Shown piece by piece: positions 1 to 64,000 of a stretch of DNA of 64,000 nucleotides. The DNA is from Thermoanaerobaculia bacterium (GTDB taxonomy: Bacteria > Acidobacteriota > Thermoanaerobaculia > Multivoradales > Multivoraceae), in the NCBI GenBank assembly GCA_963664405.1, contig OY761158.1:2688001-2752000 (forward strand). Reading direction: 5' to 3'. Position numbers and translations under genes: made by a program. How positions within the stretch are numbered: the first letter of the stretch is position 1; the number at the start of each line of letters is the position of its first letter. The notes under the pieces were generated by a model. The model saw only the letters and a program-made list of their open reading frames with translations, did no database searches and was not told the origin of the DNA.

Positions 1-838
1 CCACAGCGATCTCGAGGTGGAGCTCGTGCCGATCATCACCCGGGGTGACACCACTCCAGGCTCACTCGCAGCCCTTGGAGGGAAAGGTCTCTTCACAGAA
101 GAATTGGAAAAAAGGCTACTCCAAGGTTCAATCGACCTGGCCGTGCACAGCCTCAAGGACCTGCCGGTGATGCTGCCCAGCGGTCTTCTCATCGGCGCCT
201 ACCCGGAACGGGCGGACCCCCGCGACGTTCTCGTCAGCGAAAGAGCCGACAGCACCGAGGGACTGGCTCCCGGAGCGCGTGTTCTCACTGGGTCCTTACG
301 CCGCCGGGCACAGCTCCTCGCCCAGCGCCCCGACCTGCAGGTGGAGGACATCCGAGGCAACGTCGACACCCGCTTGCAAAAGTGGCGCGAGTCGGGAGCC
401 GACGGCCTGATCCTCGCGGCAGCCGGTTTGGCGCGCCTCGGCCTTGGCGCTCCCGACGTCCCCGCCCATCCTCTGCCGCCGGAGGTCATGGTCCCTTCCC
501 CGGGTCAGGGAACTCTGGCAATCGAGGTCGCCAACGGCTCCAAAGCCCACGAGCTGAGCGGTCTACTCAACCATCCGCCGACCGCACGCGCCTCCGAGGC
601 CGAAAGAAGAGTCGTCGAGAGCTTCGGTGGCGACTGCGCGCTCCCCCTTGGAGCGTGGGGGCGATGCGACGGTGAAGCGGCGACGATGAGCCTCACTGTC
701 TTCTTGGCCGCCGTCGACTCGGAACGATGGGTCTCCGCTACCGTCAGCGCCACAGGGCCCAGCGACACAGCCGACCTCGCCGTCTACGAGCTCCGCCAGC
801 AGGGGGCGCATGATCTCCTGAAACGTCACGGACCATGA
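1..838 (+). CDS. hemC: Hydroxymethylbilane synthase (porphobilinogen deaminase), 5' end outside the window
   Basis: GGKGLFT, DLAVHSLKD, RRAQL, IRGNVDTRL and GDCALPLG motifs; the frame is open to the window edge; hemD follows. Confidence 0.97.
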   Translation, partial: HSDLEVELVPIITRGDTTPGSLAALGGKGLFTEELEKRLLQGSIDLAVHSLKDLPVMLPSGLLIGAYPERADPRDVLVSERADSTEGLAPGARVLTGSLRRRAQLLAQRPDLQVEDIRGNVDTRLQKWRESGADGLILAAAGLARLGLGAPDVPAHPLPPEVMVPSPGQGTLAIEVANGSKAHELSGLLNHPPTARASEAERRVVESFGGDCALPLGAWGRCDGEAATMSLTVFLAAVDSERWVSATVSATGPSDTADLAVYELRQQGAHDLLKRHGP

Positions 839-1605
839 GCAGCGGCTCGCTCGACGGCGTTCGCGTGGTCGTAACCCGAGCGACAAAACAGGCCGCGAAC
901 TTGATTTCGCTGTTTCAGGCAGAAGGAGCCCGGGTCGAGCCACTTCCACTCCTCGAGATCGGTTCGCCGGCAGATCCGAGGGCACTCGAAAGAGCGCTCT
1001 CAGAGCTCCCTCTCTATGACTGGATCGTCTTCACTTCGGCGAACTCGGTGGAAGCGCTGCTTGGCTCGGTCGCCGGCCATCTTCCCTCTCGCTCTCGAGT
1101 CGCCGCCTTGGGCGATGCGACTTCGAGAGCCCTCGCAAGGCTCGGCATCGAACCGGACCTGGTTGGTGCCAAGCCGCGGGCCGAAGGACTCGTCACTACC
1201 CTGGGCCCCCACGTGGCCCGCCGACGAAGGGTCCTCCTGCCGCAGGCCGAGGACGCACGCAACACACTAGAGAAAGGGCTCAGTGCAGCTGGTGCGGATG
1301 TGGTCCGCGTCGATGCTTACAGAAAGGTCATCCCGCAGGCGACACTCGAGCGCGCGAACCAGATCTTCGCAGATGGGCCCTGGGGGTGGGTGACTTTCAC
1401 CAGCCCCAGTACCGTGCGGAACCTGGCCCGACTTCTCCACACGCAGTGGGAGGCGGGCAGAGAGAGCCTCTTGTCGGCTTCGATCGGTCCGATCACGAGC
1501 ACCGAACTGAGAAAGTGTGGCCTCGAGCCCACAGCGCAGGCGAGCGCCCCCTCAGACGAGGATCTACTGAAATCCGTTCTCGAAGCCGCGGCCGAGAGAA
1601 ACTAG
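835..1605 (+). CDS. hemD: Uroporphyrinogen-III synthase
   Basis: VVVTRA, WIVFTSANSV, FTSPSTV and SIGPITS motifs; ATGA overlap with hemC. Confidence 0.93.
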   Translation: MSSGSLDGVRVVVTRATKQAANLISLFQAEGARVEPLPLLEIGSPADPRALERALSELPLYDWIVFTSANSVEALLGSVAGHLPSRSRVAALGDATSRALARLGIEPDLVGAKPRAEGLVTTLGPHVARRRRVLLPQAEDARNTLEKGLSAAGADVVRVDAYRKVIPQATLERANQIFADGPWGWVTFTSPSTVRNLARLLHTQWEAGRESLLSASIGPITSTELRKCGLEPTAQASAPSDEDLLKSVLEAAAERN

Positions 1606-1910
1606 CGAAGAGCTTCTTGGCAGCTGCGAAAGCGGCCGAAGAAGGTCTGCATCGACTCTGCCAGGGCCTCGTCATTCAGACGGTAGATCACGTTCTGACC
1701 ACGACGCTGATCAAGAACGAGGTCTGCCTCCTTCAGGACGGAGAGGTGGCGAGAGATCGTCGGCTGCGACAGGCTGAATTTCTGGACGATCTCACCGACC
1801 GTGCGCTGTTCGCCCTCTAGAAGCTGAAGAATCTGTTGCCGTGTTCCGTCCGACAAGGCCTTGAAAACCTTGGTTACGTGACGATCATTCAAACTGGGCC
1901 AAGTGTCCAT
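1602..1910 (-). CDS. ArsR/SmtB family transcriptional regulator
   Basis: FKALSDGTRQQIL...SQPTISRHLSVLKEADLV...RRGQNVIYRL. The start at ATG 1910 follows AAGGAG. Confidence 0.9.
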   Translation of the reverse strand: MDTWPSLNDRHVTKVFKALSDGTRQQILQLLEGEQRTVGEIVQKFSLSQPTISRHLSVLKEADLVLDQRRGQNVIYRLNDEALAESMQTFFGRFRSCQEALR

Positions 1911-2208
1911 ATTAATATCTCCTTGCATCCCTCATTGGAAGAGCAGTGTACGCCCACCTCTTGAGATATTCTTGAAAAATAGCTCATCTGAGCGTCCTTA
2001 CATGCTAACTCAATTGGCGGTTACGTGCAAGCTTCTCAATATTCGAACTTTAGCCGATGGCGATTTGCCCCTGTATCCAACTCTCAAGATAGGAACCAGA
2101 AGAGAGAACGTTGCCAAAACGCAGATCGGGCACCCCTACTCCGCACTGATTTGCGTTTCGGGACGCCCGAAGGTCGGTCACGACCGGCTGCAGCGGAAAA
2201 CTGTGGCC

Positions 2209-2817
<609 letters not shown>

Positions 2818-3001
2818 CGCGAATCTCCCTTTCTACGTATTTTCGGGTTGCGGTCGAAAGCAGAAAACCAGTGCTGTATTGTGTCACGGCGTAGGAAGTG
2901 ATCGCTATCGCTTCCTCACGAGCATTCGTCGGCACAGAGATCACAGAGCTCGATTGACTTGCGGATCGAGCCTCCCTTATCATTGGCCGCCCTGGCGGTG
3001 A

Positions 3002-3078
3002 GGGAGGTTAGCTCAGCTGGTTAGAGCACCTGCTTTACACGCAGGGGGTCGCGGGTTCGAGTCCCCCACCTCCCACCA
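3002..3078 (+). tRNA. tRNA-Val (anticodon TAC)
   Basis: Cloverleaf GGGAGGT...ACCTCCC-A-CCA; anticodon arm CCTGC-TTTACAC-GCAGG; GGTTCGAGTCC T-loop. Confidence 0.96.
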
Positions 3079-3112
3079 GGCAGTTCAGACGCGAGGACGC
3101 TAACAAAGAAAC

Positions 3113-3189
3113 GGGGCCGTGGTTTAGCTGGTTAGAACGCCGGCCTGTCACGCCGGAGATCGCGGGTTCGAGTCCCGTCGGCCCCGCCA
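3113..3189 (+). tRNA. tRNA-Asp (anticodon GTC)
   Basis: GGGGCCG...CGGCCCC-G-CCA; anticodon arm CCGGC-CTGTCAC-GCCGG. Confidence 0.96.
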
Positions 3190-3243
3190 TCACCCCTCGC
3201 ACGGATGTAGACCGAACGAAAAGATAGAGAGAAGGGGCCTGAA

Positions 3244-3399
3244 ATGCGCGAAAAGATCAAGCTCGTCTCGAGTGCCGGCACGGGCTACTTCTATACAACG
3301 ACCAAGAACAAGAAGCTCTCGAACGAGAAGCTCAAGTTGAAGAAGTACGACCCCAAGATCCGTAAGCACGTCGAGTTCGTCGAAGAAAAGATGCGGTGA
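3244..3399 (+). CDS. rpmG: 50S ribosomal protein L33 (51 aa, not in the ORF track), Cys-less type
   Basis: Manual translation: [51 protein letters not shown]. Confidence 0.95.
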
Positions 3400-3401
3400 C
3401 G

Positions 3402-3430
3402 AAAGGAGTGGTGGGATGCGCCACTCCTTT
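3402..3430. terminator. Probable bidirectional intrinsic terminator
   Basis: AAAGGAGTGG...CCACTCCTTT 10-bp stem between the convergent rpmG and sigma genes. Confidence 0.7.
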
Positions 3431-3469
3431 GCCCTGAGGCTTCCCGCGCCGAGGACGCCGTTGCGCAGG

Positions 3470-4099
3470 CTAACGCCGCGGAACGGCGACGCCTCGCTGT
3501 TCGAGACGTCGACGCTGTCGTGAGACGACGGAGTCGATGCTTCCGGCTTTCAGGCCAAAGTCACATCCCTCGGCGATCTCGCGGCTAGTCCAGCCGTCCA
3601 GGACCGCAAGCTCGAAGATGGCGAGATCTCGGTCGCGGTCCGGTCCGCTGACCACCTCGCCACAGCTGCGCACCAAGGCATCGCGTATCTCGCGTCGTAA
3701 GCAGACCACCTCTGGGGAGGCGCTCTTGTCGACGATTCTCTCCACGTTCGCGGGCGCCAGCGCCCCCATCAAGGCACGCCTCTTTACCGCTCGCCGAGAA
3801 CGAGAGCGATCTTGGACCGCGCTGTCGCACACGCACTGCAAATAGCGCTTCACCTGCCCCTCGGTCTCACCTCGGAAAGAAGAGCGCCCGCGCCGAGTTC
3901 TCTCCAGCAGACGGTAGTAGACATCCTGCACCAGATCTTCCACGTCCTCCGGCACACAACTCTCGGCCAAGCGACGCAGGGCTCGGCGAACACCCTGTCG
4001 AATGCGCGGGCCGAAGCAATCGACGAAGGCCTCCCAGGCCAACTCGTCCTGGCTCCTGGCACACAAATGGAACAGCTCCACGGCGGGGACTACGCTCAT
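3470..4099 (-). CDS. ECF-type RNA polymerase sigma factor
   Basis: AWEAFVD...EDVEDLVQDVYYRL (region 2) and GWTSREIAE...SRQRRRL (region 4). The start at MSVVP (4099) is preferred over 4222. Confidence 0.8.
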   Translation of the reverse strand: MSVVPAVELFHLCARSQDELAWEAFVDCFGPRIRQGVRRALRRLAESCVPEDVEDLVQDVYYRLLERTRRGRSSFRGETEGQVKRYLQCVCDSAVQDRSRSRRAVKRRALMGALAPANVERIVDKSASPEVVCLRREIRDALVRSCGEVVSGPDRDRDLAIFELAVLDGWTSREIAEGCDFGLKAGSIDSVVSRQRRRLEQRGVAVPRR

Positions 4100-4386
4100 T
4101 TTCCACTCCCTGAGAATGGGAGCGGAGGGCCTTTTAGAACGAAAGATGCCGGGCCGAAAGAGCCACAGCAGGAGGGAGAAGCAGTGTAGCAGACGGAAAA
4201 CGGCTATAATGGCCTGCTCCAACCCACGTTCGACATTGACTTTTTCGGCTATTCATCGATAAAATGCATAATTCGTATAAGGTAATACATACGCGCGGCT
4301 GCACACGAGACCTCTATTTCGACAGCGCTGGAGCGCCCGGTCAGTAGCGTCTAGCAACCCTCACGGGAGTCAAGGAGAGAACAAAC

Positions 4387-5634
4387 ATGAAGGCACGAGC
4401 ACACCTCCCAGCATTGGCGATGGTTCTGGCCTTACTCGCAACCCCCGTGTTGGGAGGCGATGTTGGACCGTGTACCGATGGCGGCTTGCCAAACGTCGAC
4501 CCCAGCGCTCCTTTCGGTTACTTCGGAGGCGCACTCGGCGGAGGCAACTCAGCTGCGGGCTCGCAGCCCGTCCTCGGCTGGGCCATGTCCCAGGCCGGAG
4601 TCGCGTACGTACAAATCCTCGTCGACGGCACGTCCGCCATGACCGCCGCCTACGGACGAAACCGGCCGGGCCTTTCGAACCTCTTTCCCGGCTTTCCCGG
4701 CGGTGACAACGTGGGCTTCGGCGCCCGCCTCGACACCACACGCTACCTGAACGATATGCACCAGGTTACGGCGAAGGTCGTTGCCAACGACGGCAAAGTG
4801 ACCATACTCAACACGCAGGACATCGAGTTCCTCAACACCACTCACAATCTCGTGCCTTTCGGGCTGATCGAGACGCCTCAAGAAAATGCCACCCTCCTCG
4901 GCCGTTGTGATGTCGGCAACCAGAACCGCTTCTACACCATCGTAGAAGGCTACGCCTTGGACTCGGGGTTGGAGACCGGAGATCACGGAGTCGGGTACGT
5001 CGAGCTCTTGATCGACGGAGTCATCCAGTTCAACACCAGGCGTGATTGCACCGTAAATCCCGACGCAGGCGGCCTCATGAACTGCTACGGGTTGGTCCGC
5101 CTGAACCTCTCGAACCAGTTTCCGAATCTCAAAGATGCACCGAACGCCGGCTACCGATTCGCCATCGACGTGGGCTGGCTGATCGATTTCGGTCTGGTTC
5201 GCGGGCACCACACTCTGACGGTTCGCGCTGGCGACATCTCGGGCCAGACTGCCAACATCGACGAGATCCCGGTTACCTTTTCCTGCATCGAGGACACACC
5301 GAACCACGACGCCTTCGGCCGAGTGGAAATACCTGGCCGCCTCGTTTCCGGAACGATCACGCCGCAAGGCTGGGCTCTGGACCTAGAAGGGATCAACAAG
5401 CTCCAGGTCTTCATCGACGGCCAGCTGGCAGGCGACGCCACTCTCGGCTTTCCACGCCCCGAAATCTCGGCGGCCTATCCTGGCTACCCGGACAGCGCGG
5501 CTCCCGGATGGATGTACCTGCTCGACACAGCGACTCTGGCGAACGGTCCGCACCGGATCCAGGCACTCGTTCAGGATCTAGTGGGCTTCGTCACCCTCCT
5601 GGGCGAGGTGCAGTTCACCGTCGACAATCAGTAA
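4387..5634 (+). CDS. Secreted protein with three repeated beta-rich (Ig-like) modules
   Basis: Signal peptide; the motif G[WY]A[LM]...V.[IL].[IV]DG...R......P..P....G[FYW]...[LI]D recurs three times; RBS AAGGAG. Confidence 0.7.
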   Translation: MKARAHLPALAMVLALLATPVLGGDVGPCTDGGLPNVDPSAPFGYFGGALGGGNSAAGSQPVLGWAMSQAGVAYVQILVDGTSAMTAAYGRNRPGLSNLFPGFPGGDNVGFGARLDTTRYLNDMHQVTAKVVANDGKVTILNTQDIEFLNTTHNLVPFGLIETPQENATLLGRCDVGNQNRFYTIVEGYALDSGLETGDHGVGYVELLIDGVIQFNTRRDCTVNPDAGGLMNCYGLVRLNLSNQFPNLKDAPNAGYRFAIDVGWLIDFGLVRGHHTLTVRAGDISGQTANIDEIPVTFSCIEDTPNHDAFGRVEIPGRLVSGTITPQGWALDLEGINKLQVFIDGQLAGDATLGFPRPEISAAYPGYPDSAAPGWMYLLDTATLANGPHRIQALVQDLVGFVTLLGEVQFTVDNQ

Positions 5635-5786
5635 CAGCTTTGAACGACGGCAAACCGCGACTGCACGAAGCCACGGCGAATCCCTAAATACGGCTGAGAC
5701 CTCTTCTGCTTCCCGGGATCGGGAAGAGAAGGGGTCTTCGCTTTTCTACCCGAGGCTTCGAGCCCGGGGAGCGAGCCCCGCCCGCC

Positions 5787-7394
5787 CTAGTGGCCGGCAG
5801 CGACCTGTCCGCCGCCGGTTCTCTCGATGGACTGCACCGCTCCCCTGGTCTCGAGCAGCTCTTTAGCTTCGGGAAAGCTCTCGAAAGCTCTCTTGATCTG
5901 GATGTCGTTGCGGGCAAGCACTCGATGTCCATCGGTTACGCCGAAAGCGGCGTTGAAGATCTCGTAGTGGATCTGGACCAGCGCGTGACGCTCAGCCTCG
6001 GGGTCCGACAGAGCTTCTTCGATGTCTTCGTCGCTGCCCAGAGACTCTCGCTTCAACCACGTCTTGAAGGCCGAGGTCACTTCCGCCCCAGGCTCCCAGT
6101 CTCGGCTGGTCACGGGGTTCTTGGCGAGGTAGTCGACGGCGAAATTGAGAAAAGCGGCACGGCTGCGAAGGAATTGGAGGAAGACCGGTAACAGCTCGGG
6201 CTGGGCCGAAACGTCTGGGGTGATGCCACCGCCGCCGTAAACCTTGCGCCCGAGGTCGGTCTCGTAGACCTCCTCCTCTTCGCGCTCTTCGGTCTCCTCG
6301 GCCCCGTAGTCCGCGTAGTAATCCCAATAGGAGCTGTAGTCCCTCTGGATCAGCCGCCCCGAGGGGGTGTAGTACTTCGCCGTTGTGAGTGCGACGGCGG
6401 CGCCGTAGGGGAGGCTGAAGACCGTCTGAACGAGGCCCTTGCCCCAGGTGTCGTCGCCCACGACCAATCCGACGTCGTGATCCTGAATCGCGCCGGAGAG
6501 AATCTCCGCCGCCGATGCCGTCCCCCCGTTGACGAGTACGACCACCGGCAGGCCGAGCTCTTCGTACTTGCCAGAAGAGAAGTAGGTGCTGTGAGAGGTA
6601 CGGAGGCGCCCGCGAGTCTCGACAATCTTGCTCTCCCCCGGCACGAACTGGTCAGCCACCTCGATGGCCTGGTCGAGCAGGCCTCCGCCGTTGTTGCGCA
6701 GATCGAGGATGAGTCTCTCCATTCCCTGTTCCTTGAGGCCCTTGAGAGCCTCGGCAACCTCACGGCCGGTCGAGCGAGAAAAATCACGAATCATGAGGTA
6801 GCCGGTCTCCGGCGTCAGCATGTATTCGTAAGAAACGGTGTCCTGAGTCACTTCAGCACGAGTCACGGTCAGCTCGAGCGGGTTGTCGAGACCGCGACGA
6901 ACAATGCTGATCCGCACCTGGGTATCTTTCGGCCCTTTGAGCTTTCTGACGGCCTCATCGAGGGCCATCGTCTCGGTCGGCTCGCCTTCGATTCGACCGA
7001 TAACGTCTCCCGCGCGCATGCCCAGGCGATGGGCCGGGCTGCCCGGGATCGGTGTGATCACGGTCAGCTTCCCACCTCTCACGCCCACCAGGATGCCGAG
7101 GCCGTAGAAGCTGCCCTGCTGGCGATCCCTCATCGAAGTGTAGGCGTCGGGACTGAGAAAATTGGTATGCGGATCGAGACCTCGAAGCATTCCTCGGATC
7201 GAGGAGTAGACGAGGTCCTTGTACTCGACCTCGACACCGTAAAGCTCGCTCGACTTCTCGAGCAGCTCGGTGTACAGCCGGAGCCGATCCCGGGTTTGCT
7301 CGTTGAGCGCGAGAAGGCTCTCGCCCGCGAAAGCACCCACCAGAATCGCGATCAGAAAGAGTGAAGCAGCGGCGAGACGCCAAGTATTGCGCAT
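5787..7394 (-). CDS. S41 family carboxy-terminal processing protease with PDZ domain
   Basis: LDPHT, DLRNNGGG, TASAAEI, GKGLVQ and TTAKYYTPSGR motifs. Confidence 0.95.
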   Translation of the reverse strand: MRNTWRLAAASLFLIAILVGAFAGESLLALNEQTRDRLRLYTELLEKSSELYGVEVEYKDLVYSSIRGMLRGLDPHTNFLSPDAYTSMRDRQQGSFYGLGILVGVRGGKLTVITPIPGSPAHRLGMRAGDVIGRIEGEPTETMALDEAVRKLKGPKDTQVRISIVRRGLDNPLELTVTRAEVTQDTVSYEYMLTPETGYLMIRDFSRSTGREVAEALKGLKEQGMERLILDLRNNGGGLLDQAIEVADQFVPGESKIVETRGRLRTSHSTYFSSGKYEELGLPVVVLVNGGTASAAEILSGAIQDHDVGLVVGDDTWGKGLVQTVFSLPYGAAVALTTAKYYTPSGRLIQRDYSSYWDYYADYGAEETEEREEEEVYETDLGRKVYGGGGITPDVSAQPELLPVFLQFLRSRAAFLNFAVDYLAKNPVTSRDWEPGAEVTSAFKTWLKRESLGSDEDIEEALSDPEAERHALVQIHYEIFNAAFGVTDGHRVLARNDIQIKRAFESFPEAKELLETRGAVQSIERTGGGQVAAGH

Positions 7395-7514
7395 TGGCCG
7401 ATTCTAACATCGCCGCCGACAGGCCGGCGACGACGGAGACCGAGGAACGACTCAAGGGCCCTACGGAGGCGGCCGACTTGACTTTCCCGACCTCCGAGCC
7501 CATGATCTTTCGGC

Positions 7515-7748
7515 ATGTTTGGCTCGCTCGGCTTTCAAGAGATCCTCATTATCTTGGCGCTGGCCCTATTGATCTTCGGGCCGCGGAAGCTGCCGGAAAT
7601 CGGCCGCACCCTAGGCAAGAGCTTGGGCGAGTTCCGCCGTGCCACCAACGAGCTCAAGCGTTCCATCGAGCAAGAGGTACGAGCCGAGGAAGTCAAAACG
7701 CCCCCGCAGCCCTCGACGACTACCACCGACTCCTCCTCCGACCCCTAA
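7515..7748 (+). CDS. tatA: Tat translocase TatA/TatB family subunit
   Basis: GFQEILIILALALLIFGPRKLPEIGR; lies upstream of tatC. Confidence 0.88.
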   Translation: MFGSLGFQEILIILALALLIFGPRKLPEIGRTLGKSLGEFRRATNELKRSIEQEVRAEEVKTPPQPSTTTTDSSSDP

Positions 7749-7763
7749 CCGACCGACAGCGAA

Positions 7764-8555
7764 GTGACCGAGCTCGAATCGCAGCCGCCCGAGCTGCTTG
7801 ACGGGGACGCCCCAGACGAGCCGGTCGAAGAGCTCACCAGGATGACCCTCCTCGGCCATCTGGAAGAGCTCCGCAGCCGCATCATCCGCTGCCTGATCGC
7901 GGCGATCATCGCCTTCGTCGCCTGTTTTGCATTCGTCAAAGACATCTACCGCTTCCTCGAGAGGCCGATCCTCAATGTGCTCCCCGAGGGAGAGAAGCTG
8001 GTCTTTCTCAAGATCACCGACCCGCTGTTTCTGTACGTCAAGGTCTCCGCGCTCGTCGGCCTGTTTCTGATTTCACCTTATCTACTCTTCCAGGTCTGGC
8101 GCTTCGTGGCTCCGGGGCTCTACAAGAACGAAAGACGATACTCGATACCCTTCGTCTTCTTCGGCTCCACCTTTTTCCTCGCCGGCGGCACCTTTGCCTA
8201 TCTCGTTGCCTTTCCTTTCGCGGTCGAGTTTCTGATCAAGGTCGGCGAAGATAACTTCAAGGCCGCAGTGACGGGGCACAGCTACTTCAGCTTCCTCATG
8301 ACCGTGATCCTGGGCATGGGCCTGATGTTCGAGCTGCCGATCTTCATCCTCGTCCTCTCCCAGATCGGCCTCGTCACTCCACGCTTCCTACTGAGGAACT
8401 TCCGCTGGGCTGTCCTGATCATCTTCGTGGTCTCCGCCATCATCACCCCGACCGGAGACCCGATCAACCTGCTCATCTTCGCCGTGCCGACGATAGTTCT
8501 CTATCTATTGGGCATAGCCGTAGCTGCCGTCTTCACCAAAAAGCAAGCAGAGTAG
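7764..8555 (+). CDS. tatC: Tat translocase subunit TatC
   Basis: MTLLGHLEELRSR, FVAPGLYKNE, FELP and AIITPTGDP motifs. Confidence 0.96.
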   Translation: MTELESQPPELLDGDAPDEPVEELTRMTLLGHLEELRSRIIRCLIAAIIAFVACFAFVKDIYRFLERPILNVLPEGEKLVFLKITDPLFLYVKVSALVGLFLISPYLLFQVWRFVAPGLYKNERRYSIPFVFFGSTFFLAGGTFAYLVAFPFAVEFLIKVGEDNFKAAVTGHSYFSFLMTVILGMGLMFELPIFILVLSQIGLVTPRFLLRNFRWAVLIIFVVSAIITPTGDPINLLIFAVPTIVLYLLGIAVAAVFTKKQAE

Positions 8556-8568
8556 CCGGTTCGGCCCA

Positions 8569-9549
8569 CTACTTCTGAGGCTGCTCTACGCGCAACAGAT
8601 CGTGAATATGCACGATACCTTCTAGGCGCCCCTCATCGTCGCAGACGAATAGGCTGGTGATGAGCCCCCCCATTCTCTCGAGGGCCGTTGAAGCGAGCTC
8701 TTCAGCATCGATGGTCTTGGGGTTCGGAGTCATACAGGAGGCCGCATCGCGATCGAGAAGATCCCGCTCTCTGACAAGCACTCGCCGCAGGTCGCCATCC
8801 GTGATCGCTCCAAGCAACACCCCGTCGTCGTCGGTGACCGCGGTGATGCCAAGTGCCTTGCTGGACATCTCGAGAAGCGCCTCGGGCATTCCAGTGCCTA
8901 CGCCCACGCGCGGCACCCGATCGCCCGTGCGCATGGCGCCTCGCACCCGCATCAGTCGACGCCCAAGCGCCCCTCCGGGGTGAACGCGAGCGAAGTCCTC
9001 TTGCGTAAAGCCCTGAGCCTCCTGCAGCGCCATCGCTAGAGCATCGCCGAGAGCGAGTAGCGCCGTAGTCGAGGCCGTCGGAGCGAGGTTGAGAGGACAG
9101 GCCTCTTGATCGATGGCAGTGGCGAGATGAATGTCGGCGAGCTGCGCCAGAGGGCTCGTCGCATCTCCGGTGAACACCACGAGTGGGACCGAGAGCACCT
9201 TCAACACTTCGGCGAGTCGGAGGAGCTCATCCGTCCGCCCGGTGAAGGAGGCCGCAAGAACGACATCTCCTTCGACGATGGCGCCGAGATCACCGTGGAT
9301 AGCTTCGGCGGGATGGAGAAAAAGAGCCGGGGTTCCGTTGGACGAGAACGTCGCCGCCACTTTTCGCATCACCAAGCCGCTCTTGCCCATACCCGTGCAG
9401 ACCACCCGGCCGGGGGCTCCGCTGATGAGCTCGACCGCATGCTCGAATGCCTCATCGACCTGCGGCAACAAGCCCAGAATAGCGGCGGCCTCGATCTCGA
9501 GAACATTCCGCGCCACTTCCAGCGCGCTTCGCTGCGGCTTCTGACTCAT
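8569..9549 (-). CDS. kdsD: Arabinose-5-phosphate isomerase (SIS + CBS domains)
   Basis: GMGKSG, HPAEAIHGDLG, EACPLNLAPTAS and HPGGALG motifs, plus a C-terminal CBS pair. Confidence 0.93.
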   Translation of the reverse strand: MSQKPQRSALEVARNVLEIEAAAILGLLPQVDEAFEHAVELISGAPGRVVCTGMGKSGLVMRKVAATFSSNGTPALFLHPAEAIHGDLGAIVEGDVVLAASFTGRTDELLRLAEVLKVLSVPLVVFTGDATSPLAQLADIHLATAIDQEACPLNLAPTASTTALLALGDALAMALQEAQGFTQEDFARVHPGGALGRRLMRVRGAMRTGDRVPRVGVGTGMPEALLEMSSKALGITAVTDDDGVLLGAITDGDLRRVLVRERDLLDRDAASCMTPNPKTIDAEELASTALERMGGLITSLFVCDDEGRLEGIVHIHDLLRVEQPQK

Positions 9550-10382
9550 ACCCGGGGGCCCTGCGCCAGCAAGGCACGGCGCAGCGCGATCACCGACTCG
9601 AGGAGTACCTCCGCGCGTGTAGGATCGAGTTGTGTCGCGCTGTCCGACAGTGCCTCCTCCGGGCGCGGGTGCACCTCCAAGAAGATCCCGTCGGCACCAG
9701 CCGCGACCGCGGCGCGCGCCAGCGGTTCGGCAAACTCTCGTTGCCCCCCGCTCCCGCGCTCACCAGCGCCGGGTAGCTGCAGGGAGTGAGTCACGTCGTA
9801 AATGACCGGGATTCCGTCTCGTTGCATCCGGGCGAAGGCTCGCATATCGACCACCAGATTACGATAGCCGAACGAGGTGCCACGCTCGATAACGACGACA
9901 CGCTGGTTACCGGTCTCTCGCACCTTCTCGACCACACGCAGCATGTCCTCCGGAGCCATGAACTGGCCCTTCTTGATCGCAATGCCTCGCTTGGTGCGGG
10001 CGGCCGCCACCAAGAGATCGGTCTGGCGGCAGAGAAACGCGGGGATCTGCAAAACGTCGCAAACCTCGGCAACAGCCTCGCACTGCGCCGGCTCATGGAC
10101 ATCGGTCAGTACCGGCAAGCCCGTAGTGGTCTTGACCACCTGCAAGATACGTAGCCCTTCGACGAGACCCGGGCCGCGAAAACTCTCGAGCGCGCTACGG
10201 TTCGCCTTGTCGAACGACGACTTGTAGATCAGAGGAGCGCCCAGGCGATGGCTGATCGCCGCCAGGGTCTGCGCCGTCTCGATCGCCGTCTCTTCCGACT
10301 CGATCACGCAAGGGCCCGAGATCCATGGAAAAGACTCCCTCCCGGTCGTAACTCCCGGTGCAAGATCGACCTCGAGGGTCAT
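9546..10382 (-). CDS. kdsA: KDO 8-phosphate synthase
   Basis: GPCVIES, KSSFDKANRS, QIPAFLCRQT and DVTHSLQLPG motifs. Confidence 0.97.
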   Translation of the reverse strand: MTLEVDLAPGVTTGRESFPWISGPCVIESEETAIETAQTLAAISHRLGAPLIYKSSFDKANRSALESFRGPGLVEGLRILQVVKTTTGLPVLTDVHEPAQCEAVAEVCDVLQIPAFLCRQTDLLVAAARTKRGIAIKKGQFMAPEDMLRVVEKVRETGNQRVVVIERGTSFGYRNLVVDMRAFARMQRDGIPVIYDVTHSLQLPGAGERGSGGQREFAEPLARAAVAAGADGIFLEVHPRPEEALSDSATQLDPTRAEVLLESVIALRRALLAQGPRV

Positions 10383-12050
10383 TCAAGAAGGCTCTTCGGC
10401 CGCGATCTGTTCCGCCGCTTGGCGCGGCTCCCCACGCTCCACCACCCGGCGCAGACGCGCCTCTACCGCAGCGCGGATATAGGAAACAAAAAGCGGGTGA
10501 GGGTCAAAGGGCTTCGACTTGTACTCGGGATGGAACTGACACCCGAGAAACCAGGGATGATCCGGCACCTCGACCATCTCCACGAATTTGCCATCCGGGC
10601 TGAGGCCCGAGACCACTAAACCGCTGGAGTTCAGATCATCGAGATACTTCTGGTTCACTTCGTAACGGTGACGATGTCGCTCGCTGATCTGTGTCGTGCC
10701 ATAGACGCGATGCGCCAGGGTGCCCTCTTGAATGTCGCAGGGATAGGCGCCGAGTCGCATCGTACCGCCCATTTCTTCGACGCCCAGAAGGTCCCGCAGC
10801 TTGTAGATGATGGGGTCGGCCGCCTCTGGATCGAACTCCGCCGAGGTCGCATCTGCGAGCCCGCAGACATTGCGCGCAAACTCAATCACCATGCACTGCA
10901 GCCCAAGACAGATGCCAAAAAAAGGCACGCGATGCTCGCGAGCGTAAGCGATGGCCCGAATCTTTCCTTCGGTTCCCCGAGAGCCGAAGCCGATGGGCAC
11001 CAGGAGAGCATCGACGTCGAGAAGATCGGTCGACAACCCCCCGGTCTCGATCTCCACCGCATTCAGGTAGACCAGCTCCACCGAGACGTCGTTGGCGATG
11101 CCGCCATGCACCAGGGCTTCATTGAGGCTCTTATAGGCATCAGGAAGCTCGACATATTTGCCGACGATACCGACTCGTACTGCCCCCTTGGGGTTCTTGA
11201 TGCGGTCGAGAAGGCTCTCCCAACGCGAAAGATCTCGCTTGTGCTGGGTCAGATTCAACAGATCGAGAAGGATCTGATCCAAGCCCTCGCTGCAGAAACT
11301 GAGGGGCACCTCATAGACCGAGTCGACATCGCGCGCCGCGATCACATGATCCGGCTCGAGGTTGCAGAACAGAGCGATCTTGGCCTTCAGCTCGCTCGAC
11401 AGAGGGCGGTCGACGCGGCACAGCAGAACATCCGGCGAGATACCGATGGCGCGGAGCTCGCGCACCGAGTGCTGCGTAGGCTTTGTCTTCAGCTCGTCTG
11501 CCGCCGCGATATAGGGCACCAGTGTCAGGTGGAGATTGGCGGCGTTGTTGCGACCCAGCTCCAGGCGAAGCTGCCGAATCGCCTCGAGGAAGGGGAGAGA
11601 CTCGATGTCGCCCACGGTTCCGCCGATCTCGACAATGACCACGTCAACATCGTGGGCCTGGCGCTGCATGGCAGCTTTGATCTCGTCGGTGACATGGGGA
11701 ATCACCTGAACGGTGCTGCCGAGGTAGTCGCCCCTGCGCTCTTTGTTGATCACCGCCTCGTAGATCTTTCCAGTGGTGTAGTTGCTCCCTTTCGAAGTAA
11801 GGGCGTGAGTAAAGCGCTCATAATGACCCAGATCGAGATCTGTCTCGGCGCCGTCGTCGGTCACGAAGACCTCGCCGTGCTGGTAAGGAGACATGGTGCC
11901 GGGGTCGACGTTCACATAAGGGTCGAGCTTCATCAGCGCGACGGAAAACCCCCGCGATTCGAGGATCGCACCGACCGAAGCGGCGGCGACCCCCTTTCCC
12001 AGAGACGAGACCACGCCACCCGTTACGAAGATGTACTTCGTCGCCATCAA
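10383..12050 (-). CDS. pyrG: CTP synthase
   Basis: [39 protein letters not shown] and QFHPE motifs. Confidence 0.98.
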
Positions 12051-12811
12051 TCTCCTCCTACGACGATCAACCGTTCCACTCGTTTCAGATCTTCGAGAGT
12101 ATCGACTCCCATCGACGGGCGTGCGGCACGCAGCACGCGGATGCGGTAGCCGTTCTCGAGCGCGCGCAGCTGCTCGAGCGACTCGCTCTCTTCCAGCGGT
12201 GAAGGCGGCAACGCGGCGAGCTCGAGCAGCGTCTGCCTCTGGTAGCCATAGACCCCGACGTGAAGCAAGTACGGCGCGTGGCCGACGTTGCGCAGGTAGG
12301 GAACTCGGGACCGGCTGAAGTAAAGAGCGTAGCCCTCACGATCTACCACCACTTTGACCGCATTGGGGTCATCAACCAACTCTTCCGGGCACTCGACCGC
12401 CAGGGTCACGATCGGGTCATCGGGGTGCTCGACCAGATGCTCGATGACCGAGGTCAAGTCGCCGCCATCGACCAGAGGCTCGTCACCTTGCACATTGACT
12501 ACCGCCTGTGCCGCCCAGCTCTTCGCCGCCCAGGCCACCCGGTCGGTGCCGCTGAGACAGTCCTCAGGAGTGAGCTCGCAACAGCCGCCGAACCGCTCGA
12601 CCGCGTCGACGATGCGAGCGTCATCGGTGAGCACGACCACCTGGTCGAAGGCCTCGACGTCACGCACCCGACGGTAGACATGCTCGATCAAAGAGCGCCC
12701 GGCGAGCAGTCTAAGTGCCTTACCCGGCAAGCGGGTAGAACCGTAGCGAGCTGGAATCGCACCTACCACCGAGCGTTCACTTTGAGTTGTTACGGGAGCT
12801 GCAGAGGACAC
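12047..12811 (-). CDS. kdsB: CMP-KDO synthetase
   Basis: [25 protein letters not shown] and [10 protein letters not shown] motifs. The start is uncertain (GTG 12811 vs ATG 12928). Confidence 0.95.
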
Positions 12812-12959
12812 GTTCAACTGTACAAGGGTCGGTACCCAGAGTCCAGAGTTCGGCGCTCGGAAATAGCAAATATCACTTCCTAGCGCTGAAGAGCGTGGCG
12901 CGCACCTTGGGAAGCGAGGAAGTTCCATTCCTGGGACCCCTAAATGCTAGTGTCGCCGC

Positions 12960-13991
12960 ATGAGCAACGCGGGGCGCGCATTCCGCCTCGACCGACGCCG
13001 CAGCTTGATTTTGCTGGGGGCTCTGATACTGCTCGGCGCTGCGGAGCGAGGGGTGCGGCCGCTCGTCTCCCGCTTTCTTCTACCGACACGGGGTAGTCAG
13101 TGGATCTGGGCTCCAGGTGGACTCGAGAGTCCCGACGGGCTCGCTTTCTTCGCCGTAGGCGACTTCCACATCGACCGAGCGCCAACAGAAGCGCGGCTGC
13201 AGATCCTGGCGGACGAAGAGTACTTCCTCTTCGTCAATGGCCATCGGATCGGCTCGGGCGCCTATTTTGCCGGAGCGCATCTGGATAGCTACGGGCTCCA
13301 AGGGGAGCTGCGAGCCGGTTGGAACCGAGTCGCGGTCGAGCTGCGAAGCGGGAGGGGCGCCGGTGGACTGCTCGTCACGCTGACCGGCGACGAAGACGAA
13401 ACCCTGCTCTTGAGCGACGGATCTTGGCGCACCTTCTACGACGACGCCGGAGTGGTCGAAGGCTCTCGCCGCCTAGGAGACGGGGTTCCAGTGGTGGTCT
13501 GGCAGTCTCCTCCCACCGGTGGATGGGGGATCCCGCGTATCGGCCCGGATCGCCCCCGGGCCAAGGAACCGTTCCCCCGCTCTCTACCCATGATCTCCCG
13601 AAGTGAGCTGGTAGAGCCGGCAGGAGACGGAGTGAGCCCTCCCATCCCCTTTACCCTCTTTGACTTTGGTGAGCCAAGGGTCGGGCACCTCGTCCTCCAA
13701 GAGTTGCTGAACGAGCCGCGAAGGTTCGAGGTCTCGCTCGGAGCCACCCCAGAAACGATCGACGAAAAATGGACCGTTCTGCTCAGAGAGGGGCAAGGTC
13801 TGTGGCGGCATAGCGAGGCCCGGAGCCTCCGCTACGTCCGCGTCGAAGGCTACCCGATCAAGATGCGGGCGGCACTCATACCAGCTCCCTCCGAGCTCCT
13901 CGCGCAAGACGAGGCGAGGGCGACCCGCCGGCGGATAGGCGTCTTCGGCCTCGACAGGCCCAGCAGAAGCGCCCACCTCGCTCTTCCGTAA
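12960..13991 (+). CDS. Membrane-anchored hypothetical protein resembling the N-terminal beta-domains of GH78 alpha-L-rhamnosidases, with no catalytic domain
   Basis: N-terminal TM segment; QWIW, ADEEYFLFVNG, LRAGWNRVAVE, SDGSWR and FDFG patterns. Confidence 0.5.
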   Translation: MSNAGRAFRLDRRRSLILLGALILLGAAERGVRPLVSRFLLPTRGSQWIWAPGGLESPDGLAFFAVGDFHIDRAPTEARLQILADEEYFLFVNGHRIGSGAYFAGAHLDSYGLQGELRAGWNRVAVELRSGRGAGGLLVTLTGDEDETLLLSDGSWRTFYDDAGVVEGSRRLGDGVPVVVWQSPPTGGWGIPRIGPDRPRAKEPFPRSLPMISRSELVEPAGDGVSPPIPFTLFDFGEPRVGHLVLQELLNEPRRFEVSLGATPETIDEKWTVLLREGQGLWRHSEARSLRYVRVEGYPIKMRAALIPAPSELLAQDEARATRRRIGVFGLDRPSRSAHLALP

Positions 13992-14010
13992 AGACTGTGT
14001 CCCCCACGCA

Positions 14011-14188
14011 CTAGACCAGCGTTTCCAAAGTTCGTGTACATAGGTCGAGGTCATTCTGTTCGCTGGCCAGGCGCGCCGACGCAGGCATATTGGGCAATAT
14101 GTCGAGGAGCGAGGGGGCGCCTAGCCAACGCCGTCAGCGGACAGAAGGGGCCGAGATATGTGCGCGAACTTTGGAAACGCTGGTCTAG
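14011..14188. mobile_element. MITE-like element with 32-bp terminal inverted repeats (including CTAG)
   Basis: 14011-14042 CTAGACCAGCGTTTCCAAAGTTCGTGTACATA is the reverse complement of 14157-14188 with 2 mismatches; no coding capacity; intergenic. Confidence 0.75.
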
Positions 14189-14203
14189 GAGGCGAGGGTC
14201 GAG

Positions 14204-15226
14204 TCAGAAGCGTCGGCGCAGGATGTACTCGGGAGCGTATTCCAGAGCGAAACGGGCCGGCACCGCGGGAAAGATGTCGAGAACCCGACGCGCTTCTTCA
14301 GCCCGAGCTCGAGCCATCGCCTCTACTTCGTCCAGGGTGCCGGCTGAGTGGACCAGCTCGAGAATCTGGTCTGGCCCAACGCGATCGAAGCTGCGGTCTT
14401 CGAGCACCTTCGCGACCAGCCCCCTTTCCTTGGCGCCACTGCGATTGAGGACGAGAATCAGCGGCAGGGTCAGCTTTCCTTCTCGGAGGTCGGTCAGCAC
14501 AGGCTTGCCGAGCTCGTCCTCACTGGCGGTGAAGTCGAGAAGATCGTCGACCAGCTGAAAACAGGTCCCCAACTGCCGGCCATAGGTATGCAGGGCCGCG
14601 CCCGCGCCGTTCGATGACGGAGCAATGAGCGAGGGGATTGACGCGGCAGCGGCAAAGAGGTGGGCCGTTTTCCGGTCGGTGATCTCGAAGTACTCCTCCA
14701 CCGAGATGTCGATCGAACCCAGACGCTCCAAGGTCCACAACTCGCCTTCGATCATCTTCAGAGTCGCTTCACAGAGCCGACGGATCACCTCCAGATTGTT
14801 GTGGACCAGCGCCATTTTCATCGCGGTGGTGTAGATCCAATCGCCGAGAAGAACCGTTCTGCTGTTGCCCCAGAGCTCGTTCACACTGGCCGCGCCCCGT
14901 CGCAGGGTGGCGTGATCGATGATGTCGTCGTGCACCAGGCTGGCGGTGTGGATGAACTCGATCACCGCGGCATAGGTGATCTCCTCCTCGCCGTCATGGC
15001 CAAGCAGCCGTGAGGCGAGGAGTAATAGCGCCGGCCTCACTCGCTTGCCACCGCTCGAAGCGATGTAATCGCCGGCGTTGGCTATGAAGGGGACGTCGGA
15101 TTCGAGATAGCGCCGAAAGACGACCTCGGTAGCCTCCAGCTTGTCATCGACGAGAGCGAGAAACTGCTGCTGGAGACTGGCGAGGTTCTCTTCCTCGCGT
15201 TCAGCCAGAGAAATATCGTGAGACAA
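14204..15226 (-). CDS. Polyprenyl diphosphate synthase (IspB-like)
   Basis: GGKRVRP, LVHDDIID..RRG, FQLVDDLLD and GKP..DLREGK.TLP motifs. Confidence 0.95.
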   Translation of the reverse strand: MSHDISLAEREEENLASLQQQFLALVDDKLEATEVVFRRYLESDVPFIANAGDYIASSGGKRVRPALLLLASRLLGHDGEEEITYAAVIEFIHTASLVHDDIIDHATLRRGAASVNELWGNSRTVLLGDWIYTTAMKMALVHNNLEVIRRLCEATLKMIEGELWTLERLGSIDISVEEYFEITDRKTAHLFAAAASIPSLIAPSSNGAGAALHTYGRQLGTCFQLVDDLLDFTASEDELGKPVLTDLREGKLTLPLILVLNRSGAKERGLVAKVLEDRSFDRVGPDQILELVHSAGTLDEVEAMARARAEEARRVLDIFPAVPARFALEYAPEYILRRRF

Positions 15227-15269
15227 GCGCGAAATCCTTGCCTAGTGTCGCTTTCCGGAAAAGCCCTGT

Positions 15270-16067
15270 TTAGGGTTCAGGTACCGCCTCAAATTCCACC
15301 GTCTGGTACAACTGACCGTCACGAAAGTAGTACGAAACTCCATCAGAGAAGTACCACCAGGTCACTTCTTCGGCACTGCTCAGCTGAAGCCGGTCGACTC
15401 TATCCGGTTTGCCCATCTGATCATAGATTCCTCTCTGGTCCTCGCCAGAGACTGTCATAGAGGGTCCAGGATCGCCCGAGGCCGAGACCGCGTCATCGGT
15501 TGTGGGTTCGGGAGCGGCTGCGGGCCGCGTCGGCGTAACGGCTGGTGACTCGCTCGAGACCTCGGACGAGGCCCTGGGCACTGCCTTGGACGACGCCTTG
15601 GACGGCCCCTCCAGACCCACCGCGACGACCACCGGGCTCCCTTCCAGAATACGCCGGCTGAGATCTACCTCGCCCAGAAGGCGCTCGACCGATGCGCCGT
15701 TCGGCTGCTCACTCACTTCTACCACGTGCACGCGGAAGAAGTTGTAGTAGGGATTCCACTTCCAATCGAAGCTGAAGCGGCCGTTTTCGTCGCTGAGTGT
15801 TGAAACGCGTACAAGACCCTTCCCCTCGGGGCCCCCGCCTTTCTTGGACACCAAGAGATCGATGCGGAGGCCCGCGATCCTGCCTTCCCCGAAGGGGTCG
15901 GAGACCGATCCGGTGACGGTCACCATCGCTCCGCGTTGGTAGGTCTTGGCGGCCGCGGCGGTGGTGGCCGACAGAGCCACCGCTGCCGCGAGAAGAAGCA
16001 GCTTGACGGTGGGATTGGAGCTGCCCAGACGCACTCGATCCTCGGAGGAGACTATATCGCTTACCAA
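15270..16067 (-). CDS. Secreted hypothetical protein with a Pro/Ser-rich linker and a short C-terminal domain
   Basis: Signal peptide-like stretch; coupled to lolA; GKPDRV...WWYF C-terminus. Confidence 0.6.
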   Translation of the reverse strand: MVSDIVSSEDRVRLGSSNPTVKLLLLAAAVALSATTAAAAKTYQRGAMVTVTGSVSDPFGEGRIAGLRIDLLVSKKGGGPEGKGLVRVSTLSDENGRFSFDWKWNPYYNFFRVHVVEVSEQPNGASVERLLGEVDLSRRILEGSPVVVAVGLEGPSKASSKAVPRASSEVSSESPAVTPTRPAAAPEPTTDDAVSASGDPGPSMTVSGEDQRGIYDQMGKPDRVDRLQLSSAEEVTWWYFSDGVSYYFRDGQLYQTVEFEAVPEP

Positions 16068-16708
16068 TCGTCCAACCAGGTGATTCCGTCGGGTGGGTTG
16101 AAGAGACCGGCGACTCCGCCCGCTCGGAACCTGGAGATTCTAAATTCGGTCAGATTGCCCTCAGGATCGAGGTATCGCAAACTCAGGAGCCGGTCGAGGC
16201 CGGCATTGAGACGGAGCGTGGCCTGGGAAACGAGCTCGTTGGGCTCTTTAGGAACGAGAGTAATCTCCACACCGCGACCCGCGCCCGTCGCCACGCTTGC
16301 AGAATAGCGAGCCTCGAGCTCACCGACGGAGACGAGCAGTAGATCGAGGCCCGGCTCTCTCTGCGCGTCGATCTCCGCGACCCGTCCTTCATCCTCCCCG
16401 GGATTCCAGTAGTGAATGACGTCGCCGCAGAGGATGAAGGCCTTCGGGTAGGGCTCGCTGTAGTCCCAGCGCATGCAGTCCGGAAGGGATAAGGCGAGCC
16501 GACCCGACTCCTCCTCACCGGTGGAGAATCCCTCGGGTACGAAGCTCTGGGTGAACTCGGCGGTAAAGGGGCTCTGCTCACTCAGATTGCCCCGAAACTC
16601 AGCCAGAACCGACCAGGGATCCTCGGCGCCACAGAGAGTAGACGCCAAGAGCAAGTGCAGGGCCCCTCCGACAGCGGCGGCTTTCAATGTCCCTGGCTTT
16701 CGAGCCAA
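16061..16708 (-). CDS. lolA: Outer-membrane lipoprotein carrier LolA-like protein
   Basis: [30 protein letters not shown] and LFNPPDG motifs. Confidence 0.8.
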
Positions 16709-17280
16709 GCCGTGATCGCGGCGTCATAGGCCTGCGTATGACCAAAGGCCTTCAATGCCAGTCGCTGGCGAAGGCTCTCCGGGACCACTAGATCTCCCTC
16801 ACGAAGTGCCCCGAGAACCGTCGGATAGTCGCTCGGATCGACCACGACTGCAACGCCGGCGTGGTTCTTGGCGGCGGCGCGAGCCATACAGGGTCCGCCG
16901 ATGTCGATGTTCTCGATGATCTCCAGGGGCGTCGCCCCCTCACGGGCAACCGTCTGCTGGAAGGGGTAGAGGTTCACCGCGACGATATCGATCGGCACAA
17001 TCCCCTGCTGCTCGAGCTCTTCCAGGTGAGCGGGCTTCGAGCGATCGGCAAGGATGCCGCCGTGGATCTTGGGGTGGAGTGTCTTAACCCTCCCTTCGAG
17101 GATCTCGGGAGAGCCCGTGACATCGGCTACCGCCATCGCCTCGACACCGCCTTCGCGCAGATGGCGCAGAGTTCCTCCGGTCGAGATCACTTCGATGCCG
17201 AGGTCGTTCAGACCCTTGGCGAACTCCGCCACCCCGGTCTTATCCGACACCGAAACCAGCGCCCGTCGAGCTTGTAGCAT
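16684..17280 (-). CDS. purH: Stand-alone IMP cyclohydrolase domain of PurH (no AICAR transformylase half)
   Basis: [42 protein letters not shown] and YDAAI motifs, then a stop at 198 aa. Confidence 0.85.
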
Positions 17281-17308
17281 GAGATCTCCCGTTAGAAAGT
17301 CGGTGCGC

Positions 17309-18067
17309 TCAGTGGAGGCGCGGGACCTTGATCAGACGGTCAACGGACTGCGGCAGACGGGGTACAGGATCGGCGCCCCCGGCCTCGAGCCACACCAGGC
17401 GCAGCATCGCCACCGCATCGGTGAGAGCGCGGCTGAAAGAGACCGCGGCGACACCGAAAGCTGTGGAGCGGTCATCGAAAGCACCCACGCCGGAGCGGCC
17501 GCCGATGCGGCTGTACTCGTGCCCTATGAACGGATAGAGAGCACGAGAGCGCTGCAAGGTTCGCTGCACGAAGGCGGGCACCGTCTCGATGCCATCGAGA
17601 CGCTCGTCCACTCCGTAGAAGGCGACGGCGAATCGAGGCTCTGCGCTCGACACATAGCGAACGAAGTCGTCGGCGTACTTACTCTCGGCAGGATCGGCGG
17701 TCGAGGTCCGCAGCGGGTAGTTGGCGTCATTGAGGTAATGAACCAGCACACCAAGCTGTTCGACGACATCCTCGAACGGTCGGTGCCCCACGATATAGCT
17801 GACAGCGCGCTGCGCCTCCTGACCGATCACGAGGTCGAGGCTACCGCTGCCGTCCGCGTTCTTTTCATGCCTTCGCTCGTCAGAATCATCGAACGGCGCT
17901 ATCAGCCCATCGCGGAAGGCGAGCTTGTGGCGAAGAATTTGGCGATAGAGATCGGGGGGTGCGAGGCGAGCCGCTTCCCAGCCGATCTGCACCTGATTCT
18001 CCTTGCTCCACGCCGAGAGCGGCGTCGGCAGAAGGAGAACGAGCAGTAGGATAGTTCGTGGAGTCAT
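17309..18067 (-). CDS. Secreted hypothetical protein with a degenerate phospholipase C / S1-P1 nuclease-like pattern
   Basis: Signal peptide followed by W; [13 protein letters not shown] resembles H..D...P.H. Confidence 0.45.
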
Positions 18068-18104
18068 ACTGTCGGGTCGTTAAATTAGCAGAGAAGAGGC
18101 CTCG

Positions 18105-18350
18105 ATGGACCCCCGAGACGCTACGATCATTGAGAGACTGGACACCCGCGGCACATTTTGTCCGGTGCCGATCCTGCTAACAGCGCGTCGAATCAAGCTT
18201 CTGCCACCGGGTGAACGGCTGGAGGTCCTCGGCGACGATCCCGGGATCCTCGAAGACATGCCGGTCTGGTGTCAGGAGACGGGCAATACTTTGGTGGCTA
18301 TCAAGCACGAACAAGGCGAGATATGCTGCGTCGTCGAAAAGGCGGGGTAA
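18105..18350 (+). CDS. tusA: TusA/SirA family sulfur carrier
   Basis: LDTRGTFCPVP and DDPG..EDMP.WC motifs. Confidence 0.88.
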   Translation: MDPRDATIIERLDTRGTFCPVPILLTARRIKLLPPGERLEVLGDDPGILEDMPVWCQETGNTLVAIKHEQGEICCVVEKAG

Positions 18351-18402
18351 AGCTCACCGATGCTTGACTCCCGTTGCGGTCGCTGCTACAAATCGCGCCC
18401 AT

Positions 18403-18478
18403 GCCCAGGTAGCTCAGTCGGTAGAGCACGTGACTGAAAATCACGGTGTCGGTGGTTCGATTCCGCCCCTGGGCACCA
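18403..18478 (+). tRNA. tRNA-Phe (anticodon GAA)
   Basis: GCCCAGG...CCTGGGC-A-CCA; anticodon arm CGTGA-CTGAAAA-TCACG. Confidence 0.97.
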
Positions 18479-18582
18479 CGATCTAAAGGACTTAGAAGCC
18501 GACACCAAGCCCGTCTCGAAAGTCCAGCAATCAGATAGCAATCAGGATTTTCTGATTCGCCTGTTGGGGCGGATGTTTTGTT

Positions 18583-18616
18583 TTTTGTTTTGGTCCGGAT
18601 GAGGACCAAAACAAAA
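18583..18616. repeat. Perfect 14-bp inverted repeat (terminator or binding site)
   Basis: TTTTGTTTTGGTCC-GGATGA-GGACCAAAACAAAA. Confidence 0.7.
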
Positions 18617-18930
18617 GCAAGATCGGCCGTAGCGAGTTCCTTCTGCTCTCGAACCGGGTTCGGACCGGCACGCTCCAAGGATTCGAGGAGGTGCTGGGGA
18701 GCGTCGGTCGGGACGAGGTGGACGCCCCGAAGGCTCCGGCGAGCGTCGACTCCCACTCGTCTCAGCGGTCCTCGGACCGGTACGCGCCACGCCCCCGCTC
18801 ACGGAAAGTCGTCCACCAGGATCTCTTCAAACCCGGCACGGAAACCTCGACAGGGATCCCTGTCCCTACCAGAAACTCCATCCGCGCAGCAGTTTCGGAC
18901 GTCACACTTGCCAGGAGTATCCTTGGTGTG

Positions 18931-19706
18931 ATGATTCGTCTTCTAGGAGTATTGCTTCGCTCAGTAGTGGCGGCACTCCAGACTCGCCGCCAGCTCGCCC
19001 TCGAAAACCTGGCTCTTCGGCAGCAGCTCTCAGTGCTTCTGTCGGCGCGGCGGCCGTCTTTGACCAACCTCGATCGGGTCTTCTGGACCATTCTCCGGCG
19101 CCGATGGAGTCATTGGACGCACGCGCTCGTGATCGTGCAGCCCGAGACCGTCGTCCGCTGGCACCGGCAGGGATTCAGGCTGTACTGGCGATGGAAGAGC
19201 CGAAATGGCAGCGCTGGACGGCCGAAGATAGACCCGGAGGCCCGAGCCTTGGTTAGAAGGATGAGCTTGGCCAACCCGTTCTGGGGCGCACCGAGGATTC
19301 ATGGCGAGCTCCTCAAGCTAGGGATCGAGATCTCGGAGACGACGGTCGCCAAGTACATGCCGAGGTCGCGCCGGCCACCCTCTCAGTCCTGGCGAGCATT
19401 TCTGGACAACCATCTCAAGGATCTGGTCTCAATCGACTTCTTCACGATCCCCTCGGCGACATTCCACGTCCTTTTCGTCCTCATCGTCCTCCGCCACGAC
19501 CGCCGGCGCATCCTTCACTTCAACGTTACCGAGCATCCCACCGCGGAGTGGACCGCCCAGCAGATGGTTGAAGCGTTTCCTTGGGACACAGCACCGCGCT
19601 ATCTCCTCCACGATCGCGATGCGGTTTTCGGAAACAACTTCCGGTCGCGTGTGGCTGGGCTCGGAATGGCCGAGGTGCTCATAGCACCACGATCGCCTTG
19701 GCAGAA
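18931..19706 (+). pseudogene. rve-type DDE transposase, 5' part (to ...PRSPWQ)
   Basis: LENLALRQQL, VQPETVVRWHR, WGAPRIHGELLKLG, SIDFF and LHDRD motifs; joins 23062-23311 to give a 341-aa ORF. Confidence 0.9.
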
Positions 19707-19709
19707 GGG

Positions 19710-21803
19710 CTACGCTTCACACTGCACCTCCTCCGTAGGGTTCGGTTCGACGTCGAGGCGGCGCCGTCGTTTCGAGAGTTTTCGGCCCTGCATTTTGACG
19801 GGCGGGTCGTCGCCGGGATGCTCGTAGAGGCACTCGTTCTTGTCGTTGTAGGCATGGGCACGCAGCAGGCCGTGGTTGCGCCATGTCTTCACCGTGTGGG
19901 TCGCGACACCCAGTAGGTCAGCCATCTCTTCGAGGGTAAGCATTCCCCCCTCACGCAGTCGGTCGTACCTCTTCTTGATGTCGTAGTCACGGCGCAGGCG
20001 CCGGACGATGCCGGCGTGAAATCGTTTGCCCTCTCCGGAGAGATGGCCTCTGTCGTTGAGGATGCTCGCAATCTCGGCCTCGGTGTAGTCATCAAGCAGG
20101 GTATCAATCTCGGCAACGACCTGTTTCGAGGTTTGGCGTAACTCCCATGCTGTCGGCGGAATGGGCAGTTTGAGACTTCGTGTCGCGCCACCTCGGAAGC
20201 GGACACCGACAACGATCTCGTCGCCCTTCGTCAAGGTGACGTCCTCGATGAGCAAGCGCACCATGCGCTTGCGCTCGCGTTGAGGCGTCTTCGGGTCGTT
20301 CCACAACCGCGGGAAGTCGGTGGCGAGGGCGAGGATCTCTTCTCGTTGCTGGTCGCCGAGCTGTTGGTGATCTTGCTGGCGGCGCTGCTCGAGCTCCTCC
20401 TGTGCGTCGTGCAGCCCGCGCAGCCTCTCGTTCCACTCGGCCTCGAGGACATCCACCACGAGGCGGTTCCCCGGATCGACCTCCATGAAGCGACGCCGAG
20501 CCAAGTCAGCCTCCTGTCGAGCTCGCTGTACGTGCTGGCGCCGCAGGGAATCGGCCTCGTGGATCCGTGCATCGAGCTCGACCTGGACTTTCAGTGCAAC
20601 CTCCAGAGTCACAGGCGTAACCGTCTCCACAAGCAGCTCTCCGATGGCCCGATCGATGCCCTTGCCCGGGATCGACTGACACTTGGGTGTCGCGGTGTCG
20701 ATGCCCTCGCGCTGGCAGACGTACTCGGGCCACTGAGTGCCCCTGCGCGTGTGATAGCGGACCGTCATCCGATGGCCACAAACGCCGCAGAGGACCAAGC
20801 CCTGCACCAGCGCTGGCCCCTCGCGCGGTGGGCTCTTACGCCGGTCTCGGCCGTGGGCCTGGGCGTTGTCTCGTAGTCGTCTCAGGTTTTCTTCGAATCG
20901 TTCCCAAGGAATGTAACCGGGGTGCGCGTCGAGCAACAGCGCGGTCCACTCCTCCCGCGGAAGCGACTTGACCTCGACGGTGCCGTTGACGCGCTTTTGC
21001 GTGTGAGTGCGACCGAAACAGAAAGCACCTGCGTAGCGGGGATTGTGCAGCACCCTCAGGACGCGCCAGTGGCGCAGCGACTCCCACAGCAGCTCTCCCT
21101 TGTGGGGGCCGAAGCGCGGCCGGCGCGGAAACCGCAAGCCTTGCTCGCGGAAGTGTTTGACCGTCGCCGAGGCCGAGCCCGTACGCTCGAAGGTCTCGAA
21201 CAGGTGCTCGAAGCTCCGTTGGACCTGGCCGTCGGGATCTAACACGACGTTGCCGGCCGGGTCGTAGAGTAGGCCGACGGGTAACGGGGTTTGCAGCGCA
21301 CCTCGGCGCGCCTGATTCAGAATGCCTCCGCGCAGCCGAGCCCGCATCACGTGAAGCTCCGCCTCGCTCATCGTGCCCTTGAGCCCGAGCAGAAGGCGAT
21401 CGTTGAAATCACTCGGGCTGTAGACCCCGTCCTCGTCAAGGATCAGCGTGTCGGTCAGCGCGCAGATCTCCAGCAGTCGATGCCAGTCCGTGCTATTGCG
21501 TGCCAGGCGCGAAACCTCCAGCCCGAGAACGATCCCGGCTCGGCCCATACCGACCTCGCCGACGAGCTTCTGAAAGCCCTCGCGGTCGACGCTGGAGGCT
21601 GCGGACTTACCCAGGTCCGAGTCGATCACGAGGACTCGCTCGATGGGCCATCCCATCGCCACCGCGCGCTCTCGCAACGCGTACTGCCGTCTCGTGCTCT
21701 CCGTATTCTCGAACACCTGGCGCACGGTCGACTGGCGAACGTACAGGTACGCATCGCGTCGCAGGTGGCTTGGGGTCACCTTCTGGTGGGCGCTTGCGCT
21801 CAT
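19710..21803 (-). CDS. Large serine recombinase (resolvase + recombinase + zinc ribbon + coiled coil + C-terminal HTH); resembles Rhizobium NGR234 Y4bA/Y4pH
   Basis: YLYVRQST, DLGKSA..DREGF, EVSRLARN, LHNPRYAG, HPGYI and CGVCG..M motifs. The Y4bA likeness is from recall. Confidence 0.93.
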   Translation of the reverse strand: MSASAHQKVTPSHLRRDAYLYVRQSTVRQVFENTESTRRQYALRERAVAMGWPIERVLVIDSDLGKSAASSVDREGFQKLVGEVGMGRAGIVLGLEVSRLARNSTDWHRLLEICALTDTLILDEDGVYSPSDFNDRLLLGLKGTMSEAELHVMRARLRGGILNQARRGALQTPLPVGLLYDPAGNVVLDPDGQVQRSFEHLFETFERTGSASATVKHFREQGLRFPRRPRFGPHKGELLWESLRHWRVLRVLHNPRYAGAFCFGRTHTQKRVNGTVEVKSLPREEWTALLLDAHPGYIPWERFEENLRRLRDNAQAHGRDRRKSPPREGPALVQGLVLCGVCGHRMTVRYHTRRGTQWPEYVCQREGIDTATPKCQSIPGKGIDRAIGELLVETVTPVTLEVALKVQVELDARIHEADSLRRQHVQRARQEADLARRRFMEVDPGNRLVVDVLEAEWNERLRGLHDAQEELEQRRQQDHQQLGDQQREEILALATDFPRLWNDPKTPQRERKRMVRLLIEDVTLTKGDEIVVGVRFRGGATRSLKLPIPPTAWELRQTSKQVVAEIDTLLDDYTEAEIASILNDRGHLSGEGKRFHAGIVRRLRRDYDIKKRYDRLREGGMLTLEEMADLLGVATHTVKTWRNHGLLRAHAYNDKNECLYEHPGDDPPVKMQGRKLSKRRRRLDVEPNPTEEVQCEA

Positions 21804-22087
21804 GCGTGGTTCTCCCGTACATGGCCGAGAGCCATCGCAGCCAACACGTTGATCAGATCCGCGCTCGTATCGTGAGGCAGCGCGGACGGCCTGGCTATCT
21901 CGGCGGACGGTGCCTGCGTCGGCGCGGGCATCTTGGACCCCTGTTCAACCCAAGCGGCCAGCCCTTGTCGCAGGAGAACGGCCAAGCCGAACCGAACCGA
22001 TAGGAGCTGCCGCTTCGCCGCATGTCCTCGGAGCTCCTCGTAGCGAGCGACATGGGCCGGAGCGTTCTGCTGGGGTGTCGCGCTCAT
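21800..22087 (-). CDS. Small accessory protein of the recombinase element (95 aa)
   Basis: ATGA overlaps with both neighbours; RYEELR...GLAVLLRQGLAAW. Confidence 0.8.
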   Translation of the reverse strand: MSATPQQNAPAHVARYEELRGHAAKRQLLSVRFGLAVLLRQGLAAWVEQGSKMPAPTQAPSAEIARPSALPHDTSADLINVLAAMALGHVRENHA

Positions 22088-22551
22088 GGCCGGCGTTTTT
22101 TTTCCTGGCGAGCCAGGGCTCGCTCAATGCTGCGCGGATGGATCGAGATGCCAAAGCGCTTCTGCACCCACTCGGCCAGGGCGGTTGCATCTGCGTCCGG
22201 CTCCCCCTCCAGCCTGTCGTGCAGGGCCTCGACGACCTCCTCGGATAGCTTGTGGGCGCGGCGCGGCCCCGGCTTTCTTGGCAGCAACGCGGGTAGGCCG
22301 CCTTCTTCGTAAACCACCTGGGCGTGGTAGAAGGATGGGCGCGACAACCCGAAGCTTGCCGCGCTCCGGCTCACCGTGTGTCTGTCCACCCGGACACGGC
22401 GCAGCATCTCGTACTTGACCTGCACGAGGTCTCGAGGGTCGAAGAACTCGCTCGAGGTGAACAAATCGTCCGAGACCTTCTCCGGCTGGGGATGAAGGCA
22501 CCCTCGTTGACGGAGGGCCTCGGCTTTCGGGTCGGGTCTGCGTCGCGGCAT
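22084..22551 (-). CDS. HTH protein of the recombinase element (155 aa)
   Basis: FFDPRDLVQVKYEMLR, FGLSRPSFY, GLPALLPRKPGP and HPRSIERAL motifs; RBS GAGGAG before MPRRR. Confidence 0.85.
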   Translation of the reverse strand: MPRRRPDPKAEALRQRGCLHPQPEKVSDDLFTSSEFFDPRDLVQVKYEMLRRVRVDRHTVSRSAASFGLSRPSFYHAQVVYEEGGLPALLPRKPGPRRAHKLSEEVVEALHDRLEGEPDADATALAEWVQKRFGISIHPRSIERALARQEKKRRP

Positions 22552-22766
22552 GATCGTCTCCTCATGGAATGTAATTCTAATTATACCTCTCATGGATCCT
22601 CTGTCAAGGGGTGTCCACCAAGAGAGTACCGATAGATCGTGCATTAAATTGGCCTATCTCTACACTCCTGGTCACACTCCGGCACTCTTCCCGACATAAT
22701 TGTGATTACATTCACGGCATAATCTCCTTTACGCACGGTGCCCCTCAACCGTCCTCACGCAGGTCT

Positions 22767-23059
22767 TCATCGCTCGCTCTCCCGGGTCAGCTTGGCGAGC
22801 TCGAGCAGGTCGGCCAAGCGGTACATCGATCTGCCTGCGGAGATGACAACCACGGGGTCCTCGGCCACCGCACTCGTCCAACGCGCTGGAAGGGAGCGTA
22901 GCTCCTCGCATTCATCCAGGTAGAAGACCCGGTCCTCGCCCCAGCACTGGCGATAGTGAGCCAGCTCGTACTCACGCCCCAACAGCGGGTGGAACGGATG
23001 GGTTACCCGAAAACGTCGTTGCTCACAATCTGTATCGGGTGCATTCGACCATCGAGCCC
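22767..23059 (-). CDS. DUF5372 / Y4bD-like small protein lacking its own start in the integrated state
   Basis: Open frame ...FRVTHPFHPLLGREYEL...WGEDRVFY...LPARWTS extends to the att junction; family assigned from recall. Confidence 0.75.
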
Positions 23060-23061
23060 AA

Positions 23062-23311
23062 TCCCTATGCTGAGCGCGTCATCGGCTCCATGCGGCGAGA
23101 ATGTCTCGATCACGTTATCGTGCTGAACGAGGCCCATCTCCGCCGGATTCTGCGTTCCTTCGTCACCTACTACCATCGCTCAAGAACCCATCTCTCCTTA
23201 GACAAGGATGCTCCTGAGGCACGAGAGGTGCAGGCTCCGAGGATGGGACGCGTGGTGGAGTTGCCCGAGGTCGGTGGGCTCCATCACCGGTACGAACGCC
23301 GGGCGGCGTAG
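23062..23311 (+). pseudogene. rve-type DDE transposase, 3' part
   Basis: PYAERVIGSMRRECLDH...YYHRSRTHLSLDKD...GGLHHRYERRAA. Confidence 0.9.
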
Positions 23312-23599
23312 TCATCCAGCGGGGTTTTCAGAGCCGTCGGGAATCTTGCTGCGTGTTCCGCTGCTACTCGGGAGGCGTGCTCTCGCACGTCGTCCCGTTA
23401 TTCGATTGCTGAGCCTCCACGCCGTTCACCCTGAACCTGCAGGCCCCGGAGAAAGTGCTGCCATCGTGTGCAAGATCCGGTGCGCCAAACGCCCGGACGG
23501 GTTTCTTGGTAGGCACACGTCGACCTCACTCACCGCGGCGCGACCTCCTGCTGATCTCTCTGTTCGCCGAGCCCCGAACCACGCAACACGGCGCAGAAG

Positions 23600-24061
23600 T
23601 TCACCTTCGCCCGCTTGGCAAGCGCGATACGATCGGTTGACCCGAAAAGGAAATCCCTATCCCTTTCCAAAAGAAGCGTATGGCTCTCGCCGATTGCGCC
23701 GGGACTGCACCAGAATGTCGATCGCATCGCCGTCGTCATCGACAGCCCGCCACAGATACTGCCGCCGCCCCTGGATCTTCGCGAAGACCTCGTCCAGATA
23801 CCAAAAGTCGCCCATGCCGCCGCGGCGGCCCCGCAACGGCCGAGCGTAGTCGATTCCGAACATCACACACCATGGCCGAATCGCCTCCTACGTCACCGTG
23901 ATATACCGTTCTGCGAGGTCTCGGAAGCTGAGACCGAAACGGTGATAGAGCCAGACGGCGTCACGGATGATTTCAGGGGGAAACCGGTATCCAAACGATA
24001 GCTGGGTGGTGGGTTCGCCATCGACGTACTCTGCCAGCCACGGCCTCAACTTGCCAGCGCC
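23600..24061 (-). pseudogene. Degenerate IS6-family element (frameshifted and truncated transposase, one TIR)
   Basis: GYRFPPEII.DAVWLYHRF, WYLDEVF..IQGRRQYLWRAVD fragments; TIR AACTTGCCAGCGCC at 24048-24061; left limit approximate. Confidence 0.85.
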
Positions 24062-24090
24062 GCTGCTGGCCAACCAACGAGACGGCACAA

Positions 24091-24597
24091 GTGGAGACAC
24101 TACCTTTGACTAACTCACTCGAATCCAGCATCGGAGCTCGCGGCTTTCATTTTGTTGCTTTGTGTTTCTGTCTAATTTTTCCCGCTTGTGCGTCGGCGCC
24201 TGTCGAGTGGGTAGACGTACCGCTGGCCGATAATGTCTACTTTGAAGCCAGTCCTGTTTATCAGACGGACCAGGTTGAAATTCCAGTTCCTGCCAATTCG
24301 GATCTCGAATACATGCTGGACATGAAACAAGGTCATTCAGTGTCCTATCAGTGGAGATCCACAGACATCTCGAATCCTGAACTTCTTCTTGCAGAATTTC
24401 ATGGTCACACGGTAAGAGATTCTGAAGAGCCTGGAAATGTCATGTTTTTCAAGCAAGGCCGTGGCGACACGTCAGATGGCTATCTGGTCGCGCCTTTTGA
24501 CGGTGTACATGGCTGGTATTTTTCGAACGAAACGGACACTGATATCCATATCGCTCTTTCACTGTCTGGTTTCTACACAATACCTGACCCTGAATAA
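24091..24597 (+). CDS. Putative lipoprotein (LEY...EFHGH...APFDGVHGWY family), AT-richer than flanks
   Basis: Hydrophobic leader ending FPAC; visibly lower GC; lies between IS6 ends. Confidence 0.6.
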   Translation: METLPLTNSLESSIGARGFHFVALCFCLIFPACASAPVEWVDVPLADNVYFEASPVYQTDQVEIPVPANSDLEYMLDMKQGHSVSYQWRSTDISNPELLLAEFHGHTVRDSEEPGNVMFFKQGRGDTSDGYLVAPFDGVHGWYFSNETDTDIHIALSLSGFYTIPDPE

Positions 24598-24658
24598 GCA
24601 CTTCTTCTGGGGGCTAGATGAAGGGACATCGATGTAGTCGCCTCAAGGGCGTCGAGGG

Positions 24659-24793
24659 GGCACTGTCAAGTTGAGTTGACGAATTCGCGGGTATCGTTAC
24701 GCCCGAGACGATTCTGCGCTGGTACAGAAGACTGATCGCGAAGAAGTACGACGGTAGCGCCCGAAGAGGTCGAGGACGACCGATGACGCCGGT
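24659..24793 (+). mobile_element. Orphan IS6 end followed by a fragment of another rve-type transposase
   Basis: GGCACTGTCAAGTT at 24659; then [28 protein letters not shown]. Confidence 0.7.
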
Positions 24794-25001
24794 TGTCAAC
24801 GCCGGATGAAAATGTCCCATTTGTGGCGGGTGAAAATGTCCCACTCGACTCCGGGATGACCGGTCCCGACTAGGTCGTCTTTCCTCCCTTCGATCTTCTG
24901 CGGGCTCTGGACGCCGGAGGGCGAGGCGAAGCCGAGCCCGTAGGCTCCAAGGAGGGCCCGTAGAAGATCGGCGTGTTCTCGCATGCGGTAGCTGTTTCGT
25001 C
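24794..25001. mobile_element. IS21-family terminal remnant
   Basis: Starts TGTCAACGCC and carries two TGAAAATGTCCCA direct repeats; cut by the adjacent IS6. Confidence 0.65.
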
Positions 25002-25805
25002 GGTACTGTCAGGTTGAGCCGATGGGTGGCAGAGTCGGCCCATGAAAAGCAGCACGCCCAGCTACCGCGGTCACCGGTTTCCGCCCGAGATCATCACTCA
25101 CGCAGTCTGGCTCTACCACCGCTTCTGCCTGAGCCTTCGCGACGTCGAGGATCTCTTGGCGGAGCGAGGAATCGTCGTCTCCTACGAGACCATCCGTCAA
25201 TGGTGCCGGAAGTTCGGCACGGAGTACGCCCGCAAGCTGAAGCGGCGAAGCGGCCGACTGGGTGACACCTGGTTCTTGGACGAGCTCTTCGTGACCATCC
25301 AGGGCAAGAGGCAGTACTTGTGGCGTGCCGTCGATCAGGATGGCGACGTCATAGACATCCTCGTGCAGCCACGCCGTGATCGAAAAGCAGCGGAACGCTT
25401 CTTCCGCAAGCTCTTGCAGGGCCAAGGGGCAGAGCCGGTGCTCCTGGTGACCGACAAGTTGAGGAGCTATGGCGCAGCGCACCGGACCACTATGCCCTCT
25501 GTCAGGCACGATACGAGCCAGTACGCCAACAACCGTGCCGAGGTCTCCCATCAGCCGACCCGGCAGCGAGAGCGACAGATGCGCCGCTTCAAGTCGCCCG
25601 GCCAGGCGCAGCGATTCCTCTCCGCTCACGCAGTCATCCAGAATCTGTTCCGGGTTGGGCGGCACCTCGTCAGCTCAGCCAACTACCGGACGCTGCGAGA
25701 TCGCTCCTTCGGCGTTTGGCGACAGGAGACGTGCGTCTGCTGAACTCGGAATCAAGGCCCGTCCGCGGCACAAGCTCGCACCGGCAGGATTAACTTGACA
25801 GTGCC
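25002..25805 (+). mobile_element. Intact IS6-family element
   Basis: TIRs GGTACTGTCAGGTT and AACTTGACAGTGCC. Confidence 0.93.
25042..25743 (+). CDS. IS6-family transposase (233 aa)
   Basis: HRFPPEII, WFLDE, YLWRAVDQDG, VTDKLRSY and NNRAEVSHQPTR motifs. Confidence 0.95.
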   Translation: MKSSTPSYRGHRFPPEIITHAVWLYHRFCLSLRDVEDLLAERGIVVSYETIRQWCRKFGTEYARKLKRRSGRLGDTWFLDELFVTIQGKRQYLWRAVDQDGDVIDILVQPRRDRKAAERFFRKLLQGQGAEPVLLVTDKLRSYGAAHRTTMPSVRHDTSQYANNRAEVSHQPTRQRERQMRRFKSPGQAQRFLSAHAVIQNLFRVGRHLVSSANYRTLRDRSFGVWRQETCVC

Positions 25806-25834
25806 CTGTTTCCCCTTGAAGGCGAAGGCCGGCT

Positions 25835-26299
25835 TTACTCTGTGCGCCCCCAGCCGGGCCCGAAATCGGACTTGTAGTTGGAGACCACGAGCCACGCACC
25901 GTCCTGTTTCACCCAGGCCCGAACATAGCGATACGAGTTGCCCTGGCCTACTCTGTGTCCGGTCTCGAAAACGTGGTTTTCATCCTGAACGAGGAACTTC
26001 TGGTCGGTGATCTTCGCGGGCCTGGGGTTCGCCGCGCTGCGGTTACCGCTACTGAACTCCGCGGCGAGTCTCTGCTTGCTTGGGGCGATCTTTCCGCTCC
26101 CGGCCCGGTTGATGGCCCCCCTGCCGACGTTGACGCCCACGTAGTTGTCGGCGGTCTGCTTCAGCCAGGTCTCAGCGTCGCCTGTGCCGACCGCGGTTTC
26201 TCTAGCCTGGGCAAGCGACTCGACCTCGGCCACCGGGTCCGACTCGGCAAGAGCCGGCACACTCATCGTGCATGTCAAGGCCACAACCAAGGCTCGCAT
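25835..26299 (-). CDS. Secreted NTF2-like (DUF4440/SnoaL-type) protein
   Basis: Signal peptide MRALVVAL...ALA; RYVRAWVKQDGAWLVV C-terminus; RBS GGAGGAGG. Confidence 0.7.
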   Translation of the reverse strand: MRALVVALTCTMSVPALAESDPVAEVESLAQARETAVGTGDAETWLKQTADNYVGVNVGRGAINRAGSGKIAPSKQRLAAEFSSGNRSAANPRPAKITDQKFLVQDENHVFETGHRVGQGNSYRYVRAWVKQDGAWLVVSNYKSDFGPGWGRTE

Positions 26300-26375
26300 T
26301 ACTCCTCCTCCCTCTCGGCCCAAGGAAGATCCGTTCACCGAGACTATACCGCAGACAGCTAGCAGCCTTCGGCTG

Positions 26376-26849
26376 GGTACTGTCAACTTGAACCTAGGGC
26401 TGCCAGAGTCGGCTCATGGACAACAGCGCATCCAGCTACCGAGGCCATCGCTTCCCAGCCGAGATCATCGGTCATGCCGTTTGGCTGTATCACCGGTTCT
26501 GCCTGAGCTTCCGAGACGTCGAGGATCTCCTGGCAGAGCGCGGCATCACCGTCTCATACGAGACGATCCGTCAGTGGTGCAGAAAGTTCGGTGGTGAGTA
26601 CGCGCGCACGCTGAAGCGCCAACAAGGCCGCCTCGGCGATACCTGGTACCTCGACGAGCTCTTCTCTGCAGCTGCGCACGCCCAAGGCCGTGGTTTGAGC
26701 AGTCTCCGCGTCGGACCAGCAGCCATGAGGATCCCTGAGAGATCGTTCCTTCCGCGTTTGGCGGCAGGTGACATGTGCCTACTGAATCCGAGCCGACCGA
26801 CCTTCGACCGCGCCACATCTCGCCTCGACGACGATAAGTTGACAGTACC
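26376..26849 (+). mobile_element. Internally deleted IS6 derivative (474 bp)
   Basis: Perfect 14-bp TIRs GGTACTGTCAACTT / AAGTTGACAGTACC; about 83 N-terminal codons plus a degenerate C-terminal remnant (LRDRSFRVWRQVTCAY). Confidence 0.88.
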
Positions 26850-27000
26850 TGCTGGCGGCTTCGGCACAGCTCTACGCGGCTTCGGTTGGCTGACGTCGCG
26901 CTTCGATCTCACCAAACCGGTCATCGCCGCCGTCAACGGCGTCGCAATGGGAGGCAGGTTCGAGATCGCCCTGGCCTGCGACCTCATCGTGGCGTCGCTC
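26850..27000 (+). pseudogene. Enoyl-CoA hydratase (crotonase) fragment
   Basis: DLTKPVIAAVNGVAMGG.FEIALACDLIVAS. Confidence 0.8.
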
Positions 27001-27024
27001 GATTCGGGCTCGTGGAACGCCCCC

Positions 27025-28062
27025 TCAGTCGGCGTCAGGGTTGTCGAGGCGGTGGTAGATCCGTGCTACGTTCGCCAGCCCCACGCCTACGTTTCGGATC
27101 GGAATCTCGGTGTGATTCGTCATATCGATGGTGGGGGCTGCTTCTTCGGCGCTGACGCCCGCCGCGTGCTTGGCCGACACCTTCTTCCACAGATCCCGGT
27201 AGTACGCCTGCACCAGATCGATCCGTCTGCGATCGGTGACCGGTTGACCGTGCCCCGGAACGAAGACGTCGAAGTCGAGCGCCTTGAGGTTCTCCAGAGT
27301 CTGGGGCCACTCGTCGACGTAGCCGTCACCGAGAAACGAAGGCCCGCTGAGCGCCATGTCGCCGGTGAAGACGAGTCGGTCCTGCGGGAAATAGACGGCG
27401 ACGTCGCCACCGGTGTGGGCACGGCCGAGAAAGATGATCTGGATCTCCCGGCTCCCTCGAAACAGCGTCAAACGCTTATTCAGGGTCACATCGGGAGGCA
27501 ACGGATCGACCTCTTCGAAGTCTTTGGCGTGAGCGGCGAACATCTCCAGGTAGGCCTGAAGCTCCGACTTCTTCTCGCCGTTCTCTTCCGCCGCGACCTG
27601 CTTTTCGAGGCGGGCGAGAGTCGCCTTGTTTCCAGCGAGGGTGCCTGTCCAGGTCGGCTCTTCGAGTGGTGCGCCCGCCATCTTCTTGCGGGTGAACTCG
27701 TGGCCGATGATAGGGATGCCGGGGAACGCTTGATTGCCGTCGGAGTGATCGAAGTGGAAGTGGGAGTTGATCAGCGTGGTCACGGGTTTCGGAGTCAACA
27801 CCGCGATCGAGGCGATGAGATCCCGCGCCTTTGAAGGCGTGATGTGGGAATCCACCAGCACGACATCGTCGTCGTTGACGATGACCAGTGCATTGCTGTT
27901 GAAGAACTGTGCCGTGGTCTGGGCCAGGTAGATCCCGTTGCGGACCTCCGTCAGCGTGTGGGTGTCCGTTGTGACCGGATCGGCAGCGCCGAGCAACCCG
28001 GCGGTCAGAATTGTGGTAGCCAGTATCGCCGTTGCGCGAAGCGTGAATCGAGTAGTCCTCAT
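27025..28062 (-). CDS. Secreted metallo-beta-lactamase-fold hydrolase
   Basis: NSHFHFDHSDGN, AHTGGD, FTGD and VPGHG motifs; signal peptide from MRTTRF (28062). Confidence 0.9.
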   Translation of the reverse strand: MRTTRFTLRATAILATTILTAGLLGAADPVTTDTHTLTEVRNGIYLAQTTAQFFNSNALVIVNDDDVVLVDSHITPSKARDLIASIAVLTPKPVTTLINSHFHFDHSDGNQAFPGIPIIGHEFTRKKMAGAPLEEPTWTGTLAGNKATLARLEKQVAAEENGEKKSELQAYLEMFAAHAKDFEEVDPLPPDVTLNKRLTLFRGSREIQIIFLGRAHTGGDVAVYFPQDRLVFTGDMALSGPSFLGDGYVDEWPQTLENLKALDFDVFVPGHGQPVTDRRRIDLVQAYYRDLWKKVSAKHAAGVSAEEAAPTIDMTNHTEIPIRNVGVGLANVARIYHRLDNPDAD

Positions 28063-28190
28063 GGAGAAGGAGTATGCACCAACTCGAATGCGATTTCTCA
28101 TGGTGAAGGGCGTTGGTGCATGAATCGACTTCGGCCCCGACGGTAGCATTGGCTCGGGATCCCGACCATTCATGGAGGGGGGGCGATGCC

Positions 28191-28752
28191 ATGGCCGCAC
28201 GCAAGTCGAGCCGAGTCAACCGCGAGTACAAGACGAAGTACAGAGTCCGGAACTGGAGGGAGTACGAGCGTGGCCTCAGGAGCCGTGGCGATGTCACGAT
28301 CTGGTTGAGCGAGGCGGCGATCGCCGCGTGGACGCCACCGAAGAACGGTCTCCGCGGGGGCCAACGACAGTACTCGAACCTCGCGATTCTGACTGCGTTG
28401 ACGCTGCGAGTCGTCTTCCGGCTGCCGCTTCGCCAGACCGAGGGATCCCTGGGCTCGCTGCTGAGCTTGATGGGCCTGGGCCTCAAGGCCCCGGACCACA
28501 CCACACTCTCGCGCCGGAACCAGGACGTTGAGGTGCCGCCCCTGATCCGAGCCCACGATGGCCCGATCCACCTGGTCGTCGACTCGACTGGGCTCAAGAT
28601 CCTGGGTTCTGGCGAGTGGAATGTGCATAGGTACAAGGCATCGAGGAAGCGCCGGGACTGGCGGAAGCTGCACATCGGAGTGGATGATGAGGGCTTTATC
28701 GTGGCGGCCGAGCTCACGGCGAGCAGCGAGGGCGACGCCTCCACGCTCCCTG
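28191..28752 (+). pseudogene. IS5-family transposase, 5' part
   Basis: YRVRNWREYE.GL..RG, LPLRQTEG, PDHTTLSRR, VDSTGLK and WRKLHIGVD motifs; joins 32149-32555 to give 322 aa. Confidence 0.9.
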
Positions 28753-28777
28753 TGTTACCGGCTACGAGAAAGCGCAC

Positions 28778-29119
28778 TTAGTTGGCTGCGAGTCGGTTTT
28801 TTGTCCCCGCGAGGCGTGACTCAGGGTGTGGCGCAGATAGTCGAGGTACCCCTTCGGGGGGTGGCGTCGTGGGGAGTTCTCGGAGGATGGGGAGAAAGTA
28901 GGCGAGGGATCGGATGGGCTGGAGCTTTGGTAGGCGCGGATCTCGGCATGCGCGTCGGGCGGAGCCGAGGAGGAGGGCGGCCTGGAGGACGGTGAGAGGC
29001 AGGTCTTGGTCGAAGAGCTGGTCGACGATGACGCGGTCGCCGTGGTGGAAGCGGTGCGGGGTGTCGGGAAGGAGTCGATAGAGGCGGAGGAGCTGGCGCC
29101 GATAGTGGCTTCGGGTCAT
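28778..29119 (-). CDS. Accessory ORF downstream of istB (113 aa)
   Basis: ATGA-coupled to istB; Y..LPDTP and IRSLAYFLP motifs. Confidence 0.65.
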   Translation of the reverse strand: MTRSHYRRQLLRLYRLLPDTPHRFHHGDRVIVDQLFDQDLPLTVLQAALLLGSARRACRDPRLPKLQPIRSLAYFLPILRELPTTPPPEGVPRLSAPHPESRLAGTKNRLAAN

Positions 29120-29925
29120 GAGCGTCGTCGTGCTGCGCTCCGCCTTTTGGCGCGGTCCTTGGCCTTTTTTTCAGCAGCCTCCTTGGCCTCCTTGCGGCGA
29201 TAGGAGTTAGCCTCGATCTTGACGATCTCGGCGTGGTGGGTGAGTCGATCGACGAGAGTGACGACGCAGGAGGCGTTGGGAAAGACCTCGGCCCATTCGG
29301 CGAAGGGCTTGTTGGTGGTGAGAAGAATGGGCTTGTTGCCGTATCTCCTGGAGACGACCTCGAAGAGGAGATCCGCGTGGCGGTGGTCGTAGGAGAGATA
29401 GCCGAGCTCATCGATTGCCAAAAGCGAGGGTCGGGTGTATTTGGAGAGCCTTCTCTGGAGCGCCGAGGGGGTTTCCTGGACGGCGAGATCGTTGAGCATG
29501 TCGGAGGCGGTGACGAAGCTGGCGGTGGCCCCTCGTTGCAGCGCCTGGTAGAGGAGGTTCTTGGCAATCATGGTCTTGCCGACACCGTTGGGTCCGAGGA
29601 GGATGACGTTGGTGATGTCGTCGAGGAATTGGAGGGTGAGCAGATCCTGGATCTGCTCGCGGTCGATGCGCTGGGGCCAGGAGAAGTCGAAGTCGGCGAT
29701 GCTCTTGAAGAGCCCGACGCGGCTGGTGCGGATGCGCCGTTCGAGGCTGCGCCGTTTGCGCTCGGCCTCTTCTTTGCGCAGCAGCTGTTCGAGCCAGGGC
29801 TGTTCTCGGTAGGTGCCCCAGTCGTCGACGAGGGCGTAGAAGCCGAGGGATCGGGCGAGCTCTCGTAGTGGTTCGTCAGGGATCGTTGGACTCTTCCTGG
29901 GTCGGGCCATCGTCGTTGCCTCCAA
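29116..29925 (-). CDS. istB: IS21 helper ATPase IstB
   Basis: GPNGVGKT, LLAIDELGY, TTNKPF.EW and VDRLTHH motifs. Confidence 0.95.
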   Translation of the reverse strand: MEATTMARPRKSPTIPDEPLRELARSLGFYALVDDWGTYREQPWLEQLLRKEEAERKRRSLERRIRTSRVGLFKSIADFDFSWPQRIDREQIQDLLTLQFLDDITNVILLGPNGVGKTMIAKNLLYQALQRGATASFVTASDMLNDLAVQETPSALQRRLSKYTRPSLLAIDELGYLSYDHRHADLLFEVVSRRYGNKPILLTTNKPFAEWAEVFPNASCVVTLVDRLTHHAEIVKIEANSYRRKEAKEAAEKKAKDRAKRRSAARRRS

Positions 29926-31447
29926 GTTGGTCGTAGTCCTCGAGGTTGTGCGGTCTCACGGAGAGATCTCGCTGTTGGAGCTCCTGGCTGAGCGGCACCG
30001 GTAAAGCCGGGGGCTGACCGAGGCCGCGCTGGTGCCGTTCGAGTAGGAGCCGGACGGACTGGAATCGCGGTGCGTGGTTCAGGAGCGCTTCGCGCACGGC
30101 TTTGTCGAGTCGCTGGGGGCCGTACTGGCGCAGGAGTCGGAGCAGGCCGGCGGTCTGCGTTCCGAGGTTCTCGCCTCGCTCGGCGAGCTGCTGCATCAGC
30201 TCTTCGCATCGAGGCACAGCGGAAAACAGCCGATGGAAGCCCCGGTGTCGTCGGGCCCTGCGTTTGTGAGCGAGGAGCTCCTCGAGGTGTTGAGGATCGA
30301 GGATCTGCTCGCCCCGGGAGTACGAGCGAGGGTGCTCGGCGAGGAGCTCCTGGCCATCGAGGATCCGCACCCGATGCTCGCTGGCGAGGAGCGTGACGGT
30401 CCTCTGCACATGACTGTGCGGCACCGAGTAGTCGTTGAGGTCGAAGCGCACGATCGGCGTCTTTCTGACCTTGATCTCCAGTCGCAGGTCGGTTTCGAAG
30501 TCGTCTCCGGGAAGCTCAAGCAGTCGAGGTCGTTCCTGGGCCAGGGCGCTTTTCACGGTTCGCTGTCGGTCCTGCGGCCAGGGTCTGCGCTGCGACCTCT
30601 GGCACCATTCCAGGACCTGCCGATTCAGACGATCCAAATCGCTCACCGTTCGGGCGCCGAAGAACGAGCTTCGCAGGAAGCGGATTGCGCGCTCGACGCG
30701 GCCTTTCTCATTTCCCCGAGCCACCGCGGCGACGGTGGGAAGGAAGCCGTAGTGGCTGGCGAAATCGAGCAGCACGGGATGGAAGCGCACCGCGGTTCCC
30801 TGCCGCTCGATCACCGCGGTTCGCAGGTTGTCGTACAGAACGGTCCTGACGACGCCGTCGACGTAGTGGAAGGCCAGCTGGTGAGCGTGCAAGAAGGTTT
30901 CGAGACGAGTGTCGAGGGTGAAGTGCACGAAGACCGTGCGCGAGAACGACAGCACGAAGACGAAGGCATAGAGCCGACGATGTGCCCGGCCGACGCGGAG
31001 CCGACCGAAGTGGCCCCAGTCGACCTGCGCCTGCTCTCCTGGCAGCATGCGCAGCGAGAGAAACGCCTCGCGCTGGGGCTTCGGTCGCATCGAGGCCACC
31101 AGGTGGCGAAACTGATCCGGGCCTCCTGGATAGCCGCGCTCCACCACCATGGTGTAGAGACGGCTCGCCGGCAGTCGTGGGTAGGTCCCGAGCACCTGCT
31201 CGATGAACGGCAGGTAAGGATCGATCATCCTCCCTCGTCGCTGCTGGGGTAGCACGCCGGACTTCTCCAGCGCCCGGCGCACGGTTGAGGGGTGCAGCTG
31301 TAGCTGTCGAGCGATCGTGCCGACTTTCCACTTCTCGACCAGGAACAGACGACGGATCTCCCCGCGCAGCTGTGCGTCGATCACGCCCCTATCTCCGTCG
31401 GCAACGACGAAAGCTCGTTCGCACAAACTCTCGGCAGGCCTCTCCAC
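29876..31447 (-). CDS. istA: IS21 transposase IstA
   Basis: PGEQAQVDWG, LYDNLRT, EKGRVER and NDYSVP motifs. The true start may be slightly downstream (GTG of VIDAQLR). Confidence 0.95.
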   Translation of the reverse strand: MERPAESLCERAFVVADGDRGVIDAQLRGEIRRLFLVEKWKVGTIARQLQLHPSTVRRALEKSGVLPQQRRGRMIDPYLPFIEQVLGTYPRLPASRLYTMVVERGYPGGPDQFRHLVASMRPKPQREAFLSLRMLPGEQAQVDWGHFGRLRVGRAHRRLYAFVFVLSFSRTVFVHFTLDTRLETFLHAHQLAFHYVDGVVRTVLYDNLRTAVIERQGTAVRFHPVLLDFASHYGFLPTVAAVARGNEKGRVERAIRFLRSSFFGARTVSDLDRLNRQVLEWCQRSQRRPWPQDRQRTVKSALAQERPRLLELPGDDFETDLRLEIKVRKTPIVRFDLNDYSVPHSHVQRTVTLLASEHRVRILDGQELLAEHPRSYSRGEQILDPQHLEELLAHKRRARRHRGFHRLFSAVPRCEELMQQLAERGENLGTQTAGLLRLLRQYGPQRLDKAVREALLNHAPRFQSVRLLLERHQRGLGQPPALPVPLSQELQQRDLSVRPHNLEDYDQLGGNDDGPTQEESNDP

Positions 31448-31784
31448 ACTGCATGCATCGCGGATTCCTCGGGTCGTAGCGCACTTCGCGCCTCGGAGTC
31501 TCGATCCGACACAGTGTCCTCCCCGAAGTACCGCCTGGGGTACCCTGATGCGTCACTTTCTCTGCCCGCTCGCGCTGGCGCCGACGGTAGCGGGCCTGAC
31601 GGGCGGCATGACAATGCCGACCTCGGAGGCTTCGCTGGTACCGATGGCCGGCCGCCCGAGTCGATTCCCGACGAGCCACCAGAGCACAAGCCCGGCAGTA
31701 ACGCTGGCCACGGTCACAGTGCGAGCACAGCGAGATACGCCGACGGCATCGAGCACAGTCGAAGAGTCGGTAGTCCGGTCGCAT
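31389..31784 (-). CDS. Cys/Arg-rich accessory ORF upstream of istA
   Basis: CARC...CSHCDRGQRYC..C and a C-terminal CMQCG; lies inside the IS ends. Confidence 0.65.
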   Translation of the reverse strand: MRPDYRLFDCARCRRRISLCSHCDRGQRYCRACALVARRESTRAAGHRYQRSLRGRHCHAARQARYRRRQRERAEKVTHQGTPGGTSGRTLCRIETPRREVRYDPRNPRCMQCGEACREFVRTSFRRCRRR

Positions 31785-32148
31785 CGTCGCCTCCCATTCG
31801 ACGACGACCCCGACTCTCTGCCATACTGCAAGCGCAGCTAATGCTGCGGTTTGGGGCAGAGCCCGGGGCGTTTTCTACTTCGCTTTCCCGGGCTCTCGCC
31901 GTCTCTGGTCGGCCTGCTCTATCAGAGCAGAGCCCGCACTGCAAAGCCCTACACCGACTCACGCATCTCTTCCGACCGCAAACACGCCGCCGGGACCACG
32001 CACCCGGACCGCCGTTCCGGCGGGATGATGCCGCCCTTCCTGAAGAAGGCCTAGCTTTCCCGCGGTCGCGAAGCCCTCAGCTCACTCCATCCCGGAAACT
32101 GCGCTCGCAGCCAACGGGATGCGCTTTCTCGCAGCCATCAACACCCTG

Positions 32149-32555
32149 ATCTCCTTGCCCAGGTTGAGGTTCCAATCCGGCGTTTCACGGCAGACGGGGC
32201 CTATGACCACAGGTCGATCTACGATCGGGTCACGGCGGCCGGTACAGAGGACCTCATGATCGTGATCCCGCCTCGTCGCTCGGCGGTGTGCGCGGGGCCC
32301 ACGGACGGCCCGTGGGCGCAGCGAGAAGCGGCTCTTCAGAGGATTCGTGAGGTCGGACGACGACTGTGGCAGAAGGAGTCGGGTTACCGACGGCAGGCTC
32401 GCGTTGAGAACGGGTTCTTCCGATACAAGTCACTGCTCGGAGGCGACCTGAAGGCAAGGAACAGCAAGGCGCAGACGAGAGAGGCCATGATCGGGTGTCA
32501 CATCCTTAACCGGATGGCAGGGCTCGGCAGGCCAGAGTCCTACGCTGTGTCGTGA
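32149..32555 (+). pseudogene. IS5-family transposase, 3' part
   Basis: FTADGAYD, IPPR and WQKESGY..QARVEN.FFRYK motifs. Confidence 0.9.
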
Positions 32556-32735
32556 CGGAATGGCTGGAAAAAGCGGCCCAGGCTCGCTCTGGGTCGAATC
32601 GTGCAACAACGCCCAATCACATAGCAATCGCCAGAACGCAAACCGCAACAAACTCCAGCAAACCGAAACAAGAGAAACTCCCTAGTTTTTGGTCAGAATC
32701 AAACCACTAACAAACTCCAGGAAAGTTCCATACCA

Positions 32736-32760
32736 TGAATGGCATTCAAGAGGTCGCCGG
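32736..32760 (+). other. tRNA-Ala(GGC)-like fragment (att scar)
   Basis: TGAA-TGGCA-TTCAAGAGGTCG resembles the anticodon arm and variable loop of tRNA-Ala(GGC); no rest of a cloverleaf. Confidence 0.6.
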
Positions 32761-32974
32761 GCGCTGCAGGCAACGATTCGAAGGACCTCATTCTGCGCCT
32801 CCTCGTTGAAAGCGGGGGCTCCCATCGTACCAAGGAGCATGTCGAGCTTCTCTTGAACCGTGGGGTGCGCCAAGGACAGGGACGACGCGAACCTTGCGCA
32901 ACGGCGCACACCCCAGGCGTATCCGCGCGTAAGTGCCCGTGCGGCGACCGGCCCGCCCGAGGTAGGCTCCACTC

Positions 32975-34375
32975 ATGACAAGCGCTCATCTCGAAGAGCA
33001 GCACTGCACGAGAGCCGGCGCCAATGCGCGTCGTGCTCCGGTACTCGTCCTCGGCCTTCACATCATCGTTGGCGCACTTTCGGCTATCGTAGCTCAGCAG
33101 CAGGGCGCGACGACGACGCCCGAGTTCTCCTGGGTTAACCCCGGATGCGAGGGGACCACCTTCCCCGAGGGTGTCCTCGAGGTCTTGGCCGTCGACGAGC
33201 CGGTCGAAGCCACTCTCCCCCCCGGTCTTCGTCACGCGACATTCGAGAGTCCGTCGATGAAACGGACAGTGGGCTACTGCATCTATCTGCCACCGGGCTA
33301 CGACGACCCCGCGAACAAAGAGCGACGCTATCCGGCTGTCTACCATCTGCACGGCGGTCGGCCAGGCAACGAGAGCAGGAGCGCCACACTCTCAGACCCT
33401 GTTGATGAAGCGATTCGGGCCGGCCAAGCCGCGCCGGCGATCTACGTCTTCCCGAACGGCGGCCACGTCAGCCACTACGACTCGAAGCAGCACGCCAGCA
33501 TGGGGGAGTCAGTCTTCCTGCGCGAGCTCATTCCTCACATCGAAGCGAGCTATCGAACCCTTCCAGGCCCAGGCGGACGCGCACTCCAAGGCTTCTCTCA
33601 AGGCGGCCGTGGCACCGCCCGCATCCTCTTTCGCCACCCAGAGCACTTTTGCTCCGCCGCACCCGGTGGCGCCGGCTACGCAACGGAGAAGCAGATCTCT
33701 GAGGCCGACGGTATCGAGGACACGCCCACCGCCAGGAACAACTACGGCGCACCACTCGAAATGGGTGCCGGCAACAACACCTACGACCTCGCTCGCGAGG
33801 CCGTCGCTCGGGGGGCAGCACTACCACCGATTCTCATCTGGGTTGGCACCCGCGGTTTCAACTATGAAAACAACCTCGCCTACATGCGCTTCCTCGAAGA
33901 GCTCGAGGTTCCCTTCGACCGGCTCGTGGTGCCGAACGCGGGTCATCATCCCGGCGTCATCTACAAGACGCATGCCCTTGACCTCATGACCTTTCACGAG
34001 CGGGCGTGCGGCTGGGAGGGCGGGCCCAACCGGCCTGAGCGCTTCGCCTCCGGTGCAACGGTCGAGCACAATCTCGTTCAGCACAAGGCTCTCGCCGCAC
34101 TCGGCGAGCGCATCTGGTGGCGCGCGACCGGCCGCGACATGGAGGCGTGTTCGGCGATGAGGCTACAACCACTCAAGAGAATCGAGCCGCATTCGCAATC
34201 CCAGAGCCCGCTCATGAAGACAATCTGGCCAGCCCCGACGCTCCTGCCCGCAGCGCTCGTCAGCCTACTCTCTGGCGAGGCTGCTACCGTACAAGAGCGC
34301 CTGCCTAGCCCCGCCGGCCTCCGGCCGGCAGGGATGCCACCCGAGGAGTTACATCCGGGCGCCACCAAGTCCTGA
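32975..34375 (+). CDS. Putative esterase (alpha/beta hydrolase); the C-terminal about 120 aa are probably read-through
   Basis: IYLPPGY, YPAVYHLHG, ELIPHIE..Y, GFSQG nucleophile elbow and AGH motifs. Confidence 0.8.
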   Translation: MTSAHLEEQHCTRAGANARRAPVLVLGLHIIVGALSAIVAQQQGATTTPEFSWVNPGCEGTTFPEGVLEVLAVDEPVEATLPPGLRHATFESPSMKRTVGYCIYLPPGYDDPANKERRYPAVYHLHGGRPGNESRSATLSDPVDEAIRAGQAAPAIYVFPNGGHVSHYDSKQHASMGESVFLRELIPHIEASYRTLPGPGGRALQGFSQGGRGTARILFRHPEHFCSAAPGGAGYATEKQISEADGIEDTPTARNNYGAPLEMGAGNNTYDLAREAVARGAALPPILIWVGTRGFNYENNLAYMRFLEELEVPFDRLVVPNAGHHPGVIYKTHALDLMTFHERACGWEGGPNRPERFASGATVEHNLVQHKALAALGERIWWRATGRDMEACSAMRLQPLKRIEPHSQSQSPLMKTIWPAPTLLPAALVSLLSGEAATVQERLPSPAGLRPAGMPPEELHPGATKS

Positions 34376-34458
34376 GACATTCGGTTGGCACCTAGCAGCA
34401 GCCGAAGGCTGCCGGGGGGGATCGTCCCGCCGGAAACAGCGGCGGCCCGGGAGCACCT

Positions 34459-34532
34459 AGGTGCAGGGCTATTCGGCAAACGCCAACCACTCAGTCGCCG
34501 TCGAGCTTCCGTTGCCGAATAGCCCTGCACCT
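34459..34532. repeat. Perfect 21-bp inverted repeat with a 32-nt spacer
   Basis: AGGTGCAGGGCTATTCGGCAA / TTGCCGAATAGCCCTGCACCT. Confidence 0.85.
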
Positions 34533-34689
34533 CGCGACCTTAGCGGCGTTCGCTCGTCTGGAACCAGAAACGTCTTCTTCTCCGTCGCAGCCGGCTTCTG
34601 CAACGCTTCGCATGTTGGTCTGAACGCAGCCGTTTCCGCCGGTCAACCACGATCCCGCCATCGTGGAGTGTCCCAATGGCGACCTGCCC

Positions 34690-34900
34690 CCATCATGATG
34701 GCCTCCGATGCCGCGGATGAGACAGCCGGGGGCCGCACAGCTCTGTGGATCAGTGGGGACGAGGGGTTGACATGGGCCGATACGGGCGACACCATCGCCG
34801 GCATCCATGCTGGAGCAGTTCAGCTCGAGGATGGACGCCTGATGGCTCTTGGGCGCGGCGACAACGATGACGGCCAGGGGAGACACCTGGTCGGTGGCGC
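34690..34900 (+). pseudogene. BNR/Asp-box (sialidase-like) gene fragment
   Basis: WISGDEGLTW.D.G..IAGIHA..VQLEDGRLMALGRG; limits approximate. Confidence 0.6.
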
Positions 34901-34969
34901 CTGGACAGATCGTTTTCTGATGAGCTACAAGAGTGCCGTGGCTGAAGACTCCGCCAGCCGAGAAACGCC

Positions 34970-35824
34970 GTGAAGCTGCTTGCCGGTGAGATGGCCTCGA
35001 TCCTGGCTTCCCGTGGCCGGAAGCCGAGGCTGGGAGTACTGGTTCGCTTCCTCGTCGCCCTGGCGGTGATGGTCACGGCCTACGCCGTGATCTTCAAGCT
35101 GTTGATGGCTCGCGAGGGCCAGGATCAAACCTGGATCACCTCCTTCTATTGGGTCCTCACCGTCATGTCGACGCTCGGCTTCGGAGACCTCGTCTTCCAC
35201 ACGGACGCCGGGCGTTTGTTCTCGATCGCCGTGCTCCTTAGCGGCATGCTTTCTCTGCTCGTGCTCCTGCCCTTCATCTTTATCGAGTTCTTCTACCAGC
35301 CCTGGATGGAGGCGCAAACCGCTGCGAGCACTCCCCGTTCTCTCAAGCCGGGTACGCGCGGACACGTCATCATCACCCATCTCGACGCGGTTACTGCCGA
35401 CTTCATCCGCCGGCTGGAGCGCTACAAGCAGAGCTACGTTCTGATCGCTCCCGACTCGGAGGAAGGGCTGCGACTGCTCGACCATGGTTATCGAGTCGTG
35501 GTCGGCGCCCTCGACGATCCTGAGACCTATCGCGCGATCCGAGCGCCCGACGCCGCCCTGATCGCGGCCACCGGTTCCGATCCTACCAACACCCTGATCG
35601 CCTCGACCGTGCGCGAGGTCTCCGAGGAGGTTCGCCTCATCGCGACCGCCGACGACCATGCGTCGATCGACGTCCTCGCGCTCGCCGGTTGTCAGCAAGT
35701 GCTGCATCTCACGAGCATGATGGGCTCTGCCCTCGCCCGGCGGGTAACAGGTGGCGATCACCGTTCGCATGTGATCGACACCCTCGACCGGCTCCAGATT
35801 GCCGAGGCCGCGCCTGTGAGCTGA
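34970..35824 (+). pseudogene. Potassium channel protein (2TM + RCK-N), apparently 3'-truncated
   Basis: YWVLTVMSTLGFGD filter; GHVII..., G..DDPETY..., LALAG; ends at a palindromic element. Confidence 0.8.
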
Positions 35825-35868
35825 CTCGCCGCCTCCGCCGGCCTGGCGGAGCCGAGTCCGAGCTCACA
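35815..35868. repeat. 54-bp imperfect palindrome with TGT...ACA ends
   Basis: TGTGAGCT-GACTCG-..-CTCCGCC-loop-GGCGGAG-..-CGAGTC-..-AGCTCACA. Confidence 0.65.
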
Positions 35869-35897
35869 TTCAAGATGTCGAGGGTTCGATTCCCTTC
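35867..35897 (+). other. Second tRNA-Ala-like 3' fragment with T-arm
   Basis: CATTCAAGATGTC-GAGGG-TTCGATT-CCCTT. Confidence 0.55.
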
Positions 35898-36044
35898 CTC
35901 GGTGCTTCTGCGCCAACGCGGTTTCTCCCGAGTAGAGATGGCGACAGCGTCCGTCTGCTGGCTAAGCCGCCGGGAGGCCGCCAGGCTTGCGCATGGACAA
36001 GGATGGCAAGGAACAGGGGCTGAGAGTCGTGTAGGGTCTCTCCT

Positions 36045-36563
36045 ATGAAACAGCGAGAGTTCCTGCAGGCTGTACAGAGCCATATTGCGCGAAGCGCGGT
36101 AAGCGCGTCGACGATGCGCGGTCGTGGCCATGCCGGAGCAGCAGCTGCTGCACGAGAGTTTCTGCGCCATGCCAGGCTATCCTCCTTCGGCGGGAAACCG
36201 CCGAAATTCAGTCGCTCACTCGACCGAGAGACGGATGCGCTACTAGCCGCGCTACCACGGGGCGCTCGTCAGTGGGGTCTCGCTAGGAAGGTCCTCAATA
36301 TCTTCCTTCGGGACTGCATGTACACGACATACTTGGAGGCTGCCTATGGTTTAGGCGCGAGAGAAGAGGTGTTCGAGATTCCCCTCGATTCGGTTACTGG
36401 CGAACATCTGAACCGCCTAGCAGGGCGAGGTGAACTACCGCGTTGGCCCGGCGTCAAGAACCTGACTCCCCAGATCAGTGCTCAGTTTCAGGTCGTCGCA
36501 GCTGCAGAGGCCGCCAAAAGGGGTGTCGCACGTGTTCATTTAGATGCGCTGTGGTGGGCGTGA
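36045..36563 (+). CDS. Hypothetical protein with a helical DNA-glycosylase-like pattern
   Basis: WGLARKVLNIFLRD, EIPLDS and HLDALWW motifs. Confidence 0.6.
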   Translation: MKQREFLQAVQSHIARSAVSASTMRGRGHAGAAAAAREFLRHARLSSFGGKPPKFSRSLDRETDALLAALPRGARQWGLARKVLNIFLRDCMYTTYLEAAYGLGAREEVFEIPLDSVTGEHLNRLAGRGELPRWPGVKNLTPQISAQFQVVAAAEAAKRGVARVHLDALWWA

Positions 36564-36867
36564 ACCTGAGGCGAGCGCTTCTTCGGGTGCCGTCAATTTG
36601 GAGAGCCAGCTTCAAGAGTCACGTTGAGCGGACGAACCTCACGCCTTCATGGGTTGAAGAGACGGGACGAGGATCGGCGGGAGGCGCTGAGACAGTCTGG
36701 CCCGGCAATGGTCTGGTGACCTAGCATATGCAGCGCCTCGGCTTCGTGCCGACCCTAGCCAGCACCGCCAGAGAGCCTGTTCGCGCCTCGACGGTCTGCT
36801 GCTCCTTCAGTACCAATTCGTGTTCAGCCGCCTCGACTGTGATCGTCGAGGGTCAGGACGACCTGCA

Positions 36868-37644
36868 ATGCGGCTGACGCCCCATAACCACGACAAAGCC
36901 AAGCGCTGGGCGGAACTCTATGCTCGGAAGTGTCTGGGCTACTACCTGCGCGCAGTCTGTGGTCGCGACTTCCGTATGAGGAGAGGTTCAGATCCTCCTG
37001 ATTGGGAGCTGACTCTAGGCGGATACTCCTATCCGGTCGAGGTCACCCGCATCGTGAGCCGGGCTCGTTTTGCTGGCAGAGAAGTCCCGTCGCTCATGGT
37101 CGAGAGTGAACTCTTCGCCCTAGCCGGCGAAGTGGGCCGCGGTGTTCTGAGGATCGGGCCGGATCTTGGCACCCACATCATGACCATCGACAACCTGAGC
37201 CTTGATGCCAAGCAACGGAAGTCAGTAGTCCAGGACGCGATCGAGTATGTACTACGAACCAAGCATACCGAGGACGCGGCTGAGAAGCGTCTAATCGGGA
37301 ACGCCGAGGGTGAGATTGCCATCAGGAAGGTCCGCTCTGGACAAACGTACGTTGGTCCTATGGTCTCACTCTGGCCCGGTGGGACGGGAGTCAGCGGGGA
37401 AGAACTCAGGACTGTACTTCGCAAAGAGCTGACGGCGAAGAGCGTGACGATGCACTCCTTACCTCGACCCCAGATCCTTCTCTTGGTCGACAATGTCGGG
37501 TGGGGCCACGACCAAAGATGGGCAGATTACGTCCCTGGTGATCAGCTTTCCAATTTCGATGCCATCATCCGGGCGCACGGAATGTACACCTGTGAGGTCA
37601 TTCACTCGAACAACCGACTGGAGTGGCTGCGCAACGGAAGGTGA
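36868..37644 (+). CDS. Hypothetical protein with an N-terminal PD-(D/E)xK-like motif
   Basis: E...DPPDW.....YPVEVT; start at MRLTPH preferred. Confidence 0.55.
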   Translation: MRLTPHNHDKAKRWAELYARKCLGYYLRAVCGRDFRMRRGSDPPDWELTLGGYSYPVEVTRIVSRARFAGREVPSLMVESELFALAGEVGRGVLRIGPDLGTHIMTIDNLSLDAKQRKSVVQDAIEYVLRTKHTEDAAEKRLIGNAEGEIAIRKVRSGQTYVGPMVSLWPGGTGVSGEELRTVLRKELTAKSVTMHSLPRPQILLLVDNVGWGHDQRWADYVPGDQLSNFDAIIRAHGMYTCEVIHSNNRLEWLRNGR

Positions 37645-38019
37645 GCTGCCAGATGGGCGAAGGTTCGGGTGATCGCGAAGCGTATCCCCGTCCTGTCGAA
37701 GGTGCATGTAATCGAAGCGCGTGAGGCTCGCGACTGCCCCAACGACAGGGAGATGCTGGCAGAGCTTCGCCGCCAGCAAGGAGAATAAGGTTGAAGTCAC
37801 CTTTCTTGCTCACCTCCTGCTCACCAACTCAGCCAAACTGCCCGGGATTCAAGAGGTCGAGGGTTGCCCCAACATAGAGCAGCGACCACCGGGCTCCCTG
37901 AGTGCGAAAGCGCCGCTCGAGTCCTACCTACCGCCTACCCTGGCCCGGAGTAGCGATCTAAGCCTCACCTATGGAGCAAGAGATAAGTCGAATGATAAGA
38001 ACGGTTTAGAGACTGGTAT

Positions 38020-38067
38020 CCCCAAGTACGCTTATTTTGAACACCCCAAGTATGCTTATTTTGAACA
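38020..38067. repeat. Tandem 24-bp direct repeat
   Basis: CCCCAAGTA[C/T]GCTTATTTTGAACA twice. Confidence 0.85.
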
Positions 38068-38284
38068 CCTGTGTGGGGTGGCTGACTCGGCTTGGCAAGT
38101 TGCGACGGCTGCTGCAGCTCACGTGAGCCTCTCCAGAAACCGAGGCGAAGATCGGGGATCTTCCGGGATCTTCTGGTCGGAGAGGCCTCCCGCCTAACTC
38201 GCGTCGGCTGCCTTTCTGCACCCCACGAGGCCTGCAACTCACACACGATACGCGAGTTAGCGTTCGGCCCATTTATTGCACCCT

Positions 38285-38612
38285 ACGCGATCGAGAAGCA
38301 GAGCCTCACCCAAGCCATCCTGGCTGTCGAGCGCGGTCGCGATGGCGTCGTGAGCCGCCCTCTGCAGACGCTTGGTGTCTTTCGGCCGCACGGCGCTGAC
38401 GCCACCCTCCCCCAGACACAGCCCATCGTTCTCCGCGGCGATGGCTCTGGCGGTACGATTCGCCGCCAGCACCTCTCCAGTGCGCCCCAGTAAGACGACT
38501 CCGAGCTCGAGCCGATCCAAGGCCTCCACGACGACGCACCTCCTGTTGTCGGCAACGGCCACCAGCTCACGCAGCTTGAGAGCACGTCGCAGATGAGGGA
38601 TCAGGTCTCTTA
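38285..38612 (-). pseudogene. Middle part (PAS-like) of a LuxR-type regulator, split by ISAzo13 and 3'-truncated
   Basis: RDLIPHLRRALKL...ALDRLELGVVLL...VLAANRTA continues 40618-41101 in frame once the IS is removed. Confidence 0.8.
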
Positions 38613-38632
38613 GGGTCGGCGCGGAAATAACT

Positions 38633-39700
38633 TCACATTATCGCCGGAGCGTGTGAGGCCGAGGCGCCACAGGGCGGTCGCTGCATTGGAGGTGGTGGTG
38701 AGCTGAGCCCAGGCTGTGGGGCAAGCTCTTCCTGCTCGGTTCGCGGTCTCGGCGAGAGGGTGTAGTTCCACTTTCCTAGGAAGTCGCTCCTGGCCACCGC
38801 GAGCTGCAGCATTTCCTTGTCCGATACCCTGACTCCTTTCTGGTATTGGCGTTGATCACGGCACGGCTCGACGCGCAGTCCGGTGGATGTCGTCGTGTTG
38901 CGGACGAGGTTGACGAGGATCTCGAAACTCTCGAGAGGAACTCCGGCCCAGTTCTTGCTGATCTCGCTGAACATCCTGTGCTCGATGGGATTCCATTTAC
39001 TGGTGCCAGTTGGATAGTGGGCGACGGTGATGATGAGGCCGCACTTGTCTACGAGCTTCTCCTGGAGGTACTTCTTCCAGGCTCGAAGCCGTGCGCCGTT
39101 GCTTGCGCCGCTGTCGGCAAGAATGAGGAGACGCTGAGACGCCGGATAGTGAGATCGACCGTATTTGAGCCACCAGGTCGCGATGCTGTTGACAGCGAAC
39201 TCCGGCGTGTCCGACGACTGTCCGAGGACGAGAACGCCGAAGTTCCTCTGAAGATCGTAGATCCCATAGGGGGAGGCGATGGCGAGAGCTTCGGACCGGA
39301 AGTCGTGATCCTTGACCCGCTTGGCCTCGCGGCACCATGTCTGTCCCTGGTTCTTGAACCGACCGATCAGCTCCTTCTTCTTCGTATCGACGCTGATGAT
39401 CGGGTCGCCAGCGCTTGTGAAATCCTCGCGCAGTCGCTTGATGGCCTTGAACTGTGCATCACGATCTGGGGAGTTCCCCGAAGACAGACATTTCCTATTG
39501 CTCTTGAGGGAATAGTTCAGGTCTGCGAGCAATCGACGCACCACCGTAGCCGATACGATGATGTCAAGGCGTTCGGCAAGGCATTGGGCCACCTTTGCAG
39601 CGGTCTCGTGCGTCCATCTTTTTGATGACATGGGATCACCAGCTATATCGGCCTCGAGTATGGAATGGATTCCATCGACTATCTCGGGCGTTTTTTTTCC
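38633..39700 (-). CDS. ISAzo13 transposase DDE part (probably reached by a -1 frameshift)
   Basis: GDPMS..RWT, PDRDAQF, ISVDTKKKELIG, DHDF, PYGIYD, ADSG.SNG and SKWNPIEHRMFS motifs. Confidence 0.9.
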   Translation of the reverse strand, partial: GKKTPEIVDGIHSILEADIAGDPMSSKRWTHETAAKVAQCLAERLDIIVSATVVRRLLADLNYSLKSNRKCLSSGNSPDRDAQFKAIKRLREDFTSAGDPIISVDTKKKELIGRFKNQGQTWCREAKRVKDHDFRSEALAIASPYGIYDLQRNFGVLVLGQSSDTPEFAVNSIATWWLKYGRSHYPASQRLLILADSGASNGARLRAWKKYLQEKLVDKCGLIITVAHYPTGTSKWNPIEHRMFSEISKNWAGVPLESFEILVNLVRNTTTSTGLRVEPCRDQRQYQKGVRVSDKEMLQLAVARSDFLGKWNYTLSPRPRTEQEELAPQPGLSSPPPPMQRPPCGASASHAPAIM

Positions 39701-40461
39701 ACTCGTTGGTTGCCACCGCCTGCTCTTCGAACTCTTCCGCGCTCCACGGAGCCGCCGAAGAGCTCGCGACGTCCTTTTGCGACTGTATGAGGGTCCAGGT
39801 CCAGAAGATCGGCGATCTTCCGGTCGCCGCCATGCCCGAGCTTGGTCGCTTCCAGGCCAGCGAAGAGCCGCCGCTGGCGTTCGTCTAGCAGGCTGAAGAA
39901 TAAAACGATGGCAGCCCTGAGCTCCTCGGGGAGCACTTCTGGAACGAGGCTGGCAGCTACATCCTGGAGAGCCTGCCGTTCGTTGCGCATCAGCTTCTGC
40001 TGACGACGGCGCCCTGTTTCCGAGCACAAGTATACGAACCTCTTCCCAACTCTGGATCGTACGATTCTCTTGCGACGAACGAGGTGCAACATCGCGTGCT
40101 TGACCTCGACCTGCAGCAGGAGCTCGAGTTCAGAAGCCGTATAGCCGGCAGCGGACCGGTCCACGGCAGCCACCGCAGTTTCGAGGAGGCTGCCATGCCG
40201 ACTGAACCTCGCCGAACCGCACGACCACAAACCCAGATCGTCGAAATCGGGAATCTCGTTCAAGGTATAGAACCGCCCTCGATCCGAGTAGCTGGCCAAA
40301 TAGCCCAATCGAGACAGCGAACGGTAGACCGTCATGGTGGCTCGGGTTCCCATGGCGTCCTTGAGCTCATCCATGGTGGCCATCTGTTCGCTCATCAAGA
40401 GCTCGCGCACTGTTGCATCACGATCTTCGGCTCGTACCATTTGGTATAGTTCCCCTTCCAA
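39679..40461 (-). CDS. ISAzo13 N-terminal ORF (extra wHTH-like region + LDERQRRL..GLEA..LG.GG domain)
   Basis: Ends at GGAAAAAAAACG overlapping the DDE frame. Confidence 0.85.
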   Translation of the reverse strand: MEGELYQMVRAEDRDATVRELLMSEQMATMDELKDAMGTRATMTVYRSLSRLGYLASYSDRGRFYTLNEIPDFDDLGLWSCGSARFSRHGSLLETAVAAVDRSAAGYTASELELLLQVEVKHAMLHLVRRKRIVRSRVGKRFVYLCSETGRRRQQKLMRNERQALQDVAASLVPEVLPEELRAAIVLFFSLLDERQRRLFAGLEATKLGHGGDRKIADLLDLDPHTVAKGRRELFGGSVERGRVRRAGGGNQRVEKKRPR

Positions 40462-40617
40462 AAGAGGTGACAGGGAAAACTATACCAAATGCGGGCAGGG
40501 CTATGCTAGCTCTAAACCTTGCAAACAAGGCGCGTACCGGAGGATTATGCGGTGGCTGAAGAAGGGGGCAGTGGTATGGTCACCCCAGATACTGGAAACT
40601 TATTTCCGCGCCGACCC

Positions 40618-41101
40618 TTAGTAGCTGCTCTTCGTCGCGGCCAAGACTCTCTTGGCGATGAGCGCTGCAGTAGAAGGAGAACACGTAGAAAGCATCGGCG
40701 CTGTCGAGGACAACCGCACCCATCACATGATCGATCCCGAGGCGAGTGACGTACTCCTCGTAGAACTCGGTGCCGGCCCAGGGGATCTGTGGCATCCGCT
40801 CCGTGGATAGAACCGTGCCAGGGGGATGTTTCGCGGCTTCGTGGGCAAACGGATCCAAGCAGCCGAAGCGCGCCGAGTAGAGCTCGCCGCCGGAATCAGG
40901 GAAGGAGCTCGTCGAGTGGAGACTGCTCGCGCCTCGAGATTTGTCGACCTCGAGCAGGGCGGGATACACCCCGTCGAGCAACTCCTCGACCCGATCCAGA
41001 AAGCCCGTCCAGCTCCCTTCGAATGGACATTCGTAGAGCCGCCCGAGAAGACCGGCCTCCTGTTCCGACCACTGATCGCTCGCGCTCATTCGGCAATGCA
41101 C
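40618..41101 (-). pseudogene. N-terminal sensory part of the disrupted LuxR-type regulator
   Basis: LLGRLYE...LDPF...TEFYEEY pattern; interrupted at EEQLL. Confidence 0.75.
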
Positions 41102-41223
41102 CTTTCGCTCCCGACAGCCTCAGGGGGCGTTTTGAGCATGTCCGGAACGACGCCTGGACCCTAGATCCATCCTGGGCCATTCGCATGGCCACTCCGACTC
41201 AATCGGAACCGGTCGAAGCGGAG

Positions 41224-41940
41224 CTAGGCGAGAGAGCGAACGAGTTCGATCAAGGCCGGCTGTGAGCTCACGTCGAGTTTGGAGAAGACGTTCTTGAGAT
41301 GGTTTCTAACCGTGCTCGGGCTGATGAAGAGCTTCTCTGCGATGGTCGGGACTCGGTGACCCGCCGCCAGATGCGCGACGACCTCCTTCTCACGTGGAGT
41401 GAGAGACTCGAGCCTCGGATGCCCGAAGGGCACCGGCTTCCCCGTCGGCATCTGGGCCGCCAGGCCGAGGGCTTCGAGCTCGAGGGCGATGCGCTGGAGA
41501 TGCGAGCCCAGATCGTACTCCCCGCCTCCCAAACGCTTGGCCGTTTGCACCGTACCGAGCTCGATCAACAGACCGAAGCCACCGATCACGTCCCCCTTGG
41601 AGTCGAAGATGCGATGCGGAAGCGATATCGCCGGAAAGGTCGTCCCGTCTTTACGCCGAAGGGCGAGTAAGCGCGCCCGAATGTCGCCGGCTTGAGCCGA
41701 TCGGCGCTCCTCTCTGAGAATCACTCGCAGCTCGGACGGCACGAGTTCTTCAGACAGCTGGCCGAGTACCTCTTCTTCCCGGTAGCCGAGCCAGTTCAGA
41801 AGCGTCTGATTGACAGCAATGACCAGGCCCTCAAGGGTGGTAGCGACCAGCCCACAGTTCAGATCATCCAACGAGCCGAGTAGGCGCAGGGCCGGAGCGA
41901 GAGAGCTTTCCGTCGACCCGATCTCGGTGCGCTTGGCCAT
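41224..41940 (-). CDS. PAS domain + LuxR-type HTH transcriptional regulator
   Basis: VNQTLLNWLGY..EEVLG, RRKDGTTFP and LTPREKEV...IAEKLFISPSTVRNHLKNVFSKL motifs. Confidence 0.92.
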   Translation of the reverse strand: MAKRTEIGSTESSLAPALRLLGSLDDLNCGLVATTLEGLVIAVNQTLLNWLGYREEEVLGQLSEELVPSELRVILREERRSAQAGDIRARLLALRRKDGTTFPAISLPHRIFDSKGDVIGGFGLLIELGTVQTAKRLGGGEYDLGSHLQRIALELEALGLAAQMPTGKPVPFGHPRLESLTPREKEVVAHLAAGHRVPTIAEKLFISPSTVRNHLKNVFSKLDVSSQPALIELVRSLA

Positions 41941-42031
41941 AGAGCGACCAGCAGTCTAGCGCGAGACGCCCCTCATCGTGGCGGGTCAATCGCTCACCCA
42001 ATCCGCGACCGCGTCCTCAAGGCCGCCTGGC

Positions 42032-42793
42032 GGCACTGTCAACTTGGCCTTGGCCGAGGCGAGATCTGGCGTTATCAAGGGCTGGTCGGCTCGGATTCAG
42101 CAGGCGCACGTCACCTGCCGCCAGACGCCGAAAAAACGATCTCTCAGCGTACGGTGGTCGCCTGCGCTCACGAGGTGCCGCCCGACGCGGAAAAGGTTCT
42201 GGATGACTCCGTGAGCGGAGAGGAATCGCTGCGCCTGGCCGGGCGACTTGAAGCGGCGCATCTGTCGCTCTCGCTGCCGGGTCGGCTGATGGGAGACCTC
42301 AGCCCGATTGTTCGCGTACTGGCTCGTATCGTGCCTGACGGAGGGCATGGTGGTCCGATGCGCTGCGCCATAACTCCTCAGCTTGTCGGTCACCAGGAGC
42401 ACCGGTTCTGCCCCTTGGCCCTTCAAGAGCTTGCGGAAGAAGCGTTCCGCTGCTTTTCGATCACGGCGTGGCTGCACGAGGATGTCGATCACATCTCCGT
42501 CCTGATCGATGGCACGCCAGAGATACTGCCGCTGGCCCTGGATATTCACGAAGACTTCGTCCAAGGGCGTACTCGGTGCCGAACTTCCGGCACCATTGAC
42601 GGATGGTCTCGTAGGAAACGACGATTCCTCGCTCCGCCAGAAGATCCTCGACGTCGCGAAGGCTCAGGCAGAAGCGATGATAGAGCCAGACGGCGTGGCT
42701 GATGATCTCGGGCGGGAACCGATAGTCGCGGTAGCTGGGTGTGATGCTCTTCATGGGCCGACTCTGCCACTCATCGCTCAACCTGACAGTACC
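42032..42793 (-). mobile_element. IS6-family element with an internal deletion/frameshift in the transposase
   Basis: TIRs GGCACTGTCAACTT and AACCTGACAGTACC; the segment between EYA and DEVF is missing relative to the 25042 copy. Confidence 0.9.
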
Positions 42794-42801
42794 GTTCCAA
42801 T

Positions 42802-43607
42802 GGCACTGTCAACTTGCTGACAATGCAGCGAGTCTTTTGGCGTGATCGAAGGCCGAGTTCGGCGTTCAGCAGACGCACGTCTCCTGCCGCCAGACGAGGA
42901 AGGAACGGTCTCGAAGTACTCGGTGGTGAGTAGACCGCAGCAGGTGACGGCCGACTCGAAACAGGTTGTGAATGGCTCCGTGAACGGACAGGAAACGCTG
43001 GGCCTGGCCTGGCGATTTGAACCTTCGCATCTGACGCTCCCGCTGCCGAGTCGGCTGGTGGGAGACCTCCGCTCGATTGTTGGCGTACTGCCTCGTGTCG
43101 TGCCTGACCGAAGGCATGACGGTCCGGTGCGGGGCGCCATAGCTCCTCAGCTTGTCGGTCACCAGCCGCAGTGGCTCGGTTCCTTGACCCTTCAATAACT
43201 TGCGGAAGAAGCGCTCTGCTGCACGACGATCGCGGCGCGGCTGGACCAGGATATCGATCACGTCACCATCCTGATCCACGGCACGCCAGAGATAATGCCT
43301 CTTGCCCTGGATCGTGACGAAGAGCTCGTCCAGGAACCAAGTGTCACCTAATCGCCCCTCTCTCCGCTTCAGCTTTTGGGCGTACTCGGTGCCGAACTTC
43401 CAGCACCACTGGCGGATCGTCTCGTAGGAGAAGGTGATCCCGCGCTCCGCCATGAGATCCTCGACATCTCGGAAGCTCAGACAGAATCGGTAGTAGAGCC
43501 AGACGGCATGGCTGATGATCTCGGCCGGGAACCGGTATCCGCAGTAGCTAGGTTTGTCGCTCTTCATCGGTCCAGTCTGACTGCGACCGCCTCAACTTGA
43601 CTATGCC
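42802..43607 (-). mobile_element. Intact IS6-family element, 8 bp from the previous copy
   Basis: TIRs GGCACTGTCAACTT and AACTTGACTATGCC. Confidence 0.92.
42866..43567 (-). CDS. IS6-family transposase (233 aa)
   Basis: Same motifs as the 25042 copy, diverged sequence. Confidence 0.95.
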   Translation of the reverse strand: MKSDKPSYCGYRFPAEIISHAVWLYYRFCLSFRDVEDLMAERGITFSYETIRQWCWKFGTEYAQKLKRREGRLGDTWFLDELFVTIQGKRHYLWRAVDQDGDVIDILVQPRRDRRAAERFFRKLLKGQGTEPLRLVTDKLRSYGAPHRTVMPSVRHDTRQYANNRAEVSHQPTRQRERQMRRFKSPGQAQRFLSVHGAIHNLFRVGRHLLRSTHHRVLRDRSFLVWRQETCVC

Positions 43608-43880
43608 CCGCCCTTCAGTGCTGCAGCGAGGCGATACTCCTCTTGGTGCGAGTAGCTCCCGTGCTTGAAGAACGGGAGCCAACGAGCCTCGCTAATATCG
43701 CGCTCCACCTTTCTGTTCGGAGCGTAATACTCCACGCGCTCGTGCAGTAGCCCTGACTCCGAGAATCGGGTTTGGCGTGAGATCGTGTCGTTGCACCGCT
43801 GAAGGAACTCATCGACGTCAAGGATCTCGACACATGCATCGGCGTTGAATTCGGCAAATAGAGCCGGTGCCAGCTGTCTG
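43608..43880 (-). pseudogene. Fragment with a DUF2971-like K..SY..Q.EYR motif, cut by IS6
   Basis: RVEYY...PFFKHGSYSHQEEYRL; limits approximate. Confidence 0.5.
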
Positions 43881-43968
43881 GGCGCGTCCTCCCACACCGG
43901 GTTCTGCCGGTGAAATGGTCGCCACTTATCGACCTCTGTGTATACTTTCGTGGACGAGGGGAAAGGTC

Positions 43969-44646
43969 GTGACCAAGGTGGACATCTACAGCGGGAAGGA
44001 CCCCCGTGACTTGCCAGCATACACATACGCGCAGGCGAGCCGAATTCTGGACTTCCCCTCCGCAACAATACGTGCCTGGGTCGTAGGCACCACTTACAAG
44101 GGAGGGCGGTTCCGCCCCGTCATCTCGCGACCCGACGAGGAAGACTCGCGGCTATCCTTCCTCAACCTAGTCGAAGCGCATGTCTTGCGCGCCCTCCGCC
44201 TCCGGCATCGCGTCCCGATGGGCGAAGTGAGACAGGCCTTGGACTACGCAGAGCACAAGCTCGGCGTAGAGAGGCTCCTGATCCGAGAGAAGCTGCGAAC
44301 TGCGGATGGTCACCTGTTTCTTGAGAAGTTCGGCGAGCTAGTGCATCTCTCCCCGAGTAAGCAGGCCTACATCGAGACGGTCCTCCGGTCCCAACTCCAG
44401 AGAGTCGAGTACGACAGAGGGTCGTCGATCTGCCTGTTCCCCGTCATTCCGGGAGATGCCACCCGAAGGACGGTGCAAGTGAGCCCCAGTTTTGGATTCG
44501 GCGACCCGGTAACCTCACGTCGTCGCATCAGAACCTCCGTCATAGCTGACCGGTTCGACGCCGGCGAAACGATTGAAGACCTTGCGGAAGACTACGACCT
44601 AGAGATCCAAGAGGTCCGAGACGCCATCACGTTCGAAGCTGCCTGA
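43969..44646 (+). CDS. Antitoxin, HTH + DUF433 (VapB45-like)
   Basis: PAYT...A.RIL..P.AT...W, LSFLNLVEAHVL, GFGDPV and AGETIEDLAEDY motifs. Confidence 0.88.
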   Translation: MTKVDIYSGKDPRDLPAYTYAQASRILDFPSATIRAWVVGTTYKGGRFRPVISRPDEEDSRLSFLNLVEAHVLRALRLRHRVPMGEVRQALDYAEHKLGVERLLIREKLRTADGHLFLEKFGELVHLSPSKQAYIETVLRSQLQRVEYDRGSSICLFPVIPGDATRRTVQVSPSFGFGDPVTSRRRIRTSVIADRFDAGETIEDLAEDYDLEIQEVRDAITFEAA

Positions 44647-45076
44647 GCCGGTCTTCTTCTGCGACCGGAACCTTGCGAAGTTGTTCCCCAGGGCTTTGCG
44701 TGAAGGAGGCCTCAACATAGAGGTTCACGACGATCACTTCGATGAGTCCACAAAAGACGAGACCTGGATTCCAGTCGTATCTCAGAAGGGTTGGGTCGCG
44801 GTTACACAAGATCGGCGCATTCAATACCACAGCCGGCAAAGGGATCAAGTCATGCTCGCTGGTCTGCAGCTCCTAGTTGTCAGGGGGAAGGCGTCGAACG
44901 CCCTACTCGCCCAGAATTTCCTGCGAACGCAGCAGAAGATCTTCAAGTTCCTGAGGTCCCATCCCGGGCCATGGATCGCGAAGATTCTGGGACCTCCGGG
45001 GAACCCGCGAAAGTCCGGGAGCATCGAGATGTGGCTGTCCTATGAGGAGTGGGAGAAGCGATACCGCTTGCCGTAG
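44639..45076 (+). CDS. PIN-like toxin (VapC45-like)
   Basis: FFCDRNL, DETWI, GWVAVTQDRRI motifs; overlaps the antitoxin stop; start codon uncertain. Confidence 0.85.
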   Translation: MPEPVFFCDRNLAKLFPRALREGGLNIEVHDDHFDESTKDETWIPVVSQKGWVAVTQDRRIQYHSRQRDQVMLAGLQLLVVRGKASNALLAQNFLRTQQKIFKFLRSHPGPWIAKILGPPGNPRKSGSIEMWLSYEEWEKRYRLP

Positions 45077-45181
45077 GTGGGCATCGGTTGGGCGCCCTCC
45101 AGGAGCCTGAGAGCCCGCTTCTTTTCAGGGTCGTAGCTGCGGCGGTCGTAGACGGCTGTGTCTCGAGATCGATTTCTATGG

Positions 45182-45195
45182 AAGTTGACAGTACC
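45182..45195. mobile_element. Orphan IS6 terminal repeat
   Basis: AAGTTGACAGTACC, identical to 26836-26849. Confidence 0.75.
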
Positions 45196-45384
45196 GACAG
45201 ACGTCTCCTCACGGCGGCCTCAGTAATCGCTCTGCGGAGGAAGTAGCGGCCGGGGGGACCAAGCCCAGCCGATCCGGTCAAGAAGCGACCTTTGGTACTA
45301 TACGGCGCCCGCCGCGCTAGGCCGCGTGCGGCTTCCCATTGCCGGGCCCGAGCCGAATGCTTGTGTCCTTCACCGCGCACTAAA

Positions 45385-47100
45385 ATGAGTCCAGTGACCC
45401 GAACAGCTCCGCAAGGAACCGGTGGGCCTAGCGTCCTCGCCGCGATTGCCCAGCAGGCGCCTGTCGTGCTCGGCGCCTGGTCAGGGCGCGAGTCCGATCT
45501 CTGCACAGGGGAGGAAGCGCTTCGCGACGCTATCGCGGACATCCGCAGGCCTCTTTACGTGCTTGGCCGGAGTGCCGACGTCGGGGCCGGACCTCGAGTC
45601 GCCGCCTGCCGAGGGGAGGCTCGTTTCGGGGCCGAAGTGAATCTCCATCAGGGAGACCGCGCCATCGTCGGCCACGTCCTGCCCACGGGCTTGGGAAGCC
45701 TAGGCGACCAAGAGTTCCGAGCCGCCCACGGCCTCAAGCTCGCATGCCTTGCCGGAGCCATGGCCAACGGCATCTCGTCCGTCGAGCTGGTGGAAGCCAT
45801 GTCTCACGCAGGTATGCTCGGCACCTTCGGCGCCGCCGGCCTGCCATTGAGAACCATCGAGACCGCTATCGATCGACTGACCTCGTCGCTTGGCAGTGCA
45901 CCCTTTGCATTCAACCTCATCCACAGCCCCAACGAACCCGACCTCGAGCGCGACGTTGTCGACCTCTACCTGCGCCACGGCGTGCGCCTGGTGGATGCTT
46001 CGGCCTACATGCGCCTTACCCTCCCGCTCATTCGCTACCGCGTGAGCGGTATCTACCGCGACGCCGACGGCAGGGTGGTAACGCCGAACCGGGTCATCGC
46101 CAAGGCGTCGCGGGTCGAAGTGGCCACCCGCTTTTTCTCGCCGCCACCCGATGGCTTCCTACAGGATCTCGTCGCCAGCAGCGATATCACCGAGATGCAG
46201 GCACACCTGGCCCGCGAGGTCCCGGTAGCCCAGGACCTCACCGCGGAGGCGGACAGCGGAGGACATACCGACAATCGTCCAGCCCTAGGGTTAGTGCCGA
46301 CGATGATCGCGCTGCGGGATCGCATGCAGCGTGAATACGGCTATCAGGAACGCCTCCGCGTGGGTGCGGCCGGCGGCATCGCGACGCCCCATGCAGCGGC
46401 CGCGGCGTTCGCCATGGGCGCGGCCTACGTCATGGCCGGCTCGGTGAACCAGTCCTGCGTCGAGGCAGCCACCTCACCGGCAGTCCGGGAGATGCTCGCC
46501 GCTTGCGGGCAGGCGGACGTTGCCATGGCACCCGCCGCCGATATGTTCGAGATGGGCGTCAAGGTACAGGTGCTCAAGCGGGGCACGATGTTCGCGATGC
46601 GAGCCAGCCGGCTCTACGAGATCTACCGAGCTTGCGGCTCGATCGACGAGATCCCCCCCGACGAGCGCAAGAAACTCGAGGAAACGGTCTTTCAAGCGAC
46701 CTTCGATGAGGTTCTCACCGACGTGCGCGCCTACTTCCTCGAGCGCGACAGTGCTCAATGGGAGCGGGCCGAGATAGATCCGAAGCACCGCATGGCGCTC
46801 GCTTTCCGCTGGTACCTTGGCCACTCTTCCATCTGGGCGAATCGCGGTGAGCCAACGCGCCGCCTCGATTACCAGATCTGGTGCGGACCCGCGATGGGCG
46901 CTTTCAACGCCTGGGTGAAAGGAAGCTTCCTGGCCGAGGCGCGTAACCGTAGCGTCGTCACCATCAGCCTGAATCTCCTCTACGGCGCCACCGTACTGAA
47001 CCGAATACAAACGTTGCGTAGCCAGGGCGTGACTCTGAACCTCGAGCAGCAGCAGGTGCTGCCCCGCCGACTGGCACACTTGGAGCCGCACCTACCGTGA
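45385..47100 (+). CDS. pfaD: PfaD-family enoyl reductase of a PUFA/polyketide synthase
   Basis: AGAMANGI, FNLIHSP, ASAYM, EADSGGHTDNRP, GAAGGIATP, MAPAADMFEMGVKVQVLKRG and DYQIWCGPAMG motifs. Confidence 0.95.
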   Translation: MSPVTRTAPQGTGGPSVLAAIAQQAPVVLGAWSGRESDLCTGEEALRDAIADIRRPLYVLGRSADVGAGPRVAACRGEARFGAEVNLHQGDRAIVGHVLPTGLGSLGDQEFRAAHGLKLACLAGAMANGISSVELVEAMSHAGMLGTFGAAGLPLRTIETAIDRLTSSLGSAPFAFNLIHSPNEPDLERDVVDLYLRHGVRLVDASAYMRLTLPLIRYRVSGIYRDADGRVVTPNRVIAKASRVEVATRFFSPPPDGFLQDLVASSDITEMQAHLAREVPVAQDLTAEADSGGHTDNRPALGLVPTMIALRDRMQREYGYQERLRVGAAGGIATPHAAAAAFAMGAAYVMAGSVNQSCVEAATSPAVREMLAACGQADVAMAPAADMFEMGVKVQVLKRGTMFAMRASRLYEIYRACGSIDEIPPDERKKLEETVFQATFDEVLTDVRAYFLERDSAQWERAEIDPKHRMALAFRWYLGHSSIWANRGEPTRRLDYQIWCGPAMGAFNAWVKGSFLAEARNRSVVTISLNLLYGATVLNRIQTLRSQGVTLNLEQQQVLPRRLAHLEPHLP

Positions 47101-50100
47101 AAAATCAATCCTCCCCTGGGCGCGGACACGACGTTGCGCTGGCCATCATCGGCATCTCCTGCATCTTCCCCGAGGCAGACAGCCTAGAAGGCTATTGGCG
47201 CAACATCCGCAACGGCGTCGACTCCATCACCGACGTTCCTGACACCCACTGGTCACCGCAGGATTTCTTCAACGCAGATCCCAAGGCGCCGGACATGACC
47301 TACGCGTCTCGTGGTGGCTTCCTGCCGGCGGTGGACTTCAATCCACTGGACTTCGGCATCGCGCCGAACGCATTGGAGGCGACCGATACCGCGCAGCTAC
47401 TTGGACTGTACACCGCACGTCGGGCGCTCATCGACGCGGGCTACGGCCCTGGGCGCGACTTCGACAGGAATCGGGTGAGCGTGGTTTTGGGCGTTACAGG
47501 CACCCTGGAGCTGACGATCTCTCTCGGCGCACGCCTAGGACATCCACTCTGGCGACGCGCACTGGCCGAGTCAGGCGTTCACGGTGAGGTAGCAGATGAC
47601 GTTGTTCGTCGCATCGCAGACTCCTATGTCGAATGGCAGGAGGCGTCCTTCCCTGGGCTGCTTGGCAACGTCGTCGCCGGCCGAATCGCCAACCGGCTGG
47701 ACCTTGGAGGCACCAACTGCGTTGTCGACGCGGCCTGCGCCAGCTCGTTGAGTGCGCTCCACCTGGCATCCCTAGAGCTCGCAGACGGGCGTTGCGATAT
47801 GGCCATCACCGGAGGTGTCGACACGCTCAACGACATCTTCATGTACATGTGCTTCTCGAAGACTCCCGCGCTGAGCCCAACAGGCAACGCAAGGCCGTTC
47901 GACCACGAGGGCGATGGGACGATCCTCGGTGAGGGCGTCGGCATGCTCGTACTCAAGCGCCTGGACGATGCGGTCCGCGACGGCGACCGTATCTACGCCG
48001 AGATCATCGGCCTCGGCACCTCGAGCGACGGCAAGGGCAACGCCATCTACGCGCCGAGCCAGTCGGGCCAGGCCAAGGCTCTTCGTCGCGCCTACGAGCG
48101 CGCAAACGCTGCGCCCGACACCGTCGAGCTGGTTGAGGCCCACGGCACCGGTACGGTCGTCGGTGACGCCGTTGAGTCCAAAGCACTCTCAGCCGTCTAT
48201 CGAGAGAGCCGTGCCGAGGGGACGTGGTGCGCGTTGGGCTCAGTCAAGTCCCAGATCGGCCACACCAAAGCCGCCGCTGGGGCGGCGTCATTGATCAAGG
48301 CGGCAATGGCACTGCACCACAAGGTGCTCCCGCCGACGCTGAAGGTGGAGAAACCGCTACCCCAAGTGGCACCAGGCGCCTCACCCTTCTACGTCAACAC
48401 CGACAAGCGCCCCTGGCTCACACCCTTCGGTCATCCGCGCCGCGCCGCCGTCAGCTCCTTCGGTTTCGGCGGCAGCAACTTTCACTGCCTGCTGCAGGAG
48501 CACGTGAGCGGAGAAGGAGCAGACCTCGACGAACCTGATTGGGACGGCGACGTGCAGATCCTCGCCTTCGGCGCGCCAACACAGCATCGCCTCAAAGAGT
48601 GGTTGCTCAAACTGGGCCAGACGGCGAGCTGGGAGGCCGTGCGCGAGCTCGCCAAGGCCTCCCGCGAGGCCTTCCGTCAGGACGACACCGAGCGCCTCCT
48701 CCTCGTCGTAGAGAGGGGGCAGGGGGCTCCGGCGGACCTGGCGACACGAGCCGAGAGCCTACTCGAGGCCCACACGGAGGCAACGTGGTCGACTCCTGAC
48801 GGTATCTACTACGGACGGGGCCGGCCCGCCGGCGACCTCGCATTCCTCTTTCCGGGGCAAGGCTCCCAATACGTTGGCATGCTGCGCGATCTGGCGTGCC
48901 AGTTCCCCTCGATCAGCTCGTCACTCGAGCTCGCCGACGCCGCTGAGCCGGATAACCGTCTGAGCGACCGCATCTATCCGCATCCTGCCTTCGACGACGA
49001 AGCGCTTCAGCTCCAGGAAAATCTTCTGCGCGACACCCGTTACGCTCAGCCGGCGATCGGAGCCGTGAGTCTGGGCGCCGACAGGCTGTTGCGCTCATTC
49101 GGCGTTGCGCCCGCTGCCACGGCCGGCCACAGTTTCGGCGAGCTCACCGCTCTGTGCACCGCGGGACGCCTGTCCACTGAGGACTTCACCGAGCTCTCGC
49201 GGCTGCGTGGTCGCCTCATGGGCGAGGAGGACGGCGGAAGAGGTGCCATGCTCGCCGTCCGCGCAGGCGTCATGGAGGTCGACAAGATCATCGCCGCAGA
49301 ATCACTCGAGCTCGTCGTGGCAAACCGCAACGCGCCAACCCAGATTGTCCTCTCCGGCGGTACCGCCGAGATCGAACGAGCCGCGGGGATTCTCCGTCTT
49401 CGCCAGATCGACGCCACGCGCCTTCCTGTCTCGGCCGCCTTTCACTCCCCCCTTGTCGCCGCCGCCGCGGGGCCGCTCGCCGCCGCCTTGGAGGAGATCC
49501 AACTGGGCGAGGGCACGGTGCCGGTCTACGCGAACAGCAGCGCCATGCCCTATCCTACCGACGAGCGAGAAGCCAAGGCGCTCCTCGCCGGCCAGCTAGC
49601 CAGCCCTGTTCTCTTCGACGAGCTGATCCGGCGGATGCACAGCGACGGAGTCAGGACTTTCGTTGAGACCGGCCCCCACGCACGCCTCAGCGGACTCGTC
49701 GCTTCCATTCTTGATGGCGAGCCGCATCACGCTTTTGCTCTGGACGCAAGCCATGGGTCGCGCTCGGGAATTCGAGAGCTCGCTCGCGTCCTGGCCCGGA
49801 TCGGCTCGCTCGGCCACGACGTAGCACTGCAACCCTGGGACGCTGCCTTCCGTCCAACTCCCGCGCTGGCTTCAGCCGGACGCGAGGAGCTTAGCTACCG
49901 GGTGGGGGGCGCAAACATCCGGACTCGCAAGAGGAAACCGATGCAAAACGACGAAATCAAGCCAGCACACCTGCCTCCTAGCCCGCGGCGCGCGCCTGCA
50001 GCGGCACCGGAGACGCGGAGCCTTCAAGCGCCACCCTCCCCGACAACCCCCGTTGCCGCTTCTGTGGCAGAAGCCCTACGAATCACCCAGGAGAACATGA

Positions 50101-53100
50101 TCGCTCTCCAACGCCTGCAACAGCAGACGGCCCTGCTGCACCAGCAGTTTCTCGAGGGGCAGAACGCCTCGCAGCAGCATTACAACACGCTGCTCCAGCA
50201 GCAACAGCGCTTTGTCGAGATGTCCCTTGGTCTGCCGATCGGACCGGCACTCCTCGCCGACCCCATGACGAAGCCGACGCGGCCCATACAGGCTCCCGAA
50301 CACCCCGCCGCTACCGTGGCGCCTGCCCCGCTCACCGACGCGATCAGCGAAGCTCCCGCCCAGGCCGAGACGCCGTCAACAACGGCGGTGACGCCGGAGC
50401 CGACGCCCGCCCCCGCGCCAGTGCCGGTCGCCACGGTCGACGTAGCGAAGATCCTGCTTGACATCGTCGCCGAAAAGACAGGCTACCCTGCCGAGGTGCT
50501 CGAGCTCAGCATGGAGCTCGACGCAGACCTTGGCATCGACTCGATCAAGCGGGTTGAGATCCTGTCCGCGCTTCAGGACGAGCTGCCAGACGCGCCCGAA
50601 GTCGCCCCGGACCAGCTCGGCACTCTTGACACCCTCCAGGCACTCCTCGATCTCGTCCCGCAAGACACGGACCTGCCGGCCCCGCGGATCGCCGCCGAAC
50701 CAACTCCGGCGGTTGCGGTGGCGGCTGAAGCGCCCCCGAAGGTGCAGACCCAACGGCCACTGCAGCGCTACGCATTACAATCGCGCGACTTAGGCGCCGC
50801 TCTCGGCGAGGACGCGCCGAGGCCAAAGTCGGCAGCGGCGATCTGGATCACTGACGGCGACGCGGAGCTGGCCTGCGAAATCTCCGCGCTGCTGAGCACC
50901 GAGGGCTACGAGCCACGGGTGGTCTCGGCGGAGTCGCTGAACGGGGCCGTAGAGGAGCCCGTTGCGGGTCTCGTCATCCTTCCTCCGCGCCAGGGCACTA
51001 GTGACGCCGACCTCCTGGGCGTGCTACAGGTCGTACAGGCGGCGGGAAGCGGCCTGCGCGCCACCGGCCGTGATGGCGGTGCATTCCTCGTCAGCGCATC
51101 TCGTCTCGATGGGGCCTTTGGTACCACCGGAGACGATATCGCGGACCCCGTTTCAGGCGGCTTCGCCGGTCTCACCAAGTCGGCTGCCCATGAGTGGCCC
51201 GAGGTGCGGTGCCTGGCACTCGACCTGGCACCTGACCTTAGCGATGCCGACGCTGCCAGCGCCATCGTGGCCGAAATCTTCCGCGTCGGCCCGCCAGAAG
51301 TGGGTTTGAGCGCTGCAGGCCGAACCGGCTTGGAGCTGGTTAGCCGAGAGCTTTCCTCCTCCAATGGCACTCTGCCCCTGCTCGAGGGCGAGGTCGCGGT
51401 GCTGAGCGGTGGCGCAAGGGGTGTAACCGCGGAGGTCGCGCTTGCCCTAGCAAGGTCGTGCCGGCCTACTCTGGTCCTCCTCGGTCGGAGCCCGGCGCCG
51501 GAAAGCGAGCCCGAGTGGCTCGCCGCCCTGGTCACCGAGGCCGAGATCAAGCAGGGCCTCCTCGCCGGCGGTGAGGCGTCCTCGCCCCGCCAGGCCGGCG
51601 AGATCTATGACCGCATCCGTGCAGCGAGAGAGATCCGCAGCAACCTCGAGCGCATGAGCGAGGCGGGGGCGACAGTACGCTATCTATCGGTTGACGTGCG
51701 CGACGCTGCTGGCTTGAGTGACACGCTCTCCTCGATCGCGGCAGAGTACGGCCCCGTCCGCGTGCTGGTGCACGGAGCCGGCGTACTCGAAGACAAGCTC
51801 ATCCTCGAGAAAACCAGCGAGAGCTTCCAGAAGGTCTACGCGCCAAAAGTTGCGGGCCTGCGCAACCTGCTGGAAGCCATCGATCGCGACGCCCTGCGCG
51901 CCCTCGTCCTCTTCAGCTCTTCAACGGCGCGCTACGGCCGCGCAGGCCAGGTGGACTACGCGATCGCCAACGAGGTGCTCAACAAGCTCGCCAAACACGA
52001 GGCCCTGCGGCTTCCTGGTTGCAAGGTCATGAGCCTCAACTGGGGTCCGTGGGAAGGCGGCATGGTCGATCCGTCGTTGAGGACAGTCTTCGCAAACGAA
52101 GGCGTGCCTCTCATCCCTCTCGCCCAGGGGGCCGACCACCTGCTTCGCGAGCTCGCCAGCGACGAGACCGCCGTTGAGCGCCTGGTCCTTGGCCCGGCGT
52201 TGGCAGGTGCCCCGAATCTCACCCATTCGCAAGAGCTCACGAAGTCCGCGGGGAAGGAGCCAGGCGTGTCGTCGACCCTGCCACTGGTAGCGGAAGAGCA
52301 GATCGACGTAGCGAGCTGCCCGTTCCTGCGCTCCCACGTGCTCGACGGTAAGGCGGTGGTCCCCATGGCAATGCTGCCCGAGTGGCTCGCTCACGGCGCA
52401 CTGCATGGCAACCCAGGTCTTGTCTTCCACGGCTGCGACAGCCTCAGCGTCCTCAAGGGTCTGGTCCTCGACACTGATGGCAGCCTACGGTTGAAGATCC
52501 ACGCCGGAGATGCCCGCAAGGACGACGATGGCTACAGGGTTCAGGTTGAGCTGCGCGCTGCACAGAACGACGGCAGGGAATTCCTGTTTGCTCGCGCCGA
52601 GGTTCTGCTCACAGAGAGCCTTCCATCGGAGCAGCCGCGGCTGGTAGCCCCGCAAGGGCCGGCATACGAGAAGAGCGCGGCGGAGACCTACCGCGATCAT
52701 CTCTTCCACGGCCCGGATCTCCAGGGCATAGAGCGAGTGCATGTCTGTTCCCCTGAAGGTGTCGTCGCCGACGCGTCTGCCGCGCCTCCACCTAAGGACT
52801 GGATGGAGCGGCCCTTCCGGCGGCGCTGGCTCACCGATCCATTGACGCTTGACGTCGGGATCCAGTTGCTCACGTTCTGGACGGGGGTGCACAGCGCCGG
52901 CCCCTCCCTGCCTTGCGCAACGGCGAGCTACCGCCAGTACCAGCCCTTTCCCGAGAGCGGCGCCCGCGTTGTGCTCCGCGTCACCAAGAGCGATAAGACC
53001 CGAGCGTTCGGCGATATCGAGTTTCTCGACGCCGATGGGCACCTAGTTGCGCGCTTCGAAGGCTGTGAGAACACCATCGACCCGCGCCTGGTGTCTGCGT

Positions 53101-53138
53101 TCCGTAGCAATCGACTTCCACTGGAAGTCAGCTCCTGA
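47097..53138 (+). CDS. pfaA: PfaA-like iterative type I PKS/FAS: KS-AT-ACP(1)-KR-DH
   Basis: DAACASS/EAHGTGT/KSQIGHT (KS); GHSFG (AT); a single LGIDSIKRVEIL (ACP); SGGARGVT...YAIAN (KR); HVLDGKAVVP and LFHGP (DH). Confidence 0.93.
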   Translation: MKNQSSPGRGHDVALAIIGISCIFPEADSLEGYWRNIRNGVDSITDVPDTHWSPQDFFNADPKAPDMTYASRGGFLPAVDFNPLDFGIAPNALEATDTAQLLGLYTARRALIDAGYGPGRDFDRNRVSVVLGVTGTLELTISLGARLGHPLWRRALAESGVHGEVADDVVRRIADSYVEWQEASFPGLLGNVVAGRIANRLDLGGTNCVVDAACASSLSALHLASLELADGRCDMAITGGVDTLNDIFMYMCFSKTPALSPTGNARPFDHEGDGTILGEGVGMLVLKRLDDAVRDGDRIYAEIIGLGTSSDGKGNAIYAPSQSGQAKALRRAYERANAAPDTVELVEAHGTGTVVGDAVESKALSAVYRESRAEGTWCALGSVKSQIGHTKAAAGAASLIKAAMALHHKVLPPTLKVEKPLPQVAPGASPFYVNTDKRPWLTPFGHPRRAAVSSFGFGGSNFHCLLQEHVSGEGADLDEPDWDGDVQILAFGAPTQHRLKEWLLKLGQTASWEAVRELAKASREAFRQDDTERLLLVVERGQGAPADLATRAESLLEAHTEATWSTPDGIYYGRGRPAGDLAFLFPGQGSQYVGMLRDLACQFPSISSSLELADAAEPDNRLSDRIYPHPAFDDEALQLQENLLRDTRYAQPAIGAVSLGADRLLRSFGVAPAATAGHSFGELTALCTAGRLSTEDFTELSRLRGRLMGEEDGGRGAMLAVRAGVMEVDKIIAAESLELVVANRNAPTQIVLSGGTAEIERAAGILRLRQIDATRLPVSAAFHSPLVAAAAGPLAAALEEIQLGEGTVPVYANSSAMPYPTDEREAKALLAGQLASPVLFDELIRRMHSDGVRTFVETGPHARLSGLVASILDGEPHHAFALDASHGSRSGIRELARVLARIGSLGHDVALQPWDAAFRPTPALASAGREELSYRVGGANIRTRKRKPMQNDEIKPAHLPPSPRRAPAAAPETRSLQAPPSPTTPVAASVAEALRITQENMIALQRLQQQTALLHQQFLEGQNASQQHYNTLLQQQQRFVEMSLGLPIGPALLADPMTKPTRPIQAPEHPAATVAPAPLTDAISEAPAQAETPSTTAVTPEPTPAPAPVPVATVDVAKILLDIVAEKTGYPAEVLELSMELDADLGIDSIKRVEILSALQDELPDAPEVAPDQLGTLDTLQALLDLVPQDTDLPAPRIAAEPTPAVAVAAEAPPKVQTQRPLQRYALQSRDLGAALGEDAPRPKSAAAIWITDGDAELACEISALLSTEGYEPRVVSAESLNGAVEEPVAGLVILPPRQGTSDADLLGVLQVVQAAGSGLRATGRDGGAFLVSASRLDGAFGTTGDDIADPVSGGFAGLTKSAAHEWPEVRCLALDLAPDLSDADAASAIVAEIFRVGPPEVGLSAAGRTGLELVSRELSSSNGTLPLLEGEVAVLSGGARGVTAEVALALARSCRPTLVLLGRSPAPESEPEWLAALVTEAEIKQGLLAGGEASSPRQAGEIYDRIRAAREIRSNLERMSEAGATVRYLSVDVRDAAGLSDTLSSIAAEYGPVRVLVHGAGVLEDKLILEKTSESFQKVYAPKVAGLRNLLEAIDRDALRALVLFSSSTARYGRAGQVDYAIANEVLNKLAKHEALRLPGCKVMSLNWGPWEGGMVDPSLRTVFANEGVPLIPLAQGADHLLRELASDETAVERLVLGPALAGAPNLTHSQELTKSAGKEPGVSSTLPLVAEEQIDVASCPFLRSHVLDGKAVVPMAMLPEWLAHGALHGNPGLVFHGCDSLSVLKGLVLDTDGSLRLKIHAGDARKDDDGYRVQVELRAAQNDGREFLFARAEVLLTESLPSEQPRLVAPQGPAYEKSAAETYRDHLFHGPDLQGIERVHVCSPEGVVADASAAPPPKDWMERPFRRRWLTDPLTLDVGIQLLTFWTGVHSAGPSLPCATASYRQYQPFPESGARVVLRVTKSDKTRAFGDIEFLDADGHLVARFEGCENTIDPRLVSAFRSNRLPLEVSS

Positions 53139-53151
53139 TCGGGAGCCGTGC

Positions 53152-56100
53152 GTGAGTGAACGCCTCGCCATAGCCATCGTCGGCTTCGGGGGGGTCTTCC
53201 CCGGCGCCCGGAGCCTGAGGGAGCTCTGGGGAGCCATCGAACGTGGAGAAGATGCCGCCGCCGAGGTTCCAGTCGGGCGTTGGCACCTCGACCCTGACCA
53301 GGCGTATTCGCCTGAGATCGCTGCCGCGGACAGGGTCTACACCCGGCGAGCATGTCTGCTTGAAGACTTCGAGCTCGAGACTGAGAACCTCGCCATCGAC
53401 GCCCACTTCCTTGACCGGCTGGATCCCATGTTCCGGGTCGCGTTGCGCGCTGCGCAGATGGCCGTTGAGGACGCCGGCCCCGAGGCCATCGGGGCTGACC
53501 GCACCGGCGTTATCTTCGGCAATATCGTACTGCCTACGGACGCCGCCTCGGCCATGGCGCTGGCGACCCTTGGAAGGAGCTTCGCGGAGCGCCTTGGAGA
53601 GATTGGCCCGGAGCCGGAAGCCACGGAGCCGTTCAACCGATACGTCGCAGGGTACCCAGCTGGTCTGGTCGCCCACGCCCTGAACCTGCGCGGCGGCAGC
53701 TACACACTGGACGCGGCTTGTGCCTCTTCTCTCTACGCCCTGAAGCTCGCGTGTACCGAGCTGGTGTCGGGCCGGGCGGACGCCATGCTGGCCGGTGGCT
53801 TGTCGCGGCCATCGGCCCTCTACACCCAGATGGGCTTCAGCCAATTGCGGGCTCTTTCTCCGAGCGGCAGGTGTGCTCCCTTCGACCGACGTGCTGACGG
53901 CCTCGTCGTCGGCGAAGGCGCCGGGCTCTTCCTGCTCAAGCGCCTGGCTGACGCGGAGCGCGACGGGCACCGGATCCACGCCGTCATCCGTGGCATCGGC
54001 TTGAGCAACGACGTTGGCGGCAGCCTTCTCGCACCGGACCGCGAGGGCCAGCTCCGCTCCATGCGCGCCGCCTACGAGCAGGCCGGCTGGGCACCCAACG
54101 ATGTCGACCTCATCGAGTGCCACGGCACAGGCACTCCCGCCGGCGACAAGGTGGAGCTCGAGAGCATGCACCAGCTCTGGGGCGACGCGTCTCCCCGAAA
54201 GCGCCATTGCATCATAGGGTCGGTTAAATCAAACGTCGGCCATCTCCTGACCGGAGCTGGCGCGGCTGGGCTGGCGAAGGTCCTACTCGCCCTCGAGGCC
54301 GAGGCCCTGCCACCGACCGCCAACTTCGAGGCACCGCTCGACCCGCGCCTGCGCTCCGGCCCATTCCGCGTCCTTTCCAAGGCTGAGCCATGGACCCGAC
54401 GCTCCGACGGCGCTCCGCGACGTGCCGCCATCAGCGCCTTCGGCTTCGGCGGGATTAACGCCCACTTGCTCCTCGAGGAGTGGCGCTCTAGGTCGCGAGT
54501 GGCCGCCAGCGCGCCACCGCCTCGTCGCGGTGAGGACATCGCCATCGTTGGCATGGACGCGCACTTCGGCCCCTGGGAGGGCCTGCGCGCATTCCAGGAG
54601 CGGGTCCTTGGCGGCGAACCGGAGCTGCAGCCGGAGGCGCCGACGCGATGGTGGGGTGCTACTGAGTGTGACTGGTTCGAAGGCCTCGGGCTTCACGCGA
54701 ACGACTTTCCCGGTCACTACATCAAGGAACTGGAGGTTCCCCAGGGTCGCTTCCGCATCCCTCCAAAGGAGTTGGAGGAGATGCTCCCACAGCAGCTCCT
54801 GATGCTCAACGTGATGGCCAACGCGCTGGAGGACGCGCGTTTCGAGGACGATGAGCGCCTGCGCTCTGGTGTCTTCATCGGGATAGCACTCGACCTCAAC
54901 GCCACCAACTTCCACTTTCGTTGGTCGGTAAGAGAAGGCGTCCGCGCCAACACTGTGCCGCCACTCACCGCCAACCGCACTATGGGCGCACTAGGCGGCA
55001 TCGTCGCCAGCCGCATCGCGCGTGAGTTCCGCATCGGCGGGCCAAGCCACACCATCTCCAGCGAGGAAACCTCAGGCATGCGGGCGCTCGAGGTCGGTAT
55101 CCGGGCGCTGCAAGAGGGTGAGCTTGACAGCTGCCTCGTGGGAGCCGTCGACCTCGCCGGCGACGTGCGCGCCGTACTCGCCACCCACGCGGTCCGCCGC
55201 TACTCCGCAAGCGGGCGGGCTAGGCCCTTCGATGCCGGCGCCGACGGCACCGTAGTTGGCGAGGGAGCCGCAGCCCTCGTTCTCAAGCGTCTCGCGGACG
55301 CAGAGCGTGACGGCGACAGGGTCTACGCCGTGATCCGCGGCTTTGGCGGTGCCTCCGGCAGGGCCGCCCAGCGACCGATGCCAACCGCAGACGGGTATAG
55401 ACGTGCTCTTACGCGTGCTTATGAGGAGGCGGATCTCGATCCGTCGCTGGTCGGATACGTCGAGACCCACGGCAGCGGAGACCCCGTCGAGGACCGCATC
55501 GAGACCGAGGCGCTGTGCTCGTTTTTCGCACCGCGCCACCGTGCCCCCGTACGCCACCTCGGCGGCGTGAAGGCAGACGTTGGCCACGCAGGTGCCGCGG
55601 CGGCCCTGGCCTCTGTTGTCAAGACAGCCCTCTGCCTCTACCAAGAGGTGCTGCCCAGCGTACGCGGGCTGCGCACGGTACGTGCTGACCTCTCACCGAG
55701 AGACTTTCTGCTTGCAAGAGAGCCCCAGTACTGGCTACGAAATCGAGCAGACGGCCCGCGCCGCGCCGGCGTCAGTGCTCTCGGCGTTGATGGCGGCTGC
55801 TGCCACGTGGTGCTCGAGGAGCACGAGGAGAGCAAGGGCGCTGCCACCCTCGCACACCGGCGCCAACCCCTTGGCGCGCGCAGTGAAGCTCTCTTCGCCG
55901 TTGAAGGGGACGACGTCGGGCAGCTGGAAGCCCGTCTGGTCGCACTCGCCACTCACGCGCACGAGGCCGAGCCCATCGAGCTCCTGGCTCACGACTGGTT
56001 CCGCAAGATAGGTCAGCGACCCGACGCCAAGCTCGGCCTGGCTCTGGTAGCGCGATCTCGGGAAGAACTGCTCCGACTCGTGGAATCGGCCGGCGCAATG

Positions 56101-59100
56101 CTCCGTGGAGAGGCTGACGACAGCGCGCTGCCTGAATCGAAACGGATCCTCTGGAACTCCCATCCCCTCGGCCGACGCGGCAGGCTCACCTTCGTCTTCC
56201 CTGGCTCGGGCAATCACTACACCGGGATGGGCCGAGAGCTCGCGGTCGAGTGGCCGGAGATCGCCCGCAGGCAAGACGCAGAGAATCTCTACCTACCCCA
56301 GCAACTCCTGCCCGACCGCTTCTGGAACGCGTCCTCGACCAAGAGTCCGCTGGACGACGACCGCGCATTCATCATCGCGCAGGTGGCGCTGAGTACGCTG
56401 GTCTGCGACCTGGTTCGCTCTTTCGGTGTCGAGCCCGGCAGCGTGCTTGGCTACAGCCTCGGGGAGTCTGCAGCCCTTTTCTCCCTGCGCGCCTGGCGGG
56501 ACCGCGAGCGGATGCTCGCCCGCCTGATGGAGAGCTCGCTGTTCACCGACGACCTCGCGGGGCCACGCGACAGTACTCGCAAGAGCTGGGGCCTGACCGA
56601 GCTCGAGGGGGTGGACTGGGTAACCGGCGTTGTTGACCGCACGGCGGCAGCGGTGCGCGGAGTACTCGACGCCGAAGAGCGTGTCTACCTGTTGATCATC
56701 AACACTCCGGCGGAGTGTGTCATCGGCGGCGACCGCAAACGGGTGGCCGCGGTGGTGGATGCGCTGCACTGCAACTTCCACGCGCTGGAAGGCGTGCCGA
56801 CCGTCCACTGTGCGGTGGCAGAGTCTGTGGCCAAGCAGTACCACGACTTTCACCTCTTCCCGACGACGCCGCCAGCCGGCGTTCGCTTTTACAGCGCCGC
56901 CGCGGGAGACGTCTATGAGGTGACCAGGGAGAGCGCCGCCGACAGTATTCTCGAACAAGCGGTGAGGGGCTTCGACTTCCCGCGCCTGATCGAGCGAGCG
57001 TACGAGAACGGGGTGCGCATCTTCCTCGAGATGGGCCCGGGTTCCTCGTGCACACGCATGATCTCACGCATCCTCGAGGGCCGCCCCCACGTCGCTCAGT
57101 CCGCGCTCAGCGCCCAGAACGGTGATGTCTCTTCTCTGCTGCGCCTCCTCGGTCGGCTGATCGCCGAGCGCGTCCCCGTCGATCTGCAGGCTCTCTACGG
57201 CGTCGAGACTCGAGCTGTCGGCCACCGTAGCGCCGTGCGCGAGGGGTCCTCGGCGCAGCGGATACCTGTTGGAGGCGACCCCTTCCACCTTCGCCGAAGG
57301 GACCCGCAAATGGAGCCGCCGGAGCCCCGCACTGCACCGGCGCCGGCGGCCGTTGGCGAGGCGCCGGCAGCTTTGCTGGCACCAGAGGTCCTGGCTCCCC
57401 CGAGACTCCCCGACGGCGCCTTGACCACCCCAGCTGAGAACACGCTGCTTGAAGGACTGAGCGCCTCGAGCGAGGCTCGTGCCAAGGCGCATGCGGCTTA
57501 CCTTCACACCGCCTACGAGCTCGACCGAGCGCTGCAAGAGACGGCTGCCTACCAATTCCGCCTAACAGAGGAGCTGATGCACGTCGCGACCGCGGGGAGA
57601 ACGGCTACGAGCGAGGCCGGACCCGCTACGGCCCTGGCGCCACCGATGACGGCGCCGATGGCACCGGCGCCGTCTCCCTCCCAAGCGGTCCTGTTCGATC
57701 GCGAAGCGTGCTTGGAGTTCGCCGTCGGCTCGATCGCCAAGGTCCTGGGAGAGTCCTACGCCTCCATCGACGAGCACCCGACCCGAGTTCGTCTGCCCGA
57801 CGAGCCCCTCATGCTCGTTGACCGCATCCTCGCCGTTGAGGGCGAGCCGCACTCGATGACAGGTGGACGGGTTCTCACCGAGCACGATGTCGGGGTGCGC
57901 CCCTGGTACCTCGACTGTGGCGCCATCCCCACCAGCATCGCAGTGGAATCCGGTCAGGCCGACCTCTTCCTTTCCGGCTGGCTCGGCATCGACACCCACA
58001 CGGGCGGCCTGGCCAGGTATCGCCTCTTGGACGCGGTGGTCACGTTCCACGACCATCTCCCGAAGCCGGGCGAGGTCATTCGCTACGACATTCGCATCGA
58101 GCGCTTCTTCCGCCAGGGGGAGACGTGGCTCTTCTACTTCTCGTTCGAGGCGACGGTGGACACCAGGCCGCTTCTCTCCATGCGCGAAGGCTGCGCAGGC
58201 TTCTTTACCGTCGGGGAGCTCGAGGCGGGCCAGGGCATCGTACGAACAACCATCGACGGGCGAGTGCGGCCTGGCGTCCTGCCGAAAGACTGGAAGGCCC
58301 TTGCGCCGATGTCGGCCTGCGAGTCTTACGACGGAGAGCAGATCGCGGCCCTTCGTCGTGGCGACCTCGCGACGTGCTTCGGGCCCGCTTTCGCCGACCT
58401 GCCGATCAACGTGCCCGAGACTCTGCCTTGCGGTCTACTGGAACTAGTGCATCGGGTCAGCCGGCTGGAGCCCGACGGAGGCCGCTTCGGCCTCGGGATG
58501 GTGCGAGGGGAAGCGGACATCCGGCCCAACGACTGGTTCCTCACCTGCCACTTCAGTGACGACATGGTCATGCCAGGAACGCTCATGTACGAGTGCTGCC
58601 TGCACACCCTCCGGGTCTACCTTCTCCGCCTGGGATGGGTAGGAGAAGCCGGCAAGGTCCGCTATGAGCCCGTTCCCGGAGTCCAGAGCCGCCTCAAGTG
58701 CAGGGGCCAGGTCACAGAGAGTACAACGCGCGTCACTTACGAGATCGAGATCAAGGAGCTAGGGTACGGGCCTGAGCCTTTCGCTATCGGCGACGCCCTC
58801 ATGTACGCCGATGGCAAGCCCGTCGTCGAGATCGCAGATATGTCCGTGCGCCTGACCGGCCTCGGCCGCGACGACGTTGAGGTGCTATGGCAAACGCGCG
58901 AAGAGAGTGTGCTCTTCGACCGGGCTTCGATCCTTGCCTTCGCAACCGGAAAGCCGTCGGAGGCCTTCGGTGACCGCTATCGCCCCTTCGACGATGGGCG
59001 GGCCATTGCCCGCCTGCCAGGGCCGCCCTTCGCGTTCATCGACCGAGTGATCGCGACAGCAGGGTCGGCCTTCGAGTTGCAGGCCGGCGCCGCGGCCACG

Positions 59101-59994
59101 GCGAAGTACGACGTCGCCACGGAGGGCTGGACCTTCGAGTCCAACCGCCAGGCAGACATGGCCTTCGCGGTCCTGCTCGAGATCGCGCTCCAGCCGTGCG
59201 GCTGGCTGGCCGCCTACTGCGGCTCGGCATTGACCAGCGAAACGGATCTCCGCTTCAGAAACCTCGGTGGCCGTGCGCTGCAGCGACGCCGGGTCTGGCC
59301 AGATTCCGGGACCCTTAGCACCGAGGTGAAGCTGACGGATGTCTCTCACTCAGGCGGCATGCTCATTCAGCGCTTCGACATGAGGATGACCGACGAAGAG
59401 GGCGTCGTTTTCGAGGGCGACACCTACTTCGGTTTCTTCAGCGCCGACGCCCTTGCCAACCAGATCGGCATCCGTGAGGCCAAGAGGTACGAACCAACCG
59501 CGGCCGAGATGGCTGGGGCCATCACCTTCCAATACCCAACGGACGCGCCCCATCCTGACCAGCGACTGCGAATGGTTGCAGACATTGACCTGCTCCTACG
59601 CGAGGGCGGGCCCAACCGCCTCGGCTTCGTCCGTGGCAGCATCGCGGTGGACCCCGGCGCCTGGTTCTTCAAGGCCCACTTCCACCAAGACCCTGTCTGG
59701 CCAGGCTCTCTCGGGTGCGAGTCGTTCCTCCAGCTCCTCAAGGTTTTCGCCGCGGACCGTTGGGGAGTCGACCGCAACACCGCGTGGCAGACGAACGCTC
59801 TCGGCAAGGAGCATCGTTGGACCTACCGCGGTCAGGTGCTGCCTACCGACGAGAAAGTCGAAGTAGAAGCTGTCATCACCGAGCTGGACGACGAGGCCCG
59901 CCGCGTCGTGGCCAGCGGATACCTCACCGTTGACAGCCGCACGATCTATCAGTTCGAAGACTTCAGCCTCGAGATCATAGGGGAGCGCGAGTGA
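53152..59994 (+). CDS. Fused PfaB/C-like protein: KS-CLF-AT plus FabA-type DH domains
   Basis: DAACASS/ECHGTGT (KS); second KS with TISSEETS (Cys replaced by Glu); GYSLG (AT); CHFSDDMVMPG and HFHQDPVWPG (DH); start at GTG 53152. Confidence 0.92.
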   Translation: MSERLAIAIVGFGGVFPGARSLRELWGAIERGEDAAAEVPVGRWHLDPDQAYSPEIAAADRVYTRRACLLEDFELETENLAIDAHFLDRLDPMFRVALRAAQMAVEDAGPEAIGADRTGVIFGNIVLPTDAASAMALATLGRSFAERLGEIGPEPEATEPFNRYVAGYPAGLVAHALNLRGGSYTLDAACASSLYALKLACTELVSGRADAMLAGGLSRPSALYTQMGFSQLRALSPSGRCAPFDRRADGLVVGEGAGLFLLKRLADAERDGHRIHAVIRGIGLSNDVGGSLLAPDREGQLRSMRAAYEQAGWAPNDVDLIECHGTGTPAGDKVELESMHQLWGDASPRKRHCIIGSVKSNVGHLLTGAGAAGLAKVLLALEAEALPPTANFEAPLDPRLRSGPFRVLSKAEPWTRRSDGAPRRAAISAFGFGGINAHLLLEEWRSRSRVAASAPPPRRGEDIAIVGMDAHFGPWEGLRAFQERVLGGEPELQPEAPTRWWGATECDWFEGLGLHANDFPGHYIKELEVPQGRFRIPPKELEEMLPQQLLMLNVMANALEDARFEDDERLRSGVFIGIALDLNATNFHFRWSVREGVRANTVPPLTANRTMGALGGIVASRIAREFRIGGPSHTISSEETSGMRALEVGIRALQEGELDSCLVGAVDLAGDVRAVLATHAVRRYSASGRARPFDAGADGTVVGEGAAALVLKRLADAERDGDRVYAVIRGFGGASGRAAQRPMPTADGYRRALTRAYEEADLDPSLVGYVETHGSGDPVEDRIETEALCSFFAPRHRAPVRHLGGVKADVGHAGAAAALASVVKTALCLYQEVLPSVRGLRTVRADLSPRDFLLAREPQYWLRNRADGPRRAGVSALGVDGGCCHVVLEEHEESKGAATLAHRRQPLGARSEALFAVEGDDVGQLEARLVALATHAHEAEPIELLAHDWFRKIGQRPDAKLGLALVARSREELLRLVESAGAMLRGEADDSALPESKRILWNSHPLGRRGRLTFVFPGSGNHYTGMGRELAVEWPEIARRQDAENLYLPQQLLPDRFWNASSTKSPLDDDRAFIIAQVALSTLVCDLVRSFGVEPGSVLGYSLGESAALFSLRAWRDRERMLARLMESSLFTDDLAGPRDSTRKSWGLTELEGVDWVTGVVDRTAAAVRGVLDAEERVYLLIINTPAECVIGGDRKRVAAVVDALHCNFHALEGVPTVHCAVAESVAKQYHDFHLFPTTPPAGVRFYSAAAGDVYEVTRESAADSILEQAVRGFDFPRLIERAYENGVRIFLEMGPGSSCTRMISRILEGRPHVAQSALSAQNGDVSSLLRLLGRLIAERVPVDLQALYGVETRAVGHRSAVREGSSAQRIPVGGDPFHLRRRDPQMEPPEPRTAPAPAAVGEAPAALLAPEVLAPPRLPDGALTTPAENTLLEGLSASSEARAKAHAAYLHTAYELDRALQETAAYQFRLTEELMHVATAGRTATSEAGPATALAPPMTAPMAPAPSPSQAVLFDREACLEFAVGSIAKVLGESYASIDEHPTRVRLPDEPLMLVDRILAVEGEPHSMTGGRVLTEHDVGVRPWYLDCGAIPTSIAVESGQADLFLSGWLGIDTHTGGLARYRLLDAVVTFHDHLPKPGEVIRYDIRIERFFRQGETWLFYFSFEATVDTRPLLSMREGCAGFFTVGELEAGQGIVRTTIDGRVRPGVLPKDWKALAPMSACESYDGEQIAALRRGDLATCFGPAFADLPINVPETLPCGLLELVHRVSRLEPDGGRFGLGMVRGEADIRPNDWFLTCHFSDDMVMPGTLMYECCLHTLRVYLLRLGWVGEAGKVRYEPVPGVQSRLKCRGQVTESTTRVTYEIEIKELGYGPEPFAIGDALMYADGKPVVEIADMSVRLTGLGRDDVEVLWQTREESVLFDRASILAFATGKPSEAFGDRYRPFDDGRAIARLPGPPFAFIDRVIATAGSAFELQAGAAATAKYDVATEGWTFESNRQADMAFAVLLEIALQPCGWLAAYCGSALTSETDLRFRNLGGRALQRRRVWPDSGTLSTEVKLTDVSHSGGMLIQRFDMRMTDEEGVVFEGDTYFGFFSADALANQIGIREAKRYEPTAAEMAGAITFQYPTDAPHPDQRLRMVADIDLLLREGGPNRLGFVRGSIAVDPGAWFFKAHFHQDPVWPGSLGCESFLQLLKVFAADRWGVDRNTAWQTNALGKEHRWTYRGQVLPTDEKVEVEAVITELDDEARRVVASGYLTVDSRTIYQFEDFSLEIIGERE

Positions 59995-61046
59995 AGTACA
60001 CATCGGTGTATCTCGAGGCAATAGGCTACGAGCTGGCACCCGTTGTGGTCACCTCAGACGAGCTCGAGGAGCGCCTCGAGCCCTTGTACAGAGACCTTCA
60101 TCTGGCCAAGGGCTCGCTCGAGGCGCTCACCGGCATCGCCGAGCGCCGCTGGTGGGAGCCCAGCCACTCTCTCTCTCGGAGCGCAGCGGCGGCGGCGAAG
60201 AAGGCCCTCACCAGGGCCAGAATTCCCACTGACGCGTTGGGAAGCATCGTCTACGCCGGCGTCTGTAGGGAAAGCTTCGAGCCGGCCACCGCCTGCGCCG
60301 TTGCGGCCGAGCTCGGCGTCGAGGGTGCCGCGGCGGTCTACGACATCAGCAACGCCTGCCTTGGCATTCTGAACGGCATCCAAGAAATCGCCAATCGCAT
60401 CGAGCTCGGCCAGATCCGCGCCGGCATCGTGATCTCGGCGGAGACGGCGCGCGAAATCGTCGATGTGACCCTCGAGCACATGTTGGGCGTTGGCACGATG
60501 GCAGCCTACACCGCGGGTCTTGCGACCCTGACCGGCGGCTCGGGTGCGGTTGCTGTACTGCTCACCGACGGCTCTTTCGACAACGCAGAGAGCCACCGCG
60601 TGCTCGGAGGCGCTCAGCGCGCGGCTCCCGAACACTACGGACTGTGCCGGTGGGGCCTCGCCGACGCGCCAACGCTACATCGAAGCGAGCCGTTGGCGCA
60701 GTCGATGGTCACCGATGCCGCCGCCGTGCTGCAGCACGGACTGGCCCTCGGCATCGAGACATGGGGTGACTTCCTCAGCGAGATGGACTGGCAAGTCCAT
60801 GACGTCGACCGCGTCATCTGCCACCAGGTAGGTACGCCCCACAGGGACGCGATCCTCGCGTCAATCGGGATCGGGCTCGAGAAGGACTTCTCCACCTTCC
60901 CCAACCTGGGCAACGTCGGCACTGTTTCTCTGCCAATCACCGCTGCGCTGGCGGAGGAGCGCGGCGCGCTACGGCCTGGTGATCGAGTGGCCTTCCTTGG
61001 CATCGGAAGCGGCTTGAACTGCATCATGCTCGGCGTAGAGTGGTAG
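59991..61046 (+). CDS. oleA: OleA-like thiolase-superfamily condensing enzyme
   Basis: EPATA, DISNACLG, ATLTGGSG, CHQVG, GNVG and GIGSGLN motifs; operon context. Confidence 0.88.
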   Translation: MKYTSVYLEAIGYELAPVVVTSDELEERLEPLYRDLHLAKGSLEALTGIAERRWWEPSHSLSRSAAAAAKKALTRARIPTDALGSIVYAGVCRESFEPATACAVAAELGVEGAAAVYDISNACLGILNGIQEIANRIELGQIRAGIVISAETAREIVDVTLEHMLGVGTMAAYTAGLATLTGGSGAVAVLLTDGSFDNAESHRVLGGAQRAAPEHYGLCRWGLADAPTLHRSEPLAQSMVTDAAAVLQHGLALGIETWGDFLSEMDWQVHDVDRVICHQVGTPHRDAILASIGIGLEKDFSTFPNLGNVGTVSLPITAALAEERGALRPGDRVAFLGIGSGLNCIMLGVEW

Positions 61047-61945
61047 CCGTGGAGCCCCGCTTCGAGGACTACCCTTTCGAGAGTCGATTCCTGGATCTCG
61101 ACGGGGTGCGCATGCACCATCTCGACGAGGGCGAAGGTCCTGCCGTCGTCATGGTGCACGGCAACCCAACCTGGTCGTACTACTACCGCCACTTGGTGTC
61201 GGCACTGCGAGGCAGCCACCGGATCGTCGTACCGGACCACGTGGGCTGTGGACTCTCGGACAAGCCGGCCGAGTCCGCGTACCCTTACCGCCTCGAGCGC
61301 CGAGTGCAGGATCTCGAGCGACTGATCGAGCACACGGACCTGGACGGTAGAGTCACTCTGGTTGTGCATGACTGGGGGGGCATGATCGGCATGGCCTGGG
61401 CGGTGCGCCATCCCGAGCGGGTCGCGCGCCTGGTCATCTTGAACACCTGTGGTTTCCACTTGCCGGCGGGCGATCGGGTGCCACTCTCGTTGCGTCTCTC
61501 ACGGTCCCCGGTGGGTGCGCTCCTGGTGCGAGGCCTCAATCTGTTCTGCCGCGGCGCCCTCCGCTATTGCGCAGTGCAGCGACGGCTCACCGCCGGAGAG
61601 CGCCGTGCCTACCTAGCGCCCTACGACTCGTGGAACCATCGCCTGGCCGTGCATCGCTTCATCCAAGACATCCCGCTGCAACCAAGCGACCCCGGCTACG
61701 ACATCGTCAGCGAGGTCGAGGTCGGGCTCGAGCACTTTCTCGATACGCCGACTCTTCTGCTATGGGGCATGCGCGACTTCGTCTTCGGCCCGAGCTACCT
61801 GGCGGAGTGGGAGCGGAGAATGCCCCATGGCCGCGTCCACCGCTATGAGAACGCCGGCCACTACGTGCTCGAGGACGCACGAGATGAGCTGCGCTCTCTA
61901 ATCGTCTCGTTCGTGTCGGGGGCGTCCATGGCAACAGCGTCGTGA
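61040..61945 (+). CDS. oleB: OleB-like alpha/beta hydrolase (beta-lactone decarboxylase)
   Basis: HGNPTWS, GCGLSDKP, HDWGG, RFIQDIP and AGHYVLED motifs. Confidence 0.9.
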   Translation: MVAVEPRFEDYPFESRFLDLDGVRMHHLDEGEGPAVVMVHGNPTWSYYYRHLVSALRGSHRIVVPDHVGCGLSDKPAESAYPYRLERRVQDLERLIEHTDLDGRVTLVVHDWGGMIGMAWAVRHPERVARLVILNTCGFHLPAGDRVPLSLRLSRSPVGALLVRGLNLFCRGALRYCAVQRRLTAGERRAYLAPYDSWNHRLAVHRFIQDIPLQPSDPGYDIVSEVEVGLEHFLDTPTLLLWGMRDFVFGPSYLAEWERRMPHGRVHRYENAGHYVLEDARDELRSLIVSFVSGASMATAS

Positions 61946-63579
61946 CCCGAACGTCGACCAACATCGCTGCCGCCCTACCGGCGATGGCAGCGCTCCAGCC
62001 GGAGACCATGGCGATCGCCTGGCCCGACGGGCGAGGCGGCTTCTCCGAGTGCACCTTCCGCGAGCTCGATGAGGACAGCAGCCGCCTCGCCGCGGCACTG
62101 AGGGCCTACGGCATCGGCCGAGGCACCCGCACCGTGGTGATGATCCCGCCTAGTCTCGACCTCTTCGCCCTCACCTTCGGGCTCTTCAAGGCCGGCATCG
62201 TGCCAGTCATGGTGGACCCTGGCATGGGCCTCGCGAATCTGAAGACGTGCCTAGCGGAAGCAGAGCCGCAGGCCTTCATCGGGGTCGCCAAGGCCCACGC
62301 CGCCCGTGTGATCCTGGGCTGGGCCAAGGGCAGCATCCGGCTGCGGGTTACCGCCGGACGCAGGCTCTTCTGGGGCGGCACGACCCTAAGCAAGCTGCGC
62401 GCCTCTGCACCCAAGCCCATGGAAGCTGTGGACACCGAGGAGGACGAGGTCGCTGCCATCCTCTTCACCAGCGGCTCCACCGGCGTACCCAAAGGCGCCA
62501 TCTACACCCACGGAAACTTCCTCGCGCAGCTGCAGCGTCTGAAGGAGCACTACGGCATCGAGCCGGGGGAGATCGACCTGCCGACATTCCCCCTCTTCGC
62601 GCTTTTCGATCCAGGCCTCGGGATGAGCGCCGTCATCCCGGAAATGGACCCGACCCGGCCGGCGAGCGTCGACCCTGAAAAGATCCTCACCGCCATCACC
62701 AAGTACAGCGTTACCAACACCTTCGGTTCCCCAGCTCTGCTTCACAAGGTGGGAAGCTGGGGCGCTGCTCGCGGCATCAAACTACCGACTCTGCGCCGGG
62801 TCATATCTGCGGGGGCGCCGGTCCAAGCGACAGTGCTCGAGCGCTTCGCACAAATGCTCCCTGAGGGTGCCGAGATCCATACACCCTATGGCGCCACCGA
62901 AGCGTTGCCAGTCAGCTCGATCGGCAGCCGCGAGATCCTCGCCGAGACGGCGGCCGCAACCAACCGAGGTCGAGGCGTGTGCGTCGGGCTTCCGGTCCAG
63001 CCCATGGAAGTGAGGGTCATCAGCATCGACGATGGCCCCATCGCCACTTGGTCGAAGGACCTCGAGGTGCCGGCCGGCGAGATCGGCGAGATCACCGTCA
63101 AAGGACCTGTCGTCACCCGCGCCTACTACGGGCGCAACAACGCTACGGCCCTGGCGAAGATCGCGGATCCCGAGGGCGGCTTCTGGCACCGCATGGGCGA
63201 CGTCGGCTACCTGGACGAGCACGGTAGGCTCTGGTTCTGCGGGCGCAAGGCCCACCGGGTCGAGCTCACCGACAACACCCTGTATCCGGTGCAGTGCGAG
63301 GCCATCTTCAACCTCCACCCAGACGTGTACCGGACCGCGCTGGTTGGCGTACAGCGCAATCGAGAGACCCTGCCGGTGCTCTGCGTTGAGCTGCACAAAG
63401 ATCGCCCTGCAGACCACGACAGGGTCGAGGTAGAGCTGCGCACAACTGCCGCTGAGAGCGAGTTGACGAAACCCATCGACACCTTTCTCTTTCACGACGA
63501 CTTCCCAGTAGATGCCCGCCACAACGCGAAGATCTTCCGCGAGAAGCTGGCGGTCTGGGCCACCGGCAGGATCTCGTGA
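61942..63579 (+). CDS. oleC: OleC-like AMP-dependent ligase (beta-lactone synthetase)
   Basis: ILFTSGSTG.PKG, TPYGATEALP, HRMGDVG and PVDARHNAKI motifs. Confidence 0.92.
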   Translation: MTRTSTNIAAALPAMAALQPETMAIAWPDGRGGFSECTFRELDEDSSRLAAALRAYGIGRGTRTVVMIPPSLDLFALTFGLFKAGIVPVMVDPGMGLANLKTCLAEAEPQAFIGVAKAHAARVILGWAKGSIRLRVTAGRRLFWGGTTLSKLRASAPKPMEAVDTEEDEVAAILFTSGSTGVPKGAIYTHGNFLAQLQRLKEHYGIEPGEIDLPTFPLFALFDPGLGMSAVIPEMDPTRPASVDPEKILTAITKYSVTNTFGSPALLHKVGSWGAARGIKLPTLRRVISAGAPVQATVLERFAQMLPEGAEIHTPYGATEALPVSSIGSREILAETAAATNRGRGVCVGLPVQPMEVRVISIDDGPIATWSKDLEVPAGEIGEITVKGPVVTRAYYGRNNATALAKIADPEGGFWHRMGDVGYLDEHGRLWFCGRKAHRVELTDNTLYPVQCEAIFNLHPDVYRTALVGVQRNRETLPVLCVELHKDRPADHDRVEVELRTTAAESELTKPIDTFLFHDDFPVDARHNAKIFREKLAVWATGRIS

Positions 63580-64000
63580 AAGCGCTCGTTACCGGCGGCG
63601 GAGGCTTCCTCGGTCTTGCGGTCGTGCGCAAGCTGAGGGAGCGCGGCGACGAAGTGCGCTCTTTTTCCCGCAGCGCATATCCTGCCCTCGACGATCTCGG
63701 GGCTGAAAGCGTGCGGGGAGATCTCGCTGAGGAGACGGACATCATCGACGCTGCGAGCGGGTGCGACATCGTCTTCCATTTGGCAGCCAAAGCCGGGGTC
63801 TGGGGCCCCGCGTCCTCTTACGAGCGCACCAACGTGGTCGGTACCGACAACGTACTCAAGGCATGCGGCGCAGCGGCAATCAAGCGTCTCGTCTACACCA
63901 GCACTCCAAGCGTGACCTTCGCCGGCACCGATCAGATCGGCGTTGACGAGAGCGCACCGTACCCGGAGCGCTACCTGAACGACTACTCCCGAACCAAATC
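63576..64000 (+). CDS. oleD: OleD-like NAD(P)-dependent reductase (3-beta-HSD family), runs off the window end
   Basis: GTG start overlapping the oleC stop; MKALVTGGGGFLG, VFHLAAKAGVWG and VYTSTPSV motifs. Confidence 0.9.
   Translation, partial: MKALVTGGGGFLGLAVVRKLRERGDEVRSFSRSAYPALDDLGAESVRGDLAEETDIIDAASGCDIVFHLAAKAGVWGPASSYERTNVVGTDNVLKACGAAAIKRLVYTSTPSVTFAGTDQIGVDESAPYPERYLNDYSRTK

What the first reader, a model, noticed from the sequence alone, without database searches (positions are those of the whole stretch)
19705..23061. Gene assembled across the att site: a DUF5372-like ORF gains its RBS and start codon only when the element circularises
Seen: on the minus strand the frame containing FRVTHPFHPLLGREYEL...WGEDRVFY is open up to the right junction. 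It has no ATG or GTG before the HPFHP motif, and it meets an in-frame TGA a few codons into host DNA. At the opposite end, overlapping the last recombinase codons, there is GGAGGAGG (19727-34), 6 nt, then GTG (19720). In the integrated state this start gives only VKRSPSAKAIVVL*. Joining the ends at the AA core puts the GTG in frame: VKRSPWARWSNAPDTDCEQRRFRVTHPFHP..., a 102-aa protein placed directly downstream of the recombinase. Inference: this is a recombination-gated switch, so the protein is made only from the excised circle. It could be an integration or targeting cofactor, a directionality factor or a feedback inhibitor. I am not aware of this being described for this element family.
Basis: partly seen in the sequence, partly recalled or inferred. 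Interest (0 to 1): 0.92.

Follow-up and report, generated by a model that had tools for sequence, protein, structure and literature searches.

The report
Gene completed only when element circularises
A small mobile DNA element keeps the body of one gene at one end and its ribosome-binding site and start codon at the other, so the protein, a likely helper of the element's recombinase, can be made in full only after the element has cut itself out as a circle.

Summary
Window 19705-23061 is a 3357-bp element with five copies in this genome (98.7-100% identical). An uninterrupted copy of the host insertion sequence fixes its ends to a 2-bp core. On the minus strand it carries DUF5372, an HTH gene, a small ORF and a large serine recombinase (LSR). 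The DUF5372 frame is open to the junction with no canonical start before the invariant HPFHP motif. GGAGGAGG, 6 nt and GTG lie 14 nt before the core at the LSR end, and joining the ends gives one 102-aa ORF. This holds across the family. In 35 representative elements the TG of that start is invariant (A 20, G 15), wherever the LSR stop falls. By script, 31 of 34 lineages read in frame across the joint, with one true frameshift. Linker lengths differ only by multiples of three. In 77 sequences the 20 codons before HPFHP hold no stop and no ATG, and 31 have no canonical start. A fold model docks DUF5372 at the zinc-ribbon/coiled-coil base, where directionality factors bind (score 0.72, best control 0.00). 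Expression from circles is inferred: no circle junction or RNA was seen. No paper mentions DUF5372. I rate it a new variant of recombination-gated gene expression.

The parts
19705..23061 (-). Whole mobile element, 3357 bp including the 2-bp core at each end. Gene order on the minus strand is DUF5372, HTH, ORF95, LSR.
   Evidence: Five copies at 98.7-100% identity with identical ends; the empty site overlaps by 2 bp. The same four-gene order is seen in most of 33 representative homologous elements; in 9 of them tblastn did not detect ORF95.
19705..19706 (.). Crossover core at the LSR end (AA on +, TT on -)
23060..23061 (.). Crossover core at the DUF5372 end (AA on +, TT on -)
19727..19734 (-). 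Shine-Dalgarno-like GGAGGAGG, 6 nt before the junction start codon; lies inside the last LSR codons
   Evidence: An SD-like GGAG/GAGG/AGGA is present in all 34 clusters, but these positions were used to find the sites.
19718..19720 (-). GTG start codon of the junction-spanning ORF, 14 nt before the core
   Evidence: The homologous codon is ATG in 18 clusters and GTG in 15. Its TG is invariant in 35 of 35 representatives although it was masked during site finding.
19707..19728 (-). attP left arm, with GGTGCA..T 15-22 nt from the core; the dyad partner of the right arm
   Evidence: Information profile of both arms in 35 representatives
23038..23059 (-). attP right arm (core-proximal GG, then TGCAC 16 nt from the core); also encodes the first codons of the DUF5372 leader
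22767..23060 (-). Body of the DUF5372 gene, from the Trp codon that contains the second core base down to the stop at 22767-22769. It has no canonical start of its own before HPFHP.
   Evidence: Pfam PF17342, E 8.1e-21, 74.3 bits (cut-off 25), profile position 1 at RVTHP; translation. In the model, residues 1-13 have pLDDT below 50, followed by a beta-barrel and a C-terminal helix.
22980..22982 (-). TTG, the first canonical start codon in the DUF5372 frame in the integrated state; rejected as the start
   Evidence: It lies after the invariant H21, H24, P25 and L26, and is Phe in most homologues.
22580..22607 (-). Consensus sigma-70 promoter TTGACA-16-TATAAT. It lies downstream of DUF5372 and upstream of the HTH gene, and is the only strong promoter-like site in the element.
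   Evidence: 12 of 12 hexamer matches
22084..22551 (-). HTH protein, 155 aa, resembling the N-terminal DNA-binding part of IS630/IS481 transposases
   Evidence: Pfam HTH_32, HTH_29 and HTH_28; NCBIfam IS630/IS481 N-terminal stretch, below cut-off
21800..22087 (-). Small ORF of 95 aa with no family match; tblastn detects it in 24 of 33 representative elements
19710..21803 (-). Large serine recombinase, 697 aa
   Evidence: Resolvase, Recombinase and Zn_ribbon_recom domains plus a C-terminal HTH_17/MerR_1. The model shows the zinc ribbon at 337-379 and the coiled coil at 397-478.
18691..19704 (+). 5' part of the host target, an IS481-like DDE transposase gene, interrupted after ...SPWQ
23062..23311 (+). 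3' part of the same transposase gene (rve_3), resuming at NPYAER...

Best explanation
The element is a 3.36-kb LSR transposon-like element whose fourth gene, DUF5372, is split by the element's own attachment site.

Integrated state:
- The gene body sits at the extreme 5' end of the element. It has no promoter, no ribosome-binding site and, in this genome, no canonical start codon.
- The matching SD and GTG sit at the extreme 3' end, overlapping the last LSR codons, and open only a 13-codon stub.

Excised state:
- LSR-mediated excision at the 2-bp core joins the ends.
- The operon transcribed from the internal consensus promoter (HTH, ORF95, LSR) then runs on across attP.
- Ribosomes starting at the SD-GTG, probably coupled to LSR termination, read five codons, cross the core and continue into DUF5372, giving a 102-aa protein.
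- Its first ~20 residues are an attP-encoded, probably disordered leader.

Shown here: the ends and core, the reading-frame continuity, and its conservation across the family.

Inferred:
- that circles form and are transcribed and translated;
- my preferred reading of its role: a state-specific cofactor that biases the LSR towards integration of the circle, or blocks immediate re-excision, rather than a classical excision factor. An excision factor would be needed in the state where this gene cannot be made.

The confidence figure is for the junction-spanning gene. I put LSR-cofactor function at about 0.5 and the integration-favouring direction at about 0.3.
For: (a) Exact ends.
- There are five copies, and an empty site with a 2-bp overlap.
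- Ends were defined independently in three other multi-copy genomes.

(b) In-frame joint.
- The window's joined ORF is 102 aa.

(c) Family-wide conservation.
- 60 sequences had at least 3330 nt downstream. In 45 of them both ends were recognised by frame-blind scoring with the start codon masked.
- These 45 form 34 clusters, of which 31 are in frame.
- The start is ATG in 18 clusters and GTG in 15. The one other, L032, is a spurious site.
- L067, L085 and L089 fell just below my score threshold. They also have ATG, TT at both ends and a 57-nt linker.

(d) The start is not explained by LSR coding.
- The LSR stop lies at +8 (18 representatives), +1 as an ATGA/GTGA overlap (10), -11 (2), and -20, -50, +18 and +20 (1 each) relative to the start.
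- TG is nevertheless invariant in 35 of 35, and the first base is only A or G.

(e) attP symmetry does not fully explain it.
- The symmetric positions of the other arm are less conserved.

(f) The leader is coding.
- There are 0 stops in the 20 codons before HPFHP in 77 of 77 sequences.
- Linker lengths are 57, 60, 63, 66 and 69 nt.

(g) No conserved internal start.
- 31 of 77 sequences have none, 22 have only the Val GTG, and none has ATG.

(h) Promoter layout.
- The only consensus promoter lies downstream of DUF5372.
- No promoter forms at the joint. No terminator-like site lies on the gene strand.

(i) Architecture.
- The order DUF5372, HTH, LSR holds in all 33 representatives, and ORF95 was detected in 24 of them.
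- In none of 38 loci with at least 2.5 kb upstream does a same-family LSR end just before DUF5372.

(j) Predicted complex of LSR with DUF5372.
- Score 0.72 in three runs, best of 3 controls 0.00.
- That mark was reached by 58 of 80 solved complexes and 2 of 110 mismatched pairs.
- The runs agree in at least 64% of contacts, and partner pLDDT is at least 69. My own alignments were used, so the calibration counts hold only roughly.
- The interface is LSR 338-343, 394-414, 482-518 and 523-543, that is the zinc ribbon and the coiled-coil base in the LSR model.
- This is the RDF hotspot named in the abstract of PMC11795197.
Against: - No direct evidence was obtained for circles, for a junction transcript or for the protein.
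- The SD, the start and the first ~8 leader codons lie inside the attP arms. Part of their conservation and fixed spacing is therefore expected from LSR binding alone. A shared TGA appears in both arms with a 1-nt offset.
- Because both arms have fixed geometry and the linker is short, frame conservation is weaker evidence than 31 of 34 suggests. It rests on perhaps 4-5 independent in-frame indels.
- In the clade closest to the window a TTG at codon -17 is common: 49 of the 120 best database proteins are called from it, as are 7 of 77 loci. In some loci a GGAG lies 4 nt upstream of it. Those relatives may make the protein when integrated, and the window's TGG could be a lost start.
- 28 of 77 sequences have GTG at the Val codon two residues before HPFHP.
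- A Burkholderia plasmid copy has an internal in-frame ATG that NCBI uses as the start.
- One lineage (L054) is out of frame by 1 nt. One (L076) has CAG at the start position.
- A cofactor that docks like an RDF but is absent from the integrated state does not fit the textbook RDF logic.
Confidence: 0.7

Rival explanations
1. DUF5372 is an ordinary self-contained gene, translated in the integrated state from an internal start. That start would be TTG at codon -17 or GTG at the Val codon in relatives, and a non-canonical or downstream start in this genome. The conserved SD-like and xTG bases at the LSR end would then be only LSR-binding bases of attP.
For: - The TTG at -17 is frequent in the nearest clade: 49 of the 120 best proteins are called there, as are 7 of 77 loci.
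- 28 of 77 sequences have GTG at -2.
- NCBI annotates an internal ATG in one plasmid copy.
- The SD and start lie inside the attP arm, and both arms share GGTGCA..T and a TGA.
Against: - No internal start position is conserved. 31 of 77 sequences have none and none has ATG.
- Codon -17 varies among TTG, CTG, TCG, TGG, CCG, TCT and CTT, even between 99.9%-identical copies.
- The gene begins about 11 nt from the element end, so it can have no promoter of its own.
- The first base of the junction start is only A or G, in three different LSR reading frames.
- The ATGA/GTGA overlap with the LSR stop in 10 of 35 representatives looks like translational coupling.
Confidence: 0.17
2. In this genome DUF5372 is a dead remnant. 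The start was lost (TTG to TGG) and the element moves with the LSR alone, so the in-frame GTG is inherited geometry without function.
For: - The window's codon -17 is TGG where close relatives have TTG.
- Five copies show that the element spread without a canonical in-element start.
Against: - All five copies keep the frame open and the ends identical.
- Many other lineages also lack any start yet keep an open frame and the invariant residues.
- Elements with a broken LSR are the ones that show broken junction modules: L071 has an in-frame TAA and a frameshifted LSR.
Confidence: 0.08
3. The gene is expressed in the integrated state by read-through from host DNA, as a fusion that starts in the flank, or from tandem copies.
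For: In two own-genome copies the frame stays open for 174 codons into the flank.
Against: - Flanks differ between copies and are antisense to transposase genes.
- In most loci a stop lies 2-25 codons outside the element, with no start in between.
- No tandem or LSR-then-DUF5372 arrangement was found in 38 loci with enough upstream sequence.
Confidence: 0.05

Closest known systems
SSV-type ('suicidal') archaeal tyrosine integrases
   Same: The element's attachment site lies inside a coding sequence, so integration splits the gene and only the excised circle carries it whole. I saw this in the abstract of PMC7253208 in the listing.
   Different: There the split gene is the recombinase itself, a tyrosine recombinase. 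Here the LSR stays whole: its stop lies before the core. The split gene is an accessory protein, and only SD, start and five codons lie on the far side.
Tn4451/Tn4453 (TnpX) circular intermediate
   Same: It is a small element moved by a large serine recombinase, and its circular form switches on gene expression across the joint. I saw only the title, in a reference list: Lyras and Rood 2000.
   Different: There the joint forms a promoter for the recombinase gene. Here no promoter-like site forms at the joint. What is assembled is a translation unit for a second protein.
Junction promoters of IS circles (IS911, IS2, IS30, IS21) and state-dependent promoters of ICEs
   Same: Expression is gated by the recombination state of the element. 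The IS examples are recalled and come from no call. For ICEKp1 I saw the title and abstract in the listing.
   Different: Those work at the level of transcription and use DDE or tyrosine enzymes. None, as far as I recall, splits an ORF from its start codon.
Recombination directionality factors of phage LSRs (phiC31 gp3, TG1 and Bxb1 RDFs, SPbeta RDF)
   Same: [quoted passage not shown] I saw this in the abstract of PMC11795197, the title of PMC5814800 and the abstract of PMC11722253. DUF5372 is predicted to dock at the same place.
   Different: RDFs are made in the integrated state to drive excision. In the window DUF5372 has neither promoter nor start in that state. It has no sequence relative among solved structures. 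Its fold matches are weak: SH3-like barrels, best E 5.6e-3.

Membership tests
Pfam DUF5372 (PF17342) | Profile match above the gathering score | tested here: met
   E 8.1e-21, 74.3 bits against a cut-off of 25, profile positions 1-73 of 78. All five own-genome copies score over the cut-off.
Large serine recombinase | Resolvase catalytic domain, Recombinase domain and zinc beta-ribbon with an inserted coiled coil | tested here: met
   Pfam Resolvase 2.8e-17, Recombinase 1e-11, Zn_ribbon_recom 2.2e-07. The model has long paired helices at 397-441 and 447-478 inside the zinc domain. R23-Q24-S25 is invariant in 25 homologues. That the nucleophile Ser lies in this motif is recalled.
Large serine recombinase | Conservative recombination at a 2-bp crossover, no target duplication beyond the core | tested here: met
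   The empty site overlaps both flanks by exactly 2 bp. Non-TT cores match at both ends of a copy: CT/CT, AT/AT, GA/GA.
LSR recombination directionality factor (RDF) | Binds its cognate LSR at the zinc-domain/coiled-coil-base junction | tested here: inconclusive
   This is a prediction only. Score 0.72 against a best control of 0.00; the mark was reached by 58 of 80 solved complexes and 2 of 110 mismatched pairs; contact agreement at least 64%; partner pLDDT at least 69.
LSR recombination directionality factor (RDF) | Turns on attL x attR and inhibits attP x attB | not testable with these tools
   Needs recombination assays.
LSR recombination directionality factor (RDF) | Can be made while the element is integrated, when excision needs it | tested here: not met
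   In the integrated form of the window's element there is no promoter, SD or canonical start upstream of HPFHP.
SSV-type split integrase | attP lies inside the recombinase's own ORF | tested here: not met
   The LSR stop at 19710-19712 precedes the core at 19705-19706. In most of the 35 representatives the stop lies before the core; the two latest are at +18 and +20 from the start.
Tn4451-type / IS-circle junction promoter | -35 and -10 hexamers brought together by joining the ends | tested here: not met
   No sigma-70-like pair (at least 9 of 12 matches) within 150 nt either side of the joined ends, on either strand.
IS607 family (serine-recombinase IS) | Small serine recombinase, usually with TnpB | tested here: not met
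   The recombinase is 697 aa with Recombinase and zinc-ribbon domains. The other genes are HTH, ORF95 and DUF5372.

The most novel reading that the evidence does not exclude
The family may encode its directionality control in its own topology. The LSR cofactor gene is cut by attP, so the cofactor exists only while the element is a free circle. It would then act with logic inverted from phage RDFs, licensing integration into degenerate targets or blocking re-excision. The LSR alone would suffice for excision. The targets themselves are the catalytic-motif codons of other mobile elements' transposase genes, which would make this a widespread hyperparasite of insertion sequences with a self-timed, regulator-free switch.
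Probability: 0.35. Interest if true: 0.92.

Novelty: new variant of a known kind. Interest (0 to 1): 0.8.

Why it matters
If it is right, this is a clean natural example of a gene whose translation unit exists in only one topological state of its DNA.

- It would be a recombination-gated switch that needs no regulator, in an element found in many bacterial phyla and on plasmids of cultured rhizobia, Burkholderia and Rhodococcus.
- It gives a function-level lead for DUF5372, a family with no literature: an LSR partner at the directionality hotspot.
- It poses a testable question about how LSR transposons, as opposed to phages, control direction.
- It has an annotation consequence. Gene callers give this family heterogeneous and probably wrong N-termini: products start 17, 2 and many other residues before HPFHP.
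- For genome engineering, an LSR with a small cofactor and relaxed, motif-level target choice may be of interest.

Tried and rejected
1. Public reads.
- All runs that hold the stretch are kept as contigs only.
- The one joint ('skips 3355', 19704 to 23060, in 3 of 4 runs) is explained by the second, uninterrupted copy of the same IS in the genome. It is not evidence of excision.
- No back-joint (circle) was listed. Contigs drop rare forms, so this says nothing either way.

2. Scans of metagenome contigs for a degenerate joined-end pattern.
- The strict pattern gave 0 hits.
- The relaxed pattern gave 69 hits, and 0 of 69 are followed by a DUF5372 motif. Most belong to an unrelated repeat of one assembly.
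- Assembled circles or tandems were therefore not found.

3. Fold search of the DUF5372 model against the PDB.
- There were 0 matches at E <= 0.001. The best are eS4 ribosomal protein and small SH3-like barrels, with TM about 0.4.
- This is too weak to name a fold family. A profile search of PDB sequences gave 0 hits at E <= 1.

4. TTG 22982 as the start: rejected (see observation check).

5. An ancestral unsplit arrangement, or tandem copies. None of 38 loci with at least 2.5 kb upstream has a same-family LSR ending before DUF5372.

6. A junction promoter: none.

7. Literature.
- 'DUF5372' gave 0 papers.
- Four further searches found nothing on this element family or on a start codon supplied across an LSR attP.

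9. Loci that did not enter the counts.
- Of 81 sequences, 21 had under 3330 nt downstream of HPFHP.
- Of the 60 examined, 15 failed my end criteria:
  - L067, L085 and L089 were just below the score threshold. They have ATG, TT/TT and are in frame.
  - For L039 the script picked a wrong site. One search shows ATG 14 nt before TT.
  - L082 has ATG but cores that do not match.
  - L071 has GTG followed by an in-frame TAA, and a frameshifted LSR.
  - L076 has CAG at the start position.
  - L026, L038, L051, L053, L059, L069, L075 and L087 are truncated or decayed elements, or have a divergent LSR 3' end (L038), and show no recognisable LSR 3' end.

Full report
WHAT IS THERE

On the minus strand of window 19705-23061 lie four genes:
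- a DUF5372 ORF (Pfam PF17342, E 8.1e-21);
- a 155-aa helix-turn-helix protein;
- a 95-aa ORF with no family match;
- a 697-aa large serine recombinase (LSR) with Resolvase, Recombinase and zinc-ribbon domains plus a C-terminal HTH.

The stretch interrupts an IS481-like DDE transposase gene on the plus strand. The gene's N-terminal part ends in ...SPWQ and its C-terminal part resumes at NPYAER....

A blastn of the stretch plus flanks against the whole genome finds five copies at 98.7-100% identity with identical ends. It also finds a second, uninterrupted copy of the same IS, whose left and right flank alignments overlap by exactly 2 bp. The element is therefore 3357 bp including a 2-bp core (AA on +, TT on the gene strand) at each end. 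This is what conservative recombination by a serine recombinase should leave.

THE OBSERVATION

- GGAGGAGG lies at 19734-19727, followed by 6 nt and GTG at 19720-19718.
- The LSR stop is at 19712-19710 and the core at 19706-19705.
- In the integrated state the GTG opens a 13-codon stub that ends in host DNA.
- At the other end the DUF5372 frame is open from its stop (22767) through the core at 23061-23060, and ends at a TGA seven codons into the host.
- There is no ATG, GTG or TTG before TTG 22982, which lies beyond the HPFHP motif.
- Joined at the core in a script, the two parts form one 102-aa ORF.

IS IT MORE THAN CHANCE?

A protein search found 457 relatives. Their database N-termini are heterogeneous. 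Among the best 120, products begin 17 residues before HPFHP in 49, 2 residues before in 27, and at many other positions reaching into unrelated flank.

A scan of one genome per species returned 212 loci that encode a relative. The best 80 were kept. In these the architecture is constant. DUF5372 sits at one extreme end and the LSR stop about 3.29 kb downstream at the other. The order DUF5372, HTH, LSR holds in all 33 representatives, and ORF95 was detected in 24 of them.

In three other genomes with several copies, copy-to-copy alignment defines the ends independently of any motif. In each, the LSR end carries an SD-like GAGG, then 6 nt, then ATG or GTG, and 14 nt later the core. Reading across the core continues in the DUF5372 frame.

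I then scored all loci with a frame-blind procedure. The 3' end was located by the conserved bases around the start codon, with the start codon itself masked. The 5' end was located by the core dinucleotide plus the dyad partner motif. Results:
- Of 81 sequences, 21 were too short, leaving 60 examined.
- Both ends were recognised in 45. These form 34 clusters at 90% nucleotide identity.
- 31 clusters are in frame.
- The three others are a spurious site (L032), a script misplacement that one search shows to be in frame (L062), and one true 1-nt shift (L054, from a long-read MAG).
- The distance from core to HPFHP is 60 nt in most, and 57, 63, 66 or 69 nt in others, always a multiple of three except in L054.
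- Non-TT cores (CT, AT, GA) match at both ends of a copy, which confirms that the ends are placed correctly.

WHAT CONSTRAINS THE START?

In 35 representatives the TG of the start codon is invariant, and the first base is A in 20 and G in 15.

LSR coding does not explain this. Relative to the start, the LSR stop lies:
- at +8 in 18 representatives;
- at +1 in 10, an ATGA or GTGA overlap typical of translational coupling;
- at -11 in 2;
- at -20, -50, +18 and +20 in one each.

The same bases are thus read in three LSR frames, or lie beyond its stop.

Both attP arms share GGTGCA..T 15-22 nt from the core. Beyond that, the LSR-side arm is more conserved than its dyad partner at the SD and start positions. 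The SD positions were used for site finding, so only the start codon is an unbiased reading.

IS THERE A COMPETING INTERNAL START?

In 77 sequences with enough upstream DNA, the 20 codons before HPFHP contain no stop and no ATG at all.
- 31 have no canonical start.
- 22 have only a GTG that is the Val codon of RVTHP. Elsewhere this codon is GTA, GTC, ATA, ATT or ATC.
- 7 have TTG at codon -17. That codon also occurs as CTG, TCG, TGG, CCG, TCT and CTT, and differs (TCG/TTG) between 99.9%-identical copies in one genome.

The window's five copies have TGG there. This is the main caveat. In the nearest clade the TTG is common, sometimes with GGAG 4 nt upstream, so some relatives might initiate when integrated. 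A Burkholderia plasmid copy has an internal in-frame ATG that NCBI uses, yet it keeps the same SD, GTG, 14-nt spacing and frame at its LSR end.

EXPRESSION LOGIC

- The element has one strong promoter-like site, a 12-of-12 consensus TTGACA-16-TATAAT at 22607-22580 on the gene strand. It lies downstream of DUF5372 and upstream of the HTH gene.
- The scan found no terminator-like site on the gene strand.
- The DUF5372 frame reaches the element's last base, so there is no room for a promoter.
- Joining the ends creates no sigma-70-like site.
- The simplest reading is that on the circle DUF5372 becomes the last gene of the HTH, ORF95, LSR operon.

WHAT THE PROTEIN MAY DO

- The model (pLDDT 76.7) shows a disordered N-terminus (residues 1-13 below 50), a small beta-barrel and a C-terminal helix.
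- Fold matches are weak, and no solved structure is related by sequence.
- A complex prediction of the LSR (alignment of 25) with DUF5372 (alignment of 23) scored 0.72 in all three runs, against 0.00 for the best of three controls. The mark was reached by 58 of 80 solved complexes and 2 of 110 mismatched pairs. Contact agreement was at least 64% and partner pLDDT at least 69. My own alignments were used, so these counts hold only roughly.
- The interface uses THPFHP and the C-terminal helix of DUF5372. On the LSR it uses residues 338-343, 394-414, 482-518 and 523-543.
- In the LSR model these are the zinc ribbon, the first turns of the coiled coil, the helices that return from it, and the following strands.
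- This is the site through which RDFs are reported to control direction (abstract of PMC11795197; title of PMC5814800).
- The junction-encoded leader is not in the interface.
- This supports a cofactor of the LSR. It does not show binding.

DIRECTION

A textbook RDF is needed for excision, which means in the integrated state. There the window's gene has no promoter, SD or start. I therefore favour, with low confidence, a cofactor that acts on the circle by promoting integration into the family's loosely defined targets or preventing immediate re-excision. The alternative is a classical RDF made by a first circle, which then triggers excision of sister copies. Only recombination assays can decide.

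WHAT IS KNOWN

- Genes split by their own att site are known for SSV-type archaeal integrases (abstract of PMC7253208).
- A circle-specific promoter is known for the LSR transposons Tn4451 and Tn4453 (title seen).
- Junction promoters of IS circles are known (recalled).
- I found no paper that mentions DUF5372. Four further searches found no description of an LSR element that separates an accessory gene from its SD and start across attP. Subscription journals and supplements were not searchable.
- I class the finding as a new variant of a known kind.

WHAT WAS NOT SEEN

There is no direct evidence of circles.
- Public runs are held only as contigs. Their one joint is the genome's second, empty IS copy.
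- Two metagenome scans for a joined-end pattern found nothing real.

VERDICT

Confidence in the junction-spanning gene is 0.7. Interest is 0.8.

Noticed in passing
window 19690-19720 and 23045-23075; own-genome copies; loci L017-L092: The element family inserts antisense into other mobile elements' genes at catalytic-motif codons. In 34 of 46 copies the core AA forms the first two bases of an Asn or Lys codon four codons before a Glu, in the pattern [N/K]xxxE. By eye the targets are IS481-, IS21-, IS3- and ISL3-like DDE transposases. Lineages with an AT core sit at the Met of ME(A/S)TG, which I recall as IS110-like. Spirochaetia copies sit in an HNH-like gene. The same 99%-identical element uses three target families in this genome. 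This looks like a hyperparasite of insertion sequences. I found no description of it.
   Followed up: partly
window 22567-22584 and 22696-22713; 22580-22607: An 18-nt inverted repeat (83% complementary) brackets the consensus promoter, and one arm overlaps its -10 box. It is a candidate operator, perhaps for the element's HTH protein.
   Followed up: no
G000 3059614-3062970 (own copy C): This copy has an IS3-like upstream flank (...SRKGDCWD) and an IS21-like downstream flank (KGRVERAIRF...). Its downstream flank is identical to that of copy D. The flanks are chimeric, which suggests a rearrangement between two element copies.
   Followed up: no
window 19710-21803, LSR residues 552-660: The LSR carries an extra C-terminal helical domain with HTH_17/MerR_1 matches after the zinc domain. 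This is unusual for phage integrases, and it may help to read the loosely conserved targets.
   Followed up: no
window 22084-22551: The element's HTH protein matches only the N-terminal DNA-binding stretch of IS630- and IS481-family transposase models, far below their cut-offs. It looks like a transposase DNA-binding domain without the catalytic part.
   Followed up: no
L162 (Burkholderia sp. PAMC 26561 plasmid) and 279 other plasmid records: Parts of the element match 280 plasmid records, mostly Sinorhizobium, Rhizobium, Bradyrhizobium, Burkholderia and Rhodococcus. Cultured carriers therefore exist for experiments. In L162 NCBI annotates DUF5372 from an internal ATG.
   Followed up: partly
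window 18403-18478: tRNA-Phe (GAA) lies just upstream of the interrupted IS481-like element. Further IS-like ORFs follow at about 23600-25750, for example an IS6-like transposase at 25042-25743 (by eye). The neighbourhood is an IS-rich patch.
   Followed up: no
L093-L161 (contigs of assembly JAAUYG01): An unrelated, highly repeated sequence in one metagenome assembly matches the relaxed end pattern by chance and accounts for most of the 69 hits.
   Followed up: no

What the first reader, a model, noticed from the sequence alone, without database searches (positions are those of the whole stretch)
19680..23090. Serine-recombinase element that parasitises an IS transposase; attP and attB can be fully rebuilt
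Seen: the element sits inside the Asn codon of the SPWQNPYAER motif, just before the catalytic Glu of an rve DDE transposase. Only a shared AA core flanks it, with no target duplication. The rebuilt attP is GGTGCA-N11-AGCCC-AA-GGGCT-N11-TGCACC, a dyad with inner and outer arms. The rebuilt attB is ...CGATCGCCTTGGCAG-AA-TCCCTATGCTGAGCG.... Established: large serine recombinases exchange strands at a 2-bp core and bind inner and outer att motifs. Inference: this is a minimal four-gene hyper-parasite with no replication or transfer genes that targets a conserved motif of a multi-copy IS and reversibly inactivates it. It is also a ready LSR/att pair for testing.
Basis: partly seen in the sequence, partly recalled or inferred. 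Interest (0 to 1): 0.85.

Follow-up and report, generated by a model that had tools for sequence, protein, structure and literature searches.

The report
Recombinase element that splits transposase genes
A 3.4-kb mobile element driven by a large serine recombinase sits inside a transposase gene, at the codon four residues before its catalytic glutamate, and its relatives in many bacterial phyla occupy the same motif in several insertion-sequence families, so it is a parasite of other mobile DNA.

Summary
A 3355-bp element (window 19707-23061) interrupts an rve-type transposase at the Asn codon of PWQ|N|PYAER. It is flanked only by an AA core.

The genome holds five 98.7-100% identical copies, all at AA. 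They lie in IS481-like, IS21, IS3 and rve_3-type transposases.

Across 85 insertions (80 loci from about 60 genomes of many phyla, plus the five own copies), 66 of the 71 with a readable downstream flank lie at an in-frame [N/K]xxxE. The control rate is 4.7%. The recombinase gene is always antisense to the transposase.

Gene order is DUF5372, HTH, small ORF, LSR, and it is conserved. A complex model places DUF5372 on the recombinase zinc-ribbon and coiled-coil hinge, score 0.61 against 0.00 for controls. That fits a directionality factor.

More distant LSR relatives are inserted at the IstB Walker A motif and abut truncated IS66 TnpB and reverse-transcriptase genes.

Excision itself was not observed. 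Ten searches of the paper library found no description of this.

The parts
18854..19704 (+). Left part of the host IS, holding the N-terminal part of the rve-type transposase up to ...APRSPWQ
   Evidence: Similarity to the intact paralogue starts at about 18854. It matches HTH_32 in Pfam and weakly matches IS481/IS3 in NCBIfam.
19705..19706 (+). AA crossover core at attL, the first two bases of the Asn codon
   Evidence: The empty paralogue has a single AA here.
19707..23061 (-). The whole element, 3355 bp counted with one copy of the AA core
   Evidence: Five copies in the genome match end to end at 98.7-100% identity. Related elements measure 3285-3406 bp in 67 of 80 loci where both ends were found.
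19707..19728 (+). attP arm at the LSR end: GGGCT-N11-TGCACC. On the other strand it also encodes the LSR C-terminus ...EVQCEA and its stop.
   Evidence: The family consensus is GGTGCAGTrTGAAGCgTAgnCC.
19710..21803 (-). Large serine recombinase, 697 aa
   Evidence: Pfam: Resolvase 2.8e-17, Recombinase 1e-11, Zn_ribbon_recom 2.2e-07, HTH_17/MerR_1 at residues 621-660. S25 and C339/C342/C363/C375 are invariant in 12 sequences. It matches PHROG integrase phrog_95 at 2.1e-48.
21800..22087 (-). 95-aa ORF whose stop overlaps the LSR start; predicted as two helices
   Evidence: No family in Pfam, NCBIfam or PHROGs. It is conserved as a protein in 31 aligned sequences. tblastn detects it in 50 of 80 loci. 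The AlphaFold2 model has pLDDT 72.8 with helices 9-52 and 72-94.
22084..22551 (-). HTH protein. The likely start is the ATG at 22551, though the ORF is open to 22644. It resembles the N-terminal DNA-binding part of IS630/IS481 transposases and has no catalytic domain.
   Evidence: Pfam HTH_32 4.7e-09, HTH_29, HTH_28. NCBIfam IS630 1e-11 and IS481 7.7e-08, matching profile positions about 2-109 only. Homologues align from residue about 24-38 onward.
22580..22607 (-). Sigma-70 consensus promoter TTGACA-16-TATAAT upstream of the HTH-ORF95-LSR operon
   Evidence: It matches 12 of 12 positions. A match of at least 10 of 12 lies in the same intergenic region in 58 of 75 related loci.
22767..23006 (-). 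DUF5372 protein. The conserved N-terminus VTHPFHP starts at 23006, while the first canonical start codon is the ATG at 22982, so the true start is unresolved.
   Evidence: Pfam DUF5372 1.7e-13. The genome search scored 74 bits. The 34-sequence alignment has invariant H3, H6, P7, W22, R26, T44 and R59. The AlphaFold2 model has pLDDT 84.9. The complex model with the LSR scored 0.61 against 0.00 for controls.
23038..23059 (+). attP arm at the DUF5372 end: GGTGCA-N11-AGCCC
   Evidence: The family consensus is GGTGCAgTtGACngCtnanTCC.
23060..23061 (+). AA crossover core at attR
23062..23520 (+). Right part of the host IS. The transposase C-terminus (N)PYAERVIGSMRREC... runs to the stop at 23311, and the IS ends at about 23520.
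   Evidence: Pfam rve_3 2.8e-07. Similarity to the paralogue ends 459 nt after the core.

Best explanation
This is a small, autonomous integrative element moved by a large serine recombinase (LSR).

The LSR recombines the element's dyad attP with a degenerate attB. attP is two arms of about 22 bp around an AA core. attB is the DNA that encodes the [N/K]-x-x-x-E-[R/S] motif of RNase-H-fold (rve) DDE transposases.

Strand exchange occurs at the AA of the Asn or Lys codon, 10 nt upstream of the catalytic Glu codon. Because the core is asymmetric, orientation is fixed, and the LSR gene is always antisense to the transposase.

Integration splits the transposase before its third catalytic residue without duplicating or losing a base. 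Excision would therefore restore the gene exactly.

The target is non-essential, usually repeated, and carried on plasmids. It serves as a safe harbour and a vehicle, which fits the element's spread across many phyla.

The operon HTH-ORF95-LSR runs from a conserved consensus promoter. DUF5372 is the likely LSR-binding directionality cofactor.

Shown here: the anatomy, the junctions, the empty site, the multiple copies, family-wide site choice and orientation, the target families, and presence on plasmids.

Inferred: movement through a circular attP form, excision and the role of DUF5372, and that recognition is by protein-DNA contacts to a degenerate motif.
For: Junctions and a natural empty site are.

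Five copies at 98.7-100% identity sit at AA in different transposases. IS3 scores 1.8e-72 and IS21 1.9e-52.

66 of 71 readable insertions are at [N/K]xxxE and 64 at [N/K]xxxE[R/S]. Among unique downstream halves it is 58 of 63, with N 36 and K 27. The control rate is 4.7% of 467,598 AA sites.

The loci come from about 60 genomes of many phyla. Gene order is conserved: LSR and HTH in 80 of 80 loci, DUF5372 in 75 of 80, with the misses at contig edges.

More distant members on plasmids obey the rule. In pNGR234a the site is TPQA|KGRVER, and in a Burkholderia plasmid it is CYD|NAPMESF.

456 plasmid records hold a homologue, and 273 of those plasmids are conjugative.

A weight matrix built only from other genomes' sites finds 41 empty sites of at least 25.9 bits in this genome, all in DDE transposases. 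The best non-transposase site scores 19.1 bits, and the occupied sites score 21.8-27.3. A degenerate DNA motif is therefore sufficient in principle.

The attP dyad is conserved in 43 end pairs.

The complex model of LSR with DUF5372 scored 0.61 against a best control of 0.00. That mark was reached by 58 of 80 solved complexes and 2 of 110 mismatched pairs. The runs agree in at least 88% of contacts, and the partner's pLDDT is at least 67. Contacts lie on LSR residues 338-343, 394-414 and 482-541, that is the zinc ribbon and the segments flanking the coiled coil. They involve the C-terminal helix of DUF5372.

This is the mode described for the SPbeta integrase RDF (passages read, PMC11722253). 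The pass may therefore reflect likeness to solved complexes.
Against: No circular attP junction appeared among the contig joints and loose ends shown. Only assembled contigs were available, no raw reads, and 82 loose ends were not shown.

21 identical empty IS21 sites plus 1 variant copy stand beside a single occupied one. Integration is therefore rare, or the IS21 burst is recent.

The attB sequences used by identical elements share only 15-21 of 46 positions in this genome for sites in different IS families. In a Bryobacterales genome with 99.97-100% identical copies, sites in different IS families share 11-17 of 46. That is far looser than for characterised serine integrases, so how the site is read is unresolved.

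The weight-matrix argument is partly circular, because the sites are constrained by the protein motif.

By my reading, 6 insertions have flanks from two different genes (own copies 2 and 3, L046, L061, L065, L076). Post-insertion rearrangement must be invoked for these.

Three copies in a Spirochaetia genome sit at a different motif, K|RQVWQRDGGRC, with no Pfam match.

The DUF5372 start codon in the window copy is not canonical.
Confidence: 0.85

Rival explanations
1. The recombinase has almost no sequence specificity beyond AA, like a transposon. Insertions survive only where they do no harm, so transposase genes are what is left after selection.
For: attB sequences used by identical elements share only 11-21 of 46 positions. 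Most empty high-scoring sites are unoccupied.
Against: Selection for harmless sites cannot place insertions at one codon of the motif. 66 of 71 are at [N/K]xxxE against a 4.7% background. None of the 71 was recognised as intergenic or in an ordinary dispensable gene. The site register and orientation are the same in four IS families.
Confidence: 0.06
2. The element is not a parasite but a switch kept by the host or the IS. It would be an intervening sequence that holds transposases off and is excised under certain conditions, like the fdxN or skin elements.
For: The nearest NCBIfam model is XisF, the fdxN-element excision recombinase, at 1.7e-20 but far below its cut-off. Recombination is conservative and would restore the gene. 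A candidate RDF is present.
Against: The same element occurs in unrelated IS families, phyla and plasmids. It is patchy among the 20 relatives searched: no relative matched above 71% DNA identity, and 15 of the 20 did not match at all. It is multi-copy and carries its own promoter. These are marks of an autonomous mobile element. The two readings are not exclusive.
Confidence: 0.06
3. The composite IS::element spreads mainly as a passenger, mobilised in trans by intact IS copies. The recombinase is now largely a relic.
For: The host IS ends are intact and an intact paralogue exists. In one Terriglobia genome, 7 of 7 copies of an IS3-family element carry the element and no empty copy was found.
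Against: In this genome the five copies sit in different IS families, which passenger transposition cannot produce. The LSR is under strong conservation, 77-91% identity over 697 aa in 12 sequences with the catalytic residues invariant.
Confidence: 0.03

Closest known systems
Phage and mobile-element large serine integrases with an RDF (phiC31, Bxb1, SPbeta)
   Same: The domain set is the same: Resolvase, Recombinase and zinc ribbon with a coiled coil. It shares the 2-bp core with no duplication and the dyad attP of about 46-50 bp. A small partner is modelled on the zinc-ribbon and coiled-coil hinge, as described for the SPbeta RDF (passages read, PMC11722253).
   Different: Those enzymes use one specific attB of about 40 bp. 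Here one enzyme uses sites that share only 11-21 of 46 positions but always encode the same peptide motif. The cargo is only 3 small genes. There are no phage genes, and no homologue was found in 50,697 phage records. An extra C-terminal HTH_17/MerR-like domain is present.
LSR transposons Tn4451/Tn5397 (TnpX, TndX) and the 'multi-targeting' LSR clade
   Same: These are LSR-driven elements that excise as circles and insert at many sites with a fixed dinucleotide core (from recall). The multi-targeting clade is described in PMC10083194 (passages read).
   Different: That clade commonly carries DUF4368 (PMC10083194), and no such Pfam match occurs here. Their targets are short DNA motifs not tied to one gene class. 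The main-text passages I read do not mention transposase genes as targets. The paper's supplementary tables of target-gene Pfam enrichment could not be seen and might bear on this.
IS607 family (small serine-recombinase transposases)
   Same: They are serine-recombinase mobile elements with no terminal inverted repeats, no duplications and low target specificity (abstracts seen in listings, PMC4058570 and PMC6188088).
   Different: IS607 TnpA is small, with its DNA-binding domain at the N-terminus. This protein has 697 aa with the LSR domain order.
Elements that hunt other mobile elements: IS4321/IS5075 in Tn21-family inverted repeats, and Tn5053/Tn402 'res hunters' (from recall)
   Same: They are mobile elements whose preferred target lies inside another mobile element.
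   Different: Those use DEDD or DDE transposases and target non-coding ends or res sites of one element family. This one uses an LSR and targets coding DNA for a catalytic motif shared by several IS families.
Gene-intervening elements excised by LSRs: fdxN element/XisF and skin/SpoIVCA (from recall; XisF is the best NCBIfam model)
   Same: An LSR element interrupts a gene, and precise excision restores it.
   Different: Those are single-copy, vertically kept and sit in host developmental genes. This one is multi-copy, horizontally spread and sits in selfish genes. The XisF score of 73 bits is far below the cut-off of 375.
Inteins and homing endonucleases that sit at conserved catalytic motifs (from recall)
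   Same: They follow the same strategy of choosing the most conserved stretch of a gene as a target that is always present.
   Different: The mechanisms differ entirely. Those act by protein splicing or by double-strand-break homing, not conservative site-specific recombination.

Membership tests
Large serine recombinase (serine integrase) family | N-terminal resolvase catalytic domain with the nucleophilic serine | tested here: met
   PF00239 scores 2.8e-17 over residues 18-169. Y21-V-R-Q-S25-T is invariant in 12 sequences. That this is the catalytic motif is from recall.
Large serine recombinase (serine integrase) family | Recombinase domain followed by a zinc ribbon domain with four cysteines | tested here: met
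   PF07508 scores 1e-11 and PF13408 scores 2.2e-07. C339, C342, C363 and C375 are invariant.
Large serine recombinase (serine integrase) family | Coiled-coil motif inserted in the zinc ribbon domain | tested here: inconclusive
   No direct coiled-coil prediction was run. The paralogue gives a weak Tropomyosin match at residues 401-468. The complex model places the partner on segments 394-414 and 482-541, which flank that region.
Large serine recombinase (serine integrase) family | Conservative exchange at a 2-bp core, no target duplication, dyad attP | tested here: met
   AA lies at both junctions, and a single AA lies in the empty sites of two IS families. The dyad is seen in 43 end pairs.
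Large serine recombinase (serine integrase) family | Catalytic activity on attP x attB | not testable with these tools
   This needs a recombination assay.
TndX/TnpX-like multi-targeting LSRs | DUF4368 domain, common in that clade (PMC10083194) | tested here: not met
   There is no DUF4368 match at E up to 0.01.
IS607 family | Small serine recombinase with the DNA-binding domain N-terminal to the catalytic domain | tested here: not met
   The catalytic domain is N-terminal, the protein has 697 aa, and the HTH lies at residues 621-660.
Recombination directionality factor (functional class) for DUF5372 | Binds the integrase at the zinc ribbon domain and coiled-coil hinge | tested here: inconclusive
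   The model supports binding: score 0.61, best control 0.00, reached by 58 of 80 solved and 2 of 110 mismatched pairs, runs agreeing in at least 88% of contacts, partner pLDDT at least 67. It is a model, not a measurement. Its likeness to solved integrase-RDF complexes may explain the pass.
Recombination directionality factor (functional class) for DUF5372 | Switches the reaction to attL x attR | not testable with these tools
   This needs an excision assay.
Prophage or satellite | Structural, replication or packaging genes | tested here: not met
   There are four genes only. PHROGs matches only the integrase and HTH parts. No homologue was found in the phage collection.

The most novel reading that the evidence does not exclude
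This element may be one branch of a superfamily of serine-recombinase hyperparasites. Their DNA recognition would have evolved to match the codon families of catalytic peptide motifs in other selfish genes. The targets seen are DDE transposase [N/K]xxxE, the IS3 'FYN' motif, the Walker A GPPGxGK of IstB, IS66 TnpB, and a reverse transcriptase cut just after its FFD residues.

By cutting the transposase just before its last catalytic residue, the element would leave a DNA-binding but dead protein. That protein could poison sister copies of the IS.

The element would then act as a reversible brake on insertion sequences, a form of genome defence, while riding them between genomes. Release would depend on DUF5372.
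Probability: 0.3. Interest if true: 0.92.

Novelty: new variant of a known kind. Interest (0 to 1): 0.85.

Why it matters
Three reasons stand out.

1. It shows a mobile element whose niche is the catalytic core of other mobile elements. That adds a trophic level to bacterial mobile DNA. It may also explain many 'broken' transposase genes in genomes and the 3.3-kb contigs that fragment metagenome assemblies.

2. One serine integrase accepts many attB sequences that share a peptide motif but little DNA identity. How it does so bears directly on the open problem of re-targeting serine integrases for genome engineering. Natural attP/attB sets are available here to test it.

3. The insertions inactivate IS copies precisely and perhaps reversibly. 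The element may therefore shape IS load and genome stability in many phyla and on symbiosis plasmids.

Tried and rejected

**Literature.** Ten searches found no description of this element: DUF5372 (0 papers), combinations of serine recombinase with transposase, IS families or hyperparasite terms, the pNGR234a gene names (no relevant hit), and RDF literature. The library holds open-access papers only, and supplements are closed.

**RNA.** Rfam gave no match at E up to 1 in 19500-23300, so I found no sign of a guide RNA.

**DUF5372 fold.** The fold search against the PDB gave no match better than E 0.048 (ribosomal protein chains, TM 0.35-0.44). It is uninformative.

**ORF95.** The model is two helices with low pTM (0.29). 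I did not search with it.

**The 157-aa ORF of the second element.** The profile comparison with DUF5372 gave E 0.057 and probability about 1%. That is not significant.

**Contigs laid on the window.** Contigs of four runs showed the 'skips 3355' joint in X1, X4 and X6. In X4 an 800-nt contig (depth 9.3) carries the window's own alleles at the four positions that distinguish it from the paralogue. That hints at an empty site at this very copy in another sample. A chimeric de Bruijn contig across the 148 identical bases cannot be excluded, so I give it little weight. No joint that goes back from the element's end to its start was listed.

**Relatives.** Only distant versions of the element (66-71% DNA identity) were found among the 20 relatives searched. 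This shows patchiness but gives no empty-versus-filled comparison at the same locus.

**Phage collection.** No homologue was found.

**Rejected readings.**
- Assembly artefact. There are five copies in a closed 6.78-Mb contig, and the junctions recur in contigs of independent runs (loose ends at 23061 and 19705).
- Group II intron or IS with inverted repeats. There is no RT or DDE gene inside the element.

Full report
**What is in the window**

Between 19707 and 23061 lies a 3355-bp insert inside an rve-type transposase gene on the + strand.
- The left junction reads CGATCGCCTTGGCAG-AA-GGGCT-N11-TGCACC.
- The right junction reads GGTGCA-N11-AGCCC-AA-TCCCTATGCTGAGCG.
- The flanks translate to ...APRSPWQ and NPYAERVIGSMRREC.... 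AA is therefore the first two bases of an Asn codon, four codons before the catalytic Glu.
- The host IS runs from about 18854 to 23520.

All four genes of the insert are on the - strand.
- The large serine recombinase has 697 aa, with Resolvase, Recombinase and Zn_ribbon_recom domains and a C-terminal HTH_17/MerR-like HTH. Its last codons and stop lie inside the att arm.
- A 95-aa ORF has no family match.
- An HTH_32 protein matches only the N-terminal DNA-binding part of IS630/IS481 transposases.
- DUF5372 is the fourth gene.

The stops and starts of HTH, ORF95 and LSR overlap. A perfect TTGACA-16-TATAAT promoter precedes this operon, and a match of at least 10 of 12 positions lies there in 58 of 75 related loci. 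No Rfam family matches.

**The empty site and the copies in this genome**

A second copy of the IS, 99% identical, is uninterrupted. It reads exactly CGATCGCCTTGGCAG-AA-TCCCTATGCTGAGCG and encodes SPWQNPYAER.

The genome, one contig of 6.78 Mb, holds five copies of the element at 98.7-100% identity. Each is flanked by AA. Their flanks belong to different transposases:
- PWQ|NPYAER (rve_3 type).
- PRT|NGKAERF, twice (by its motif IS481-like; not scored against a family model).
- GNE|KGRVERAIRF (IS21, 1.9e-52).
- A copy whose left flank is IS3 (CWD|, 1.8e-72) and whose right flank is IS21.

In every case AA lies 10 nt before GAG.

The IS21 is present in 23 copies: one occupied, 21 with an identical empty site, and one variant. 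One empty copy lies in the window itself, with its core at 30705-30706 on the - strand.

**The family elsewhere**

The LSR has at least 8000 relatives with E below 1e-20. Many lie on contigs of about 3.3-4 kb, the size of the element.

In one-genome-per-species contigs, 562 of 595 pattern matches encode a relative. The best 80 loci come from about 60 genomes. These include Planctomycetota, Acidobacteriota, Gemmatimonadota, Myxococcota, Spirochaetia, Chloroflexota and Aerophobetes. They also include cultured Polaromonas, Caballeronia, Paraburkholderia and Noviherbaspirillum.

The order DUF5372-HTH-ORF95-LSR is kept. LSR and HTH are found in 80 of 80 loci, DUF5372 in 75 of 80 with the misses at contig edges, and ORF95 in 50 of 80 by tblastn.

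Both ends were located in 67 of 80 loci, giving lengths of 3285-3406 bp. Several contigs begin or end exactly at the ends.

Of 85 insertions (80 loci plus the 5 own copies), 71 have at least 15 nt of downstream flank.
- 66 of these read [N/K]xxxE in frame from the AA, and 64 read [N/K]xxxE[R/S].
- The five misses are one E-to-K variant of the same motif (L028), three copies in a Spirochaetia genome at K|RQVWQRDGGRC, and one locus with an unrelated flank (L065).
- As a control, 4.7% of the 467,598 AA dinucleotides of this genome have GAR at +11 to +13.

Because the peptides were read from the reverse complement of LSR-oriented flanks, the LSR is antisense to the transposase in all 66.

Upstream flank pieces match Pfam rve in 26 of 47 cases. 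They match NCBIfam IS481 (29), IS3 (17), ISNCY (11), IS21 (7) and IS630 (6) of 47, with overlaps.

Members with 52-62% identity on plasmids obey the same rule. The four-gene unit of pNGR234a sits at TPQA|KGRVER next to an annotated ISNCY transposase. A Burkholderia plasmid copy sits at CYD|NAPMESF. 456 plasmid records hold a homologue, 273 of those plasmids are conjugative, and no phage record does.

**How the site may be read**

The attP dyad is conserved mainly in the outer GGTGCA(G/T)T and the core-proximal CC (43 end pairs).

The attB logo has its information at AA, G+2, G+8 T+9 C+10, G+11 A+12 R+13, G+15 and T+21, and upstream at C-9, C-8, A-5 and G-3. These are first and second codon positions of the conserved residues.

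Relative to genome composition the two halves carry about 7.3 and 14.5 bits, plus the core.

A matrix trained only on other genomes' sites separates this genome cleanly:
- 41 empty sites score at least 25.9 bits, all in DDE transposases.
- Eight IS21-like sites score 17.7-20 bits.
- The best site outside a transposase scores 19.1 bits.
- The occupied sites score 21.8-27.3 bits.

A degenerate DNA motif therefore suffices in principle, though the argument is partly circular.

The puzzle remains that identical elements use sites sharing only 15-21 of 46 positions across IS families here, and 11-17 of 46 in a Bryobacterales genome.

**Accessory proteins**

DUF5372 models as a small beta unit plus two helices (pLDDT 84.9) with no informative PDB match.

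A complex model with the LSR supports binding: score 0.61 against a best control of 0.00. That mark was reached by 58 of 80 solved complexes and 2 of 110 mismatched pairs. The runs agree in at least 88% of contacts, and the partner's pLDDT is at least 67.

The contacts lie on the zinc ribbon (338-343) and the segments before and after the coiled coil (394-414, 482-541). They are made mainly by the C-terminal helix of DUF5372. [quoted passage not shown] The pass may reflect that likeness.

I take DUF5372 as the candidate directionality cofactor. This is inference. Its start codon in the window copy is unresolved.

**Activity**

Only assembled contigs of public runs were available. They confirm junctions of other copies and show the empty form. 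In one run the empty form appears on the window's own IS allele. That is a weak hint of polymorphism. No circular junction was listed.

**Wider clade**

A second LSR in this genome, 38% identical with the same domains including HTH_17, belongs to a 2.6-kb element. It is inserted at the AA of the Asn codon in the IS3 motif EIFY|N|RSRRHS.

I examined 17 of the 21 places found in 401 genomes of the phylum. LSRs of 37-48% identity to that second LSR abut the following:
- IstB_IS21 cut at profile position 101 of 238. Both junctions were seen, and they split GPP|GxGK[TS].
- Another P-loop protein cut at the same motif.
- TnpB_IS66 cut at profile position 64 of 101.
- RVT_1 cut at profile position 81 of 205 (after FFD).
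- rve.

Seven of the 17 were unresolved.

**Comparison and novelty**

Mechanistically this is a serine-integrase element. It differs from phage integrases in its degenerate attB and minimal cargo. It differs from the TndX-like multi-targeting clade in lacking DUF4368 and in being tied to one gene class. It differs from IS607 in size and domain order.

Ten searches of the paper library found no description. Supplements, for example the target-gene tables of PMC10083194, could not be seen.

One paper notes that sr3WO prophages, which carry an LSR, lack a conserved integration site and are flanked by transposases (passages read, PMC9203015). That may be a related, unrecognised case.

Noticed in passing
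L015 1317-3948 (G000:C1 about 3816822-3819453): A second, smaller LSR element of 2.6 kb holds an LSR 38% identical to the window's plus a 157-aa ORF. It is inserted at the AA of the Asn codon in the IS3 motif DYIEIFY|N|RSRRHSTLGY. That is another conserved transposase motif about 30 residues after the catalytic Glu.
   Followed up: partly
L113, L114, L115, L127 (genomes G261, G171, G209): Cousin LSRs are inserted inside the Walker A codons GPP|GxGK[TS]. Three are in IstB of IS21 (Pfam IstB_IS21, cut at 101 of 238). One is in another P-loop protein with no Pfam match. Both junctions were seen.
   Followed up: partly
L131 and L118 (genome G354): Cousin LSRs abut an IS66 TnpB cut at profile position 64 of 101 (...LWVCA|) and a reverse transcriptase cut at 81 of 205 (...DIRSFFD|). 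Only one junction of each was examined.
   Followed up: partly
G000:C1 2342092-2345446 and 3059616-3062970; also L046, L061, L076: Some copies have flanks from two different genes. Own copy 3 has IS3 on the left and IS21 on the right. Own copy 2 has a left flank that, from recalled sequence features, looks like an IS1182-family transposase (no NCBIfam match). That flank shares 11 nt with the IS481 half-site, and the right flank is IS481-like. No reciprocal hybrids were found in this genome. This suggests deletions or other rearrangements between element copies.
   Followed up: partly
window 30405-31004 (- strand), core at 30705-30706: An IS21-family copy with an intact, unoccupied target site (GNE-K-GRVER) lies in the same window. 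It is one of 21 identical empty sites in the genome, against one occupied.
   Followed up: yes
L047-L050, L052-L054; L102-L108 (genome G001): In a Terriglobia genome all 7 copies of one IS3-family element carry the element, and no empty copy was found. Either the targets are saturated or the IS::element composite spread as a unit.
   Followed up: partly
L030-L032: Three copies in a Spirochaetia genome sit in three diverged copies of a repeated ORF at ...AAV|K|RQVWQRDGGRC. From recall this looks like the start of an HNH motif, but neither flank has a Pfam match.
   Followed up: partly
window 22982-23061: The conserved N-terminus of DUF5372 (VTHPFHP, first codon GTA at 23006) lies upstream of the first canonical start, the ATG at 22982. 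In relatives this first codon is GTG, GTC, GTA, ATA, ATC or ATT. A 13-codon upstream ORF starting in the att arm ends at a TAA that overlaps it. How the gene is translated is unclear.
   Followed up: partly
window 18403-18478; 23657-24100; 25042-25743: A tRNA-Phe gene lies about 375 bp upstream of the host IS. By recall, an IS6-like transposase gene and a degraded copy of it lie just downstream. The element sits in an IS-rich patch.
   Followed up: no
window 18691-19827: The interrupted transposase reading frame continues 40 codons into the element before a stop. A truncated protein with the DNA-binding region and two of the three catalytic residues could therefore be made. Whether it is made, or has any effect, was not tested.
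   Followed up: no
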